From: Elusimicrobiota bacterium
Lineage (GTDB): Bacteria > Elusimicrobiota > Elusimicrobia > UBA1565
DNA: 64,000 nucleotides
Direction: 5' to 3'
Assembly (NCBI GenBank): GCA_043827405.1
Contig: JBDRPD010000003.1
Location: forward strand, 1-64,000
Each line of letters starts with the position of its first letter. Within the stretch, counting starts at the first letter, position 1. Positions 1 to 64,000 of this stretch are shown piece by piece. A program made the translations under genes and the position numbers. The notes below the pieces were generated by a model. It was not told where the DNA came from, did not search any database, and saw only the letters and a list, made by a program, of their open reading frames with translations.

Positions 1-1
1 G

Positions 2-1401
<1,400 letters not shown>

Positions 1402-1424
1402 TTATCAAATGCTATTCTAGGCCC

Positions 1425-2714
1425 GTGAGCGAAAAAACGCCGCCGGATCTGCGAACGGAGGTGATCGCCGGCATCACGACGTTTTTGACCATGTCCTATA
1501 TCGTCGTCGTCAATCCCTCCATTCTCTCCACTGAGGGAACCGGAATGTCGTTTTCCGGCGTCCTCACAGCTACGGTACTGGTATCGTTTCTCTCCACTAT
1601 GGCCATGGGCCTTTATGCCCGGCTGCCTTTCGCCGTGGCGCCTGGAATGGGGCTCAATGCTTTCTTCACTTTTACTCTGGTGCTCGGCAAGGGCATTCCG
1701 TGGCCGACTGCGCTCGGCATGATATTCTGGTCCGGGGTCCTGTTTCTGTTGGCCTCCGCCACCAATTTGCGTACGCAGATCGTGCGGGCGATCCCGCCGG
1801 GCTTGCGGCTGGCGGCGGCGGCCGGTATCGGCATCTTCCTGACCTTTATCGGTCTTAAAAACGCCGGCTTGGTCGTCGCCGACCCGGTGACCTTTGTCCG
1901 TCCGGGACCGCTTGGCCGCGAGCCCCTGCTCGCGGTCTTCGGCCTCGCGGTCATGGCTTGGCTGCTGCAGAAAAAAAGTCCCTTCGCATTTCTCGCCGGC
2001 ATGGCGGCGGTTACCGGCGCGGGCTGGGCGCTGGGCGGGGTCAGCCTTCCGGAACGCATGGTGCAGGCGCCGGACTTCGGCAGCGTCTTCCTGCGTCTGG
2101 ACATCCTGGGCGCGCTGAAGTGGTCGTTCGTGCCGGCGATCCTGACCTTGCTGTTCACCGATCTGTTTGATTCCGTGTCGACCTTTGTCGGCGTCTCGCA
2201 GGCCGCCGGGCTGCTGGACAAGGACGGGCATCCAAAGAATCTGCGCGAGGGTCTGCTGGTGGACGCCTTCGCCACCTTCAGCGCGGGGCTGGCGGGAACG
2301 TCATCGGGTACGGCCTATATCGAAAGCGCGGCCGGTATCGAGGCCGGCGGCAGGACCGGGCGTACCGCGGTCGTGACCGCGCTGTGCTTTCTGCCCTGTC
2401 TTTTTATCGCGCCGCTGGCGGGCATGGTGCCGCCCAGCGCTACCGCTCCCGTGCTTATCGTCGTCGGCGCCTTGATGTTTCGCAGCGCCGCGAAACTCGA
2501 CCTGCGCCGTATCGAAGATTCCATCCCCGCCTTTTTGACCCTGCTGCTCATCCCGCTGACCTTCTCGATCACGCAGGGCATCCTTTGGGGCTTCATCTCC
2601 CATGTCGGCCTCTACCTGCTGGCCGGCCGCCGCAAGGAAATTGCGCCGATGATGTACGCTCTGGCCGCCATTTCGCTGCTGCTCCTGGCGATAGAAAACG
2701 GCCTGTTCGGCTGA
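1425..2714 (+). CDS. NCS2/AzgA-type purine permease
   Basis: EVIAGITTFLTMSYIVVVNP, APGMGLNAFF, YIESAAGIEAGGRTG; many hydrophobic segments; divergent from the deaminase. Confidence 0.93.
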   Translation: MSEKTPPDLRTEVIAGITTFLTMSYIVVVNPSILSTEGTGMSFSGVLTATVLVSFLSTMAMGLYARLPFAVAPGMGLNAFFTFTLVLGKGIPWPTALGMIFWSGVLFLLASATNLRTQIVRAIPPGLRLAAAAGIGIFLTFIGLKNAGLVVADPVTFVRPGPLGREPLLAVFGLAVMAWLLQKKSPFAFLAGMAAVTGAGWALGGVSLPERMVQAPDFGSVFLRLDILGALKWSFVPAILTLLFTDLFDSVSTFVGVSQAAGLLDKDGHPKNLREGLLVDAFATFSAGLAGTSSGTAYIESAAGIEAGGRTGRTAVVTALCFLPCLFIAPLAGMVPPSATAPVLIVVGALMFRSAAKLDLRRIEDSIPAFLTLLLIPLTFSITQGILWGFISHVGLYLLAGRRKEIAPMMYALAAISLLLLAIENGLFG

Positions 2715-2768
2715 TATTTTCACATTTCGGATATTGACCATCCCCGCGGCCCCCCTTACCCTAATAGC

Positions 2769-5700
2769 ATGGAGAACTCCGTCTCCTGGGGGATATCCCT
2801 AAGACGGGCGGCCGCGGCATGCCTGCTGGCGCTCGCGCTGCCGTTATGGGCGAACGCGCAGGCATCCAAGCTCAATCCTATGCTGCGGCATCTGCGCGCC
2901 GGTACTCCGGCGCAGCAGCCCGGCTTTTCTCCGGCGGGGGAGTCCGCTTTCGGCGCGCAGTCACGTATCCGGCTGCTCCTGCGGCTGCGTCCCGGCGTTG
3001 ACAAGAGCGCGCTGGCGGCGCGCTATCCCGGAGCGCGCTTCGCGACCCAGACCGGGGCCGTCGTCACCGGCGAGATGCCGCTGGCGGACATCGACCGCCT
3101 GGCGGGAGATCCCGACGTGCTGGCGGCCGAGGCGTCGGTAAGCCTGCGCTACGCCAACGATATCGTCCGTTCCAGCGTGACCGACAGCGGCAAGTATCTC
3201 GGCGTATTGGATCCGGGGGTGACCGATTTCCGCACCGAGGAAGGGACCGGCGTAATCGTCGGGATCATCGACAGCGGCATCGACTGGAAGCACGGCGACT
3301 TTATCATCGAGGGCACGCCGGACCGCAGCCGCGTGCTGTATATCTGGGACCAGGGGGATACGGTCGGCCCCGCCCCGGGCGGCGCCTACGCTTACGGTAC
3401 GGAGTGGACGCAGGCGCAGATCAACGCCGAGCTCGGCGCCGTACCGCCCGGCATCGTCCGCTCATCCGATACGGTCGGACACGGCACGCACGTCGCCGCC
3501 ATCGCGGCGGGCGACGGCAGCGCCACCGACGGAGATATCCCGGCGGGGACGTTTAGGGGCATGGCGGCGGACGCCGAGCTGATCGTCGTCAAGACCTCGC
3601 TCGGCAGCGCCGAGGTGCTCGACGGCGTCAACTACGTTTTTCAAAAAGCCGCCGCCCTGGGCCGCCGCGCCGTGGTTAACCTGAGCTTGGTCAGCGACTC
3701 CGGTCCGCATGACGGCACGGATGCCTACTCCACCGCGCTGGAGACCATCGCCCAGAGCTCTCCGGTCGTGACTTCGGCCGGGAATTCCGGCAGCAGCGGA
3801 ATCCACGCGTCCTCCTTGACGGCGCATAGCGGCACTGTCATGTTCGCGGTGCAGCGGCACCAGCTGAGCAACGGGTTCGCGGTCGATTTCTGGGTGCCCA
3901 GCGGCGACGAGTATACGGTTTCGGTCGCCACCGTCGCCGCCGGCGGCGGCGCGGTTGCGGCGGTTTCGGGCCTCGACGTCAATTCCGGAACCCTGGAAAC
4001 AACGACGGTCGATATTTACAACACTCCCGGCGCGCATCCTTCCGGCGACCGTGAACTGCTCGTCGTGATTCGTGAGGAGCCTAATATCCTGCCGAGCGAT
4101 TTTTACATCACGCTCACGCGGACGGGCAATAGCGGCAGCGGGCAGATCCATGGCTGGATCACGCCCGCGGTATCGAGCTTTACCACTTATGAATCCTCTC
4201 TCTGGACGATCAGCGACGGCGCGACCGCGGACAGCGCGATCGTCGTCGGCTCCTACTGCGGCAAGCGGGAGTGGACCGATACCGACGACACGCCGGTCGC
4301 CGATACCGAGTGCTTGCCGGCCCAGATCGGCAAGCTCTCGAACTTCAGCGGTCTCGGCCCGACGCGCGACGGGCGGGTCAAGCCGGATATGACCGCGCCC
4401 GGCGAGTACGTCGCTTCGGCTTTGTCCGCGGATTCGTCGCCCAGCTCGCTGGTAATCCTCAAAGACGGCCGGCATACGGTGCTGCAGGGAACCAGCATGT
4501 CGGCGCCCGTCGTGACGGGCATGGTGGCGATCGACCTGCAGCGCTTTCCTGCCAAGAGCGCGGCGGCGGTCAAGGCGACGCTGCAAACCAATGCCCGCGC
4601 CGACGCTCCGGTCACCTCATCGGGCACCGTGCCCAATCCGTTTTGGGGCTACGGCAAGGCGACGCATTTCGCTTGTCTGGCCGCGGCCATCACCCCGCCG
4701 ACGGCGGTTACGGCGACGGCGCTCGGGCATTCCTCGATTACCGTCAGCTGGGGAAGCGCCAATTTCGCCGGCAGCTACAACGTCTACTATGCCACCGATA
4801 CCGGCACCTTGATCACCCAAACGGCCGCGACCTCGTTCATTTTTACCGGCCTCCAACCCTCGACGACCTATGCGGTCGAGGTGCGGGGGAACAGCCCCTG
4901 CGGCGAAGGGCCCGGCGCGGTGTCGGCGGAAGAGGAGACCGGCGCGCCGCCGCCTTTGTCGGCGGCGCCGCTCGCTCCGGTGGGGAGCGCGATCGATACC
5001 CGGACTTTGCAGTGGGTATGGAACAGCGTGCAGTACGCCGACAGCTATGATGTCGTCCCGGCGACGAATACCTCGGCCGCGCCGATCAACAGCGTTACCC
5101 CCGGCGTCTTCCATACCGGCCTGGACACCAATACCGCCTACGGCGTCGTCGTCGGAGGGCGCAACGACTCCGGTCGCGGACCGCTTTCGCCCGCGGCGAC
5201 GGTATATACCTCCGCGGCGCAGCCGACCGGCCTGTCGACCACGGCCGTCTATGTCGCCAGCGCCGCGTTGAGCTGGGGCCTCAACGGCAACCCCGCCTAT
5301 ACGACGGCGTCGCTGGAGCGCTCAACAGACAATGTGGTATTCACCGAAATATCTTCGGGCGCCTTTTCCTCCGTCGCCGCCATGGAGCTGGCGGGCTGCA
5401 CCTCGTACTATTTCCGCGTCCGCAACCGCAACGGCGACGGCGTTCCCACGTCCTACGATACTACGCTGAATTTCCTGACTTTGAACTCCACTCCGCTGGT
5501 GCCGGGCGGGCTCAGCGCCGAAAGCCTGAGCGGCCGGCGGATCGGGCTGTCATGGAGCGCCGCCCCGTCGGAGGACGTCGTCGGCTATGCGCTCTACTAC
5601 GATAACGGCGGGGGCGTGATCAACTACTCCGCGACGATGACCACGTTCGCGGCGCAGACCCTGAGCTACGTCACCGATCCCCTGCCGGGCCTGGAGACCG

Positions 5701-6935
5701 AATACCGCTTCGGGCTGCGCGCCGTCAACCGCTGCGGCGTGGAGGAGACGAATGTCGACGTCGCGGCGTCGGCCGTCGCGCTGGAAGCCCTGAGCGGCCT
5801 GCGCGCCGCCGTTACCGTGCCCGCTTCCGGACAGCGGGTGGAGGGGGACCGCGTCACGGTGGCGGCGGACATCGTGCTGGGCTCGGTGGACGACGCGCGC
5901 GAGGTGCGCTTCGAGTTCAAGGCGGCGAGCGCCGCCGCCTGGTCGCTGCTGCCCGCAGCGGACAGCTTGCGGCGTCCTAATCCGGATCCGGATTACCCTT
6001 ACGCGGTGCATTGGGACGTCCTCGGGCTCGACGCGACAAGCTATCATCTGCGCGCCGTCACGACCGATATCCATTCGAGCACGGACGCTTTCGCTCCGGT
6101 GGTGACGGTCGTGGTGGACCATGCGGGCTACGATATCAGCGAGACGCTGCAGGCGGGCGGCCGCATCAGCAAGCAGCAGCGAATCCACAACGGCGCCGCC
6201 GGCACCGTCGAATCCTCCGATCAGGCGACCGCCTTGACTACGCGGGTGGTGATCCCCGCCGGCTCGCTGAGTGATTCAACGGTCACGGTGACGCTCGTCA
6301 ATAATCCGTCGACGGCGCTCAATCCTCCCGCCGGCGCCGCGGACCTGGGACTGCGGGCGCAGATCACGCTGTCCAACGGGCAGACGGACCTGGCGGGCGG
6401 CAACCGGGCGGCGCTGACCTTCAAGTACCCCGACGCCAACGGCGACGGCTTGGTGGACGGGACGACTTACCGGGCCGACGAGCTGCAGATTTACGTCTAC
6501 GATCTGACGGCCGGCGCCTGGCGGCAGGAGTTCGCCTCCAGCGTCGATGCTTCCCGGCGTACCGTGACCGGCAGCACTCCGCACTTCAGCTTTTTCGCGG
6601 TGTTTGCCTCTGCCGCGTCCGGGTTGGACGCGGTAAGGGTTTATCCGAATCCTTACCGCCCGGGCAATGCCGGCGCCGACGACGGCGTCGCTTACGACCC
6701 GGCCAATCTCAACTCGGGAATCGTGTTCGACCGGCTGCCGGTGGATTTTAAGATCAACATCTATACGCTCACCGGCGAATGGGTCGCCCGAATTTTGCCG
6801 CGTGGTTCCGGTACGCGCGTGCAGTGGGATGCGCGCAACAGCGCCGGAGCGGCGGTGGCGTCCGGGGTGTATTTCGCGGTGGTATCGAGCCCGGACCATG
6901 AACCGGTGGTTAAAAAAGTGGCGGTGATAAGGTGA
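2769..6935 (+). CDS. Exported S8 subtilisin-like peptidase with fibronectin type III-like repeats and a C-terminal FlgD-Ig/T9SS-like sorting domain
   Basis: Signal peptide; triad GIIDSG / HGTHVAAIAAG / GTSMSAP; beta-rich FN3-like repeats (ITVSW, LQPSTTYAVEVRG); C-terminal VYPNPY...WDARNSAGAAVASGVY...KKVAVIR. Confidence 0.88.
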   Translation: MENSVSWGISLRRAAAACLLALALPLWANAQASKLNPMLRHLRAGTPAQQPGFSPAGESAFGAQSRIRLLLRLRPGVDKSALAARYPGARFATQTGAVVTGEMPLADIDRLAGDPDVLAAEASVSLRYANDIVRSSVTDSGKYLGVLDPGVTDFRTEEGTGVIVGIIDSGIDWKHGDFIIEGTPDRSRVLYIWDQGDTVGPAPGGAYAYGTEWTQAQINAELGAVPPGIVRSSDTVGHGTHVAAIAAGDGSATDGDIPAGTFRGMAADAELIVVKTSLGSAEVLDGVNYVFQKAAALGRRAVVNLSLVSDSGPHDGTDAYSTALETIAQSSPVVTSAGNSGSSGIHASSLTAHSGTVMFAVQRHQLSNGFAVDFWVPSGDEYTVSVATVAAGGGAVAAVSGLDVNSGTLETTTVDIYNTPGAHPSGDRELLVVIREEPNILPSDFYITLTRTGNSGSGQIHGWITPAVSSFTTYESSLWTISDGATADSAIVVGSYCGKREWTDTDDTPVADTECLPAQIGKLSNFSGLGPTRDGRVKPDMTAPGEYVASALSADSSPSSLVILKDGRHTVLQGTSMSAPVVTGMVAIDLQRFPAKSAAAVKATLQTNARADAPVTSSGTVPNPFWGYGKATHFACLAAAITPPTAVTATALGHSSITVSWGSANFAGSYNVYYATDTGTLITQTAATSFIFTGLQPSTTYAVEVRGNSPCGEGPGAVSAEEETGAPPPLSAAPLAPVGSAIDTRTLQWVWNSVQYADSYDVVPATNTSAAPINSVTPGVFHTGLDTNTAYGVVVGGRNDSGRGPLSPAATVYTSAAQPTGLSTTAVYVASAALSWGLNGNPAYTTASLERSTDNVVFTEISSGAFSSVAAMELAGCTSYYFRVRNRNGDGVPTSYDTTLNFLTLNSTPLVPGGLSAESLSGRRIGLSWSAAPSEDVVGYALYYDNGGGVINYSATMTTFAAQTLSYVTDPLPGLETEYRFGLRAVNRCGVEETNVDVAASAVALEALSGLRAAVTVPASGQRVEGDRVTVAADIVLGSVDDAREVRFEFKAASAAAWSLLPAADSLRRPNPDPDYPYAVHWDVLGLDATSYHLRAVTTDIHSSTDAFAPVVTVVVDHAGYDISETLQAGGRISKQQRIHNGAAGTVESSDQATALTTRVVIPAGSLSDSTVTVTLVNNPSTALNPPAGAADLGLRAQITLSNGQTDLAGGNRAALTFKYPDANGDGLVDGTTYRADELQIYVYDLTAGAWRQEFASSVDASRRTVTGSTPHFSFFAVFASAASGLDAVRVYPNPYRPGNAGADDGVAYDPANLNSGIVFDRLPVDFKINIYTLTGEWVARILPRGSGTRVQWDARNSAGAAVASGVYFAVVSSPDHEPVVKKVAVIR

Positions 6936-8293
6936 TGGGCCGGTACTGGATCATGGCTGCGGCGCTTTTTCTGCGCGCCTCTTGCGCCCATGCGGGGACG
7001 GCGGAGAAGGCGTTTTCATTTTTGGCGCTCGACGCGGGGGCGCGGCCGGCGGCGCTCGGCGGCGCGTACGCGGCCCACGCGACCGGGCCCGGAGCGCTGC
7101 GCTATAACCCGGCGGGGCTGGCGGGGGCGCAGGCGCACGAGGCGGCATTCTCGGACAACCGGCACTTCCAAGGCGTTTCCCATCAGTACGCGGTGTTCGC
7201 GCACCGCCGGGGCTGGGCGGCGGGAGTCGAGCATCTGTCGGCAGCGGATATCCCGCGGACCACCATCTCGCAGCCCAATGAGACCTTGGGCGATTTCGGC
7301 CTGCGCGACGTCGCGCTATCGGCGGGCTACGGCCGGTCCGTTATTGATGGGGTCGAGGCGGGTATCGCCCTTAAATACCTGCGGGAGACGATCGACGACG
7401 TCGCCGCCGGCGCTTACGCCGCGGATCTCGGCGTGCGCTGCGCGGTGCCGCGCATCGCGGGTTTGACTTTGGGCGCGGCGGTGCAGAACCTGGGTCCGGC
7501 CGTGCGTTTCGAAGGCGCCGAGGAGGCGCTGCCCACGCAGCTGCGCGCGGGGGCGGCGTATTCCGTGCGCGCCGTGCGGCTGCAGCACTTGCTGGCGCTG
7601 GACGTCACCCAGCGCACCGGGCGCGGCCCGGATGTACACTTCGGCATTGAGACGCTGATCGCCCGGCGGATGCATGTCCGCTTCGGCTTCACCAGCCGGG
7701 GCGACGTCGGTCCGGGCATCCGCGTCGGCTTCGGCTGGAACGTCCACCGGTACTCGATCGACTACGCCTTTATACCCGCGGGCGACCTGGGGGCGTCCCA
7801 CCGGCTGAGCCTGGGGGTTCGGTGGGGAGACGCCGCGGCGCCCGCCGCCGCCGTGGCGGAAGCGGCTGAGCCGATACGGCCGCGGCGGCAAATGTCCTCG
7901 CTGGAGGCCGGGCCCGGGAAGCCGGACCCGCGCGTTGTTCGCGCGACCGAGCTGATGGAAGCGGGACGCTATGCGCAGGCGGAGCAGGAGCTGCGTTCGG
8001 CGCTCGGTAAAAACGAGAGCGACATGATCCAGCTCTACGAGCGGCTGGGGCGGATCGAATACTTGCGGCGGGACTTCAAGCAGGCGCGGCGGCACTACCG
8101 GCAGGCGATCCGGCTCGGCTTGCGGCTGGGAGTCCGCAGCGTTGCGGTGGCGGAATCCTACGCCGGAATCGGCTTCTGCCTGCTGCGCGGCGGCGAGCGG
8201 GATGAGGCCAGAAAGTTCTTCGAGAAGGCGCTGCAGCTCGGCCCCTCGATCCGGACTATGGTCCTGCTGCGCAAGCAGCTGGCCGGGCCTTGA
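6932..8293 (+). CDS. PorV/PorQ (UPF0164)-family outer-membrane beta-barrel with C-terminal TPR domain
   Basis: FLALDAGARPAALGGAY and YNPAGL N-terminal signature; DYAFIPAGDLGASHRLSL barrel end; TPR-like helices at the C-terminus; overlaps the upstream stop codon. Confidence 0.8.
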   Translation: MMGRYWIMAAALFLRASCAHAGTAEKAFSFLALDAGARPAALGGAYAAHATGPGALRYNPAGLAGAQAHEAAFSDNRHFQGVSHQYAVFAHRRGWAAGVEHLSAADIPRTTISQPNETLGDFGLRDVALSAGYGRSVIDGVEAGIALKYLRETIDDVAAGAYAADLGVRCAVPRIAGLTLGAAVQNLGPAVRFEGAEEALPTQLRAGAAYSVRAVRLQHLLALDVTQRTGRGPDVHFGIETLIARRMHVRFGFTSRGDVGPGIRVGFGWNVHRYSIDYAFIPAGDLGASHRLSLGVRWGDAAAPAAAVAEAAEPIRPRRQMSSLEAGPGKPDPRVVRATELMEAGRYAQAEQELRSALGKNESDMIQLYERLGRIEYLRRDFKQARRHYRQAIRLGLRLGVRSVAVAESYAGIGFCLLRGGERDEARKFFEKALQLGPSIRTMVLLRKQLAGP

Positions 8294-8362
8294 TGGGCTG
8301 AGGTTTCTTATCGGGTAAGCACCTGCTTGAAGCCGCACGTGATTGTTCTTTAGAATGCACTC

Positions 8363-11300
8363 ATGAAACTTATCATCGCCCTTTTGCTTCCCATCCTCCC
8401 ATCCGTGCTCCTGGCCGGACCCTTGGAGGACAATCTGCTTAAGACTGTCCAGAACGGAAACGCCAAGGAAACAGCCGTTTTGCTGGACCGCGGCGCGGAC
8501 CCCGATGCCCCGCACGATTATGGGAGAAAGACGGCCCTTGCCGAGGCCGCGTACGCAGGCCACGGCGATATCGTCAAGCTTCTTTTAAAGCGCGGCGCGC
8601 AGGTCAACAGCACGAACAAGGACTTGCCCTCCCCGTTGATTCGCGCCCTGCTGGGCCTGTCGGATCGACTCTACGCCAAAGAGAACAAGAAAGCGTGGAA
8701 GCACGGCAAGGACCATGCCGTCATCGCCAAAATGCTGCTCGAAAAGGGCGCGGACATCCATGCCAAGTTCTCATGCTATCAGCCCGGCGACCGCCACCCG
8801 TCCGAAACCATCTCGACTTTGGGACTGGCCGCCCGGGACGGCCACATCGACCTGGTCAGGCCCATGGTCAAGAGTGCCGATCCGGATTCCCTCGATTGGA
8901 GTCTGGCGCTCAACGAGGCTCTTTTGTACGCGGCGAGAGAGGGCCGGGGGCAGGTCGCGGCGCTTCTCCTGGATAAAGGCGCCAACCCCAACGCCGCTAT
9001 GATGGGTCAGATGTACACCTACCCCCCGATTGAAGCGCCCGCCTTGTTCTGGGCGGCCAAGTCGGGTTCGGTCGACGCGGTCAAAGCCCTGCTCCGCAAG
9101 GGCGCCGAGATTAAGGCTGTAAATGGTTATACAGCCGTCGCGGTGGCCGCGGCGCACGACCGCGCGGCGGTCATCCCTCTTTTGGTGCGGGCCGGCATCA
9201 GCCCCGCAACGGGCGCCTGCACCAATTGGACCAAGACTCCGCTGGAGTGCGCGGCCAGAAAAGGCGCCGTCCAGGCGGTGAAGGCCTTGGTGAAAAGCGG
9301 GGCCGACCCCAACGAAGTATCGGAAGGGAAACCCACCTTCTTCAGTGCCGAGAATGCCGAGACCCTTAAGACCTTCCTTGACCTGGGCGCCGATGCCGGC
9401 GCCAAAGACAATTTCTGGCAAGGGACCATGCTCCACAGCTATGGCGTAAGCAGCGAAACCGCCAAAGTTTTGCTGGCGCGCGGATTGGACATCAACCAAC
9501 AGGACAAGTACGGCAGCACTCCTCTCATCCACGCCGCCAAGAGCCGCAAAGACGAGAAGGGCGCCGCGCTCATCAAGTTCCTGCTGGCGCGCGGGGCCAA
9601 GACCGATGCGAAAAACAAGCGCGGCGAGACCGCGCTCATGGTCGCCATGGCGGAAAAGAATACCAAGGCCCTGGAAATCCTCAAGCGGGTGGGTTCCTCC
9701 GCATCCAAGGCGGACTTAGGGAAACTGCTGTTGGACCAGGCCTGCGACTACGCGCCCAAACCCAAAGCGGATGAGATATCGCAGCTGCTCGAGCAGCAAG
9801 CCGACCCCAATATAGGGGATGATTATCGCACTCCGCTCACCTGTCTGGTCGCCAAAGGCAAGGACGCTCTGCCCCTGCTTCAGCTGCTCATAGACAAGGG
9901 CGCGGACGTGAACCGTCCGACAAAAAACGGGGAGACTCCGTTATCCAAAGCCGTCGAATCCGAAAACCTGGCCGTCATCGAGTTCCTGCTCAAAGCCGGA
10001 GCGAAGCCCAACCGGCGGGATAAAGACGGCAAAACCGTGCTGTATGGCTTCATGTCGCACTGGAACTATAGCCCCTCCAGCATCAAATCGGGGACCCAGA
10101 CCGTGCGCGCTCTCTTAGCTGGAGGCGCCGACCCGACGCTTGAACGCAAGCCTGGACTCCGGCCGGCGGACAGCGATTTCGGAGACAGCGCTTTGGCGCA
10201 GGCGGCCAGGGGAGGGCGCGGCGCGATCATCAAACTAATGCTGGAGAAGTTCGGCGCCGACAACCCCGCCGGGCGCAAGGCTCTCGCGGAAGCGGCCTAC
10301 AAAGACGACTTGGAGCTCATAAAGTTTCTGGTGTCCAAAGGTGCGAATCCCAACTCCGAAGTCAGCGGCTACACACCGCTGTACTCGGCGGCCGGGAGGG
10401 GAAATTTGGCTATGGTCAAGCTCCTCGTTTCCCTGGGCGCGGATGTAAATAAGAGGAACGGCTATTCGAGCACGCCCCTTATGTCCGCCACCGAGCATCC
10501 GGAGGTTTTCTCCTGGCTGCTGTCGCAAGGGGCCGACGCCGCCGCCAAAAACGCGGACGGCGCAACGGCGCTGGAGATGGCAGCGCTAATGACGGAAAAA
10601 AGCAAACAGGTGCTGTCCCTGCTCGTGGCCAAGGGACTGGACGTAAATACGCGCAGCGACTGGACGACATCCGACGGCACTCTCAATTTTACCCGCTCCT
10701 CCGGCTGGACCCCGCTCCATAAAGCCGCGCGCAACGGAAGGACCTGGTCTATTCCTATTTTGCTGGAAGCCGGCGCCGACATGAAAGCGGTCAACAGCAG
10801 GGGAAAGACGCCGCTGGCGGAGGCGGAAGAGCTGGGACATAAGAGCGTCGTCGATCTTCTGCGGCGGGTCGAGACCCAAGGGCTCCAGGCCGTCCGGCCG
10901 GCATTGGCCGCGAGCGCCGGAATGCGCAAGGAGGAGTTTAGGGAGATCGTGTCCCAAGCGGTACAGAGCGCCTCCGCGAAATCACCGCAGCTAGATGAAG
11001 CCAAGCTTAAGTCGCTGGTGCAGGAAGCCGTCAAGGAAGGCCGGCCGCAGCCCGTCAAGAGCAAGCAGATCGTATCGGACGTGGACGCTCCCAAGTTCCG
11101 GCTCGAAGAGAAGCCGTACGACTTCGCCGTGGTGGTGGGAATCGAGAAGTATTCTGACCTGCCGGAAGCCCAGTTCGCCGAACGGGACGCCGAGGCCGTG
11201 AAAAAACACCTCGTGTCTTTGGGCTGGCCGGTGCGCAACATCATCCATCTCGCGGGCAGCAAGGCCGTCCGCTCCGCCCTCGAGAAATACCTCGAGGAGT

Positions 11301-11839
11301 GGCTGCCCCGCAACGTCCGGCCTTCCAGCCGGGTCCTCTTCTACTTCTCCGGCCATGGCGCGCCGGATACGCAGGCGGGGCGGGCCTATCTGGTGCCCTG
11401 GGACGGCGACCCCGCGTTCTTGGCCAGGACGGCCTATCCCATCAGCCGTCTCTATGAGAAGCTGGCGGCGCTGAAGGCCGCGGAGGTGATCGTGGCTATG
11501 GACGCCTGCTTCTCGGGGGCCGGCGGCCGGTCGGTGCTGCCCAAGGGGGCGCGTCCCCTGGTTCTCAAGACCGACAAGTCCGTCATCCCGCAGAAGCTGA
11601 CCGTATTGGCGGCGGCGAGCGACGAGCAGATCACCAGCGCGCTCGAATCCCAGGGGCACGGGACCTTCACCTACTTCCTGCTCAAGGGTCTCGGCGGCGA
11701 AGCCAAAGACAGCGCGGGGCGCATCACCGCCCGCGGCCTGCACCGCTATCTGACGCCGAAAGTCCAGGATGAAGCCCGCCGCCAGAACCGGGACCAGACG
11801 CCGACCCTGCATACCGCGTCGGACTTCGTCCTCCGCTGA
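8363..11839 (+). CDS. Exported ankyrin-repeat protein with C-terminal caspase-like (peptidase C14) domain
   Basis: Signal peptide; roughly 20 ankyrin repeats by eye (G.TPL..AA..G....V..LL..GAD.N); C14 dyad motifs YFSGHG (His codon at 11354) and DACFSG (Cys codon at 11507). Confidence 0.9.
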   Translation: MKLIIALLLPILPSVLLAGPLEDNLLKTVQNGNAKETAVLLDRGADPDAPHDYGRKTALAEAAYAGHGDIVKLLLKRGAQVNSTNKDLPSPLIRALLGLSDRLYAKENKKAWKHGKDHAVIAKMLLEKGADIHAKFSCYQPGDRHPSETISTLGLAARDGHIDLVRPMVKSADPDSLDWSLALNEALLYAAREGRGQVAALLLDKGANPNAAMMGQMYTYPPIEAPALFWAAKSGSVDAVKALLRKGAEIKAVNGYTAVAVAAAHDRAAVIPLLVRAGISPATGACTNWTKTPLECAARKGAVQAVKALVKSGADPNEVSEGKPTFFSAENAETLKTFLDLGADAGAKDNFWQGTMLHSYGVSSETAKVLLARGLDINQQDKYGSTPLIHAAKSRKDEKGAALIKFLLARGAKTDAKNKRGETALMVAMAEKNTKALEILKRVGSSASKADLGKLLLDQACDYAPKPKADEISQLLEQQADPNIGDDYRTPLTCLVAKGKDALPLLQLLIDKGADVNRPTKNGETPLSKAVESENLAVIEFLLKAGAKPNRRDKDGKTVLYGFMSHWNYSPSSIKSGTQTVRALLAGGADPTLERKPGLRPADSDFGDSALAQAARGGRGAIIKLMLEKFGADNPAGRKALAEAAYKDDLELIKFLVSKGANPNSEVSGYTPLYSAAGRGNLAMVKLLVSLGADVNKRNGYSSTPLMSATEHPEVFSWLLSQGADAAAKNADGATALEMAALMTEKSKQVLSLLVAKGLDVNTRSDWTTSDGTLNFTRSSGWTPLHKAARNGRTWSIPILLEAGADMKAVNSRGKTPLAEAEELGHKSVVDLLRRVETQGLQAVRPALAASAGMRKEEFREIVSQAVQSASAKSPQLDEAKLKSLVQEAVKEGRPQPVKSKQIVSDVDAPKFRLEEKPYDFAVVVGIEKYSDLPEAQFAERDAEAVKKHLVSLGWPVRNIIHLAGSKAVRSALEKYLEEWLPRNVRPSSRVLFYFSGHGAPDTQAGRAYLVPWDGDPAFLARTAYPISRLYEKLAALKAAEVIVAMDACFSGAGGRSVLPKGARPLVLKTDKSVIPQKLTVLAAASDEQITSALESQGHGTFTYFLLKGLGGEAKDSAGRITARGLHRYLTPKVQDEARRQNRDQTPTLHTASDFVLR

Positions 11840-11880
11840 GATCGGGCGCGCGGCCGCCGCGCCGTGTAACAATCCCGATA

Positions 11881-11909
11881 TTGCGAAAAACTTCTTTATT
11901 CGCCATACT
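11881..11909 (+). promoter_or_regulatory. Putative sigma70 promoter of xdhC
   Basis: TTGCGA-17 nt-CATACT, ending 8 nt before the ATG at 11918. Confidence 0.55.
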
Positions 11910-11917
11910 AAAGTTCC

Positions 11918-12721
11918 ATGGAGTCAGCGCAGACACTAGGCGACTTCTCGGCGGATCTTCCGCGTCCGGCCGTGATGTGCACTATCGTAAAGGTAACGGG
12001 CAGCGCCCCGCAGCCTCCCGGCGTGCGGATGTGGGTGGCGGGCAACCGCGTTTCCGGGACGCTTGGCGGCGGCGAATTCGAGCGTCAGGTGCTGGAATAC
12101 GCGCGCGGCCTGCTGCAGAAAAGTGACGCCGAGCCGCACGTTAAGGAATACGTTTTGTGCAAGGAGATGGGGCAGTGCTGCGGCGGACGGGTGGAGATAT
12201 TCTTCGAGCCGGTCTCCCGGCGCAAGGCCATCCATATCTTCGGCGGCGGTCATGTGGGCCGGGCGCTGGCGCATGTTCTGTCCAAGACGCCTTTCGATCT
12301 GCATGTCGTAGATTCCCGCCCCGAATGGGCGGCGCGCGAGGGCCTGCCGGAGGGAGTACTGCCGCATTGCGTGGACGCTTTGCAGTATGCCCGCGGCCGG
12401 CAGTGGTCCGAGGAGGACGCGGTATGCCTCCTGACGCACAGCCATGACCTCGATTTCGCGCTGGTCAAGCAGTTCCTGCCCCTGCCGACCGGCTATCTCG
12501 GCATGATCGGCTCGGACCATAAGGCGACCGTGTTCCAAACTCGGCTGGCGCAGGAGAAGAAGGACCCGGAGACTCCGCGCTGGATCGAGCTTTGGGACGA
12601 GAAGATGCACTGCCCGATCGGATTGGAGATCAGCGGCAAGGATCCGAAGATTATCGCGATATCCATCGCCGCCGAAGTGCTGCAGAAGTGGGGGGGCAAG
12701 GTTTGCCGTGAGCGGGTTTAA
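11918..12721 (+). CDS. xdhC: Xanthine dehydrogenase accessory protein XdhC
   Basis: VTGSAP, GTLGGGEFE, GQCCGG, IFGGGHVG, LTHSHDLD, YLGMIGS, CPIGL, IAISIAAE. Confidence 0.92.
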   Translation: MESAQTLGDFSADLPRPAVMCTIVKVTGSAPQPPGVRMWVAGNRVSGTLGGGEFERQVLEYARGLLQKSDAEPHVKEYVLCKEMGQCCGGRVEIFFEPVSRRKAIHIFGGGHVGRALAHVLSKTPFDLHVVDSRPEWAAREGLPEGVLPHCVDALQYARGRQWSEEDAVCLLTHSHDLDFALVKQFLPLPTGYLGMIGSDHKATVFQTRLAQEKKDPETPRWIELWDEKMHCPIGLEISGKDPKIIAISIAAEVLQKWGGKVCRERV

Positions 12722-13286
12722 CGTCTATTTGCTGGCGGCCGGGCGCGGCCGCAGGGCCGGCGGCCCGAAAGCCTGGCTTACCCATGAGGGGATGCCGCTG
12801 CTGGAGAAGCAGGTGCGTTTCCTGCTCGGCCGCTGCGCTCCCGCGCGCGTCGCCGTGACGGTGCAGGAGGAGTGGCTGCCGCGCTGCCGCGCGGAGCTGC
12901 ACGCGGAGGTGCGCTGGACCGCGGTCGATCCCGACGCCCAGCCGCTGCGCTCCCTGCAGGCGCTGCTCGCGGCCGCGCCGGTTACCGGCTGGACGTTTTT
13001 ATACCATGTCGATATGCCGGTCTGGGACGACCGGCTCTTCGACCAGCTGCAGGAGCGCGTGCCGGAGGCGGAAGCTGCCGGCGCTGAGGCCGTTGTCCCG
13101 GTCAAGGACGGCCGCGGCGGCCATCCGATACTCCTGTCGCCGGACGCGTGCGGCGCCCTGGGAGCGCTCGATCCTGATAATGACCGACTGGATTATTGGC
13201 TGCGCAATCGCCGGGTGGACCGCGCGGCGGTCCCGTTCGCGGCCATACATGAAAACTGGAACCAAGGGAGCGTTACCCCCCAATGA
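12708..13286 (+). CDS. Molybdenum cofactor cytidylyltransferase-like nucleotidyltransferase (MocA/MobA family)
   Basis: LLAAGRGRRAGGPKA, VDMP, GRGGHPILL; overlaps xdhC. Confidence 0.8.
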   Translation: MSGFNVYLLAAGRGRRAGGPKAWLTHEGMPLLEKQVRFLLGRCAPARVAVTVQEEWLPRCRAELHAEVRWTAVDPDAQPLRSLQALLAAAPVTGWTFLYHVDMPVWDDRLFDQLQERVPEAEAAGAEAVVPVKDGRGGHPILLSPDACGALGALDPDNDRLDYWLRNRRVDRAAVPFAAIHENWNQGSVTPQ

Positions 13287-14044
13287 AAACTCACCTAATC
13301 GCAGGCTTTATCCTTCTGGCGGGCTTCGGGTCCGCCGCCGCACAGCTGGAGCCGTCGGCGCCGGAGGTGGAGCAGCTGGCTTATTTCCCGTCTATGCTGG
13401 GCACCAAGAACCTCTATATCACCTTTTACGCCAGCCGGAAGCATGAGCAACGGCAGGTATCCGAAAAGACTTACTGGGATGAGGTGGTGGAGACCGTTAT
13501 CATTCACGGCTTTCGCGTCGTGGTGGTGCGCAGTTCAACGGGGACGCTGAGCCAGAAAGACGGGGCATGGGTCTATGGTCAGGCGGAAGCGGCGGTCAAC
13601 GAAAGCGTCTACGTGATCACTTCCGCCGGCGTCGTCCTGTATTCCGTCTATGCCGTGTCGGACGGCACGGAGGCCGGCTACGCCCAGCGCCGCAATGAGC
13701 TGATCAAGACGCTCGCCGATACCTCGCGCGCGGAGTTTATCGAAGAGCTGCAGAACTGGATCCTGCCGTTTCCGGTAAAGGCCGGCCTGGTTCGCAAGTG
13801 GAACGTGGACGCGAACTCGTATTATAAGGTCCTGCGCAGCGGCGACAAGCGCTTCGTTAACAAGCTGCACCGAAAGAAAGCCTTCGGCGTCGCCGGATTC
13901 ATCGGCGGTGAATGGGGCATGACGCGCTGGTTCGTTCCGGGCAAGGGCCTCGTGCTCTTCGAGGCGTATAATCGCGACGACGGCGTCGACACCGACAAGT
14001 TTCCCTTCAAGGTCAAAGCATTGGCCGTTTACGCCGGCGACTAG
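13283..14044 (+). CDS. Exported hypothetical protein
   Basis: Signal peptide ending in SAAA; beta-rich; C-terminal TRWFVPGKGLV; ATGA overlap with the upstream stop. Confidence 0.7.
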   Translation: MKTHLIAGFILLAGFGSAAAQLEPSAPEVEQLAYFPSMLGTKNLYITFYASRKHEQRQVSEKTYWDEVVETVIIHGFRVVVVRSSTGTLSQKDGAWVYGQAEAAVNESVYVITSAGVVLYSVYAVSDGTEAGYAQRRNELIKTLADTSRAEFIEELQNWILPFPVKAGLVRKWNVDANSYYKVLRSGDKRFVNKLHRKKAFGVAGFIGGEWGMTRWFVPGKGLVLFEAYNRDDGVDTDKFPFKVKALAVYAGD

Positions 14045-14071
14045 GTTCGCTTCCCGCCGCTGCGCCAGGGG

Positions 14072-15409
14072 ATGCTGTTTCTCAGCCCAACCAAGCGTTC
14101 GCTGCTGAAGATCGCCCTGCCGGCGGTCTCAGGGTTTCTCGGCATGATGGTCTACCATATGGTGGACATCTTCTGGATCGCGAAGCTCGGGACCGAGACC
14201 GTCGCCGGCGTCGCCGCCTCCCAGTACTGGAGCTGGACCATCGAGGCGATCATGGGATTGACCACGATCGGCTGCGCGACCTTGATCTCGCAGTCGATCG
14301 GCGCCGGTCGTCCCGCGGGAGCCCGCGCCGCCGCGCGCGAGGCGGTGCAGTTAAGCTTCGTCCTCTCGCTGGGTATTATGGCGGTCTTCTATCCCGCGAT
14401 GCCGGCGCTGCTGCGCTGGGTCGGGCTGACGCCGGCCGCCCATAGCGAGGGGCTGACCTATATCCGGCTGCTTATCCTGGGGCTGCCGCTGATGCATATG
14501 GCGCTGCTGGGCAACCAGATATTCAACGCCCATGGCGACACCAAGACGGCGTTCACTATTATGACCGCGGCCTTGGTCGTCAACGCGACGCTCGACCCGA
14601 TCCTGATGTTCGGCTGGCTGGGGGCGCCGGCGATGGGCGTCGCCGGCGCGGCTTGGGCGAGCATTATCGGCTGGGCTATCGGCGTGGCCTTGCGGATATT
14701 CTTCCTGCGCCGCCGCGGTTTTATCCCGCCGTTCGCGGATTTCGCGCGGCCGAGCTTCGACTATTTCAAACGGATTCTCCATGTCGGCGCGCCGACGGCG
14801 GCGTCGCACTTGATCGGGACCACGATCTATCCGCTGCTGACGACGCTCATCACCGGCTTCGGCATGGCGGCGCTGGCGGGGATGACGATCGCGCACCGCT
14901 TCGAGAGCGTCGCCTACTTCACCTGCATGGGCTTCTCCATCGCCACCGCGACCATGGTCGGCCAAGCGGTCGGCCGCGGCGACGCCAAGGGCGCGTGCGC
15001 GATCGCTTATGAGGCGCGCACCTTGATTACCGCGATCCTCATCCCCATGTCCTGTGTCTTCGTCTTCATGCCCGAGGCCCTGCTGTCCTTGATCACCGAT
15101 GACCCGGCGGCGGTGGCGCATGGGGCCTCCTACCTGCGCAAGGTCGGCTACTTCGAGGTATTCCTGGGCTGGGAGTTCGTGTTTGAGGGGGGCTTTAACG
15201 GCCTCGGCAGCACCCGGCGCTATATGTATATCTCGGTGCCGCTGACGCTCATCCGCTATCCGGCGGCCTGGCTGCTGGTCTTTGTTTACAATCGCGCCGA
15301 CGTTATCTGGTGGTGCATCACCGTGTCGACGCTGCTCAAGGGGCTGGCCATGGCCTGGTCCTTCCGCCGCAGCCGGGCGGCCGATCTCGGCATCACGGCC
15401 GCGGTCTAG
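14072..15409 (+). CDS. MATE family efflux transporter
   Basis: About 12 hydrophobic segments; VDIFWIAKLG, GDTKTA, NATLDPILMFG, MGVAGAAWAS. Confidence 0.92.
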   Translation: MLFLSPTKRSLLKIALPAVSGFLGMMVYHMVDIFWIAKLGTETVAGVAASQYWSWTIEAIMGLTTIGCATLISQSIGAGRPAGARAAAREAVQLSFVLSLGIMAVFYPAMPALLRWVGLTPAAHSEGLTYIRLLILGLPLMHMALLGNQIFNAHGDTKTAFTIMTAALVVNATLDPILMFGWLGAPAMGVAGAAWASIIGWAIGVALRIFFLRRRGFIPPFADFARPSFDYFKRILHVGAPTAASHLIGTTIYPLLTTLITGFGMAALAGMTIAHRFESVAYFTCMGFSIATATMVGQAVGRGDAKGACAIAYEARTLITAILIPMSCVFVFMPEALLSLITDDPAAVAHGASYLRKVGYFEVFLGWEFVFEGGFNGLGSTRRYMYISVPLTLIRYPAAWLLVFVYNRADVIWWCITVSTLLKGLAMAWSFRRSRAADLGITAAV

Positions 15410-15415
15410 GTCCCG

Positions 15416-16642
15416 TCAGACGACGGCGCGCTTGGAGATGACCACGATGCCGTTCTCGGAGACCACGAAGCGCTTGCGGTCGGCTTCCAGGTCGTAGCCG
15501 ATCTCCATGCCTTCGGGGATGTGGACGTCCTTGTCGATGATGGCCTTGCGGATCTTGGCGCGCCGGCCGACCTGGACGTTTTGAAACAGGATGGAGTCCT
15601 CGATCAGGGAGTAGCTGTTGATGCGGACACTGTTGGAAAGAATGGAACGGTGGACCTCGCCGCCCGAGACGATGCAGCCGGTAGAGACCAAGGAGTCAAA
15701 CGCCCCGCCGACCCGCTTCTCCGGTCCCCTCAGGTCGAAGACGAACTTCGGCGGCGGCGCCATGGAAGCCCGGCGCCAGATGGGCCAGGAATTATCGTAT
15801 AGGTCAAGCAGGGGATCGGGCAGGATGAGGTCCATATTGGCTTCGTAGTAGGCGTCGATGGTGCCGACGTCGCGCCAGTACTTGTTGGACTTCTTGTTGA
15901 GATCGATGAAGCGGAAGGCGTAGGCCCAGTACTTGCCGATCATTTTGGGGAGGATGTTCTTGCCGAAATCGTGAGCGCTGGCGGTGTCCAACGCGTCCTC
16001 TTCCAGAACCTGTTCCAGCGTCTCGGCGCGGAAGACGTAAATTCCCATGGAGGCCAGGCAGACGTCGGGGTCGTTGGGCGTCGGGTTGGGATTTTCCGGC
16101 TTCTCCTGGAAGCTGATGATCCGCTCGTTCTCGTCGACCTGCAGGATGCCGAACGAGGAGGCCTCTCTTTTGGGCACTTCGACGGCCGCGACCGTCACAT
16201 CCGCCCCGCTATCCTCATGCGCCCGCAGAATCTGCTGGTAGTCCATCTTGTAGATATGGTCGCCGGAGACGATCAGGACGTGTTCGGGCTGCTCTTCGCG
16301 CACGGCGAACAGGTTCTGGTGGACGGCGTCGGCGGTGCCGGAATACCAGAGGTCGCCGAGGTTCTGCTGCGGGGGCAGCGTATCAATGAACTCCCCCTTG
16401 GCGCGGTTGAAGAAATGCGCCCAGCCGTAGCGGATATGTTCATTGAGCGAGCGGGAACGGTATTGGACGAGCACCAGGATCTTGGGCAGCTTGGAGTTTA
16501 CGCAGTTGGAAAGCGTGAAGTCGGCGATGCGGTAGCTGGCGCCGAAGGGGACCGCGGGTTTGGCCCGGTCACGGGTCAGCGGGTCGAGGCGCTGACCCTT
16601 GCCGCCGGCCAGCATGACCGTGAATACCTTGCTGACGTCCAT
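15416..16642 (-). CDS. glgC: Glucose-1-phosphate adenylyltransferase
   Basis: LAGGKGQRLDPLTRDRAKPAVPFG, WYSGTADA, SGDHIYKMDY, FQEKP, ASMGIY, YWRDVGT. Confidence 0.97.
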   Translation of the reverse strand: MDVSKVFTVMLAGGKGQRLDPLTRDRAKPAVPFGASYRIADFTLSNCVNSKLPKILVLVQYRSRSLNEHIRYGWAHFFNRAKGEFIDTLPPQQNLGDLWYSGTADAVHQNLFAVREEQPEHVLIVSGDHIYKMDYQQILRAHEDSGADVTVAAVEVPKREASSFGILQVDENERIISFQEKPENPNPTPNDPDVCLASMGIYVFRAETLEQVLEEDALDTASAHDFGKNILPKMIGKYWAYAFRFIDLNKKSNKYWRDVGTIDAYYEANMDLILPDPLLDLYDNSWPIWRRASMAPPPKFVFDLRGPEKRVGGAFDSLVSTGCIVSGGEVHRSILSNSVRINSYSLIEDSILFQNVQVGRRAKIRKAIIDKDVHIPEGMEIGYDLEADRKRFVVSENGIVVISKRAVV

Positions 16643-16667
16643 AAGCCCAGTATAGCAAAGGACGTAA

Positions 16668-17567
16668 TCAGTAAATATCCGGGCGGACGTCCCGGGGAAG
16701 GTCCCAGCCCACGGGGTCGGGATAGCTTTGCGCCGCGAGCTCCAGGCTGGAGATCACAAGGCTGGGATGCCGCGAGAGATTTTCCAGCCGCCCGCCGTCC
16801 GGCCCGGTGAAAAAGCTGTCGCCGAAAAACACGCGGTTCCATGGGCGCTCGGCGCCCATGCGGTTGGACTGGCCGATGAACAGGCGGTGGCGCGCGGCAT
16901 TGGTGCGCGCCTCGCTTTCCCAGAGGGTCTTGGCTTTGGCGCCGAACTCCGTGCCGGGGGCGAAAACGATCTGCGCGCCCTCTCGTGCCAAGGCCGCGAA
17001 GACCCCGTCGAAATGACGGTCATAGCCGAGGCATACGCCGAGCTTCCCCGCCGTGGTGGAAAACACCGGGAAGTAGGGCTCGGCGCAGCTGGGGTGAAAG
17101 TAGAAGGTCTCGTTCACCCCATCCGACTCGGTCTCTCCCTTCGGGATATGGGCCTTGCGGTACTTCCCGAGCAGCAGCCCGTGTTCGTTTATCACCAGCG
17201 CCGTATTGAAGCGCTGGTCGAGCTTGCGATCGAGCTCGTAGATCGGCGCGATGAGCACGACGCCGTGAGCCGCCGCCGCCCGCGTAAGGGCGCGTGCCGT
17301 GGGCCCGGCCTCGGCGTTTTCGGCCAGCCTTCGCCACAGCGGCTCCTCGTCGAAGCAGAAGTAAGGAGCGATGCAGAGCTCGTTGAGACAGACGACGCGG
17401 GCGCCTTCGGCCGCCGCCTGTTCGATCAGCGCGATCTGGAAACGCAGGTTCTCTTCGCGGATGCGGTCCATGCTGCGCTCGAGGTCGCTTTGGTCCTTGC
17501 GGTCGGACGGCATGCCGCGGTAGGCGTTGACGGACTGGACCAGGGCGCAGCGAAGAGGCGGCGTCAC
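16668..17567 (-). CDS. Carbon-nitrogen hydrolase (beta-ureidopropionase/N-carbamoylamino acid hydrolase-like); canonical nucleophile position is Gly
   Basis: VVCLNEL, FNTA, YRKAHIP, ETFYF; GVCLGYDRHF where the family consensus is ICYDRHF. Confidence 0.85.
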   Translation of the reverse strand: MTPPLRCALVQSVNAYRGMPSDRKDQSDLERSMDRIREENLRFQIALIEQAAAEGARVVCLNELCIAPYFCFDEEPLWRRLAENAEAGPTARALTRAAAAHGVVLIAPIYELDRKLDQRFNTALVINEHGLLLGKYRKAHIPKGETESDGVNETFYFHPSCAEPYFPVFSTTAGKLGVCLGYDRHFDGVFAALAREGAQIVFAPGTEFGAKAKTLWESEARTNAARHRLFIGQSNRMGAERPWNRVFFGDSFFTGPDGGRLENLSRHPSLVISSLELAAQSYPDPVGWDLPRDVRPDIY

Positions 17568-17568
17568 G

Positions 17569-18420
17569 CTATTCGAGGAAGGATCGCAGAATCCGGCGGG
17601 AGGTCTCCAGGCGGTACTCCCGGGTTGAGCGAATGTCGTCGATCGGCGAGATGTCGCGCTGGACGCGGACGCAGGCTTCCGCGATGACGGCCCGGGTAAG
17701 CTTATTGCCCCGCAGGAAGCTCTCGACCGTCGCCAGCCGCCGCACCGTCGGTGCGACGCTGCCGAGCGCGAAGCGGAGTTCCTTGACCGCGCCGTCGCGT
17801 TTTAGCCACAGCAGGCCGGCGGCGCTCAGCTTGGAGATCGCCTGTGCGGCCCGCGTGCCGACTTTGCGGAACAGCTGGCGCGTCGGCCGCGCCGCGGGCG
17901 GCAGCTCGACCGCCGAGATCAGCTCGGCGCGGCGCAGCGTGGTCTTCTTGACTTCCGCGAAGACGTCAAGAAAGGGCAGCGTTCGTTCGCCCGCGGGCGA
18001 GACGGTCCGCACGACGGCCTCATAGACGGCGAGCGGAGTGAAGGTGTCGCCGGCGGGTGAGGCGTTGCCGATATTGCCGCCGAGGGTCCCGCGGTTCTGG
18101 ATCTGCTCGCCGCCGATGACCGCGCAGGCCTGCGCCAGCAGCGGGTAGTCCCGCCGGATTCGGGGGTCGTCGCGCAGCTGCGAGTGGGTGGCCAAGGCGC
18201 CGATGCGCAGTCCGCTCCTGCCGGCGCGGATATGCGTCCAGGCCTTGAGCGCCGAGAGATCGAGCAGGGTGCGGTCGTCCAAAAGGCCGGCGTTCCACCG
18301 CACCATGAAGTCGGTGCCTCCGGCTAATGGAGTCGCGTCCGGATTGCCGCCGTAGGCGCGCACCGCTTCCCGCGGCGTGCGCGGCCGGAGCAGCTTCATG
18401 CTCGGCGCCGAGCCCCTCAT
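17569..18420 (-). CDS. Xanthine dehydrogenase family FAD-binding subunit
   Basis: PLAGGTD, IGALAT, QIQNRGTLGGNIGNASPAGD, SPIDDIRSTREYR. Start placed at 18420 because of the ATGA overlap. Confidence 0.92.
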   Translation of the reverse strand: MRGSAPSMKLLRPRTPREAVRAYGGNPDATPLAGGTDFMVRWNAGLLDDRTLLDLSALKAWTHIRAGRSGLRIGALATHSQLRDDPRIRRDYPLLAQACAVIGGEQIQNRGTLGGNIGNASPAGDTFTPLAVYEAVVRTVSPAGERTLPFLDVFAEVKKTTLRRAELISAVELPPAARPTRQLFRKVGTRAAQAISKLSAAGLLWLKRDGAVKELRFALGSVAPTVRRLATVESFLRGNKLTRAVIAEACVRVQRDISPIDDIRSTREYRLETSRRILRSFLE

Positions 18421-18905
18421 CGCCGCGCCCCCTTTTTCCGGCCCTTCCCGGCCTGGGCCGCGATGACGCCCGCGATCGCGTCGACGATGTGCTGGTAGCC
18501 GGTGCAGCGGCAAAGATTGCCGGCGATGCGTTCGCGGATGGCCGCGGGGTCGGCGCTGCCGCCGCCTCTAACCCAGGCCAGTCCCGTCATCAGCATGCCG
18601 GGGGTGCAGATGCCGCACTGCGCCCCGCCCGTGCGCAGAAACGACTTCTGCAGGGCGTGCAGCCGCTTGAGGCTGCCGAGCGACTCGATCGTCTCAATGC
18701 GGCGGCCTTCCATTTGGGCGATGGGGATCAGGCAGGAGTTGACCGCCTTGCCGTCGACCAGGACGGTGCAGGCGCCGCACTCGCCCTCGCCGCAGCCTTC
18801 CTTGGTGCCGGTCAGGCCGAAGTCCTCCCGCAGGACGTCGATGAGGCGTTTGAATTCCGCCCCCCGGTAAACGCGTTTTGTCCGGTTAAGCGTGAACCGT
18901 ATCAT
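18417..18905 (-). CDS. Xanthine dehydrogenase family 2x[2Fe-2S] subunit
   Basis: GTKEGCGEGECGAC, AQCGICTPG, NLCRCTGY. Confidence 0.95.
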   Translation of the reverse strand: MIRFTLNRTKRVYRGAEFKRLIDVLREDFGLTGTKEGCGEGECGACTVLVDGKAVNSCLIPIAQMEGRRIETIESLGSLKRLHALQKSFLRTGGAQCGICTPGMLMTGLAWVRGGGSADPAAIRERIAGNLCRCTGYQHIVDAIAGVIAAQAGKGRKKGARR

Positions 18906-21121
18906 GACTTCGCTCTCCGTTTGGCGATGACTTCGGGCGTGATGGGGAGTTCGGGGATCAGAAATCCCGTCGCCTGCATGATCGCGGCGGCCGCCGCCGG
19001 CGCCGGACCGTCCATCGGCATCTCGCCGACGCCCTTGGCGCCGAAGGGACCGCGGGAATACGGCACCTCGACGATCTGTACATCCATCGGCGGAGTGTCG
19101 AGCGCGGTCGGGATGATATAGTCGGTAAAATTCGCGTTCTGCAATATGCCGTTCTTGTATACGGGGCGCTCCAGCAGCGCCCAGCCCAGGCCTTGGGCCG
19201 TGCCGCCCATGATCTGCCCTTCCACGATATTGGGATGCACCGCCTTGCCGATATCCTGCGCGGTGTAGACCTTGCGTACCCGCACCTCGGAGGTGGTCTT
19301 GTCCACTTCCACATCGGCGACCAGGCAGGCATAGCTGTAGCTGCCGTAGGCGTCGCCGCGGTAGGTCTTGTCGTCGAACTGGATTTCTTCGGGCTTGCGG
19401 TACTGGGCGGAGAAGCGCAGTTCGGTCCGTTGTCCCAGCAGACGGCGCGCGGCCCGGCGCAGGCCGGCAGGACTCCGGGGAAACGAGCCGGCGCTCTTGA
19501 TTACCGCTTTTTTCAGCTTCAGCGCCGCCTGATGCAGCAGCCCGCCGATGATCATAATGGTGCGGCTGGCCACGGTGGGTCCGCTATTGGGCACCTTATG
19601 GGTGTCCGGGACCTCCACGTCGACCCGGTCGTAGGGCAGGCCGAGCGTCTCGGCTACGATCTGCGCCAAGGTGCTTCCGGCGCCCTGGCCCATTTCGGTC
19701 GAGGAGACATGGACCCGCACCCGGCCGTCCCGGCGCAGCGCGACCTCGACGATGCTGGACAGGTAGACCTCGCCCGTGCCCGTGAAGCCCGAGCCGTGGT
19801 GGACCAATGACAGGCCGATCCCTTTCCAGGTCGGGTTTTTGGGATTGCGGTTGTGGCGTTCATAGTCCCGCCGCTTGCGCTCGTAGCCGCTCCGGCGTAC
19901 GGTCTTCTCCAGGACGATGGAAGCGCCGATGCTTTCGCGCAGGACCTGTCCGGTGGCCATTATTGAGCCGGCCTTGAAGATATTGCGGCGACGCAGCGTC
20001 AAAGAGTCAATGCCGGTCGCTTGCGCGATCTTCTCCCAGTGGAGCTCCGCGCCGAAGAGCGTCTGCGGCGCGCCGAAGCCGCGGAAGGCGCCGTTGGGCG
20101 GCGTATTGGTGGCCACCGAGCGGGCGCGGATGCGCGCGTTCGGACATTCGTAGGGGCCGGTCGAGTGCAGGATGCCGCGCGACAGCACCACCGGCGAGCA
20201 CGTCGTATAGGCGCCGCCGTCCATCAGGATGTCGATGTCGAGCGCCAGCAGGCGGCCGTCGCGGCTCAGTCCCGCGCGCCGCCGGACGATCGCGGGATGG
20301 CGCTTGGTCGTCGCCAGCATGTCCTCGTGTCGATCATAGATGAGCTTGACGGGACGGCGCGCCTTGCGGGCCAGCAGCGCGGCATGGCCGGAGATCATAT
20401 TGGGATATTCTTCCTTGCCGCCGAAGGCACCGCCGGTCGCCGCCTGAATGACGCGGACTTTCTCCGGCGGCAGGTTAAAGAGCGGCGCCAGCGCCTTGAC
20501 TACGTAGTAGGGGCACTGCAGTGATCCCATAATCACCAAGGTTCCGTCTTTCTCGAAATAGGCGGCGACGCCGTTGTTCTCGATATAGGCCTGCTCCTGG
20601 TGCGGGACGCGGAAGGTTTCCTCGACGATGTGGTGCGCCTGGGCGAAGCCCTTGCGGATGTCGCCGTGACGGATGCTGATGTCCTTGAAGATATTGTCCT
20701 TGCCGTGCAGCCGCCGCTTGCGGGCCAGGGAGTCCTTGATCGTTAGGACGGGTTTCTGCTCCGCGTAGTCTACATGGATGTGCCGGAGCGCTTCCTGCGC
20801 TTTCGCGTAGGAGCGGTGGGCGACAAGAAGGATCGGCTCCATCGCGTGCTTGATCTCCTTGTCGGCCAGCAGCGGCTGGTCGTTAACGATGAACAGCACT
20901 TTGTTTTCGCCCGGGATGTCCTTGGCCGAGGCCACGACGCATTCCCGCCACGGGAACTTGGGGTCGAAGCGGATGCGCTTGATCCGGCCGCAGGCGATGG
21001 TCGAGCGCAGGGTCGCGCCGTACAGGCAGCGCGGGAAGGTGACGTCGTCGATGTAGCGGGCGCGGCCGCTGACTTTGACCGCGCCGTCCTTGCGCATCTC
21101 GTTTCTGCCTACGGTTTTCAT
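18902..21121 (-). CDS. Xanthine dehydrogenase family molybdopterin-binding subunit
   Basis: GGAFGGK, AFRGFGAPQ, EMGQG, TVASR, GAKGVGE (catalytic Glu). Confidence 0.95.
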   Translation of the reverse strand: MKTVGRNEMRKDGAVKVSGRARYIDDVTFPRCLYGATLRSTIACGRIKRIRFDPKFPWRECVVASAKDIPGENKVLFIVNDQPLLADKEIKHAMEPILLVAHRSYAKAQEALRHIHVDYAEQKPVLTIKDSLARKRRLHGKDNIFKDISIRHGDIRKGFAQAHHIVEETFRVPHQEQAYIENNGVAAYFEKDGTLVIMGSLQCPYYVVKALAPLFNLPPEKVRVIQAATGGAFGGKEEYPNMISGHAALLARKARRPVKLIYDRHEDMLATTKRHPAIVRRRAGLSRDGRLLALDIDILMDGGAYTTCSPVVLSRGILHSTGPYECPNARIRARSVATNTPPNGAFRGFGAPQTLFGAELHWEKIAQATGIDSLTLRRRNIFKAGSIMATGQVLRESIGASIVLEKTVRRSGYERKRRDYERHNRNPKNPTWKGIGLSLVHHGSGFTGTGEVYLSSIVEVALRRDGRVRVHVSSTEMGQGAGSTLAQIVAETLGLPYDRVDVEVPDTHKVPNSGPTVASRTIMIIGGLLHQAALKLKKAVIKSAGSFPRSPAGLRRAARRLLGQRTELRFSAQYRKPEEIQFDDKTYRGDAYGSYSYACLVADVEVDKTTSEVRVRKVYTAQDIGKAVHPNIVEGQIMGGTAQGLGWALLERPVYKNGILQNANFTDYIIPTALDTPPMDVQIVEVPYSRGPFGAKGVGEMPMDGPAPAAAAAIMQATGFLIPELPITPEVIAKRRAKS

Positions 21122-21849
21122 TAGTCGAGCGCGATCACCTTGTCAGCGGAAAATGACGCAGCCTGGTGTCCGGCGGAGGCTTCCTGGAAGCACAGGCGCA
21201 CGGCGTCGCCTTTCTTTAGGTCGAGCAGCTTATAGGGGATGCGCACGGTCATGCGTCCGCCCTCAGTGGCGGTCAGCGTGTCGAAGCTGTTGAAGCCGAG
21301 ATGAATGTTGGGCCTGACCGGTTCGAGATAGTCCCCATGGAGCTTGTTGACCTCGAACGACGGAATGCGCTTGTAGATGGACGTGCGGGGATCGAAGGTG
21401 ACGCGGCCGGCGCGCTCCAGGCCCGTTTCCTTGCTCTTGGTCCAAAATCCCAAGGTCAGCATGACGCTGTACTCGAAGCCGGCGCGCGCGGGGAACTGCA
21501 GCGGAGCGAAGCCGCTTTGCGCGTTATTGTCGGTGTCGATGTAAAAAGTCGCCAGCAGCTGGCCGCGCCGCATGCCTTTTTCGCTGAGCTGGAGGTAGTA
21601 GTCCTTGATGCTGAAGGGCATTTCGACCTCAAGCTGCAGCTGCTCCTCGCCGCCGCGGGCGGCGGCGCGCACGATATCGGGCTGGACCCAGGTCGGCTCG
21701 CCGGGGAAGGCCATGATGTCGTTGGCCGGGTCGGTCCAGTCGGCCGCATGCGGCCGGTCGTCCTTCTTGCAGGCCGCGGCGGTCAGCGCGAAAACCAACG
21801 CGCAAAGCGGCAAAATGCGGAAAAAAGCGGGCTGCGGGATTGTATGCAT
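21121..21849 (-). CDS. Hypothetical lipoprotein
   Basis: Lipobox-like LTAAAC; TDPAND and YIDTDNN motifs typical of beta-sandwich domains; its stop overlaps the XDH start (TAATG). Start chosen at ATG 21849. Confidence 0.7.
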   Translation of the reverse strand: MHTIPQPAFFRILPLCALVFALTAAACKKDDRPHAADWTDPANDIMAFPGEPTWVQPDIVRAAARGGEEQLQLEVEMPFSIKDYYLQLSEKGMRRGQLLATFYIDTDNNAQSGFAPLQFPARAGFEYSVMLTLGFWTKSKETGLERAGRVTFDPRTSIYKRIPSFEVNKLHGDYLEPVRPNIHLGFNSFDTLTATEGGRMTVRIPYKLLDLKKGDAVRLCFQEASAGHQAASFSADKVIALD

Positions 21850-21875
21850 GGCCGCGGTAATATATCTTATTAAAG

Positions 21876-22601
21876 ATGCGTTTAGGATCAACAGCGCTTT
21901 TGGCCGTTTTACTCGCGGCACCGGCCGGCGCCGAGGTCAGTCTCAAGCCGCATACCGACTACAAGCCGATCAAGCGGACGGCCCTGCTCATTATCCCGGA
22001 TGCCGAGGGGTTGACCCAGTCCGGCGTCATGGTGACCGATATGATCGCGCATCATCTCACGCAGGCCGGCCTTCCGCTTTTGCCGCGGGCCACCCAGCAG
22101 CTGCTCCTGGAGGAGAAGAATATCGAGGTCTCCGTCCACACCCCGCGGGAGAAGCTGCAGACCATAGGCAAGCTGCTCGGCGTGGAGGCGGTGATCGTCG
22201 GGCGGCTGCTGGTTACGACCGAGGGGCGCGAAGCGGGGACGATGTCCGGCCAGCGCAAAATTATCGTGCGGCGCAACGGACGCTTCGTCCAGGTATGGAA
22301 GGACCCGGATCTCGGTCCGGGAGGCGTCCAGTACTTTCAGATCGACGGTCCCTGTACCGTCCTGCTTACGGTGAAGATGGTTAAAACGGAGGGCGGCGAG
22401 GTCATGTGGTTCCTGTCTTCCGAAGAGCGCAAGCGCGGTTTCCAGCAAGCCCTGCGCGCCGCTCTCGACCCGCCGATGAATGAGATCGTGCGCGCTATCC
22501 GTCGTTCGCTGGAGGGCTATACCTATACGCCCAAGCAGCGGAAAAAGTGGAAGGGCCTGGACAATGATTGGCGCGAGCGCCACGACCGGGGCCGCTTCTA
22601 G
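21876..22601 (+). CDS. Exported hypothetical protein (possible CsgG/LpoB-like alpha/beta fold)
   Basis: Signal peptide ending in AGA; IGKLLGVEAVIVG and VKMVKTEGGEVMW resemble CsgG/TolB-N-like folds. Confidence 0.6.
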   Translation: MRLGSTALLAVLLAAPAGAEVSLKPHTDYKPIKRTALLIIPDAEGLTQSGVMVTDMIAHHLTQAGLPLLPRATQQLLLEEKNIEVSVHTPREKLQTIGKLLGVEAVIVGRLLVTTEGREAGTMSGQRKIIVRRNGRFVQVWKDPDLGPGGVQYFQIDGPCTVLLTVKMVKTEGGEVMWFLSSEERKRGFQQALRAALDPPMNEIVRAIRRSLEGYTYTPKQRKKWKGLDNDWRERHDRGRF

Positions 22602-22957
22602 GGGCGGGCGCGCCGCACCGTTACCTCGACTACCCCGGTCTGCGGCATCAACGCCGGCTTCTTGCGCACGGTAATGGTCACCGCGCGGATGCGCCGGTCG
22701 AACCGCAGCGCCGTCCGCGCCAGGTCTTCCGCCAGACGCTCGATGAGGCGGCGCTCGACGGATTCGGCGGTCTCGCGCAGGCGCCGCTCCAGGGCGAAGT
22801 AGTCGACGCTGTGGCGCAGGTCGTCGCTGCGCCCCGCCCGGCGCAGGCCGGTCTCCAGCGCCGCGTCGATCCTGAGAGTCTGCTTCTTCCGGCGTTCGGC
22901 GGCGGGGACGCCAATGCGGCAGCGGCATTTAATATCGCGCAGGGTGATCCGGTCCAT
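22598..22957 (-). CDS. folB: Dihydroneopterin aldolase
   Basis: MDRITL, IGV..ER...Q, DDLRHSVDY, LIERLAE, VRKKP. Confidence 0.9.
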   Translation of the reverse strand: MDRITLRDIKCRCRIGVPAAERRKKQTLRIDAALETGLRRAGRSDDLRHSVDYFALERRLRETAESVERRLIERLAEDLARTALRFDRRIRAVTITVRKKPALMPQTGVVEVTVRRARP

Positions 22958-22958
22958 G

Positions 22959-24653
22959 TCAGTTGAAGTGCGGGTGCTTGAGATAGGGGAGCTTTACGGG
23001 CTTCTTGTCGGTTCGCTTCAGCTCCATCTCGGAAACCAGGATCGAGGGATGTATGATCGAGGCTTGTGTCTGGCCGCGCGCGAGCGCGAAAGGGCCCAGC
23101 TGATAGAAGTTGTGCACGTGCCGCCGGCTGCTGACGGCGACGATGTCGCGCAGGGCGCGCAGCGTCACGCCCGAGAACTTCGCGTTGCGCACCAAAGTCT
23201 CCTCGCCCGATTCGGCGTCGACCCGGTAGAGCATGATCGGAGGGGCTAACAGTTCGCCCGCTTCCCGTCCTTCCTCCATCACCAGGCGCCGTACGATATA
23301 GGCGTGATCAAGGCCGAAGTCGCGCGCCCGCGCCAGGAGATCCTGCTTTATTTCTTCCATAGAGGAGGTCTTCTCCGCCCAGACGATCATGTTCGAGATA
23401 TGGGCCGTGGGAATTTCCCATAGGGCGCCGCGGGAGTGGCCGTTGGAGCGAAGGCTCTTCTTGGTCGGGGCGCGGCTTGTCGGCAGGTCCTTGAGGATGC
23501 CCCGCTCGATGAGCTGAACGCGTTCGGCCGGGATGCCCTCGTCGTCTACCGCGTAGTGGCCGATAAGGGGGACGCCCTCGAAGGCCTCGAGGCTCGGATC
23601 GTCCTCAACGCTGATAAGCGGGGAGATCACCCGGAGGCCCAGGCGTTCGGTCAGCTCGCCCTTATGGAACTTCTCGCGTGCGCTCTCGTCCTCCAGCCAA
23701 AGCTCGCGCGGAAAAGAAACGTTGCGGGCAAGCAGCTGGTTGAAGAACTCGCCGGCCGCCTGGTCTTCGAATAGGACCGGGCCGATATAATCTTCGGCAA
23801 AGAGCGGGGCCTTGGTCAGCGCCGTCAGGCCGCGCGCGAGCTGCAAGGCTTCCGCTTCGAGCAGGGAATACGGAGGCAGGTCGTCGGCCCGGCGCCGGAT
23901 GAAGCGGCGGTAGTCCGACAGCCCCATGCCGTCGACCGCCTGGGCGTTCGCGGTGATATAGATCTCATAGTCATCGGCCGGTTTGCTGCTGCGCCGGCCC
24001 TCGCTGTCGGCGAGGTAAACCGTGCGGTCGGTCCAGAATAGGGAGGCGTCCGAGCTCTCAATGGCGGGATAGTCCTTGAATACCGCCGAGACCTTGCTCA
24101 TGCGTGTTTCCCACAGCTCGCGCCGCAGCTCCGGCCGCGCCGCGCCGCGCTGCGAGCTCTGCGCGGGGTCGCGGGTAAGGTCGGGGATTTCATCGCGGAT
24201 CATCCGGCTCTGCTTGTAGGCCTTCTTATGCGAGAAGCGCTGCAGGGCGTGCTTGTAGGCATCGTCGGTTAAACGCCAGAGGTCGAAGCGCAGGGCGTCG
24301 TAATCGTCCTCGACGATGAGCGGCTGCGTCATGGTGTCGTAGTTCCAGTAGTCCCTGCCGACATAATGGGTATTGTCGAATTCGGCGCTGCCGACGCGGA
24401 CGTCGACCTTGACGTTGCGGTAGAGTGAGACGTTGGAGCCCTTCAGGGCGCCGAACGCGCCGCGGATTTCCAGGCGGCGGTCCTCCTCGACCGTATAGGC
24501 GGCGAAATAGGGCGGCGCGAGCTGCTCCATGCGCAGGCGGCTGGTCGTGCGGCCCAGCTCATCGTTGAGCGCCCGCATGAGCGTGCCGGTTTCGGCGCGG
24601 ACGCCGAGGGCCGTCGCGGTTACCAGCACCAGCGCGGCGCCCCACCGGTTCAT
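22959..24653 (-). CDS. PmbA/TldE-like partner subunit with signal peptide
   Basis: Paralogous to the upstream TldD (YIGPVL, YAVDDEG, SNGHSRG, ISNMIV); lacks HExxxH; N-terminal signal peptide. Confidence 0.82.
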   Translation of the reverse strand: MNRWGAALVLVTATALGVRAETGTLMRALNDELGRTTSRLRMEQLAPPYFAAYTVEEDRRLEIRGAFGALKGSNVSLYRNVKVDVRVGSAEFDNTHYVGRDYWNYDTMTQPLIVEDDYDALRFDLWRLTDDAYKHALQRFSHKKAYKQSRMIRDEIPDLTRDPAQSSQRGAARPELRRELWETRMSKVSAVFKDYPAIESSDASLFWTDRTVYLADSEGRRSSKPADDYEIYITANAQAVDGMGLSDYRRFIRRRADDLPPYSLLEAEALQLARGLTALTKAPLFAEDYIGPVLFEDQAAGEFFNQLLARNVSFPRELWLEDESAREKFHKGELTERLGLRVISPLISVEDDPSLEAFEGVPLIGHYAVDDEGIPAERVQLIERGILKDLPTSRAPTKKSLRSNGHSRGALWEIPTAHISNMIVWAEKTSSMEEIKQDLLARARDFGLDHAYIVRRLVMEEGREAGELLAPPIMLYRVDAESGEETLVRNAKFSGVTLRALRDIVAVSSRRHVHNFYQLGPFALARGQTQASIIHPSILVSEMELKRTDKKPVKLPYLKHPHFN

Positions 24654-26359
24654 GGCGCCGTCCTCCCGTCGTGATGGGGCGAGGGGAGGATGGGCGGCCG
24701 CGCGGAGTTCTTCAAGTTCTTCTCCACTTCAACCTCGGCGATCAGCAGGCTCGGCGCCACCCCCGATACCGGGACCCAGCCGGACTCCGCGCCGCAGGTC
24801 CCGTTGAAGACGGCATAGTCGTCGGCCGCCGCCAGAATCTTGGCGAAGGAGTTGAGCGGCGTGCCCACGATGTCGGCGCCGCGCACGGCTTCGTCCGGTC
24901 TTCCATCGGGGTAGACGCGATAGACGAGCTTCGGCAGGACCTTGAAGGATTGCGCGCCGGAGCGCCCGGTGTTGGTGAAGCCGCCGCCGATATCCTCAAA
25001 AATCAGGCCGTAGGGCTTGCCTTGCCGCTTGATCTCCTCGATCAGCATTTCGCGCAGGCGCGTGTAGGTGACGGTCTTGGACGCGTGCACCCGGGTATTG
25101 CCCATGCGGGCGGTCACTTCCTGTCCCTCGCCGCGCCGTCCGTGGCCGTTGGAGTTCGCGAAGCCCTTGATCGGCGAGCGCGACAGGAGGAAGCCCTTGA
25201 GGACGCCGTCCTTGACCAAAGTGACCTCACGGGCTTCGACGCCTTCGTCGTCGTACCGGTAGAAGCCGCGCAGGCTTTGGCCCGCGAAGCGCTCGAGCGT
25301 CGCGTCGTCGTAGACGCTGATGAAGTCCGCCGTGATGGGCTGGCCTAGTTTTTTGGCGAAAGTCTGTCCTTCGTCCTCAAGCTTTTGCCGGTGGCCCTCC
25401 AGCCGGTGGCCGAGTATCTCATGGAAGAATACGGCCGCCGCCCGGTTGCGGATAATGGCCGGCCCCGTATAGGGCTGGACGATGGGCGCCCGGTAGAGGG
25501 CCGCGAGCTCGGCGATGGAGTCCTCGATGTCGCGCAGTATCTTGTCGTCGGACGGCAGGTCGCGGACGCGGACGGCATCGTAGTTGCGGAAGCGGTCGAG
25601 GTCCATGCCGTCTTCAGTCCGGGCCAGGAGCGTATAGGTCAGGCGGATATAGCTGTTTCCGGTGACGACCTCGGTTCCCTCCGAATTGACGATGTAGCGG
25701 TTCTCGGTGCGCACGGAGAAATGGACCCCGGAGTGGATGAGAAAATCGTGCTTTTTGAACGCGGCGGACAGCCGGCGCAGCCGGCTGCGCCACTCTTCCT
25801 TATCGATGAGGGGCATATCGGTCACGTCGTAATGGCGCGCGGGCTCTTCGCGAGAGAAGTCGTCGGACGGGTCTTCCTCCTCCGCGGTTACGGTTTTATT
25901 GGTCCGCACCTTCAGATAGCGGTTCTGCGCGGTCTTGTAGGCGAGGTCGGTGTGCATCCAGATGCCCGCTCTGAGAGATGCCGGATCATCCTCGACCGGG
26001 AGCGAGGTAACGGCGTTTCCCGCGTCTTCGCGGAAGGCGTTGTTCCCTTTGAACTGGTGGGTGCTGTCGAGCGTATAATCGCCCACGCGCATGTCCACAT
26101 CCAGGTGGCGGGAATGCCGTTCGTTCTCGCTGCGTACGGCGCCGAGAAAAGCCGCCAGGTCATAGGTGCGGGTATCGCGCGCCTCGTAGCCCATATAGTA
26201 GAGCGGCGCCGTTTCGGCGCCGCGCAGGACAGGGAAGGAGCGCGCCAGCTCATCTTTGAGCGCGCGCAGCAGCACGTCTTTCTTGGCTGAAGCGGCGGCG
26301 GCCGGTGAGCCGGCGGCCAGCAGCAGCGCGAGGATTACATAGTTGGCGCGGCGCGTCAT
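24650..26359 (-). CDS. TldD-family metalloprotease with signal peptide
   Basis: FFHEILGHRLE zinc motif, YDDEG, SNGHGR, ARMGNT, GTCGAESG.VPVS; signal peptide. Confidence 0.9.
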   Translation of the reverse strand: MTRRANYVILALLLAAGSPAAAASAKKDVLLRALKDELARSFPVLRGAETAPLYYMGYEARDTRTYDLAAFLGAVRSENERHSRHLDVDMRVGDYTLDSTHQFKGNNAFREDAGNAVTSLPVEDDPASLRAGIWMHTDLAYKTAQNRYLKVRTNKTVTAEEEDPSDDFSREEPARHYDVTDMPLIDKEEWRSRLRRLSAAFKKHDFLIHSGVHFSVRTENRYIVNSEGTEVVTGNSYIRLTYTLLARTEDGMDLDRFRNYDAVRVRDLPSDDKILRDIEDSIAELAALYRAPIVQPYTGPAIIRNRAAAVFFHEILGHRLEGHRQKLEDEGQTFAKKLGQPITADFISVYDDATLERFAGQSLRGFYRYDDEGVEAREVTLVKDGVLKGFLLSRSPIKGFANSNGHGRRGEGQEVTARMGNTRVHASKTVTYTRLREMLIEEIKRQGKPYGLIFEDIGGGFTNTGRSGAQSFKVLPKLVYRVYPDGRPDEAVRGADIVGTPLNSFAKILAAADDYAVFNGTCGAESGWVPVSGVAPSLLIAEVEVEKNLKNSARPPILPSPHHDGRTAP

Positions 26360-26366
26360 ATCGGAC

Positions 26367-26395
26367 AGCTTAACCTAACTGAATACAGGCGTCAA
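26367..26395 (-). promoter_or_regulatory. Putative sigma70 promoter of the tldD operon
   Basis: On the minus strand TTGACG-17 nt-TAAGCT, 7 nt before the ATG. Confidence 0.55.
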
Positions 26396-26434
26396 CATAT
26401 AATCCGTTCGCGCGACAGGATCATGGTTGGGCCG

Positions 26435-28198
26435 TCAATTCTGGATTGCGGGCCGGTCGGCGGCTTCGGCCAGCGGGTCCTTGAGCACGGCGCGCACGGC
26501 AGTCCCCGTCTCCGCCTGCAGGGCGCGCCCGGCCAGCCCCTCGGCTTCGAGCAGCGAGACGGCGCGGACGGCTTCCCGGACTTCGAGGATCTTGCCGGGG
26601 ACGACGCTCAGGCTGCGCACTCCGAGTCCCAGCAGCAGCTTGGTGCATCTCGGGTCGGCGGCCATCTCCCCGCAGACGGAGGCGTCCTTGCCGCACTTTT
26701 TGGCCGCCGCCGTCACTTGGCGGAGCGCTTCCAGGACCGATGGATGCAGCGAGTCATAGTAGGAAGCCATGTCCGGGCTGGTGCGGTCCGCGGTCAGCAG
26801 GTACTGAATGAGATCGTTGGTGCCGATCGCCAAAAAGTCGGCCGCCGCGGTGATCTTGTCGATGGTGATGACCGCGGAAGGGACCTCGATCATCGCCCCG
26901 ACGGGGATTCCCTTGGCAAAACGGCGATTTTCCGCCCGCAAGGCCGTCTCCGCCGTCCGGATGAGCCGCTTGGCCTCGGCCACGTCTCCGGCGTCTACCA
27001 CCATCGGCAGGAGGATTTTTACTGCGCCGGTCATCCCCGCGCGCAGGATGGCCTTGAGCTGGACCTGCAGGATCTCAGGGTACTTCAGCATCAGGCGGAT
27101 GCCGCGCAGGGTTAGGGCCGAGCTGGGACCGGCCGGCAGCGGGAAATACGGCAGGATCTTGTCGCTGCCCAGATCCAGCACGCGAATGGTCACCGGCGCG
27201 GGCTTCATCGCCGCGACGAACTCCTTGTAGAAGCGGAACTGCTCTTCCTCGGTCGGGAAGCTCTGCTGGCCCATGAAGAGAAACTCCGTGCGGCACAGGC
27301 CGATGCCGTCAGCGCCCAGGCCGCGGGCGGAGCGCGCGTCGTCCGGATTCGCCACGTTCGCGGTCAGCGCGATGCGCGCGCCGTCCTGCGTGACGGTGAG
27401 GAGGTCGGAGAGCTCTTCGAGGTCCTCCCGGCGCGACTCCAGCTCCGTCTCGATGCGTTCGTAGCGGCGCAGCAGGGACGGCCCCGGATCGAGGTAGACT
27501 TCGCCTCTCTTTCCGTCGACGAGCAGCGTCTGCCCGGCCCGGATGCCGGCGAGGGCTCCCGTCACGCCCGCGGCGTACGGCACGTTCAGGGAGCGCGCGA
27601 TGATGGCGGTGTGGGAGGTCCGGCCGCCCTTCTCGGTTACGATGCCGCGGATGCCCTTGAGCTGCATGTGCGCCGTTACCGACGGCAGCAGCTCCTCGGC
27701 GACGATGACCGAGTCCGGCGGCACGAGGATGTCCTCGCCGGAATGCCGCCGCATGAGCACGGAGAGCACGCGGCGGCCGATATCTCTCACGTCGGCGGCG
27801 CGTTCCTGGATGTAGGGGTCCGGCAGCGCGGCGAGCATCTGCGCCGCCCGGCCGATGACGTCTGAAACCGCGGCTTCGATGTTGAGCTTGTTGTGGGTGA
27901 CCGCGTTGAACACGTCCTTGAGCAGCAGCGGATCCTTCAGGACCACCAGCTGGGCGCCGAAGATCTCGGCCTCGTCGGTCCCCAGCTTCTCGCGCACGGA
28001 ATCGCGCAGCGCCGCGATGTCGTCCGCGGCGGTCTTCAGCGCGGCGTCGAACTTGGCGAGCTCCGGCGCGATCTCTCCGGGGAGGATCTCCCGGCGGGGA
28101 GCGACCAGGTGGCTGCTGCTGAGAAACAGATACGCCGTTCCATGCCCGATCCCGGACGAAACCCCCAAGCCTTTCAGTAGTTTTCTTTGCCGGCCCAT
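26435..28198 (-). CDS. ptsI: Phosphoenolpyruvate-protein phosphotransferase (PTS enzyme I)
   Basis: GGRTSHTAI (phospho-His), GIGLCRTEFLF, IRVLDLGSDK, MIEVP, IGTNDLIQY, VCGEMA. Start chosen at 28198 after GGGAG. Confidence 0.93.
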   Translation of the reverse strand: MGRQRKLLKGLGVSSGIGHGTAYLFLSSSHLVAPRREILPGEIAPELAKFDAALKTAADDIAALRDSVREKLGTDEAEIFGAQLVVLKDPLLLKDVFNAVTHNKLNIEAAVSDVIGRAAQMLAALPDPYIQERAADVRDIGRRVLSVLMRRHSGEDILVPPDSVIVAEELLPSVTAHMQLKGIRGIVTEKGGRTSHTAIIARSLNVPYAAGVTGALAGIRAGQTLLVDGKRGEVYLDPGPSLLRRYERIETELESRREDLEELSDLLTVTQDGARIALTANVANPDDARSARGLGADGIGLCRTEFLFMGQQSFPTEEEQFRFYKEFVAAMKPAPVTIRVLDLGSDKILPYFPLPAGPSSALTLRGIRLMLKYPEILQVQLKAILRAGMTGAVKILLPMVVDAGDVAEAKRLIRTAETALRAENRRFAKGIPVGAMIEVPSAVITIDKITAAADFLAIGTNDLIQYLLTADRTSPDMASYYDSLHPSVLEALRQVTAAAKKCGKDASVCGEMAADPRCTKLLLGLGVRSLSVVPGKILEVREAVRAVSLLEAEGLAGRALQAETGTAVRAVLKDPLAEAADRPAIQN

Positions 28199-28223
28199 AT
28201 GCGCTCCCGGAAGCGATTCTAGC

Positions 28224-31200
28224 CTAATTGCCGGCCGCGCGGCCATATGCCCGACGGTCCCCAACCCACGCCCCGAAGGCGTAGACGGTCGGTATCAGGA
28301 ACAGGGAGACCACCGCGGTAAAGAGCAGCCCCCAGCCGAAGGTCAGGGCGACATGCTCGAGGAAGGGCTCGCGGCCGCCGATGCCGTAGCCCAGCGGCGC
28401 GACGCCGAAGAAAGTGGTTACGCTGGTCAGGATGATCGGCCGCAGGCGCTGGCGGCCGGCTTCGACCAGCCGCTCCGGCAGCGTCAGCTCGGGACGCTCC
28501 TCGGCCAGGCGCAGGATGGCCTCCACCAGCAGAATCGAGTTGTTGACGACCACCCCCATGAGTCCCGCCAGGCCGATAAGAACCAGCATCGACAGCGGCA
28601 GGCCGTGCAGCAGTAAAGTGAGAAAGACGCCGATGAAGGCGAAGGGGATGATGGACATAATGACGACGGGCAGCAGGAGCGAGCCCATCAAGGTCGCCAG
28701 CAAGGTGTAGATCACGATGCAGGCGATCGCCATCGCCCGCCGCAGCGAGGCCACCGACTCGATGCGGTCCTGCTCCTCGCCGACGAACTCCCAGCGCACG
28801 TCGGGGTTCTGCCGCGTCAGTTCGTCGAGTACCTTGGCGAGCGCCACCGAGACTTCGCTCGAGGACGTCGCGTCCCGGTCGACGTCGGCGATCACGGTGA
28901 TGGTGCGCTTGCCTTCGGAATGCGGGATGGCGAAATAGCCGGAGCTTTTTGTGCGCTTGATCAGCTGCGACAGCGGCACCATCCGTCCCCGGGGGGTGGT
29001 GATCCGGATCTGTTCCAGCGTGTCTTTGGAGCCGCGGGCCGCCTCCGGCAGCTTGACCAGGACTTCGATGTCCTCATCGACGTCGGCCCGCTGGATCTCG
29101 GTGGCGATCGCGCCGTCGTAGGCCGACCGCACCACCATCGCTACCGTGGACGGCGGAACGCCGGCGCGCGCTATCGCTTCCATATCCACCGTCAGCAGGA
29201 TCTCCTCCTTGCCGGGCGTGAAATCGTCTTTGACTCCGAACACTCCTTTCTGTCCGCGCAGGAAGTCCTGGGCTTGGCGGGAAAGCGCGGAGAGGGTCTC
29301 GAAGTTGTCGCCGATAAGCCGCGCCTCGACGGCCTTGCCCTGGGGCGGGCCCGCCTTGCGCTGGGTGATCTCGAGCTTCACCACGCCGAGCTCGCCCGCG
29401 GTCTTCTCCAGCTGCGGGCGAATATCCTTTAGGATATCATTGCCGTCGCGTCGCGGCTTGCCGCTGCGGTCCAAAACGATGCGCGACTGCGCGAAGTGGG
29501 TGCCGCGCTGCTTGCTGTGTTCGTCGCCGCTGACGCCGATCTCGGTGATGATCGACTCGACCTCGCTCGGCGGCAGCGCCGCGAGGATTTTTTCGAGCTC
29601 GGCCGAGACGGCGGACGTCCTCTCCAGGCTGGTCCCCATCGGGAGCTCCAGGGAGACAAAGAACTCGTCGACCGCGACCGGAAACATGTGGAAGCGTAAA
29701 AACGCCTTGGAGACGCCGAGCGAGACCAGCAGCATGAGCACGAAGAAGGCGAAGCTTTTCCCCGGATTCGCTACGCAGCGGCGGAGCGGGGGTTGGTAGA
29801 GACGGTCGAGAAACACCATCAGCCGGGTCCCCCGCTCGCGAAAGCGCGTCATAAAGGCCGGAAAGCGGATGCGATCCGCGAACAGCACTAGATGGCTGGG
29901 CAGGATAAAGATGCACTCCAACAGGTCCACCGCGAGGGTCGCCACCACCACCACCGGGAACTGGCGCAGGAACTTGCCCATGATGCCCGAGACGTAGGCG
30001 AGCGGGCTGAAGGCGATGATGGTGGTGAGCACCGCGACCGTGATCGGCAGCGCCATCTGTGAGGTGCCGACGATGGCGGCTTTTTCCGGGGATAAGCCCT
30101 CCTCGCGCTTCTTCTCGTAGAATTCGGAGACCACCACGCCGTCGTCGACCAGCATGCCCGAGACCAGGATGAAGGAGAACATGGACAGCAGGTTGATCGT
30201 ATAGCCGAGCATGTGGATGACGATGAGCCCTCCGAGGAAGGCGATCGGAATCGCCAGCGTCGTGAATACGGCGCTGACGGGGGAGAGGAAAAACACCAGG
30301 CTGATCAGAACGAGGAGGATCCCTTGGCTGCCGTTTTTCAGCAGGACGTCGAGGCGCCGCTTGATGTAGAAGGTCACGTCGTCGGAGTAGGAGAAGATCA
30401 CGTTCGGGTAGAGCGCGCGGTAGCGGTCGACGAGCGGCCGAATTTTGTCGACGATGTCGAGCGTGTCGCCTGCCGGCTTCTTGAAGACGGTGATGCTGAT
30501 CGATTTGGTGCCGTTGACCCGGGTGAAGACCTTCTCGCGTTCGAAGGTGTCTTTGACCTCGGCCACGTCGCGGATGCGCAGCTGCTCGCCCTCGACGTTG
30601 GAGCGCACCACCACGCCGCGCACGTCCTCGGCGGTCTGCAGCCGTCCCATGGTGCGGACCAGAACCTCCTTGCCGTCGATGACCATGCGTCCGCCGGGAG
30701 AGGTGTGGTTCGAGCGGGCGGTGGCCTCGATAAGGTCGTTGAGCGACAGATGCAGCCCGTCGAGCTTGGCCTGATCCGCCTCGATCCATATCTGCTGCTT
30801 GCGGTAGCCGCCCTTGGCGACCTTATTGACCCCGTCGAGCTCGAGCAGGACGTCCTCGAGCCGGCGCGCGACCACGCGCAGCTCGCTTTCCGGAGCCCCC
30901 GAGAGATCGATGTTGATCACCGGCCGGTTGGACCCCATCTCCTGGACGATGGGCTCATCGCCGTCTTCCGGGAGCTCGGCGCCGCGCACGCGCTCGACCT
31001 CGTTCTCGATATCCTTGACGGTCTTGCGTTTGGTCGGATGATCGGGGTCGAGCCGGATCAGGATCACCGACATCCCCTCGACCGACCAGGACTCCATGCG
31101 GTCGATGCCGTCGATCCCTTTGACGGCCCGTTCGAGGGGGACGGTGACCAGCTGCTCGACCTCCTCCGGCGCCGCGCCGCGAAACGGCGTAGTTATGAGC

Positions 31201-31382
31201 ATGATGTCGAATTCGATCTGCGGGAAGGCCTCCTTGGTGATGGTGAACGCCAGCACCGTCCCCACCAGCAGCACGAAAAAGGCGACCAGGTTGGTGAACA
31301 CGTGCTGGCGGGCGAAGAACCGGAACAGCCCGAGCTCGCGAGGGTCGCGCGCTTCCGGTTCCTTCTCCGGCGCGTGCTTCAT
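28224..31382 (-). CDS. RND efflux transporter permease subunit (AcrB family)
   Basis: About 1050 aa; PEEVEQLVTVPLE, GMLVDDGVVV, RLRPIILTSVTT; ATGA overlap with the TolC-fusion stop. Confidence 0.93.
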   Translation of the reverse strand: MKHAPEKEPEARDPRELGLFRFFARQHVFTNLVAFFVLLVGTVLAFTITKEAFPQIEFDIMLITTPFRGAAPEEVEQLVTVPLERAVKGIDGIDRMESWSVEGMSVILIRLDPDHPTKRKTVKDIENEVERVRGAELPEDGDEPIVQEMGSNRPVINIDLSGAPESELRVVARRLEDVLLELDGVNKVAKGGYRKQQIWIEADQAKLDGLHLSLNDLIEATARSNHTSPGGRMVIDGKEVLVRTMGRLQTAEDVRGVVVRSNVEGEQLRIRDVAEVKDTFEREKVFTRVNGTKSISITVFKKPAGDTLDIVDKIRPLVDRYRALYPNVIFSYSDDVTFYIKRRLDVLLKNGSQGILLVLISLVFFLSPVSAVFTTLAIPIAFLGGLIVIHMLGYTINLLSMFSFILVSGMLVDDGVVVSEFYEKKREEGLSPEKAAIVGTSQMALPITVAVLTTIIAFSPLAYVSGIMGKFLRQFPVVVVATLAVDLLECIFILPSHLVLFADRIRFPAFMTRFRERGTRLMVFLDRLYQPPLRRCVANPGKSFAFFVLMLLVSLGVSKAFLRFHMFPVAVDEFFVSLELPMGTSLERTSAVSAELEKILAALPPSEVESIITEIGVSGDEHSKQRGTHFAQSRIVLDRSGKPRRDGNDILKDIRPQLEKTAGELGVVKLEITQRKAGPPQGKAVEARLIGDNFETLSALSRQAQDFLRGQKGVFGVKDDFTPGKEEILLTVDMEAIARAGVPPSTVAMVVRSAYDGAIATEIQRADVDEDIEVLVKLPEAARGSKDTLEQIRITTPRGRMVPLSQLIKRTKSSGYFAIPHSEGKRTITVIADVDRDATSSSEVSVALAKVLDELTRQNPDVRWEFVGEEQDRIESVASLRRAMAIACIVIYTLLATLMGSLLLPVVIMSIIPFAFIGVFLTLLLHGLPLSMLVLIGLAGLMGVVVNNSILLVEAILRLAEERPELTLPERLVEAGRQRLRPIILTSVTTFFGVAPLGYGIGGREPFLEHVALTFGWGLLFTAVVSLFLIPTVYAFGAWVGDRRAYGRAAGN

Positions 31383-33316
31383 GGCCGGTCTCCGAGGCCG
31401 AGCCACTTGAGCAGGCCGCCCACTGCGGCTTGGTGCGCCGCCTCCGCTATCTCTCCGTCCGCCGCGGCACGCAGGCGGGCGCTGCGGGCGGCGCGAGCGG
31501 TGTCGGATGCCTGCAGGCGGTCGCGGCTGGTAATGCGCGCCTGCCGGTATTTATTTCTGGCGATATCCAGCGCTTCCAGCTGCATGTTTTCAAGCCGTTT
31601 GGTTAACTCGACCCGTTCGATCGCCAATCGCAAGCGGGCCAGGGAGATGCGCACGTCGCGTCCGATCCTTAACCGCAGCGTATGGGTCTGTGCTTCCGAT
31701 ATTAGACGGGAACTGGCGGCGGCCAGCCGCTCCCCCGCGGCGGCGCGGCCGCCGAAGACATAGGACAAGTTAAGGCCGACTCTCCAGGTGCGAAAACCGG
31801 CGCGGTTGAGTTGGTGCAGGCTCTCTTCGTTGCGGTCCTTTAGGCCCGACCACCCGAGGCTCCCGGAAAGGTCCAAAGACGGCAGGCCGAGTCCGGATAG
31901 AGATTCGATGTGCAGACGGTCGCGCTGCGCCCGCAGTTCGCTCGCTTGCAGGTCGGGGCGTTCACGCAGGGCGTGCTCTAGGGAGGCCTGCTCCTGTGGG
32001 GCCGGGCCGGGAAAGAAGGGCTTCTGAAGCTCGCCGTCCGGCAATGGGGCGGCCATGAGGAGTCTTAGTTCCTCTCCCCGCTCGAGGATTAGTTCATCGG
32101 CCTGCAGAACTTCGAGATCCTTGGACAGCAGCGATGTTTCAGCCCGCAATAGATCGTCTTTTTCCGCTTCGTAGCGCTGGGCAAGCTTTTTTGTCGTGTC
32201 GAGGAATTCGCGCGCGTCCTCCCGGGAACCGCTGAGAACCTTTTTGTTCTCGTGGCTGAGCCAGAGCTCCGTATAAGCGGTTGCGACCCGTTGGGCGAGC
32301 AGTTCAGAGGCGCGGTCGAGATCCGCCCGGGCCGCGCGCACGTCGATAGCCGCTTCCCGCAGCGCGCTGCGTTCGGGGCGGCCGATAAAGCCTTTGAGCA
32401 GGGATTGCGTTACGGATAGATCAAGCTTGGATCTCGTGCGCGGATTGAGGGTGAAGGTGGAGCTGACGTCGTCGATCTCTTTGGCCAGCGAGGAGTCGAG
32501 CGCGAGGCCGGTGCCGGTGGCGAAGCGCTTGGCCAGCCCGATGCCGGCGCTGTCGGTGATGGTGCGCGGGGTTTGGAAAAACACGGCGGGCGGCGTTTTG
32601 GCATCGAGGCGTTGGATGGCGGCGCTGATCGACGTGTCGTAAGCGCCGAGCAGCGCCAGTTGCCGGGCCAGCGCCGCCTGATGCGCGGCGCGGACGGGGG
32701 CAAGTTCGGGATTGTTTTTCAGCGCGCTGTGCACCGCGGTCAGCACCGGAAAGGGGGGGCGGTGTACGCTGGGGACCGACAAGGCGTCCGCGGTGCCGGG
32801 AATCGCCAGCAGCAGCGCGCCGAGCAGGGGCAGCAGCTTGGCCCGGATATTCGCCATGGCGGAGCGCATCGTTTTCCTTTCCGCGCCGGAGACGCCGGCG
32901 TAGATGGTCTTGAGCAGCTTGATAATGCCGGGCCAGAAGGCGCGTATTTTTTTGCGCCCGGCCGGCGTGATCTCGATCAGGGTTATCCGGCGGTCTGCGC
33001 GGGTGCGCAGACGGCGTACCAGTCCGGCCTTCTCCAGCGTATCGGTCAAGCCGGTCACGTTGGCCTGGGAGACCAGCAGCTGCATGCTGACCGCGCTCAT
33101 CGGCAGCGGTCTCTCCTGGCCGTCGAGCAGGAACAGGATGCCCATGGCCGGCGGCGTCAGGCCATGCGGCCGGAGCTGCTTGGAGAGGGTGCGAAAGAGC
33201 ATGTCGAAGGTGCGGATGATGCCGATATGCGTCTCGATGAGTTCGGGATCGAATCCGGGATAGTTCTCCGCCATGTGGGCGAAGCGCTCGCGCATGGGAT
33301 CTTTCGGCTGCGGCAT
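31379..33316 (-). CDS. In-frame fusion: MarR winged-helix regulator + signal peptide + TolC-family outer-membrane protein
   Basis: aa ~25-160 MarR (GLT, SQANVTGLTDTLEKAGLVRR, DRRITLIEITPAG); aa 161-178 LLPLLGALLLAIPGTADA; aa 179-645 TolC-like (ALKNNPEL, LSVTQSLLKG, ALRERPDL, LPSLDL, WRVGLNLSY). No intervening stop. Confidence 0.85.
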   Translation of the reverse strand: MPQPKDPMRERFAHMAENYPGFDPELIETHIGIIRTFDMLFRTLSKQLRPHGLTPPAMGILFLLDGQERPLPMSAVSMQLLVSQANVTGLTDTLEKAGLVRRLRTRADRRITLIEITPAGRKKIRAFWPGIIKLLKTIYAGVSGAERKTMRSAMANIRAKLLPLLGALLLAIPGTADALSVPSVHRPPFPVLTAVHSALKNNPELAPVRAAHQAALARQLALLGAYDTSISAAIQRLDAKTPPAVFFQTPRTITDSAGIGLAKRFATGTGLALDSSLAKEIDDVSSTFTLNPRTRSKLDLSVTQSLLKGFIGRPERSALREAAIDVRAARADLDRASELLAQRVATAYTELWLSHENKKVLSGSREDAREFLDTTKKLAQRYEAEKDDLLRAETSLLSKDLEVLQADELILERGEELRLLMAAPLPDGELQKPFFPGPAPQEQASLEHALRERPDLQASELRAQRDRLHIESLSGLGLPSLDLSGSLGWSGLKDRNEESLHQLNRAGFRTWRVGLNLSYVFGGRAAAGERLAAASSRLISEAQTHTLRLRIGRDVRISLARLRLAIERVELTKRLENMQLEALDIARNKYRQARITSRDRLQASDTARAARSARLRAAADGEIAEAAHQAAVGGLLKWLGLGDRP

Positions 33317-33321
33317 GCCCT

Positions 33322-33350
33322 AGGATAATACTTAAGGACTTAACTATCAA
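33322..33350 (-). promoter_or_regulatory. sigma70 promoter of marR-tolC with an overlapping inverted-repeat operator
   Basis: TTGATA-17 nt-TATCCT then 5 nt to the ATG; inverted repeat ATACTTAAG-GA-CTTAACTAT at 33328-33347. Confidence 0.7.
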
Positions 33351-33367
33351 GGCCTAAATATTATTGC

Positions 33368-33458
33368 AGGTCCACCGGCCCAGGCCCCGGTGGGCCGATT
33401 TATCGGGCTATTTTGGGACTTTGGACACGCGGGGAAGGGAGCTTCTTCCATATATAAT
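33368..33458 (+). promoter_or_regulatory. Three RGGNC-N4-GNCCC-like boxes followed by TATAAT
   Basis: AGGTCCACCGGCCC (33368), a half-match GGGCCGATTTATCG (33392), GGGACTTTGGACAC (33415); TATAAT at 33453. Confidence 0.45.
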
Positions 33459-33483
33459 CCAGATACCTGAGGAGAAACCCATT

Positions 33484-36400
33484 ATGAAACATCTACGCAC
33501 AGCGCTTACCGTCTTCATTTCCGTCAGCCTGATCACTTTGTCGCCCGGACTCGGCGCCTATCGCGCCTGTGCCAGCATGATCGGCGCGGCGACGGCGGTC
33601 AAAGGTTCCGCCGCCGGCGTCAACGGCGCGGTCGGCGCGGCCGTCGGCAATCCCGCTCTCATCCGCTCCCTGAGCGTGACTCCCGTCAACCTGAACCTCA
33701 ACTCCGGCGTTCTTCCCGGTATGAGTTCGCTGCCGGGTTCCGTTATCGCGCCGCATGCGGGTGTCCGGCTTGCGCCCAGCCTGATGGTTCAGACGCAGAT
33801 TTCAGGCGCGGCGGCGGCGCTTCCGCTCAAGGCGGCGCTTTCCGTCAAGACGAGCCGTGCGCCGCCGGCGGCAAAAAAGACGCAGTCTCTCCTCAAGAGC
33901 CTCAGCCTTGCGCTGCCCAAGTTCGGCGAGATGTCCGGCGCCGAGGCCAAGTCCTCCGCCCAGACCGACTTCCTGAGCCGTATCGGCAGCTATAAGTCCC
34001 GCGGCGAGTCCGCCGCGGTCGCGCCCAAGGCCTCGGTCTTTCAGAGCCTGCGGCGTGGAATGCGGCTGAGCGCCGCCAAGAAGTCCTCCAAGAAAGAGGA
34101 TATGCCGGACTACGGGCGCGATGATGATCGCAGTTCGGAACCGGACTATAATGATCTGGACGAGCTGGGCAATGAACGCCGCCGGCAGGACCCCGGTCCG
34201 GACGATGGCTACGACGAGTTCGGCGGCGACGGCGGCCGCGGCAACAGCGATCTTTTCGGCTTCATGCCCTTGGTGTTCGCGGGCTCGAGCCTGTTTATCG
34301 CGCCGCTCTTGGGCGCGCTTTCGCTCCCGGTGATGATCGGCACCTATCTCGCCGTCGTCCTGCCGTCTTTGGTGCTCCATGAGATGGGCCATGCCTGGGC
34401 GGCCGACAAGCTCGGCGACCCCAGCGCCCGCCTCGCCGGACGCATGAGCTTCAGCCCCCGGAACCTCTGGAATCACCTGAATATGCCGCTGAGCTTCAAC
34501 CTTTTCGGCCGGCAAATCTCCATCCCGCTGGGCATGAGCTTCGTGCTGCCGCTTGGGATGATGACGATCTCAATGCTGACTGTGGGCGTGCCGATCCTGT
34601 TCGGCGGCGCGCGGCCGGTTCAGGTCAATTCCGGCAATCTCGCGAGCCCCGCGCAGAACCGGACGGCCGCCAAGGGCATGGGACTTGTCGCCTTGGCCGG
34701 CCCGGCGGTTAACTTCGGCATCGCCGCGCTCGCCGGCCTGACGCATTTCGGTCTCATGGCCGCGGGCGTGGGCGGCGCGGTGCTGCCGGTTCTGGCGGCT
34801 TCGGTCTTCCTTAATGTGCTGCTCGGAGTCTTCAACCTGCTGCCGTTCGCGCCGCTTGACGGGCATCATGTCGGGCGCTCGTTTCTCGCCGACACCCTCG
34901 GCCGGCCGGACTGGGCCGAGAAGGCTTACGGCAGCGCCGAAGGCTATATGAGTCCGGCCGCCCGCGCGGTCAATATCTACGGGCTGATCGGAACGGTTCT
35001 GTTCATGCTGGGGCCGGTGCTGGGCGCGGTGCATTTGATCTCGAGCGTCTTCCTCGCCGGCTCATCGTGGCTGGTGAGCTCGGGCGCGCTGGCGGCGTCG
35101 GGCGTTCTCCCGGCGGTCGGCGCGCTGGGTCTCATGGTCGGCCAAATCCTCGGCGGCGGCAGCACCATGGGCGGCAATTCGGACGGCGCCAAGTCGGAGC
35201 CGGCCGTTGAGATTCCGGACGCCCGCGAGCTTATCGTACGCTTTGACGGCGCGAAGTCGAAGCTTTCGGCGGACCATCATCTCAGCCTGGTGGACGTCGG
35301 CGCCCAGGGCGGCATGCGGCTCTATCAGGCGACCGTGCAGGGGATGATGGCGCAGCTGCACCTGTCGGGTCTGGACATGAGCCTGCTCCACCGCTTCGGC
35401 GCCACTCCGATCGCCACCTATAAAAGGATAAACGCGGCGACCCTGCGCATGCCGGCCTCGCAGAAGGACGCCATGAAGCAGGCGCTCACAGCGCGCGGCT
35501 TCAAGGTCTACGAGAACGAGCGGCGCGAGATCGTGCGCCCGATCGAGGACGATCCGAACGTGCAGATGCCGCAGGCCGCGCCGCAGCGGGGAGCGGTTTC
35601 TATGAAGGAGACGCTCGAAATTTCCACTATGGACAAGGTCCATGAAGCGGCACGCCAGCGGTGGGGTTCGCCGCAGCGCAGCGACTGGCGCGCGCGGCTG
35701 CTGAACTTCCTGCTCACCAAGGTGCTGCGCGGCAGCATCGCGCAGCCCAATATCGGCGTCATCGATACCGGGGTGGAGAAAGACCATCCGCTGATCGCCC
35801 CCGGCCTTAAAGCCGCCAAGGACGTCGATCCCAACGGCAGCGGCGCCGACAGGAACGGGCATGGGACCTGGGTGACGTCTATGGTGTTCTGGTTCGCCCC
35901 CTGGCTCAAGAATATCACGCATTATAAAATCTTCGGCGATAACGGCGGGGCGACCCTCGACGACGTGCTCAAGGGTCTGACCATGGCCGGCAACGACAAG
36001 AACATCGTCATCTCCAACTCCTGGGGCTCCGACGACGGCGACCCGAACAGCCCGGACTCCATGCTGGTCAAGAAGTTGGCGGAAGAGGGGCATATCATGG
36101 TATTCGCCGCCGGGAACGCCGGCTATCGGGGCGCCAATACCATCGGCTCTCCCGCGATATCGCATTACGTGGACGCCAAGACCGGCGCGCCCCGGGTGAT
36201 CGCGATCGCCTCTACCGACCGCAATAAGGCGGTTTCGAGCTTCTCCTCCAAGGGGCCGGGCAGCCGCAAGACGCGCAATATCCCGGATTATCCGCGCAAA
36301 CCCAACGCCGCCGAGCAGGGCGACAATACCGAGGGCGCCTGGCTGGGCGGCAGGACCCGGGCCATTTCCGGAACCTCGATGTCGACCCCGAAGTTCGCGG

Positions 36401-36705
36401 GGACGATTGCCATGCTGGCGCAGCTCTTCGGCGTGACCGAGGTCGGCGAGGACCTCGACCGGATCGTCAACGCCGTTATGGGCACTCTCGTGAACCCGAA
36501 AAATGAGACGCCGACGGCCATCGGGGACGGCTTCAGCGCCGCTTACGCCGCCTATGAGCGGCTTAATGCGACCGGCTTCATGCCGGTTAAGCGCGGGCTG
36601 GTCCGGCGCCTGCTTATTTGGCTGCTGGACCGCGCTCAGGTCGGCGGCGAGGCGCCAAAAGCGCCGCCCGCTCCCGCGGCAGACGAAAGAAACGTAGAAA
36701 AATAA
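33484..36705 (+). CDS. Membrane protein fusing an M50 site-2 metalloprotease to an S8 subtilase
   Basis: GAGGAG SD before ATG 33484; signal-like N-terminus; HEMGH (34378) and NLLPFAPLDG (34834); S8 triad IDTG (35764), NGHGT (35860), GTSMS (36370); oxyanion motif FAAGN. Confidence 0.9.
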   Translation: MKHLRTALTVFISVSLITLSPGLGAYRACASMIGAATAVKGSAAGVNGAVGAAVGNPALIRSLSVTPVNLNLNSGVLPGMSSLPGSVIAPHAGVRLAPSLMVQTQISGAAAALPLKAALSVKTSRAPPAAKKTQSLLKSLSLALPKFGEMSGAEAKSSAQTDFLSRIGSYKSRGESAAVAPKASVFQSLRRGMRLSAAKKSSKKEDMPDYGRDDDRSSEPDYNDLDELGNERRRQDPGPDDGYDEFGGDGGRGNSDLFGFMPLVFAGSSLFIAPLLGALSLPVMIGTYLAVVLPSLVLHEMGHAWAADKLGDPSARLAGRMSFSPRNLWNHLNMPLSFNLFGRQISIPLGMSFVLPLGMMTISMLTVGVPILFGGARPVQVNSGNLASPAQNRTAAKGMGLVALAGPAVNFGIAALAGLTHFGLMAAGVGGAVLPVLAASVFLNVLLGVFNLLPFAPLDGHHVGRSFLADTLGRPDWAEKAYGSAEGYMSPAARAVNIYGLIGTVLFMLGPVLGAVHLISSVFLAGSSWLVSSGALAASGVLPAVGALGLMVGQILGGGSTMGGNSDGAKSEPAVEIPDARELIVRFDGAKSKLSADHHLSLVDVGAQGGMRLYQATVQGMMAQLHLSGLDMSLLHRFGATPIATYKRINAATLRMPASQKDAMKQALTARGFKVYENERREIVRPIEDDPNVQMPQAAPQRGAVSMKETLEISTMDKVHEAARQRWGSPQRSDWRARLLNFLLTKVLRGSIAQPNIGVIDTGVEKDHPLIAPGLKAAKDVDPNGSGADRNGHGTWVTSMVFWFAPWLKNITHYKIFGDNGGATLDDVLKGLTMAGNDKNIVISNSWGSDDGDPNSPDSMLVKKLAEEGHIMVFAAGNAGYRGANTIGSPAISHYVDAKTGAPRVIAIASTDRNKAVSSFSSKGPGSRKTRNIPDYPRKPNAAEQGDNTEGAWLGGRTRAISGTSMSTPKFAGTIAMLAQLFGVTEVGEDLDRIVNAVMGTLVNPKNETPTAIGDGFSAAYAAYERLNATGFMPVKRGLVRRLLIWLLDRAQVGGEAPKAPPAPAADERNVEK

Positions 36706-36719
36706 TAAGAAATATTTAT

Positions 36720-36785
36720 AGGCCCTAAGACCCTAAGAGACCTGGGCCTCTTGTCCCTTTAATGAAAACGGCATACGGCTACACT
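36720..36785 (+). promoter_or_regulatory. Two RGGNC-N4-GNCCC boxes followed by a TACACT -10-like element
   Basis: AGGCCCTAAGACCC (36720) and GGGCCTCTTGTCCC (36744), 24 bp apart; TACACT at 36780. Confidence 0.45.
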
Positions 36786-36806
36786 GGTGGTGGACGGGAA
36801 TCGGCA

Positions 36807-37205
36807 ATGAAGACCGCAGCGAAAACTTCGATACTCCTGGTGGACGACGACGATAATTTCCGCGAAACCATGTCGGACGCGATGGCTTTGCGGGACGTCG
36901 AAATCCAGGGAGCGACCAACGGGGCGCAGGCGCGTACGAGCCTGCAGTCTCATACGCCTTCCTTGATACTGCTGGATGTTCAGCTGCCGGACACCCAGGG
37001 CTTCGCTCTCTGCCGCGATATCAAGCAGGACGAGCGTTATAAAAACGTGCCGGTCGTGCTGTTGTCGGCGAAGTATACGGAGCCGGCGGATCGAGTCGAA
37101 GGCATGCTTTGCGGCGCCGACGCATATCTCTCCAAGCCCATTAAGTTGGATGCGCTTTTCGACGAGATGGAGTACCTTCTTGACAAGGCGGGTCGAGCCT
37201 GCTAA
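36807..37205 (+). CDS. Single-domain response regulator (receiver only)
   Basis: ILLVDDD, LILLDVQLP, LLSA, YLSKP; alternative start at 36762. Confidence 0.9.
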   Translation: MKTAAKTSILLVDDDDNFRETMSDAMALRDVEIQGATNGAQARTSLQSHTPSLILLDVQLPDTQGFALCRDIKQDERYKNVPVVLLSAKYTEPADRVEGMLCGADAYLSKPIKLDALFDEMEYLLDKAGRAC

Positions 37206-37208
37206 TAT
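37180..37208 (+). promoter_or_regulatory. Near-consensus sigma70 promoter for the trxA-polA-rho run
   Basis: TTGACA-17 nt-TAATAT with a TGn extension, overlapping the 3' end of the response regulator gene. Confidence 0.65.
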
Positions 37209-37269
37209 GTCTTTGTCGTTGACGTAGCGTCGTTCTCTCCGCATTTTTCCCCGCTTCTAGGAGGCCTGG

Positions 37270-37605
37270 ATGTCCGCCGAGATTCAGCTAACTGACGATA
37301 CTTTCGAGAAGGAAGTTCTGCAGAGCAGTGAACCCGTTTTAGTCGATTTTTGGGCGCCCTGGTGCGGCCCTTGCCGCATGATCGCGCCGATCGTTGAGGA
37401 GCTGGCCGAGGAGTATGCGGGGAAGGCCAAGATCGCCAAGCTCAATACGGACGAGAGCCCCAATACGGCTACGAAGTTCAATATTTCGGCCATTCCGACC
37501 ATGCTGTTCTTCAAGGGTGGGGAGGTCGAAAAGCAGGTGGTCGGCGTTCATTCGAAGGCCGACATAAAAAAGATTCTTGACGAGCTTCTCGGGACGAACA
37601 CTTAG
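37270..37605 (+). CDS. trxA: Thioredoxin
   Basis: VDFWAPWCGPC, IPT; AGGAGG SD. Confidence 0.97.
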   Translation: MSAEIQLTDDTFEKEVLQSSEPVLVDFWAPWCGPCRMIAPIVEELAEEYAGKAKIAKLNTDESPNTATKFNISAIPTMLFFKGGEVEKQVVGVHSKADIKKILDELLGTNT

Positions 37606-38119
37606 CGTCCCGGCGGCGCTTTTCGCGCTGCTCCTGGCGGCCGGCTGTACGCCTCCGGGGGATGGGTCCGGTGGAGATGCCGGGCTCGGAGAACCCGCGC
37701 CGGAGTTTGCGCTCAAGGACCTGACGGGGCGGATTGTCCGGCTCGCGGATTTTAAGGGGAAAGTCGTTCTTATCGACTTTTGGGCGACGTACTGTCTCCC
37801 CTGCCGGGACGCCATACCCGAACTGCAGGCGCTCCATGATAAGCATCAGGCGGAGGGCTTCGCGGTCATCGGGATCAGCGTGGACGCTTATGCCGGACAT
37901 GTGCCGGACTTCGTTCGCGAGCTGGGTGTGAAGTACCCTGTCGTTTTGGATCCGGAGCAGGAGACGGCGAGATCGTTCGGCTTCAGCCAGCTGCCGACGA
38001 CCTTCCTCGTGGACCGCTCCGGCAGGATACGCCGGAAATGGCTCGGATACGATCCCGCGATCGCCGAGGAAATTCACCGTGAAGTCGCAGCAGCGCTGCA
38101 AGATAAAGGAACCTCCTAG
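37577..38119 (+). CDS. TlpA/ResA-family thiol-disulfide oxidoreductase lipoprotein
   Basis: Lipobox LAAGC; APEFAL, DFWATYCLPC, LPTTFLVD. Start uncertain. Confidence 0.88.
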   Translation: MTSFSGRTLSVPAALFALLLAAGCTPPGDGSGGDAGLGEPAPEFALKDLTGRIVRLADFKGKVVLIDFWATYCLPCRDAIPELQALHDKHQAEGFAVIGISVDAYAGHVPDFVRELGVKYPVVLDPEQETARSFGFSQLPTTFLVDRSGRIRRKWLGYDPAIAEEIHREVAAALQDKGTS

Positions 38120-38147
38120 CCGCACCTGCTAACCCTTGTCTCCTGTT

Positions 38148-40808
38148 ATGACCGCACAACAGCGTATATACCTGGTGGACGCGCACGCGTATCTCCACCG
38201 GGCGTATCACGCCCTGTACGGCTCCCAGCTGCGCAGTTCCGCGGGCGAGCCGGTGTGGGCGCTGTTCGGCTTCGCCAAGATGCTGCTGGCGATCATTAAG
38301 AAGGAAACGCCGGACTATCTGGCCGTGTGCTTCGACTTGCCCGAGCCGACTTTCCGCCACAAGAAATTCAAGGAATACAAGGCGACCCGCAAGGAGCTCG
38401 ATGAGGATTTGATCGTCCAGCTGGGGCAGGCCGAGAACATGGTCCGGACCATGGGGCTCACTACCGTCGCGCAGCCCGGCTATGAGGCGGACGACCTGCT
38501 CGCCACGCTGGCGCGCCGGGCGATAGAGGACGGCCTGGACGCCGTGATCGTGAGCGGCGACAAGGATGCGCTGCAGCTGATCGGCGAGCGGGTCAAAGTT
38601 TACAACGAAGCGAAAGAAATCTTCTACGATGCCGAAGGGGTCCGCGAAAAGCTCAAGGTCGCGCCGGAGCAGGTCGTCGACTATTTGGCGATTATCGGCG
38701 ACACCTCGGACAATGTCCCGGGGGTGCCGGGGATCGGCCCGGTAGGCGCCGTCAAGCTGCTCAACCACTTCGGCACTCTGGCCGAGGCGATCGAGGCGGC
38801 AAAGCAGGGGCATAAGGACATCAAGCCCAAGGCGGCGGAGAGCCTGGTCAAATTCGCTGAGGCCGCGCGCCTGAGCCAGGACCTTATCCGCCTCGACGCC
38901 CAAGCGCCGATTAAGGTTAAGCCGCGCGACTGCTCGCCGGAAGTTGAGCCGACGCCCGAGCTCATCGAGCTGTTCTCCCGTCTTGGTTTCAAGAGTATTC
39001 TTAAAAGCCTGGGGGCGGTTCCGGCTTCCGCGGAGCCGCCCGCGCCGTCCGTCGCGGGCGCCGGCAGCGCCGCCGCGCCGGCCGCGATCCTCTTTAAGCC
39101 GGTCCCGCCCCGGGAGATGGCGGCGGCGGCCCAGACGGCGCCCATGGTGGCGGTGGCGGTGGAGCATGGAGCGCAGCCCGACCTGCTGACCACGGCGAAC
39201 CCGCAGGTGGGCTTGGCGCTGCCCGACGGCCGGACCGCGGTATTTATTGATGAGGACTTCGTGAAGCATCGCGGCGCCCTGGCCAAGATTTTCGGCGCCG
39301 GCGACGTGCAGAAGTTCGGCCACGATCTCAAGGCGGTGATTCGCGGCCTGGACGGCAGCGGATTGGAGCTGGCACCTCCGCTGGCCGATACCATGCTCGC
39401 GGCCTACTGTCTCGATCCGTCGCGCCCCGAGTATGCGCTGGAGGCGGTGCTCGCCGAGGCAGGTTTGGATCTGCCGCCGGATGAGGAGCGTTCCCAGGCG
39501 CTGGCGCGCCGCGCCGCCGCGGTATGGGCGCTGCATAAGCGCTTTGACCCGGAGCTGCGCCGGACGGGGCTCGAGAAGCTGTATCGCGAATTCGAACTGC
39601 CGCTGCTGCGCGTGCTCGCCGCTATGGAAATCGAGGGGGTCGCGATCGACCGCGCTTATCTGCAGCGGCTCGCCAAGGAGTTCGCGGGCGAGATCGCGCG
39701 GATCAAGCGCGAGGTGGATAAGCTGGCGGGCGTGGAGATCAACCTCGGTTCTCCCAAGCAGCTCGTTGAGCTGCTCGTCGATAAGCTCAAGCTGCCCGTT
39801 ATCCACAAGACCAAGAAGGGCGGCGTCTCGACCGACGAGACCGCGCTGCGGGCCTGGTCCGAACAGCATCCGATCCCCGGGAAGATCATCGAGTACCGCG
39901 AGCTGACCAAGCTCAAGTCCACCTATATCGACGCGCTGCTGGAGAAGGCCGATCCCGAGACGGATCGCGTCCACTCCCATTTCAATCAGGCCGGGACGGC
40001 GACCGGCCGGCTTTCGAGCCTCGACCCCAATCTGCAGAATATCCCGGTGCGGACCGCTCTCGGGCGCCGTATCCGCCGCGGCTTCATCGCCGGCAAGGGG
40101 CGGGCGCTGCTGGCCGCCGACTACTCGCAGATCGATCTGCGGGTCCTGGCCCATTTGTCGGCGGACCCGATGCTGTGCGGGGCGTTTCGCGGCGGGGAGG
40201 ACGTCCACCTGAAGACCGCCAGCGAGGTGTTCGGCCTGGCGCCGGAGGACGTGAGTCCTGAGATGCGCCGCCGCGCCAAGGCGGTAAACTTCGGCATCGT
40301 CTACGGCCAGAGCGCGCATGGCCTGAGCGGCGAGCTCGGTATCGCGCATGGGCAGGCGAAAGAATACATCGACGGCTATTTCCAGCGCTACAGCGGCGTG
40401 GCCGCCTGGCTCAAGAGCAACCTGGATGCCGCCCGCCGGGACGGCTGCGTTAAGACCCTGCTCGGCCGCATTCGCTACCTGCCCGACATCAACGCGAAGA
40501 ATTTCCGTGAGCGCGCGTTCAATGAACGGGTTGCCGGCAATACTCCCATCCAGGGCACGTCCGCCGACATCATCAAGGCGGCGATGATTAACATCCATAC
40601 TAAGATGGCGGAGTCGGGCAAATGGAAGGCCCGACTGGTGCTGCAGGTGCATGATGAGCTGATCTTCGAGCTGCCCCAGAGCGAGGTCGTGAAGTTCGGC
40701 GCTTGGGTGCGCCGGGAAATGGAGACCGCGATCAAGCTGGACGTGCCGGTCGTTGTTGATGTGAAATCCGGACCAAACTGGAACGAGATGAAGGCGGTCA
40801 AGCTATGA
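38148..40808 (+). CDS. polA: DNA polymerase I
   Basis: 5'-3' exonuclease motifs YEADD and GDTSDNVPGV; polymerase motifs TGRLSS, ADYSQIDLR, KAVNFGIVYG, QVHDEL. Confidence 0.98.
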   Translation: MTAQQRIYLVDAHAYLHRAYHALYGSQLRSSAGEPVWALFGFAKMLLAIIKKETPDYLAVCFDLPEPTFRHKKFKEYKATRKELDEDLIVQLGQAENMVRTMGLTTVAQPGYEADDLLATLARRAIEDGLDAVIVSGDKDALQLIGERVKVYNEAKEIFYDAEGVREKLKVAPEQVVDYLAIIGDTSDNVPGVPGIGPVGAVKLLNHFGTLAEAIEAAKQGHKDIKPKAAESLVKFAEAARLSQDLIRLDAQAPIKVKPRDCSPEVEPTPELIELFSRLGFKSILKSLGAVPASAEPPAPSVAGAGSAAAPAAILFKPVPPREMAAAAQTAPMVAVAVEHGAQPDLLTTANPQVGLALPDGRTAVFIDEDFVKHRGALAKIFGAGDVQKFGHDLKAVIRGLDGSGLELAPPLADTMLAAYCLDPSRPEYALEAVLAEAGLDLPPDEERSQALARRAAAVWALHKRFDPELRRTGLEKLYREFELPLLRVLAAMEIEGVAIDRAYLQRLAKEFAGEIARIKREVDKLAGVEINLGSPKQLVELLVDKLKLPVIHKTKKGGVSTDETALRAWSEQHPIPGKIIEYRELTKLKSTYIDALLEKADPETDRVHSHFNQAGTATGRLSSLDPNLQNIPVRTALGRRIRRGFIAGKGRALLAADYSQIDLRVLAHLSADPMLCGAFRGGEDVHLKTASEVFGLAPEDVSPEMRRRAKAVNFGIVYGQSAHGLSGELGIAHGQAKEYIDGYFQRYSGVAAWLKSNLDAARRDGCVKTLLGRIRYLPDINAKNFRERAFNERVAGNTPIQGTSADIIKAAMINIHTKMAESGKWKARLVLQVHDELIFELPQSEVVKFGAWVRREMETAIKLDVPVVVDVKSGPNWNEMKAVKL

Positions 40809-41668
40809 CGCGGCGCTTCGCGCACGGCCCGCTGGATTTTCGGGCGATGTCTCCGGTCATCAAGGGGCTGATCATCGCCAATGTGGTCGTTTTTCTTCTG
40901 CTGGAGCTGACCAGCCGCGCCCACTTTTCCCAGTTTTTTGGACTGGTCCCCTACCGGGTGCTGCACCAAGGGCTTCTCTGGCAGCCGTTCACCTACCTTT
41001 TTCTGCACGGCGGCTTCTTCCATCTGTTCTTCAATGTTTTCGCCCTGTGGATGTTCGGTATGCCCGTCGAAGCGGAATGGGGCCCGCGGGAGTTCCTGAA
41101 GTTCTACTTCATCTGCGGCGTCGGCGCGGGGGTGCTCAACGTGATCCTTACCCCGCATTCGGTGGCGCCGATTATCGGCGCATCCGGCGCCGTCTACGGC
41201 CTGCTGATCGCTTTCGCCATGCTGTTTCCGGATGCGGTGATCTACCTCTACTTTCTCTTCCCTATCAAGGCGAAGCATATGGCGGTACTCTTCGTGGTTC
41301 TGGAGTTTATGGCCGCGACGTCGACCAATAATACTACGGTCGCCCGCTTCGCGCACCTGGGCGGGGCGCTGATCGCCTACGTCTATATCCGCTGGTGGAA
41401 CTGGGCGCGCATGTACGGAACCGCCCTGCTGCGGGAGATCTTTTCGCGCAGCGGCTATAAGGGCAAGGCCGGTGCGCGGCGCAAGACCAGCGCCCGAATC
41501 GCCCCGCCCCGCCGGAAGCCGGAGCCCGCGATGAATTACGTCGACGAGATCGCGGAGGTCGACCGTATTCTCGACAAAATTTCAGATCACGGCGAGGAAT
41601 CGCTGACGCCGCAAGAGCGTGAGACGCTCCTGCGTCAGGCCAAGAAGAAGCCGGAGGGGCATGCCTAA
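40805..41668 (+). CDS. Rhomboid intramembrane serine protease with C-terminal DUF6576-like helical tail
   Basis: WQPFTYLFLHG, HLFFN, GASG, AHLGG; EVDRILDKISDHGEESLT. Confidence 0.9.
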   Translation: MTRRFAHGPLDFRAMSPVIKGLIIANVVVFLLLELTSRAHFSQFFGLVPYRVLHQGLLWQPFTYLFLHGGFFHLFFNVFALWMFGMPVEAEWGPREFLKFYFICGVGAGVLNVILTPHSVAPIIGASGAVYGLLIAFAMLFPDAVIYLYFLFPIKAKHMAVLFVVLEFMAATSTNNTTVARFAHLGGALIAYVYIRWWNWARMYGTALLREIFSRSGYKGKAGARRKTSARIAPPRRKPEPAMNYVDEIAEVDRILDKISDHGEESLTPQERETLLRQAKKKPEGHA

Positions 41669-42293
41669 GCGCGCGCGGACATTGACGGTGGGTCTGACGG
41701 GCGGCATCGGCTCCGGCAAGAGCGAGGCGCTTAAGTGCTTCGCGCGGGCCGGCGCGGAAACCCTCTCTTTGGATGATATCGCGCATGAGCTTTCCCGGAA
41801 GGGACGCCCGCTGCACCGGGCGATTGTGCGGACGTTCGGCCGCGGCGCGCTCGACCGCTCCGGCGCCGTTGACCGTGAGGCTCTCGGGACGCGGGTCTTC
41901 GCCGACGCCCGGCAGCGCCGCCGCCTCGAGCGCGCCGCGCACCCGGTTATCCGCCGCGAGATGCGGCGGCGTCTGGCGGCCGCGCGCCGTGCCGTGACCG
42001 TGGTGGATGTGCCGCTGCTGTTCGAGGGCGGCCTGCAGGGGAATTTCGACGTAACGGTCATCGTGACCGCGAGCCGTGAGCGCCGCATCGAGCGTGTGCG
42101 CCGCCGGAGCGGGCTGAGCCGCAGTGCCGTTGTACGACGGATGCGCGCGCAGCTGCCGGAGCGGACCAAGCGCCGTCTGGCCGACGTCAGGATTCCCAAC
42201 GACGGGAGCCTGCGCGAGCTGGGATGTGCCGTGCGCGAATACCAAAAGGCCTTACGGCTGATCGCAGGAGGCAACAATGACTCATTCTACTAA
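41661..42293 (+). CDS. coaE: Dephospho-CoA kinase
   Basis: [24 protein letters not shown] before ATG 41661. Confidence 0.95.
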
Positions 42294-43728
42294 TCCCACC
42301 GAACCGCAGAAGCATAGCGCCGGCAGCAGGAACAAAAAGCCCGACGCCGCGCCGCCGCCGCGCCCGGAAGGCCCGGGCGGCAATAACAAGAAGCCCGACG
42401 CCGCGCCGCCGCCGCGCCCGGACGGCCAGGGGAGCGGCAGCAGCAAGGGGGAGCCCGGCAGGACGCTGGATGTCGCGGCCATCAGCAAGATGAAGATCGC
42501 CGACTTGATGAAGCTCGGCGAAGAGATGAGCTTGGAGGGCATCTCGGGACTGCGCAAGCAGGACCTGATCGTCAAGATATTGGAAGGCCACGCCAAGCGG
42601 CATGGCCAGATATTCGACGAGGGAGTGCTGGAGATCCTTCCCGACGGTTTCGGATTCCTGCGGTCGATCGACTACAACTACCTGCCCGGCCCCGACGATA
42701 TCTATGTGTCGCCGTCCCAGATCAAGAAGTTCGGCCTGCGCAAGGGCGACACCGTGGCGGGCAATGTGCGCGGCCCCAAAGAGGGGGAGCGCTTCTTTGC
42801 CTTGCTGCAGGTGGTCAGCGTCAACGGCGTGGCGATCGAGAAGCGGGGGAACCGCATCTTCTTCGACAACCTGACGCCGCTGCACCCCAACGAGAAATAT
42901 GTGCTCGAGACCGTGCAGCAGGAGTCGACGACGCGCTGTCTCGATCTGATCGCGCCGGTGGGCAAGGGGCAGCGCTCGCTGATTGTGGCCGCGCCCAAGA
43001 CCGGCAAGACGATTATGCTGCAAAAGATCGCCAACGCCATCGCCAAGAACTATCCCGAGGTCAAGCTCCACGTGCTGCTGATCGACGAGCGGCCGGAAGA
43101 GGTGACCGACATGCAGCGCAGCGTCAAGGGCGAGGTCGTGGCCTCGACCTTCGACGAGCCGGCCGACCGGCATGTGCAGGTCGCGGAGATGGTGATTGAG
43201 AAGTCCAAGCGCCTGGTGGAGATGGGCAAGGATGTGGTCATTCTGCTGGACTCCATCACCCGCCTGGCCCGGGCCTACAACACCATCGCGCCGTCCTCCG
43301 GACGCGTGCTCTCGGGCGGACTCGAGGCGACTTCGCTGCAGCGGCCCAAGCGCTTCCTCGGCGCGGCGCGCAAGATCGAGGAGGGCGGCAGCCTCACCAT
43401 CATCGCCACGGCGCTGGTCGACACCGGCAGCCGCATGGATGAGGTCATATTCGAAGAGTTTAAGGGCACCGGCAACTCGGAGGTGGTGCTGGACCGCAAG
43501 CTCGCCGACCGGCGGCAGTTCCCGTCCATCGAGATCAACCGTTCGGGCACCCGCAAGGAGGAACTGCTGCTGACCGAGGACGAGATCAACAAGATCTACA
43601 TCCTGCGCAAGGTCCTGGCGCCGCTGGCTTCGGTGGACGCGATGCAGCTGCTCAACGACAAGCTGCTGGCCACCAAGTCCAATAAGGATTTCCTGAAATC
43701 CATGGAAATTTCGTCCATGGATGGCTAG
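42277..43728 (+). CDS. rho: Transcription termination factor Rho with Pro-rich N-terminal extension
   Basis: [51 protein letters not shown]. Confidence 0.98.
42331..42430 (+). repeat. 54-bp tandem duplication inside the rho 5' extension
   Basis: [12 protein letters not shown](E/D)G is encoded at 42331 and again at 42385. Confidence 0.9.
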
Positions 43729-43731
43729 GGG

Positions 43732-44244
43732 TTAGGACTTTTCCCGCAGCGCGGTCTCAATCTCGGCCCGCATTTGGGCGGCGTGCTGCGGGCCGAAGCT
43801 GATCCATTTTTTGCGTACGACGCCGTCTTTCCCTACCAGGAAGGTTTCGGGGACTTTGCGCACGCCGTAGGCTCGCGATGTCGCGAGCTTGGAGTCCTGC
43901 AGCACGGTGTAGCCCATTCCGGTTTCCTGCGCGAACTGCTTTAGGTGCCCGGTATAGGTGTCGATGCTGACGCCGAGGACGACGAGGTCTTTTTCCGCGA
44001 ATGCCGTATGCAGCTCCTGCAAGGCGGGGAGGGAAGCCCGGCAGGTGTCGCAGTAGGTGGCCCAGAAGTCCATAAGCAGCACCTTGCCGCGCAGATCTTC
44101 CGAGCGCACTGTTTTGCCGCTGAGATCCTTGAGCTGGAAGCTCGGCGCCGGGTCGGATGCCTGAATGTCGCCCCACTTTTCCGCGGGCGCGCACCCGGAG
44201 GCCGCGAGCAGGCATAGGAGACTGAGGATGCGTATCACGGTCAT
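43732..44244 (-). CDS. TlpA/ResA-family thiol-disulfide oxidoreductase lipoprotein
   Basis: Lipobox-like ASGC; APSFQL, DFWATYCDTC, VPETFLV. Confidence 0.88.
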   Translation of the reverse strand: MTVIRILSLLCLLAASGCAPAEKWGDIQASDPAPSFQLKDLSGKTVRSEDLRGKVLLMDFWATYCDTCRASLPALQELHTAFAEKDLVVLGVSIDTYTGHLKQFAQETGMGYTVLQDSKLATSRAYGVRKVPETFLVGKDGVVRKKWISFGPQHAAQMRAEIETALREKS

Positions 44245-44300
44245 TGTTATGTATAATACATTATTGCCACCTATTTAGTGCTAATTAAGCCCGACGATCT

Positions 44301-44747
44301 ATGATAACGGTTTCTACCCGCGGACGGTACGGTCTCAGAACCATGCTCGAGCTGGCGCTCCACTCCGAGCGCGGTCCGGTGCAGCTGGGGAGTATCGCGA
44401 AAAAGCAGGGTATCCCGCGGCGCTACCTGGCGCAGCTCGCCCAGGACCTGCGAAAAGCCGGCCTGCTGCGCAGCGTGCGGGGCGCCCATGGGGGCTATGC
44501 CCTGTCGCGACAGCCGTCAAAAATCAGGCTTATCGATATCCTGGTCGCGCTGGAGGGGCCGGTCCTGCCGGTCGCCTGCGTGACGCGAGACGACATTTGT
44601 TCGCGGCGCGCGGTCTGTGCGGCCGGCGACCTATGGGACGAGGTGCGAAGCGCCGTCGTTAAGGTGCTGCAGCGCAAGACGTTGAATGAACTGGCGAAGC
44701 AGCAGGCGCGCAAGGAGCGCCGTTACGGCAAGGCGGTAGGCAAATGA
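44301..44747 (+). CDS. Rrf2-family transcriptional regulator (IscR/CymR-like, three Cys)
   Basis: STRGRYGLR, SVRGAHGGY.L, C-x6-C-x5-C cluster. Confidence 0.92.
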   Translation: MITVSTRGRYGLRTMLELALHSERGPVQLGSIAKKQGIPRRYLAQLAQDLRKAGLLRSVRGAHGGYALSRQPSKIRLIDILVALEGPVLPVACVTRDDICSRRAVCAAGDLWDEVRSAVVKVLQRKTLNELAKQQARKERRYGKAVGK

Positions 44748-45886
44748 CGCATCCCGGCGGGCATGGGAAGGGCGGCCGCCCGCAAGCCGTCGACTTCAAG
44801 AGCGCGCCGTTTCTCGTTATATGGGAGGCGACCCGTTCATGCGGCCTGGCGTGCCGGCATTGCCGCGCCAAGGCGATACTCGGCCGGCATTCCCAAGAGC
44901 TGACGACGGCGGAAGGCAAGCGCATTATCGAGCAGACCGCCGAGATGAAGACGCCTATCTTTATTCTCTCCGGCGGTGATCCCTTCAATCGCCCGGATTT
45001 GGAAGAGCTGATCCGCCACGGCAAGGACTGCGGGCTGCGCATGGGGACGATACCGGCCGCAACCGAGCAGTTGACCAAGGAGCGCGTCCAGGCCTGCAAG
45101 GCGGCCGGGCTCGACCAGATGGCTTTCAGCCTCGATGGGCCGACCGCGGCGCTGCATGACGATTTTCGCCGGGTCGCGGGATCTTTTGCGCGCACGATGG
45201 AGGGGGTGCGCTTTGCCCATGAGGCCGGCGTCCCCGTGCAGATCAATACTTGCTTTTTTTCCGAGAACTTCAAATATCTCGAGGAAATGGTGGCCCTGGT
45301 CAGGAGCCTGGACATCGTGTTCTGGGAAGTGTTCTTTCTCATCCCCACCGGACGCGGCGCCGAGCTGAAGAATATGACGGCCGAGCGCTTTGAGCAGGTT
45401 TTTGCGCGTTTATGGCGTCTCAACAAGGAAGAGAAATTTATTATCAAAGTGACCGACGCTCAGCACTACCGCCGCTTCGTCATTCAGAAGGAGGCCGCGG
45501 AGGATAAAAGCGAGGAGAGCATGGCGGAACGCGTCCGCCATATCCTCGCGCGGCCGCGCGGGGTAGGCGGCAGCATGGGCATGTCTCCCGAGGCGGTCAA
45601 TGCCGGCAAGGGCTTCGCTTTTGTGGATCATCTCGGCGACGTTTATCCTTCCGGCTTTCTGCCGCTCACGGCCGGCAGCGTCCGGCAGACTTCTTTGGTG
45701 GAGATCTACCGGAACTCCAAGCTCTTTACCGAGCTGCGGGATCCCGCGCTGCTGAAGGGCCGCTGCGGGGCCTGTGAGTTCAAGCGGATCTGCGGCGGCT
45801 CGCGGGCCCGTGCTTACGCGTTAACGGGAGATTATCTCGAGACGGACCCCTGCTGCGCATATATTCCTAATGGTTGGGAGGAGTAG
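44744..45886 (+). CDS. Radical SAM/SPASM protein (TIGR04053/AhbD-NirJ-like)
   Basis: IWEATRSCGLACRHCRA; GDVYPSGFLP; CGACEFKRICGGSRARAYA..GD....DPCC. Confidence 0.88.
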   Translation: MTHPGGHGKGGRPQAVDFKSAPFLVIWEATRSCGLACRHCRAKAILGRHSQELTTAEGKRIIEQTAEMKTPIFILSGGDPFNRPDLEELIRHGKDCGLRMGTIPAATEQLTKERVQACKAAGLDQMAFSLDGPTAALHDDFRRVAGSFARTMEGVRFAHEAGVPVQINTCFFSENFKYLEEMVALVRSLDIVFWEVFFLIPTGRGAELKNMTAERFEQVFARLWRLNKEEKFIIKVTDAQHYRRFVIQKEAAEDKSEESMAERVRHILARPRGVGGSMGMSPEAVNAGKGFAFVDHLGDVYPSGFLPLTAGSVRQTSLVEIYRNSKLFTELRDPALLKGRCGACEFKRICGGSRARAYALTGDYLETDPCCAYIPNGWEE

Positions 45887-45890
45887 CTTT

Positions 45891-46538
45891 ATGGCGAAGA
45901 TTTTATCCGGATCGGCCGTGCTGGCCGGCGCGGTGCTGTGTCTGAGCGCCTGTTCCGACAAGGATGTCGAAATCTACCGCATCGCCAAGACCGCGGAAGC
46001 GCCGCCGGCCGCGGAAGCGCTGCCCGCGGGGCACCCGCCTATGGACGGCGGCGCGCAAATGCCGGACGGCCATCCTCCGCTCGGCGCGGGAGGCGGGGCG
46101 GCCGCCATGCCGGGCGCCGCGCCGGTCTCCGGCGGCTTGCGCTGGAAACTCCCTGCGGGGTGGACGGAAAAGGCCGGCGCGGGAATGCGGGCCGCCACTT
46201 TTCTCGTCGGCGAGGGAGAATCCCAGCTCGAAGCGTCCGTGATCTCGCTGGGCGGCATAGGCGGCGGCATGCTGCCGAATGTCAACCGCTGGCGCCGGCA
46301 GATCGGGCTGCCGCCGATCGATGAGGAGGCGCTTAAGCGGGATACTCTCAAGCTGGTCAGCCCCGCCGGTCCGGTATTGATGTTTGATATCCCCGGGCCT
46401 AAACAGCGGATTCTCGCCGGCAGCATCCGGGACGGCGAGGCGACGTGGTTTATTAAAATGTGGGGCCCGAAAGACCCGATCGGCAACGCGAAGAAGGATT
46501 TTCGCCGGCTGCTGGAAAGCCTCCACTGGAACAAGTAA
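45891..46538 (+). CDS. Lipoprotein with two PxGHPP motifs
   Basis: Lipobox LSAC; LPAGHPP and MPDGHPP; WKLPAGW, NVNRWRRQIG, WFIKMWGP. Confidence 0.78.
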   Translation: MAKILSGSAVLAGAVLCLSACSDKDVEIYRIAKTAEAPPAAEALPAGHPPMDGGAQMPDGHPPLGAGGGAAAMPGAAPVSGGLRWKLPAGWTEKAGAGMRAATFLVGEGESQLEASVISLGGIGGGMLPNVNRWRRQIGLPPIDEEALKRDTLKLVSPAGPVLMFDIPGPKQRILAGSIRDGEATWFIKMWGPKDPIGNAKKDFRRLLESLHWNK

Positions 46539-47698
46539 TGAAGAAAACCACGCGCAAGGCTCTATCCCTGCTGGCATCCATGCACCTGACGGTCGCGCTG
46601 CTGGTTGTGCTGATGCTGTTGGTGGTGCTCTGCACCCTGCACCAGGTTGAGCTCGGTACTTACGGGTCGGTGCTGAAATACATGCGGGGCTTTTTCGTAT
46701 ACGCGGCGCTGCCCGGGCTGGGGGTGCGCGTCCCCGTCTTTCCCGCCGGAGGCCTTGTCGGGTTGGGGCTGATCGCCAACCTGCTGGCCGTCCTGTTTTC
46801 CGCTCCGGGCGCCTTCCGGCAGCGGGCCGGCTTCTGGCTTATCCATACCGGTCTGGTCCTTCTGGTGCTGGGAGAGTTTATGACGGGCATGTTCTCGGTG
46901 GAGACGCAGATGACGGTGGAAGAAGGGCAGACCGTCAACTACACCGAGAACCGCGGCCGTGAGGAGCTTGTTCTTATCGATCACTCCCTTCCCGAGTTCG
47001 ACGAGGTTTACAGCATGGATGCCGCCGCGATGCGGGAGGGGCGGACAATTTCGCATCCGCGGATGCCGCTGGATTTCAAGGTCATCGCCCATTATCCGAA
47101 CGCGAAGCTCGAGCGCCGGCCGCCGGATTCCAAGCTTCCGCCGTCGAAAGCGAACCGCGGAGTCGGTCCCGGTGTGACCGTTTGGCCGCTGGCGCCGGCG
47201 GCCGAGGAGCAGGGGGGCAATCAGCGGACGGCCTATGTCGAGGCGACGGCCGGCGGGAAGCCGCTGGGCACTTGGCTGGTATCGGCGGCTTTAGCTCAGC
47301 CGCAGCATATCGACCATGCCGGCGGGCATTATTCGCTGCTGCTGCGGCCCAAACGCCACTATCTGCCATACAGCATCACGCTTAAGGATTTTCGCCACGA
47401 CGTCTATCCGGGGACGAGCATCCCGAAAAATTTCGCGAGCCTGATTCAGTTGAGGCATCCGCAGCGAGGAGAGGACCGTGAGGTCCTCATCTATATGAAC
47501 CATCCTCTGCGCTATGCGGGAAAGGCGTTCTTTCAAGCGAGCTACGGCAAGGGGGATACGCTCTCCGTGCTGCAGGTCGTGGAGAACCCGGGCTGGCTTC
47601 TGCCCTATGTCTCGTTTCTGCTGGTGACTTTGGGCCTGCTTTTTCAGTTCGCCATCCAGATGCGCGCATTCAGCAAGATCGAAGGGGGGGCAGGATAA
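46538..47698 (+). CDS. Cytochrome c biogenesis protein, ResB/CcsB-like
   Basis: N-terminal TM segments with LIHTG; large soluble domain; IYMNHPLRYAG..FFQASY; C-terminal TM. Start at the TAATG overlap. Confidence 0.85.
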   Translation: MKKTTRKALSLLASMHLTVALLVVLMLLVVLCTLHQVELGTYGSVLKYMRGFFVYAALPGLGVRVPVFPAGGLVGLGLIANLLAVLFSAPGAFRQRAGFWLIHTGLVLLVLGEFMTGMFSVETQMTVEEGQTVNYTENRGREELVLIDHSLPEFDEVYSMDAAAMREGRTISHPRMPLDFKVIAHYPNAKLERRPPDSKLPPSKANRGVGPGVTVWPLAPAAEEQGGNQRTAYVEATAGGKPLGTWLVSAALAQPQHIDHAGGHYSLLLRPKRHYLPYSITLKDFRHDVYPGTSIPKNFASLIQLRHPQRGEDREVLIYMNHPLRYAGKAFFQASYGKGDTLSVLQVVENPGWLLPYVSFLLVTLGLLFQFAIQMRAFSKIEGGAG

Positions 47699-49530
47699 TG
47701 CGCATGGCATGGAAGCCTTTGCTTATGAGCGCGCTGTTGGGACTGCTGTTCATGGTCCCGGCGGGAGCGGAGTCTTCGCCCCCGGATTTCGCGGGGCTCG
47801 GCAAGCTGCCCGTTTTACATAACGGCCGCATCAAGCCGTTGGATACGATCGCCCGCAACTCCCTGCTGCGCATCCGCGGCAAGCAGACGCTGCAGGCCGC
47901 CGGCCGGCGCATGCCGGCGATCGAATGGCTGCTCGAGGTGATGGCCGGTACAGGCAAGGCGGATTCTTTCGCGATATTCGTGATCAATGATCCGGACGTG
48001 CTCGGTCTCATCGGCAAAAAACAGAGCAAGAATAGATATTTTTCGTTTCAAGATATCGCTCCGGCCGCCAGCGAAATTCTGCGCCAGGCCGAGCGCGCGA
48101 GCGGCATCCCGCCGCAGCAGCGCGACCGCTTCACGCGCGCCGTCTATGACTTGGGGCAGCGGCTCAACCTTTATCAGCAGCTGCAAAACACCCTATGGGG
48201 CAGGCTGGTGGCGGACCCCGATGCCGACCTGAAGGCATTTAAGGCGGTCGTCGAAAAGGATTTGACCAAGGTTATGGCGATGCTCGGCGGCGGGTCCGCC
48301 GATGACGCGGCCGCGCGCCGCTTCGCGGACTATCTCGACCGCTATCGCTTTCTTTCCGGATCGGCTTACTTCCGTGCCGTGCCGCCCGCGCCCGGGCGTC
48401 CGGTTGAGGAGTGGACTAATATCGGCGAGGCGCTGCTTCAGGGTTTGCGGGGCGACGCGGTGCGGCCGGAGGTGGAACTCTACGCCGGCCTGGTCACGGC
48501 GTATCGCCGGGGAGATATCGCGGCTTTTAATCAGCGGGTGGCTGAGCTGCAGCGCCAGCTGACGGCGCGGGCCCCGCGGGCCGCCGGCCGGGCCAAGCAT
48601 GAATCCATCTTTAACCGGCTGCAGCCGTTTTACTGGGGGATGATCCTCTATCTGATCGTGTTTCTGACCGTCTGCATGTCGTGGCTGTTTAAGCCCAGGC
48701 TGCTGCGGCGCGCGGCGTTCACTTTGCTCGCCGCGGCGCTGGCGGTGCAGACTCTGGGCTTGCTTTCGCGTATGATCCTGCAGGGACGGCCGCCGGTCAC
48801 GAACCTCTACTCCTCGGCGGTGGTCGTCGGCTGGGTCGGCGTGCTGCTGAGCCTGGTGCTGGAACGGATGCATCGGCGCGGGATCGCCTGCGCGGTGGGC
48901 TCGCTCGCCGGCTTCTGCACGCTGCTGATCGCCCATAATCTGGCGATGAGCGGCGATACCATGGAGATGATGCAGGCGGTGCTGGACTCGAACTTCTGGC
49001 TGGCCACGCACGTCATCACCATTATCATCGGTTATGGCGCGACCTACCTGGCCGGCGGCTTCGCCGTCGTCTTTATCCTGCTGAAGTTTATAGGACGGTT
49101 AAGCCGGGAGAACTCCCGCTCTCTGGCGCAGATGGTTTACGGTACGGTCTGTTTCGCCCTGCTGTTTACCTATATCGGCACGGTGCTGGGAGGTATTTGG
49201 GCGGATCAGTCCTGGGGGCGTTTCTGGGGCTGGGACCCAAAAGAGAACGGCGCGCTGCTGATGCTCCTATGGCAGTCCGTGATCCTGCATGCCCGCGCGG
49301 CCCTCTTCATCCGCGAGCGCGGCCTCATGGTGATGGCGGTATTCGGCAATATCGTCACCAGCCTGTCCTGGTTCGGCGTCAATATGCTGGGCGTCGGGCT
49401 GCACTCATACGGTTTTATGGATAAGGCGTTCTTTTGGCTGGCGCTTTTTGTCGTGAGCCAGCTGCTGGTGATGTCTTTGGCCTTTGTGCCGCGGCTGGAG
49501 ATTCGCCTGCGGAAGTCCGCCGCCCATTAG
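47698..49530 (+). CDS. ccsA: Cytochrome c biogenesis protein CcsA/ResC with large N-terminal soluble domain
   Basis: GRIKPLDT, PPVTNLY, WLATHV, WWD motif WADQSWGRFWGWDPKE, GLHSYG. Confidence 0.92.
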   Translation: MRMAWKPLLMSALLGLLFMVPAGAESSPPDFAGLGKLPVLHNGRIKPLDTIARNSLLRIRGKQTLQAAGRRMPAIEWLLEVMAGTGKADSFAIFVINDPDVLGLIGKKQSKNRYFSFQDIAPAASEILRQAERASGIPPQQRDRFTRAVYDLGQRLNLYQQLQNTLWGRLVADPDADLKAFKAVVEKDLTKVMAMLGGGSADDAAARRFADYLDRYRFLSGSAYFRAVPPAPGRPVEEWTNIGEALLQGLRGDAVRPEVELYAGLVTAYRRGDIAAFNQRVAELQRQLTARAPRAAGRAKHESIFNRLQPFYWGMILYLIVFLTVCMSWLFKPRLLRRAAFTLLAAALAVQTLGLLSRMILQGRPPVTNLYSSAVVVGWVGVLLSLVLERMHRRGIACAVGSLAGFCTLLIAHNLAMSGDTMEMMQAVLDSNFWLATHVITIIIGYGATYLAGGFAVVFILLKFIGRLSRENSRSLAQMVYGTVCFALLFTYIGTVLGGIWADQSWGRFWGWDPKENGALLMLLWQSVILHARAALFIRERGLMVMAVFGNIVTSLSWFGVNMLGVGLHSYGFMDKAFFWLALFVVSQLLVMSLAFVPRLEIRLRKSAAH

Positions 49531-49581
49531 CGGCTCGCTTCGATCCTGGATATTCCTTTACCCGTTAAATATACTGATACC

Positions 49582-50097
49582 ATGACGGCCGCCGGACGGA
49601 AGAATCTCCAGAAAAGCAAGCAAGCGGCGGCGCCGCCGTGGTGGGCTATCGTCGCCGGCGTCGTCGTGTTGGCTTTGGCCGCGGCCGCGGCGTTGAGCCG
49701 GGGAGCGGGGGAGATCGAAACATTCGCGGCGGCCGCTCCGGCGGATACGCGCCAGGCGGCGCTCGGCGGCGACCGGCATTTCGAAGCCGGGCGGTACGCG
49801 GAGGCGATCAAGCTGTACCGGAAGGCTCTGGAGCTGGATCCCGCGGATGCCGATACCCGCAATGACCTCGGGCTGGCCCTGCATTATACCGGCCGCTCCG
49901 AAGAAGCCGTTAAAGAGCTGGTTGAGGCCACGGAGACGGAACCGTCTTTTAAAAATGCCTGGCTGAGCCTGGGTTTTGTGCTGACCTCGCTGGGCCGCAA
50001 CGAGGAAGCCCGGCCCGCCTTGCGCCACGTTATCGAGCTCGCTCCCGGGTCGCCGCAGGCGAAAGAAGCGCAGCGGATGCTGGAAGGCAAGCAATGA
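49582..50097 (+). CDS. Membrane-anchored TPR protein
   Basis: One TM segment followed by three TPR-like repeats (YRKALELDP..., NDLGLAL, AWLSLG). Confidence 0.82.
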   Translation: MTAAGRKNLQKSKQAAAPPWWAIVAGVVVLALAAAAALSRGAGEIETFAAAAPADTRQAALGGDRHFEAGRYAEAIKLYRKALELDPADADTRNDLGLALHYTGRSEEAVKELVEATETEPSFKNAWLSLGFVLTSLGRNEEARPALRHVIELAPGSPQAKEAQRMLEGKQ

Positions 50098-50906
50098 ATA
50101 TTTATGCGGGACTGATCCTCTGCGGGGCGGCGGCGCTGTACCTGGCCAGCTGGCTGCAGAGTATGCTCCGGAAACCGGAGGACCGCTCCGGCGTATGGGG
50201 CGTCGAGCTTACGCCGGACCGGATCATGGGGGCGGCGCTGGCTTTGCATACGCTATTCCTCTTCGTGCACGCGGCCACCCAGCACCGGTGTCCCACGACC
50301 TACTCCTATGAGGCGATTATTTTTCTCTGCTGGTGCATCGCGCTTGTTTATTATTTCGTCAGCTTTTCGTTCACCGTGCCCTGGCTGGCGAAATATGTGA
50401 CGCCGATCATCGTCGCGCTTTTTGTCGTTGCGTTTGTCGGCATGCTCTCGGTCCCGGCGGCGCATGACGTGGAAAAGGGCTGGCGCATCAAGCTGCATGT
50501 CGTCTCGCTGCTGCTGGCGTACTCTTTCTTTCTGGTCAGCTTTATTTCCGGAGTGCTCTATCTATTCAAGGAGAAGGCGATGAAGCTGCAGCGGCCGAGC
50601 CACCGGCTGCCGCCGCTGGAGCTGCTGGACAAGGTCAACCTGTGGACGCTGGTTATCGGGTTTCCGATTATGACGTTCGGTCTGTTCGTCGGTTTGCTTT
50701 TGGCGCAGGCGAACCCCAAGCTGGGCAGCTGGATGCTGGAGAAGAAAGTGATATTCGTCACGGTCTCCTGGGCCATGTACGGCATCGTGCTCCATCTGCG
50801 GCTGATGTCCCATTATCGGGGGCGGCGCGTCATCATCTTGACCGTGGTGAGCTTCTGCTTTCTGCTCCTGTCGCTGATCGGCACCCAGTGGCACTATTTC
50901 AAGTGA
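50094..50906 (+). CDS. HemX/CcsA-like membrane protein
   Basis: About 8 TM segments; KLHV, RLPPLELLDK; degenerate WWD region (WMLEKK); immediately upstream of hemA. Confidence 0.82.
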   Translation: MNIYAGLILCGAAALYLASWLQSMLRKPEDRSGVWGVELTPDRIMGAALALHTLFLFVHAATQHRCPTTYSYEAIIFLCWCIALVYYFVSFSFTVPWLAKYVTPIIVALFVVAFVGMLSVPAAHDVEKGWRIKLHVVSLLLAYSFFLVSFISGVLYLFKEKAMKLQRPSHRLPPLELLDKVNLWTLVIGFPIMTFGLFVGLLLAQANPKLGSWMLEKKVIFVTVSWAMYGIVLHLRLMSHYRGRRVIILTVVSFCFLLLSLIGTQWHYFK

Positions 50907-50915
50907 ACTGAAACC

Positions 50916-52199
50916 ATGCATTCGCCGTCCATCACCGGCCTGAGCCATAAGAAAACGGGCATCGACCTGCGCGAAAAGCTCAGCTTTTCCCGGCAGGACT
51001 ATCCCTGCGTGCTGCGTCATTTTGAGCTCGACCCGGCGGTGAGCGAGGCGGTCGTGCTTTCCACCTGCAACCGGGTGGAAATCTACTGCCTCGGCGCCGG
51101 CGGCAGGACGGTGGAGGCGGAGCGCGTCGTCCGCTTCCTGGCGGAGTATCATAAAGTATCCCCCGCGGCGTTCGCCGGCCATGTCCACCACTATCAGGAT
51201 GAGGCGGCGATCGCGTACCTGCTGAAGGTCGCCAGCGGCCTGGATTCCATGGTGCTCGGCGAGACCCAGATCCTGGCGCAGCTCAAGGACGCTTTCGCCT
51301 GCGCCCAAGAGCGTGAGAGCACCGGCAAGTACACCAACGCCCTGTTTCAGCGCGCCTTCTCCGCGGCCAAGCGCATCCATACCACCACGGGCATCTCGCA
51401 GGCGAAGATCTCCGTGCCGTCGGTCGCCGCCGACTTCGCGGCGGACCTTTTCTCTTCTTTCGCCGACAAAACCCTGCTGCAGATCGGCTCCGGTGAAACG
51501 GGCGAGCTGACCATGCGGCACTTCGCCGAGCGCGGCTTGAGCCGCATGCTCCTGACCAACCGGACCCATAAACGGGCCGTGGAAACCGCCGCCAAGTTCG
51601 GCGCCGAGGCGGTTCCGTTCCAGGATTTTCCCCAGCATCTGCATAAAGCCGATATCATCGTGACGGCGCTGGCGTCGGACGCCCATGTGATCGCCGGGGA
51701 GATGATGGAGGCGGCCATGCATTCCCGCCGCAACCGGCCGCTCGTTCTCTTGGACTTGTCCGTCCCGCGCGCTGTCGACCCCCGCGTGGCGGAGATGGAA
51801 AACGTGTTTCTCTATGATATCGACAGCCTGGAGGCGGTTGTCCTGCAGAATATGGAGCAGCGCCAGGCGGAGCTTTCCAGCTGCCTGGAGATCGTCGACG
51901 AGGAAACGCAGGCTTTTTTGGCGCAGATCGAGGAGTGGAAGGCCGAGCCCCTGATCCGCGATCTGCGCGACAGCCTGGAAGCGATCCGGGATCAGGAGTG
52001 GCGGCGTATCGAAAGCCGGCTCGGCAAGCTCGATGCCCGTCTGCGCGACGACCTGGAGCATATGACCCGCCGCATCACCAACCGGTTCCTGCACTCTCCC
52101 ACGACCGCCCTCCGGGAGGAAGCCAAAGACGGAGGCGGCTTCCGGCTCGTCGAGATGGCGCGCAAGCTGTTTTTGCCGGCCCCCAAGCGCAAGCCCTAG
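50916..52199 (+). CDS. hemA: Glutamyl-tRNA reductase
   Basis: LSTCNRVE, GLDSMVLGETQI, IGSGETG, DLSVPR. Confidence 0.96.
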   Translation: MHSPSITGLSHKKTGIDLREKLSFSRQDYPCVLRHFELDPAVSEAVVLSTCNRVEIYCLGAGGRTVEAERVVRFLAEYHKVSPAAFAGHVHHYQDEAAIAYLLKVASGLDSMVLGETQILAQLKDAFACAQERESTGKYTNALFQRAFSAAKRIHTTTGISQAKISVPSVAADFAADLFSSFADKTLLQIGSGETGELTMRHFAERGLSRMLLTNRTHKRAVETAAKFGAEAVPFQDFPQHLHKADIIVTALASDAHVIAGEMMEAAMHSRRNRPLVLLDLSVPRAVDPRVAEMENVFLYDIDSLEAVVLQNMEQRQAELSSCLEIVDEETQAFLAQIEEWKAEPLIRDLRDSLEAIRDQEWRRIESRLGKLDARLRDDLEHMTRRITNRFLHSPTTALREEAKDGGGFRLVEMARKLFLPAPKRKP

Positions 52200-52263
52200 C
52201 CCGCAGAGTCCTCTTAATTTTGTACAATAACCGTTCAATCTATTGCGCAATCAGGAAGTTACT

Positions 52264-52611
52264 ATGAAGACAGATATCCATCCCAACTATTACAACGTGG
52301 AAGTGGTTTGCGCCTGCGGCAACACCTTCAAGACCCGCTCCACCAAAAAGTCGATCCGGCTCGAGATTTGCGGCGCCTGCCATCCGTTCTACACCGGCAA
52401 GCAGCGTCTCATCGACACCGCCGGCCGGGTCGAGCGCTTCCAGAAGCGCTTTGCCAAGACGGCGGGCAAGACCGTGCGCATAAAGCCCAAGGCCAAGGTC
52501 AAAAAGAAGCTGGAGTCGCAGGCCACGCGCAAGCGTGTGCTGACGACCGCGCCTCGGGCGTCGGACAAGAAAGAGAAGGGAGCGAAGAAAAAGGCCGATA
52601 AAAAGGCTTAG
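52264..52611 (+). CDS. rpmE: 50S ribosomal protein L31 (Zn-binding type) with Lys-rich C-terminal extension
   Basis: [29 protein letters not shown]. Confidence 0.96.
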
Positions 52612-52625
52612 CCTCCCCCTCGCGA

Positions 52626-52660
52626 AAAGCCCCGGCTGCGGAAGGCGCCGGGGCTTTCTC
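52626..52660 (+). terminator. Probable intrinsic terminator after rpmE
   Basis: Stem AAAGCCCCGGC / GCCGGGGCTTT followed by a pyrimidine-rich tail. Confidence 0.7.
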
Positions 52661-52682
52661 TATCATGGCTTGAGGATTGATC

Positions 52683-53756
52683 ATGGGCCTGCTGGAAGAC
52701 CTGGAGAAGGAACACTTGGAGATCGAGGCGCGCTTAAGCTCCTCGACCCCGCTGCCGCCGCGTGAACTTAAGACGCTTACCCGGCGGCATTTCCAGCTGT
52801 CGGGACCCATGAAGCTCGCGCGCGAGCTGCGCGCGATCGATGCGGAACTCAAGGGCGCCGAGGAGCTGCTCTCGGGCGCGGACGAGGAGCTCCGCGAGAT
52901 GGCGCAGCTGGAGGTGGATTCGCTCACCGCGCGCCGTTCGGCGCTGGAGGACACGCTGCGCCGCGAGCTTCTGCCGCGTGACCCGGACGAGGACAAGGAT
53001 ATGTACCTGGAGATCCGGGCCGGAGCGGGCGGCGAAGAGGCGGCGCTGTTCGCGGCCGAGCTTATGCGCGCCTATACCTGTTTCGCGGAAAGCGTCGGCT
53101 GGAAAATTACGGTCGTGGAATTTTCGCGCACCGGGCTCAAGGGCGCCAAGCAGGCGGTGCTTCATATCCAGGGCGAAAAGGTTTTCGGCTGGCTCAAGTT
53201 CGAGGGCGGCGTGCACCGGGTGCAGCGCGTGCCGCAGACCGAGTCCTCGGGCCGCATTCACACTTCGACGGTCACCGTGGCCGTTATGCCCGAGGCGGAG
53301 GAGAAGGAAGTGGAGATCGAGGCCAAGGACCTGCACATCGACACCTTCCGCGCCGGGGGCGCGGGGGGGCAGAACGTTAACAAGGTCGAGACCGCCGTGC
53401 GCATCACGCATGTCCCCAGCGGCGTGGTCGTGGCCTGCCAGGAGGAGCGCTCGCAGCTGCAGAACCGGATGCGGGCCATGTCGATCCTGCGCGCCAAGCT
53501 GGTCGAGGCGGCCCGCCGCACCGCCAAGGACGCCAACGAGGCGGCGCGCCGCAGCCAGGTCGGCACGGGCGACCGTTCCGAGAAGATCCGCACCTATAAT
53601 TTCCCGCAGAATCGGGTAACCGATCATCGGATCGAGCGCTCGTGGCACAACCTGCCGGCGGTCATGGAGGGCGAGTTCCGCGCGATCCTGGAAGCGCTGC
53701 GCGCGGAGGAAGAGGAGCGCCTGCTGCGCGGCGTCGAGGGGAGCGGAAATGGTTAA
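52683..53756 (+). CDS. prfA: Peptide chain release factor 1
   Basis: [20 protein letters not shown] (PxT), [18 protein letters not shown]. Confidence 0.97.
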
Positions 53757-54618
53757 GGCGCTCAGGCGCGCCGTGACCGAGCGCCTGGGTGACGGCGAGA
53801 AGTACCTCGCCGAGCGGGGGGTCGACGAGACCGCCGCCAACGCGGAGTTCCTCATGGCGGAAGCCCTCGGCTGCGGACGGGCGGACGTCCATGCGCGCGC
53901 GGATTATATTCTCGAGCCCAAGCAGGACCATCACTTTTGGGACATGATCAAGCGGCGCGGCCGGCGCGTGCCGCTGGCCTACGTGCTCGGCTTTCAGCCG
54001 TTCATGGACTGCCGCATCAAGGTGAACTCGTCGGTGCTGATCCCCCGGCCCGAGACCGAGCAGCTGGTCGAGGCCGTCATCGAGCTCGCCGGCGGGAAAG
54101 GGGCGGTCCATATCGTCGATGTGGGAACCGGGAGCGGCTGCGTGAGCATCGCCCTCGCCCGGCGCCTGCCCGCCGCGATGATCTATGCCACCGAGATCAG
54201 CGCTGCGGCGCTCAAGATGGCCGAGGAGAACGCCGGGCTCAACGGCGTCGCTCAGCGTATTCGCTTTCTGTGTGAGGATTTGTTCAAGCCGGAGCGGCGC
54301 TCTTCGCCGTGGGCCGATATCGTGGTGGCCAATCCTCCCTATATCCCTACGGCGGAGCTGAAAACGCTCGACAAAGAGGTGCTGCGCGAGCCGTTCCTCG
54401 CGCTGGACGGCGGCAAAGACGGCCTCGACGCGGTGCGCGCCATCGCGGCGGATGCGCCCCGGATGCTCAAGCCCGGCGGCCGGCTGGCGCTGGAGATCGG
54501 CGACGGCCAGGCGGACAAGGTCCGCGGCATCCTGGAGCGCGGCGGCTTCTCCGCGGTCGAGATCCGGCGTGATCTGCAGCGGCGTGAACGTATCGCGTTG
54601 GCGGGACTTCCCAAATGA
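53749..54618 (+). CDS. prmC: Release factor glutamine methyltransferase
   Basis: [25 protein letters not shown]. Confidence 0.96.
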
Positions 54619-54630
54619 TAGAATCGAAAA

Positions 54631-55884
54631 ATGGATAAATTCGTCATCGAAGGCGGTCGTCCCCTGCGGGGCACTTTGCGCGTTAACGGTTCGAAGAACG
54701 CCGCGCTCCCCATACTCATCGCGACTTTGCTGACCGATGAGGCTTGTGTGATCGAGAACGTGCCGGATTTGCGGGACATCCGCACCACGATCCGCCTGCT
54801 GGAGAGTCTCGGCAAACGGGTGGCGGTAGAGGGTAAGGTCGTGCGCGTTGAGTTCGGCCGCCGGCTGCGCACCCGGGCGCCTTACGAACTCGTCAAACAG
54901 ATGCGGGCGTCGGTGCTGGTGGCCGGCCCGCTGCTCGCGCGCTTCGGCCGCGCCCGGGTTCCCCTGCCCGGCGGCTGTGCGATCGGTCTGCGGCCCGTCG
55001 ATATCCACTTGAAAGCTTTTCAGGCGCTGGGCGCCAAGGCGGACAACGCCGGCGGCGATGTCGTTTTTTCCGCGCGCCGGCTGCGGCCCGCGCGGGTTAA
55101 ATTCCGCTTCGCCAGCGTGGGGGCCACCGAGAATATCCTGATGGCCGCAGCGGCCACGCCCGGCCGGACGATTATTGAAAACGCCGCGCGCGAGCCCGAA
55201 ATCGACGACCTCGCGCGCTTTCTGGGCGCGATGGGAGCGAAAATTTCCGGCGCCGGTAAATCGCGCATCGTCATCGAAGGCGTGTCCGCGCCGGCGGGAG
55301 TCCGCCATCGTGTAATATCCGACCGCATCGAGACGGGGACGCTGCTGATCGCCGGCGCGGCGGCGCGCGGCCCGCTCACTTTGGTCGGCGCCGAGCCCGG
55401 GCATCTGGGATGCTTGCTCCGGGCGCTGGCCAAATCCGGCGCTCGCGTCCGGCAAACCGCCGACGGCCTGTGCGTTACCGGTCCCGCGCGTCCCCGGCCG
55501 GTCTCGATCACGACCGGGATTTATCCCGGTTTTCCGACGGACCTGCAGGCGCAGTGGATGGCGTATATGTGCCGCGCGCGCGGCAAGAGCAGTATTCGCG
55601 AGGCGATTTTCGAGCGGCGGTTTATGCACGCGGCCGAGCTGGCGCGCTTGGGGGCGCGGATCGCCTTCCGCGGAAACTGCATTATCGTGACGGGCGTTCC
55701 CCGCCTGCAGGGCGCTTCCATTATGGCGTCCGACATCCGGGCCGGAGCGGCGCTGGTGACGGCGGGGCTGGCGGCCGAAGGCGTTACGGAGATCCATCGC
55801 GTCTACCATATCGACCGCGGCTACGAGCGGATCGAGCGGCTCCTGCGCCGCGCCGGCGCGCGCATGCGGCGGGTCAGGGCGTGA
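54631..55884 (+). CDS. murA: UDP-N-acetylglucosamine 1-carboxyvinyltransferase
   Basis: GSKNAALP, MRAS, LPGGCAIG.RPVD.H, SVGATEN, PGFPTDLQ, HIDRGY. Confidence 0.97.
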   Translation: MDKFVIEGGRPLRGTLRVNGSKNAALPILIATLLTDEACVIENVPDLRDIRTTIRLLESLGKRVAVEGKVVRVEFGRRLRTRAPYELVKQMRASVLVAGPLLARFGRARVPLPGGCAIGLRPVDIHLKAFQALGAKADNAGGDVVFSARRLRPARVKFRFASVGATENILMAAAATPGRTIIENAAREPEIDDLARFLGAMGAKISGAGKSRIVIEGVSAPAGVRHRVISDRIETGTLLIAGAAARGPLTLVGAEPGHLGCLLRALAKSGARVRQTADGLCVTGPARPRPVSITTGIYPGFPTDLQAQWMAYMCRARGKSSIREAIFERRFMHAAELARLGARIAFRGNCIIVTGVPRLQGASIMASDIRAGAALVTAGLAAEGVTEIHRVYHIDRGYERIERLLRRAGARMRRVRA

Positions 55885-57146
55885 ACTGCGCCGAGGCGCT
55901 GCGCTTTCTCGAGCGGCGTCAGGAGACGCGGTGGAAGCTCGGCCTGGAGCGCATCGAGGGGCTGGTCACGGGACTGGGGCGCCCGCAGCGCGGCTTTCCT
56001 TCGATCCATGTCGCCGGCACCAACGGCAAGGGGAGCGTCTGTGCGATGCTCGACTCCATCCTGCGGGCCTCCGGCCGGCGCGTCGGTCTCTTCACCTCGC
56101 CGCATTTGGTAACTCCCCGCGAGCGGATTCGCATCGACGGGCAGCCGATCCCGCCGCAGGATTTTGCCCGGATATTGACGCAGGTGCGGGCGGCGGAGCG
56201 GGAGGAGGCATCCTACTTCGAGCTCGTTACGGCCGCGGCTTTTCTTTATTTCAAGGAATGCGAAGTGGATATCGCCGTTTTCGAGACGGGACTCGGCGGT
56301 CGGCTCGACGCCACCAATGTCCTGCGGCCGGTCCTTTCCGTCATCACCAGCATTGATATCGATCATACGCTCCATCTCGGAAGCACGACGGAGGCTATCG
56401 CGCGAGAGAAGGCGGGAATCATCAAGCCGGAAGTTCCTTGCCTGTGCGGGGCCGAGTCCTTTAGCGCCGTCGAGGTGTTTCGCCGCCGGGCGCGGACGCT
56501 GGGGTCGCGCTTCGTCAGCGTCAAGCCGCGCGCCAAGACCGTGGAGGCGCGCTGGCGGCAGGGTACGCAGACGTTTGAGACCGACGGCCGCCGCTACGAG
56601 CTCGCGCTGCTGGGAGCCGCGGCCGCGCGCAACGCCGCGTTCACGCTGGCGGCCGCGGATGAACTGCGGCGGCTGGGTTTTGCGATTAAGGAAGAAGACG
56701 CCGCCCGGGGACTCGCCGAGCTGACATGGCCCGCACGGTTCCAGGTCCTGCCGCAGGTCGGGGGGCGCACTATGATTCTGGACGGCGCCCATAACCTCGC
56801 CGCGATGGAAGCATTCGTGGACACCTGGAAGGCGTCTCCGTGGCGGGATGAGGCGACTATCATCTTCGGCGTGCTCGAGGATAAGGATTACGCGGGCATG
56901 ATCCGGGCGCTCGCGCCGTATGCCAAGCGCGTCGTCGCGGCGCAGGTGGATTCCCGGCGGGCGCTTTCCCCGGATGTGATCGCGAAGCATTTTCAGGCGG
57001 CCGGCGTGCACAGCGTCGAGACCGCGCATACGCCCCGGCGCGCCATCGAGAGGTGGCTGGCTTCGGAGTATTCCGTCGCCGCGGTGTTGGGGTCGTTTTA
57101 TCTCGTCGGCAGCGTGCTGGACCGGGTTGAGGAGGTCGTCGTGTGA
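55881..57146 (+). CDS. folC: Folylpolyglutamate synthase/dihydrofolate synthase
   Basis: HVAGTNGKGS, FTSPHL, ETGLGGRLDATNV, LDGAHN. True start is probably the GTG at 55881 (GTGA overlap), not 55410. Confidence 0.95.
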   Translation: MNCAEALRFLERRQETRWKLGLERIEGLVTGLGRPQRGFPSIHVAGTNGKGSVCAMLDSILRASGRRVGLFTSPHLVTPRERIRIDGQPIPPQDFARILTQVRAAEREEASYFELVTAAAFLYFKECEVDIAVFETGLGGRLDATNVLRPVLSVITSIDIDHTLHLGSTTEAIAREKAGIIKPEVPCLCGAESFSAVEVFRRRARTLGSRFVSVKPRAKTVEARWRQGTQTFETDGRRYELALLGAAAARNAAFTLAAADELRRLGFAIKEEDAARGLAELTWPARFQVLPQVGGRTMILDGAHNLAAMEAFVDTWKASPWRDEATIIFGVLEDKDYAGMIRALAPYAKRVVAAQVDSRRALSPDVIAKHFQAAGVHSVETAHTPRRAIERWLASEYSVAAVLGSFYLVGSVLDRVEEVVV

Positions 57147-58102
57147 CCATGCTCAAGCGCGTCGGCCTCGGCATCGATACGGGGGGGACCTTTACCAAGA
57201 TTCTGGCGGTCTCCGAATCGGGTCAGGTCCTGCGCCGGCTGCAGGTACGCAGCGAGCCGCACCTGGGCCCCGCCCGCTTCATCCCGCGCGTGGCGGCCGC
57301 CGTGCGCCGGATCGAGCGCTCGCTCGGCCGCTCGGCGCAGACCGCCTGCCTGGCGGTGGCCGGCGACGTGGACCCGGTCAGCGGCCGCCTCAGAAGGTCG
57401 CCGAACCTCCCTGCTTTCGAGGATTTTCCGCTGCGGGAGCGCCTTAGCCGGGCATTGTCGCGCCCGGTGGAGGTCCACAACGACGCCAATATGGCGGCGT
57501 GGGGCTGCTACACCCTCGAGTTCAAGCGCCGCTGCCCCAACGTGGTCGGGGTGACTATGGGTACGGGCGTCGGCGGCGGGGTGGTGCTGGATGGACGCCT
57601 GGTCACGGGCGCGACAGGCTCGGCGGGCGAGATCGGGCATGTGCGTGTCGCCGTCGACGGCGCCGTCTGCCGCTGCGGAGCGCGCGGCTGCCTGGAAGCC
57701 TATGCCGGCAAGTACGGCGTGACGCGCATCGCGCTGGAGCTTCTGCGCGAGAAGGGCGAGACCGCGCGGGGCCGCTTTCGCGTCGGGGAGAGCGCTTTGC
57801 AGCCGCATCATCTGGCCGCCGCCGCCGCACAGGGCGACCGGCTCGCCCGCGAGGTGTGGCGCCGCGTGGGCCGGGCGCTCGCCGTCGGCATCGTCAACGT
57901 CGTCTATCTGCTCAATCCCGACGCGATCATTTTCGCGGGCGGGGTGTCCCGGGCCGCCCCGTATTTCATGGGGAGCATCCGTCGGGCCCTGCGCGCGGAA
58001 ACGTTTCGCGCGCCGTTCGGCCGCGTCCGCATCGCGGTCGCTCGCCGTGAAGATATGGGAGCGCTGGGAGCGGCGCTTTATTCCCTTGAAGGACCTCATT
58101 AG
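57143..58102 (+). CDS. ROK-family sugar kinase (glucokinase-like)
   Basis: GIDTGGT, NDANMAA, GTGVGGG, GEIGH, CRCGARGCLE. Confidence 0.92.
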   Translation: MTMLKRVGLGIDTGGTFTKILAVSESGQVLRRLQVRSEPHLGPARFIPRVAAAVRRIERSLGRSAQTACLAVAGDVDPVSGRLRRSPNLPAFEDFPLRERLSRALSRPVEVHNDANMAAWGCYTLEFKRRCPNVVGVTMGTGVGGGVVLDGRLVTGATGSAGEIGHVRVAVDGAVCRCGARGCLEAYAGKYGVTRIALELLREKGETARGRFRVGESALQPHHLAAAAAQGDRLAREVWRRVGRALAVGIVNVVYLLNPDAIIFAGGVSRAAPYFMGSIRRALRAETFRAPFGRVRIAVARREDMGALGAALYSLEGPH

Positions 58103-60197
58103 ACTGCTGCTCCTGCTGCTCCTGCCCTTCGCGGCCTCGGCCGCGTCGGGCGCGGAGGCGCCGCCGTTCGAGCTGCCGCCGGCGCCGGTCGCCGAGCCGA
58201 TACGCTACCGGGCGGATTACTTCGAATACCAGGGGAGCACCACGGGCGCGAATGCGCGGATCATATTGCGCGGGGCCGTCGAAATTGTGGAATCCTCCCG
58301 CACCTTGCGCGCGCAGGAAGCGACCCTCGATATGAGCCGGCGCCGCGCCAAGGCACGGGGAGGCTTCGAGCTCGATGACGGCCTCAGCGTGCTGCGCGGC
58401 GAAGGCGGCGAATTCGATATCGACGACAAGTCCGGAATCGTCGACGACGTGCGGGCGGAATTCCCGCCCTGGCGCATTTGGGCGCAGCGCGGCAGGCTGG
58501 ATCAGACGCGCAAGGCGTATTTCCGGCGGACGCTGTTCACCAGCTGCGACGGCAATCCGCCGGACTACCATTTCCGGGCCAGCGGCCTGCATGTCAAGCC
58601 CAAGAAATGGCTCTATGCCACCAATGTCCGCTTCCATTTGGGGCCGGTCCCTATTTTTTACACTCCGTTCATGTGGAAGTTTTTGGATCCGGATAAGCTG
58701 ATCCGCACCCGCATGAAGTTCTCCTATGACCGGCGCAACGGCGGGGCCGCCCGCTCGACCACCGAGTTCCAGCTGCATCGTTCGCTGTTCAGCCGGCTGT
58801 TTCTCGACTATTACTCGGAGACGGGCTTCGCGCAGGGCGGCGAGGCGCTGTTTAAGTCGAGCGAGGACTCGCGCGGCGCGCTCTACGGCTACCGCATTCG
58901 CGAAAACGCCACCCGCCAGCAGCGCTGGACGGTGCTGGGCAGCTATTACCAGACGCTGGTCTCGAGCTACTCCGTGCAGGGCCGGCTGCAGGCGCAGTCG
59001 GATCCGGAAGTCAATAATCACTACATGCGCTCGAACGCTTTCCGCGTGACGCCGGAGCTCATCAACAGCGGCGCGCTGGTGCGTACGACCGCCTTGACGA
59101 CTACCCGCATCTCCTACTCCCGCCAGGACGTCCGCTTCGGCGAGCAGAACCGTTTCATCCGGCAGACGGAGAGCACTCCGCGCGTCGACTTTCGCACCGC
59201 GCCGCTGCCGATCCCGCATTTGCCGGCGCTCATGACCTTCGACGCCTTCGCCGAAAACAGCTTCGATCGCGCGCGCGGCTACCAGCAGAAGGCGCTCGGG
59301 GCGGGCACGCGGCTGACGCGGTCATTCCGCCTGCGCCGGGGCTTAAGCCTGACGCCGCATGCGGCGCTGCGCGAGGTCTTCGAGGACCGGCGGACGATCT
59401 ACGCCGATTTCTCGTCGACGCGGACCATTAAGAACCCGTTTACCGGTTTTTACGAGTTCGGGGGAAACCTGCGCATCGATACCCCCGCCGGCGACTGGGA
59501 TGCCGGCTACGTATTCGAGCGGCGGCTCAAGCCGGATAAGGTCCACGGCGATATCGGCGCTCCCGATTACGGCCAGGTGCAGAACCTGATGTCGATCCAG
59601 GATACCATCCGGCCGAACCGCCGGGTCCTGGTGCGGGTGAAGAGCGGCTACGACCTGCGGCGGCACCGCGAGTACAACCTCGGCTTCCGCCGGCGGATGC
59701 AGCCCTTTACCAGCGATCTGGTCTATTTGCCGAAAAGCGGCCTCCAGTTTTCGCTGCGCAATGACTATCAGTTGGAGGACGGGAACCGCTCGTTTCTGCT
59801 GCAGGCGGACTGGGGCGACCGGGACTCGACCTTCGCGGCGTTCGGCGTCACCTATGCGCTGGACCGGCCGCGGGAGTATCTCTCGGCGCTGGAAGGCGGC
59901 TGGAAGCCGCCGGATTCCAGCTGGAAATTCGGCGCCGCGCTGCGCTCGCTGGTCCGCAAGGAAGACCGGCTGAAGTTTCACGGCTTCGAGCTCTTCGAGA
60001 AAGAGCTTTCGATCCACAAGGACTTCCATGATTTCCTGACCCGGCTGGTCGTTCGCTTCCGTCCGGGCAACGTCGCCGAGATCACCTTCCGCCTCGACCT
60101 GCGGACCGACCGGGAGACGGTGCGCCGCGCCGTGCGCAAGGCTTGGGAGAAGGAGTGGTTCCCCTGGCGCCGCGGCGAGAGCGACGAGCGTGATTGA
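58086..60197 (+). CDS. LptD-like outer-membrane assembly protein
   Basis: Signal peptide; OstA-like N-terminal region; FTSCD..PPDY and VPIFYTP; beta-barrel-like C-terminal region. Start uncertain (TTG 58086 or GTG 58047). Confidence 0.7.
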   Translation: MKDLIRLLLLLLLPFAASAASGAEAPPFELPPAPVAEPIRYRADYFEYQGSTTGANARIILRGAVEIVESSRTLRAQEATLDMSRRRAKARGGFELDDGLSVLRGEGGEFDIDDKSGIVDDVRAEFPPWRIWAQRGRLDQTRKAYFRRTLFTSCDGNPPDYHFRASGLHVKPKKWLYATNVRFHLGPVPIFYTPFMWKFLDPDKLIRTRMKFSYDRRNGGAARSTTEFQLHRSLFSRLFLDYYSETGFAQGGEALFKSSEDSRGALYGYRIRENATRQQRWTVLGSYYQTLVSSYSVQGRLQAQSDPEVNNHYMRSNAFRVTPELINSGALVRTTALTTTRISYSRQDVRFGEQNRFIRQTESTPRVDFRTAPLPIPHLPALMTFDAFAENSFDRARGYQQKALGAGTRLTRSFRLRRGLSLTPHAALREVFEDRRTIYADFSSTRTIKNPFTGFYEFGGNLRIDTPAGDWDAGYVFERRLKPDKVHGDIGAPDYGQVQNLMSIQDTIRPNRRVLVRVKSGYDLRRHREYNLGFRRRMQPFTSDLVYLPKSGLQFSLRNDYQLEDGNRSFLLQADWGDRDSTFAAFGVTYALDRPREYLSALEGGWKPPDSSWKFGAALRSLVRKEDRLKFHGFELFEKELSIHKDFHDFLTRLVVRFRPGNVAEITFRLDLRTDRETVRRAVRKAWEKEWFPWRRGESDERD

Positions 60198-60204
60198 GTC
60201 GGCT

Positions 60205-60504
60205 CTAAACAATCCTTAATCTGCCGACATTTCGTACTGCGTCTTGGCGCGGTTGGATGAGTCGTTCGGTCAGCCGAAGGCGCTCTAGCGCTGTCGCTTT
60301 ACCAACGTCGATCCGTTCCGGGGCATTATGCGGCAGATAGCACCCGGCATAATTTGGCGCGATATTTCGCTTCATCTCACGGGATATGGCGCTGACGTCG
60401 CGACCAATTTCCACCGCGATCCTGTGCCGCGACATGCCGTGGGCTCTAAACAACGACAAACAATCCCTTTCTCCTTTCGTCAAATGCTTATAGTCCCTTG
60501 GCAT
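60205..60504 (-). pseudogene. Truncated IS30-family transposase (N-terminal HTH only)
   Basis: YKHLT..ER...RIA..IGR..SAISRE..RN; only 99 aa; no DDE domain. Confidence 0.82.
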
Positions 60505-60591
60505 TGCGCCGCATCATAGCGGGTCCCTTGGCGTTGCGCCGCATCATAGCGGGTGCCTTGGCGTTGCGCCGCATCATAGCGGATGCCTTGG
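60493..60591. repeat. 30-bp tandem repeat, about 3.3 copies
   Basis: Unit GT(C/G)CCTTGGC(A/G)TTGCGCCGCATCATAGCGG at 60493, 60523 and 60553; partial copy at 60583. Confidence 0.93.
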
Positions 60592-60672
60592 GTGTTTGCA
60601 CTTCAAAGTTGAACTTGCACTGGGCCCGGGCCCAGTTGTATTCGCTGTATTTTTCAGCATAATTTTTGCGAA

Positions 60673-60757
60673 ATTTTCACGCCGGCAGGCGCGGGTGCCG
60701 CATTTTCACGCAGCAGGCGCGGGTGCCGCATTTTCACGCCGCAGGCGCGGGTGCCGC
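60673..60757. repeat. 28/29-bp tandem repeat, 3 copies
   Basis: ATTTTCACGC(CG/A/C)GCAGGCGCGGGTGCCGC at 60673, 60702 and 60730, with no spacers. Confidence 0.93.
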
Positions 60758-60897
60758 ACTAAACTTCGACGCTTGATTGTCGGCAGCAGCGCCGGCGCGG
60801 ACAGAAAGTGCCGAAAATGGAGGTTTTTCTGTTTACTGGCGAAACGGCGGGTTGCTTTCGCTATGCGGGAAGCGCGGCAGAATGCCGGCGGCCGCGC

Positions 60898-62286
60898 CTA
60901 CGCCGTGCGGACGAACTTGCCCGCCATATAGTCCTTGATGTAGTCGCGCGTTTCCGCGGCGAGCTTGCGGATGAGCATAAGGTTGGCGATCATGTTGGGG
61001 ATGACCAGCAGGCCGAATACCGCGTCCGATATGTCGATGACCGGTCCCAGCTTCCATAACGAGCCGATCATGATGAAGACGATAAAGACATAGCGGTAGG
61101 TCTTCACCCATTTGGTCCCGAACAGGTAGACTGTGCCCTGCTCGCCGTAGTAGGCCCAGGAGATGATGGTCGAGAAGGCGAACAGGACCACGGCCAGCGT
61201 GACCAGCACGGTGCCCATCCCGCCGTAAGAGGTCGAGAAGGCGTAGGCGGTGAGAGCGGCTCCGCTAAATCCCTGGGTGTCGGCCCAGGCGCCGGTCAGG
61301 AGCATGACGAGTGCCGTCATGGTGCAGACGATGATGGTGTCGATGAAGGGCTCCAGCAGCGCCACGAAGCCCTCGCGCAGGGGGATGCTCTCCTTGACGG
61401 CGCTGTGCGCGATGGCCGCCGAGCCCATGCCGGCCTCGTTGGAGAAGCAGGCGCGGCGTACGCCTTGGACCAGGACCTGCTTGAAGCCCGCGCCGGCGAA
61501 GCCGCCGACCGCCGCGGTTCCGGTGAACGCCTCGGTGACGATGCGGCGCAGCATCTCCGGCACCTCGCCGATATGCATCACAATGATGCCGGCCGCCCCG
61601 ATGAAATAGATGACGCACATGGTCGGTACCAGCTTGCCGGCGACATCGCCGATGCGCTTGATGCCGCCGATAAGGACGAGCCAGGCGAAGAAGCACATGG
61701 CGCCGCCGGAGAGCCATTTGGGAACGGCGTAGCCCGCCGCCAGCGCGCCCGCCACGTTGTTGGACTGAAACATATTGCCGGCGCCGAACGAGCTGAGGAT
61801 GATGAAGAAGGAATAGGCGGCCGCCAGCGGCAGGAAGGCCTTGCCGAGGCCGTTTTTGATGGTGTACATCGGACCGCCGTGCATATGGCCGTCCTCGTCC
61901 TGCTCGCGGTATTTCAGCGCCAAGGTGACTTCGGTGAACTTCGAGGCCATGCCCAGGCAGCCCGCCACCCACAGCCAGAAGATCGCGCCGGGGCCGCCGG
62001 CGGCCACGGCGACGGAGACCCCGGCGATATTGCCCAGGCCGATGGTGGCCGAGAGCGCGGCGCATAGCGCCTGGAAGTGGTTGATCTCGCCCTTATTCTC
62101 CGGCTTGTCGTAGCATCCCCTGACGATGTCGAGGGCATGCTTGAACATAGTGAACTGAACGCCTTTATTAATGATGGTGAACAGCAGGCCGGCGCCGAAC
62201 AGCAGAAAGACCAGGGGCAGGCCCCACACCAGGCCGACGAAGGTCGCGCAGAAATGTTCGAGCGCGGGGAATAGGCTGGTTTCCAT
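60898..62286 (-). CDS. Alanine/glycine:cation symporter (AGCS family)
   Basis: FQALCAALSATIGLGNIAGV, GGPGAIFW, GGPMY, FSNEAGMGS, FIDTIIVCTMT. Confidence 0.95.
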   Translation of the reverse strand: METSLFPALEHFCATFVGLVWGLPLVFLLFGAGLLFTIINKGVQFTMFKHALDIVRGCYDKPENKGEINHFQALCAALSATIGLGNIAGVSVAVAAGGPGAIFWLWVAGCLGMASKFTEVTLALKYREQDEDGHMHGGPMYTIKNGLGKAFLPLAAAYSFFIILSSFGAGNMFQSNNVAGALAAGYAVPKWLSGGAMCFFAWLVLIGGIKRIGDVAGKLVPTMCVIYFIGAAGIIVMHIGEVPEMLRRIVTEAFTGTAAVGGFAGAGFKQVLVQGVRRACFSNEAGMGSAAIAHSAVKESIPLREGFVALLEPFIDTIIVCTMTALVMLLTGAWADTQGFSGAALTAYAFSTSYGGMGTVLVTLAVVLFAFSTIISWAYYGEQGTVYLFGTKWVKTYRYVFIVFIMIGSLWKLGPVIDISDAVFGLLVIPNMIANLMLIRKLAAETRDYIKDYMAGKFVRTA

Positions 62287-62326
62287 TGGACTGTTATAGC
62301 GAAAAGTGGTTACCTGTCGCCAGTCT

Positions 62327-63175
62327 ATGACGCGGCGCAGCGGTCCGATTTACGTTCTCGGGGCGGCCTCGATGCCGGGCTGGAGCCTGCTCCGGCACCC
62401 GGCGGGGAACCGGCTGGTTCCGTTCGGCGGCGCCCGCGCCAAGGCGCCCGCCAGCCGCGGCTGGCGCCGGTTCAACCTCGAGGACGGCGGCGCCTACGCG
62501 CGGCTGTTCGCGGGGGAGCCGCCCCGGGCGCTGGTCCATTGCGGGGGCGTCTGCGACGTCGAGAAATGCGAGGCTCACCCCGCTTGGGCGCGCGCGGTCA
62601 ACGTGGAAAGTCTCGGCTATCTGCTGGCGTGCCTGCCGGCGGCGACGCGGCTCGTTTACATATCTTCCGACCATGTCTTCAGCGGCCGGCGGCGGGCTTA
62701 CGACGAACGGTCGCGCCCGTCGCCCTTGACCGAGTACGGCCGGCTGCGCGTCGCCGCGGAACGGCTGATCCTGAAAAAACGGCCCGACGCTTTAGTCCTC
62801 CGCTATGCGCTCTGCGTCGGGCCCTCGAGCGGCGGACGGACCGGGCATCTGGACTGGCTGCGCTACCGGACCCGCCGCGGTCTGCCGATAACGCTGGTGC
62901 GCGACGAGTATCGTTCGGCCGTGCGGGCGGAGGACCTGGCCCGCCGGATCCTGGCCTATGTGGATTCCGCCGCGGCCGGAATCCGGCATATCGCGGCGGC
63001 CGCCGTTTCGCGGCCGGAGCTGGCCGAGTATTTAAACAGGCGCTTTAGGATCGGAGCGCGCTTCACGCTGGTATCCCGCGCCGACCGCCCTGTCCCGCAC
63101 CTCGGGCGCGTGGAGCTCGCGACGGTTTACCGCGACGCCCTGGCCGCTCCGCTGCCCGCGGTCGTCAGAGCTTGA
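62327..63175 (+). CDS. RmlD-like extended SDR protein with degenerate cofactor and catalytic motifs
   Basis: DVEKCE, AVNV, YISSDHVFSG, P.PLTEYG, DEYRS; alternative start at 62306. Confidence 0.75.
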   Translation: MTRRSGPIYVLGAASMPGWSLLRHPAGNRLVPFGGARAKAPASRGWRRFNLEDGGAYARLFAGEPPRALVHCGGVCDVEKCEAHPAWARAVNVESLGYLLACLPAATRLVYISSDHVFSGRRRAYDERSRPSPLTEYGRLRVAAERLILKKRPDALVLRYALCVGPSSGGRTGHLDWLRYRTRRGLPITLVRDEYRSAVRAEDLARRILAYVDSAAAGIRHIAAAAVSRPELAEYLNRRFRIGARFTLVSRADRPVPHLGRVELATVYRDALAAPLPAVVRA

Positions 63176-64000
63176 AGACGCGGGTTTGGCCCGGCTTAAG
63201 CAGGTGCCGGCGCCCCCTGACGAGTATCGGCGCCGCGGACTTGGATTTCTTGGACGAGCGTACGCGCACGGAGCGGCGGGAGACTTCGGCGCTCAGCAGC
63301 GCCCCGCGGTATTCCACGGGCAGGCGGACGGCGCTGAATGCCGCCGGCAGTTCGGGCTGAAAGCGCACGCCGTCGCGCCCGACCGAGAGGCCGGCGAACT
63401 GGCGGACCACCATATTGATGGTGCCGGCCATGGCGCCCAGGTGGATGCCTTCGGGCGTGGTTCCGCCTTGGGCGTCCTCCACGTCGCTTTTTAGGGCTTC
63501 GAGGAAGTACTCCCATCCGCGTTCCTTGCTTTTGCGGTTGATGAGGATGGCGAAGACCATTTTGCTTAGAGTCGAGCCATGCGCGCTGCGTTCGAAGTAG
63601 TACTGGACGTTCTTGGCTACGGCGCTGCGGCCCAAGCGGCAGCCCAGCTGCTTGAGCAGCCGCATGCATTCATCTTCCTTAAGCAGGTAGAACAGCATGC
63701 AGGTATCGGGCTGCTTGGCGAGCTTGTAGGGATCCGGGGAGTCGCCTTCCGCCTTCAAAATGCGGTCGAGCCGTCCGATGTCGCCGTATTTCTTCCGGTA
63801 GCCCTCCCAGTCGAACTCCTTGAGTTTTTCGTAGCCGTCGAATTGGCTGATAATGCCGCCGCCCAGCTGCGGCACTTTCATGCGGCGGGTGATATCCTTC
63901 CACTTCGCGTAGTCCTTGGGCGTCACGCCGGTCAGCGCTTCGACCTCGCGGCGCGCACCAGCGGACAGCAGGCCGACGATCTCCAGGGTGCGCTCCAGGC
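63165..64000 (-). CDS. Glycoside hydrolase family 65 (trehalose/maltose phosphorylase-like), C-terminal part
   Basis: ISQFDGY, DIGRLDRILKAEGD, KQPD, HGSTLS, GGTTPEGIHLGAMAG; runs off the window edge. Confidence 0.9.
   Translation of the reverse strand, partial: LERTLEIVGLLSAGARREVEALTGVTPKDYAKWKDITRRMKVPQLGGGIISQFDGYEKLKEFDWEGYRKKYGDIGRLDRILKAEGDSPDPYKLAKQPDTCMLFYLLKEDECMRLLKQLGCRLGRSAVAKNVQYYFERSAHGSTLSKMVFAILINRKSKERGWEYFLEALKSDVEDAQGGTTPEGIHLGAMAGTINMVVRQFAGLSVGRDGVRFQPELPAAFSAVRLPVEYRGALLSAEVSRRSVRVRSSKKSKSAAPILVRGRRHLLKPGQTRVFKL

Follow-up and report, generated by a model that had tools for sequence, protein, structure and literature searches.

An Elusimicrobiota bacterium, one of a group of uncultured bacteria from groundwater, encodes a MarR-family repressor and a TolC-family outer-membrane channel in one uninterrupted reading frame, and most likely the cell has to divide this single chain into a protein that binds DNA and a channel that is exported. 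The parts are ordinary members of their families. The unusual feature is the layout, in which a signal peptide seems to have an entire transcription factor as its head and which has been retained over deep divergence and has arisen several times. The gene lies in the window, by which we mean the whole stretch of 64,000 nucleotides that was analyzed, and is followed by the gene of an RND permease (Table 1).

Table 1. Positions of the fused gene, its parts and its neighborhood in the window.
Feature	Position	Strand	Remark
Fused ORF MarR - signal peptide - TolC	31379..33316	-	645 aa, 0 internal stops
MarR-family domain, residues 1-160	32837..33316	-	winged helix 51-111; DRR wing motif 108-110
h-region LLPLLGALLLAI, residues 161-172	32801..32836	-	
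c-region PGTADA, residues 173-178	32783..32800	-	predicted signal peptidase I site after Ala178
Mature TolC-family outer-membrane factor, residues 179-645	31379..32782	-	467 aa
RND (AcrB-family) permease	28224..31382	-	1052 aa; start overlaps fusion stop (ATGA)
Sigma-70-type promoter TTGATA-17-TATCCT	33322..33350	-	5 nt before ATG
18-bp inverted repeat, TTAAG-N2-CTTAA core, predicted MarR operator	33329..33346		over -35 box and spacer
Possible internal start AAGGA, 5 nt, ATG (M150)	32867..32879	-	second ATG at M154

A sequence-only reading of this DNA had described one uninterrupted MarR-TolC frame of 645 residues, with an A-x-A site after residue 178 and a TolC part of about 467 residues behind it, and this description was borne out in full. 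The frame is free of stops. Pfam places MarR/MarR_2 on residues 51-111 (E 7e-11, above the cut-off) and OEP further on (E 4e-27, both repeats present). The MarR part is matched by 57 PDB sequences, and all those listed are MarR-type regulators. Profile matches to solved MarR proteins extend to residues 160-165 and thus include the C-terminal dimerization helix. MprA is the best MarR-type NCBIfam match to this part but stays below the cut-off. At the junction the chain runs through GAERKTMRSAMANIRAK, LLPLLGALLLAI and PGTADA into LS, with A176-D177-A178 as the last residues before the predicted cut. The signal-like segment starts at residue 161, not at the N-terminus as is usual for the TolC family, and its basic n-region is supplied by the last helix of MarR.

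Structure models were consistent with this division. The AlphaFold2 model of the full-length chain, built from 9 sequences, reached a mean pLDDT of only 69.7, with residues 163-185 below 50 and the barrel missing; in it, residues 144-171 form a single helix, so that the last MarR helix continues into the hydrophobic stretch. The mature part modeled alone from 110 sequences reached a pLDDT of 95.8, and its best solved matches were E. coli TolC (1EK9: Foldseek E 5e-17, Z 28.9, rmsd 5.4 over 392 residues). In this model the mature part has the TolC fold, with two OEP repeats that form an alpha-barrel plus beta strands. Six beta strands per protomer are predicted in the single-protomer model, compared with the four expected for a 12-stranded TolC-type trimer (3 x 4 strands in TolC; PMC6194013, excerpt).

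We examined whether the fusion is real. Sequencing run X1 covers the whole stretch with 0 differences, but it may be the source of the assembly and is therefore not independent. Run X2 comes from another study and contains a single contig that crosses the junction (31463-33048) with 13 substitutions and 0 gaps. Translation of 24 X2 substitutions in the ORF, which left out three further rows (two of them from a short divergent contig), gave eight amino-acid changes, seven of them within the first 156 residues, and no stop. The two runs with over half of the words are groundwater metagenomes, and no RNA data set was among the runs listed. A protein search returned ten proteins, among them seven others with MarR and OEP at 50-64% identity, the partial P0006, which begins just upstream of the junction and crosses it, and one distant stand-alone TolC. 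In the same family, 4 of 16 other genomes (three of genus g3, one of g4) carry an orthologue at 44-53% identity; three of these are complete without a stop, and in the fourth, which is spread over two contigs, the junction is intact. All 11 rows of the Elusimicrobiota clade are fused (identity 44-64%), and the named relatives are Elusimicrobiota. The gap-free X2 contig and the stop-free, fused relatives rule out both an assembly error and a private read-through mutation. Thus neither the stop or indel at the junction for which the earlier reading had wanted the reads checked, nor the stop between the domains in relatives that would have spoken against it, was found.

Two further candidates were discarded. 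An open frame of 587 in genome G022 resembled a second fusion, yet at locus L013 the MarR ORF is separate and ends in a stop of its own. In the genome studied here, the other TolC-type genes inspected are not joined to a regulator and the other MarR-type frames measure 206-278 aa, so that a second regulator fusion was rejected as well. The named members of the clade are annotated solely as TolC proteins, which makes the regulator part invisible to users of annotation. This is a caution for annotators, as the TolC label alone hides the regulator.

The junction has the properties of a signal peptide. In 27 fused sequences the most hydrophobic 10-mer begins 48-66 residues past the DRR motif. Medians at these 27 junctions and at the N-termini of 203 stand-alone TolC proteins were 2.68 vs 2.75 for KD10, 1.73 vs 1.75 for KD19 and 19 vs 18 for the uncharged length, and the median net charge before the segment was +2 in both sets. 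A small-x-small motif was present in 89% of the junctions, in 66% of the stand-alone N-termini and in 44% of random mature 15-mers. The KD19 of the present junction (1.78) is exceeded by 10 of the 12 strongest RND helices. By these simple metrics, which involve no trained predictor, the basic n-region, the h-region and the small residues at -3/-1 are all present, and the junction looks like an ordinary cleavable signal peptide rather than a membrane anchor. Conservation reaches 63% in the h-region and 27% in the c-region plus linker, where the small residues at -3/-1 are still kept. For the best 12-mer of the signal region, identity is 62% within the clade (51 pairs, mature identity 54%) and 39-44% in other fusions, values that are raised by up to six MarR-helix residues in the 12-mer window; two sets of stand-alone TolC proteins gave 33% and 29% (120 and 54 pairs, mature identity 47%). 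The clade's h-region is thus about twice as conserved as the signal peptides of stand-alone TolC proteins. Conservation of this strength implies an extra constraint on the segment, which could come from the MarR fold that ends here, from anchoring or from cleavage by a protease.

Enzymes that could process such a precursor are encoded in the genome: signal peptidase I gave three matches, and an M50 (RseP-like) protease is present at full length. An adjacent, divergent gene for an M50-S8 protease was considered as a dedicated processing enzyme and rejected: it occurs in 15 of 16 family genomes, the fusion in only four. The block to which this gene belongs is older and also contains a response regulator, thioredoxin and polA; both the distribution of the gene and this setting argue against a specific link to the fusion.

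Upstream of the fused gene, each of the clade loci (6/6) has the pattern TTGA(C/T)A-17-TAnnnT a single time, 5-7 nt ahead of the MarR ATG; a 9-of-12 promoter match on its own is at chance level in this window. The position of the promoter only 5-7 nt ahead of the ATG points to a leaderless mRNA. The overlapping palindrome is self-complementary at 8-16 of its 18 positions across loci and was the top site in leave-one-out tests in 6/6 loci. In a scan of the genome it scored 30.9 bits, with a matrix trained partly on this palindrome, and the next site 16.5 bits. It was also the top site before L077, a separate fusion with a different TolC (18.0 bits), and before two split genes of the same MarR subfamily (L078, 16.8 bits; L079, 11.2 bits), while 13 other MarR or TetR loci scored at most 9.8 bits. 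As the palindrome tracks the MarR subfamily irrespective of whether the gene is fused or split, the MarR part is probably active as a repressor, and we infer from the conserved footprint that it would bind the predicted operator. Among 9 full-length members the mean pairwise identity is 58% for the winged helix, 52% for MarR and 54% for the channel. A wider MarR regulon was rejected because a second strong operator is absent from the genome.

Taken together, the signal-like junction, the fused relatives and the presence of signal peptidase I and an RseP-like protease make precursor cleavage the best reading. We infer the export route, both cuts, DNA binding and the ligand response in the following scheme of Sec export, cleavage after Ala178, RseP-dependent release and autorepression, to which we assign a probability of about 0.5. 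The leaderless mRNA would be translated into the MarR-signal-TolC chain, and MarR would fold in the cytoplasm. The internal hydrophobic segment would direct the chain to Sec, probably during translation, and threading through Sec would carry the TolC part into the periplasm. SecA is reported to target RodZ co-translationally through a segment far from the N-terminus (PMC9360617, excerpt). Signal peptidase I, whose sites follow the -3/-1 rule (PMC9360617, excerpt), would then cleave past Ala178 and allow TolC to proceed to the outer membrane. The stub of residues 1-178 would amount to a remnant signal peptide with a 160-residue head, and an RseP-type protease would cleave it within the h-region to free MarR. 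Signal peptides, including that of TolC, are degraded by RseP in E. coli (PMC9360617, excerpt) and RseP cleavage is little affected by an N-terminal MBP tag (PMC4597795, excerpt); cleavage by signal peptidases is further described for RsiV in Bacillus subtilis, where it initiates degradation (PMC6066255, excerpt), and for LtaS, which is cleaved by SpsB (PMC12260438, excerpt). The freed MarR dimer would sit on the promoter palindrome and repress marR-tolC-RND until a ligand lifts it. One channel monomer would be made per repressor monomer.

Several observations count against this scheme. RseP does not cut all type II segments and spares, for instance, YoaJ (PMC4597795, excerpt). The strong conservation of the h-region suits tethering as well as a protease site, and 11 codons ahead of the h-region the genome and two relatives carry a start-type codon whose Shine-Dalgarno score is moderate. 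The interpretation given in the sequence-only reading is thus supported in part: the cleaved precursor stands as the best reading, while the possible start at M150 and a tethered MarR that might work unreleased were overlooked. Its further idea, that the layout would tie repressor supply to channel export, is conjectural, as repeated origins from gene pairs with an ATGA overlap agree equally well with near-neutral fusion.

Fusions of this kind are found beyond the clade. A profile search covered 1.84 billion representatives; of the best 150 matches, which were listed, 30 were scanned for length or match pattern, and of these 30, ten from outside the Elusimicrobiota clade contained MarR and OEP. 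Two further searches added P0163 and P0281-P0283, with 3 of 120 listed rows fused in the first, Omnitrophota-centered search and 5 of 41 in the second. One fused protein is named as PVC group and its unfused neighbors as Omnitrophota, and fused proteins do occur among TolC proteins of the Omnitrophota type. Among the nearest clusters of the ESM Atlas (clusters of 50 or more), a MarR+OEP cluster was absent. A FastTree phylogeny was built from 154 TolC domains, 26 of them fused, with the partial P0009 omitted and a subset of the unfused rows. The Elusimicrobiota clade groups with 11/11 rows fused and a support of 100, next to stand-alone sisters, and the fused label needs 13 changes on the tree, 11 of which are forced by well-supported branches. 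By this count MarR-signal-TolC fusions occupy at least seven separate branches. The number derives from FastTree only, P0055 is long-branched in it, part of the changes could be losses, and truncated gene calls may be present among the unfused rows that lack DNA. The MarR+OEP architecture, which the earlier reading had proposed to look for elsewhere, thus occurs in the clade as well as on other branches of the TolC tree.

How such fusions arise is suggested by seven distinct split MarR/TolC loci, five of which show the ATGA overlap; a sixth has a longer overlap, and in the last the two genes share a frame across a short gap, so that a small indel is enough to fuse the genes. An accidental indel may well explain the origin of the layout. 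Since the split relatives already overlap by ATGA the fusion may be near-neutral, and the data are explained equally well by a regulatory benefit or by a fusion of near-neutral origin that later lost the second start. It is a different matter whether the product is an accident too, with export working and MarR weakened or idle and mostly degraded. The ATGA overlaps, the scatter of the 26 fused rows over the tree, which requires 13 changes, and the 3 fused rows among 120 listed in the Omnitrophota-centered search agree with this, but it leaves retention unexplained, as MarR and the palindrome are conserved across 44-64% divergence, and we regard it as very improbable. Even less credible is an uncleaved chain that spans the envelope, in which MarR would lie in the cytoplasm and TolC, held at the inner membrane, would replace the missing adaptor. 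No adaptor gene was found between or beside the fusion and the permease, an arrangement identical in L002, L003, L005, L023 and L024; of the parts of a tripartite pump, channel and permease are adjacent and four adaptor-like loci lie elsewhere in the genome. However, the N-terminus of TolC-family proteins is located near the outer membrane, the first TolC helix follows the predicted cut by only about 3-25 residues, the -3/-1 motif is conserved, and the same genome has adaptor-less TolC/RND pairs without any fusion (C13, C54).

The precursor might also be bypassed by an internal restart, here at M150, which would make most of the TolC with a normal 29-residue signal peptide and leave the full-length chain mainly to supply MarR. 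Apart from the ATG at -11 with its AAGGA in the present gene, TTG stands at this place in L003 (-4.0 kcal/mol) and L023 (-5.2), and Met is found at or near it in P0002, P0003, P0006 and some other fusions (P0032, P0144). Yet -11 is a hydrophobic helix position, where Met or Leu is expected, and the Shine-Dalgarno pairing of -5.9 kcal/mol at M150 has to be seen against 358 internal ATGs, 23% of which reach -5 or lower. Strain X2 changes AGGA to AAGA and thereby weakens the pairing to -3.5. Suitable starts are lacking in L024 (ATG, GTG and TTG are absent from the 25 codons before the h-region), in L022 (GTG without a Shine-Dalgarno site) and in L002 (CTG only, plus an ATG inside the h-region), hence in 3/6 loci. 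As the start is not conserved, restart cannot be the general route, although it may play a part in this genome. The MarR part lacks a separate stop codon, so that it is only ever made within the long chain, which the cell has to handle in any case; we consider restart as the main route unlikely. Somewhat less unlikely is a single cut without release, by which signal peptidase would free TolC and MarR(1-178) would repress while tethered to the inner membrane in a ToxR/CadC-like manner. The last helices of MarR dimers point away from the DNA-binding face, which would suit a tether, as would the clade's 62% 12-mer identity against 29-33% in ordinary TolC signal peptides. Membrane-bound regulators are widespread (PMC10269533, excerpt). 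On the other hand, the hydrophobic stretch is signal-peptide-like and weaker than most true transmembrane helices, and remnant signal peptides including that of TolC are RseP substrates in E. coli (PMC9360617, excerpt). That the precursor is cut, whether MarR is subsequently released or stays tethered, we consider quite probable.

Bacterial signal peptides are taken to be N-terminal, and to be waste once cleaved. The fusions are natural substrates for asking how Sec and signal peptidase treat a signal that lies 160 residues into the chain, and they bear on whether proteins released by RseP can be functional and on whether a membrane-bound MarR repressor can be active. A bolder version of the cleavage scheme, which we put forward tentatively and hold to be doubtful, is that the repressor becomes active only after Sec export, signal peptidase cleavage and RseP release, so that the operon would read its own export state. 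Repressor-channel polyproteins would then have evolved repeatedly, with the signal peptide of the channel being the operon's transcription factor, the conserved h-region would be a control element, and the channel would be a wider, adaptor-less TolC type with six strands per protomer. A description of a MarR-TolC fusion was not found in the literature searched, which consisted of main texts and included few subscription journals, in agreement with the earlier reading, which knew of no described example; the available excerpts of PMC8277102 and PMC10269533 do not mention one.

Among the closest known parallels are efflux operons such as mprA/emrR-emrAB of E. coli and mexR-mexAB-oprM of P. aeruginosa, which likewise combine a MarR-family repressor, an operator over the promoter and efflux genes downstream; in split marR/tolC pairs the gene order is as in the fusion. 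Unlike in those two operons, the repressor described here lacks a stop and is joined to the channel precursor, and its operon is without an adaptor gene. RodZ and the ToxR/CadC-type regulators have a helix-turn-helix head, and they share with the fusion a cytoplasmic domain of this kind, an internal hydrophobic segment and a periplasmic part. Their segment, however, is an uncleaved anchor and their C-terminal part is not an outer-membrane channel. Precursors that yield two working proteins are known. Bradyrhizobium FbcH is a cytochrome b-c1 precursor, one chain that is split at an internal signal peptide, and the hepatitis C virus core-E1 precursor releases a nucleic-acid-binding protein through successive cuts by signal peptidase and an intramembrane protease. 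The products of FbcH are two inner-membrane proteins and core-E1 is viral and eukaryotic, so that neither is a bacterial repressor-channel pair; the available excerpt of PMC7908018 holds no mention of FbcH. With the TolC family (PF02321; 1EK9) the mature part shares two OEP repeats and, in the model, the same fold, and it differs by a 160-residue cytoplasmic domain before the signal and by six predicted strands per protomer vs 3 x 4 in TolC (PMC6194013, excerpt). In its proposed processing, the fusion is reminiscent of RsiV, which has a cytoplasmic regulatory head, one membrane segment, an internal signal peptidase site and sequential proteolysis by signal peptidase and then a site-2 protease (PMC6066255, excerpt). 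RsiV is an anti-sigma factor that is destroyed on a signal, whereas here both products would work and the cut looks constitutive.

The fused MarR-TolC gene and the RND permease gene that follows it together form an efflux cassette. In locus L021 the Tld pair directly follows the RND gene, and in L068 it abuts the M50-S8 protease gene. Because of these two arrangements, the efflux cassette looks inserted between the Tld pair and the M50-S8 gene. The M50-S8 gene encodes a single chain that combines an M50 protease domain of the site-2 type (HExxH) with a subtilisin S8 domain, hence a site-1-like and a site-2-like protease within one polypeptide. Relatives of this protein were found in 31 of the 41 genomes searched.

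Features of the window and of the channel model
Feature	Position	Strand	Basis or location
M50 + subtilisin S8 protein, 1073 aa	33484-36705	+	domain matches
PtsI-like PEP-utilising enzyme and TldD/PmbA-like pair	22959-28264	-	downstream of RND gene
Beta strands of mature channel (31379-32782)	residues 229-240, 251-264, 270-282, 293-305, 480-493, 508-518	-	predicted structure

The locus L032 / L079 possibly represents a pre-fusion state. Here the MarR and TolC genes share one frame, with just a single TGA and four codons between them; the predicted operator is of the same type as at the fusion promoter, and in the TolC tree the channel of this locus is sister to the fused proteins P0112 and P0161. 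At L013 (747-2259), a TolC-type gene downstream of MarR is split across two reading frames, which is a frameshift or assembly error. In the protein P0094, a phosphonate-binding-like periplasmic domain is fused to the N-terminal side of an OEP domain.

Three TolC/RND pairs in the genome lack a neighbouring adaptor gene (28224-33316 in the window, and on contigs C13 and C54).

The mature channel is predicted to contain six beta strands per protomer, four of which are clearly amphipathic in the model. As the strand region is common to an alignment of 110 mostly unfused relatives, the six-strand feature is a subfamily trait. A trimer of such protomers would have 18 strands instead of 12.
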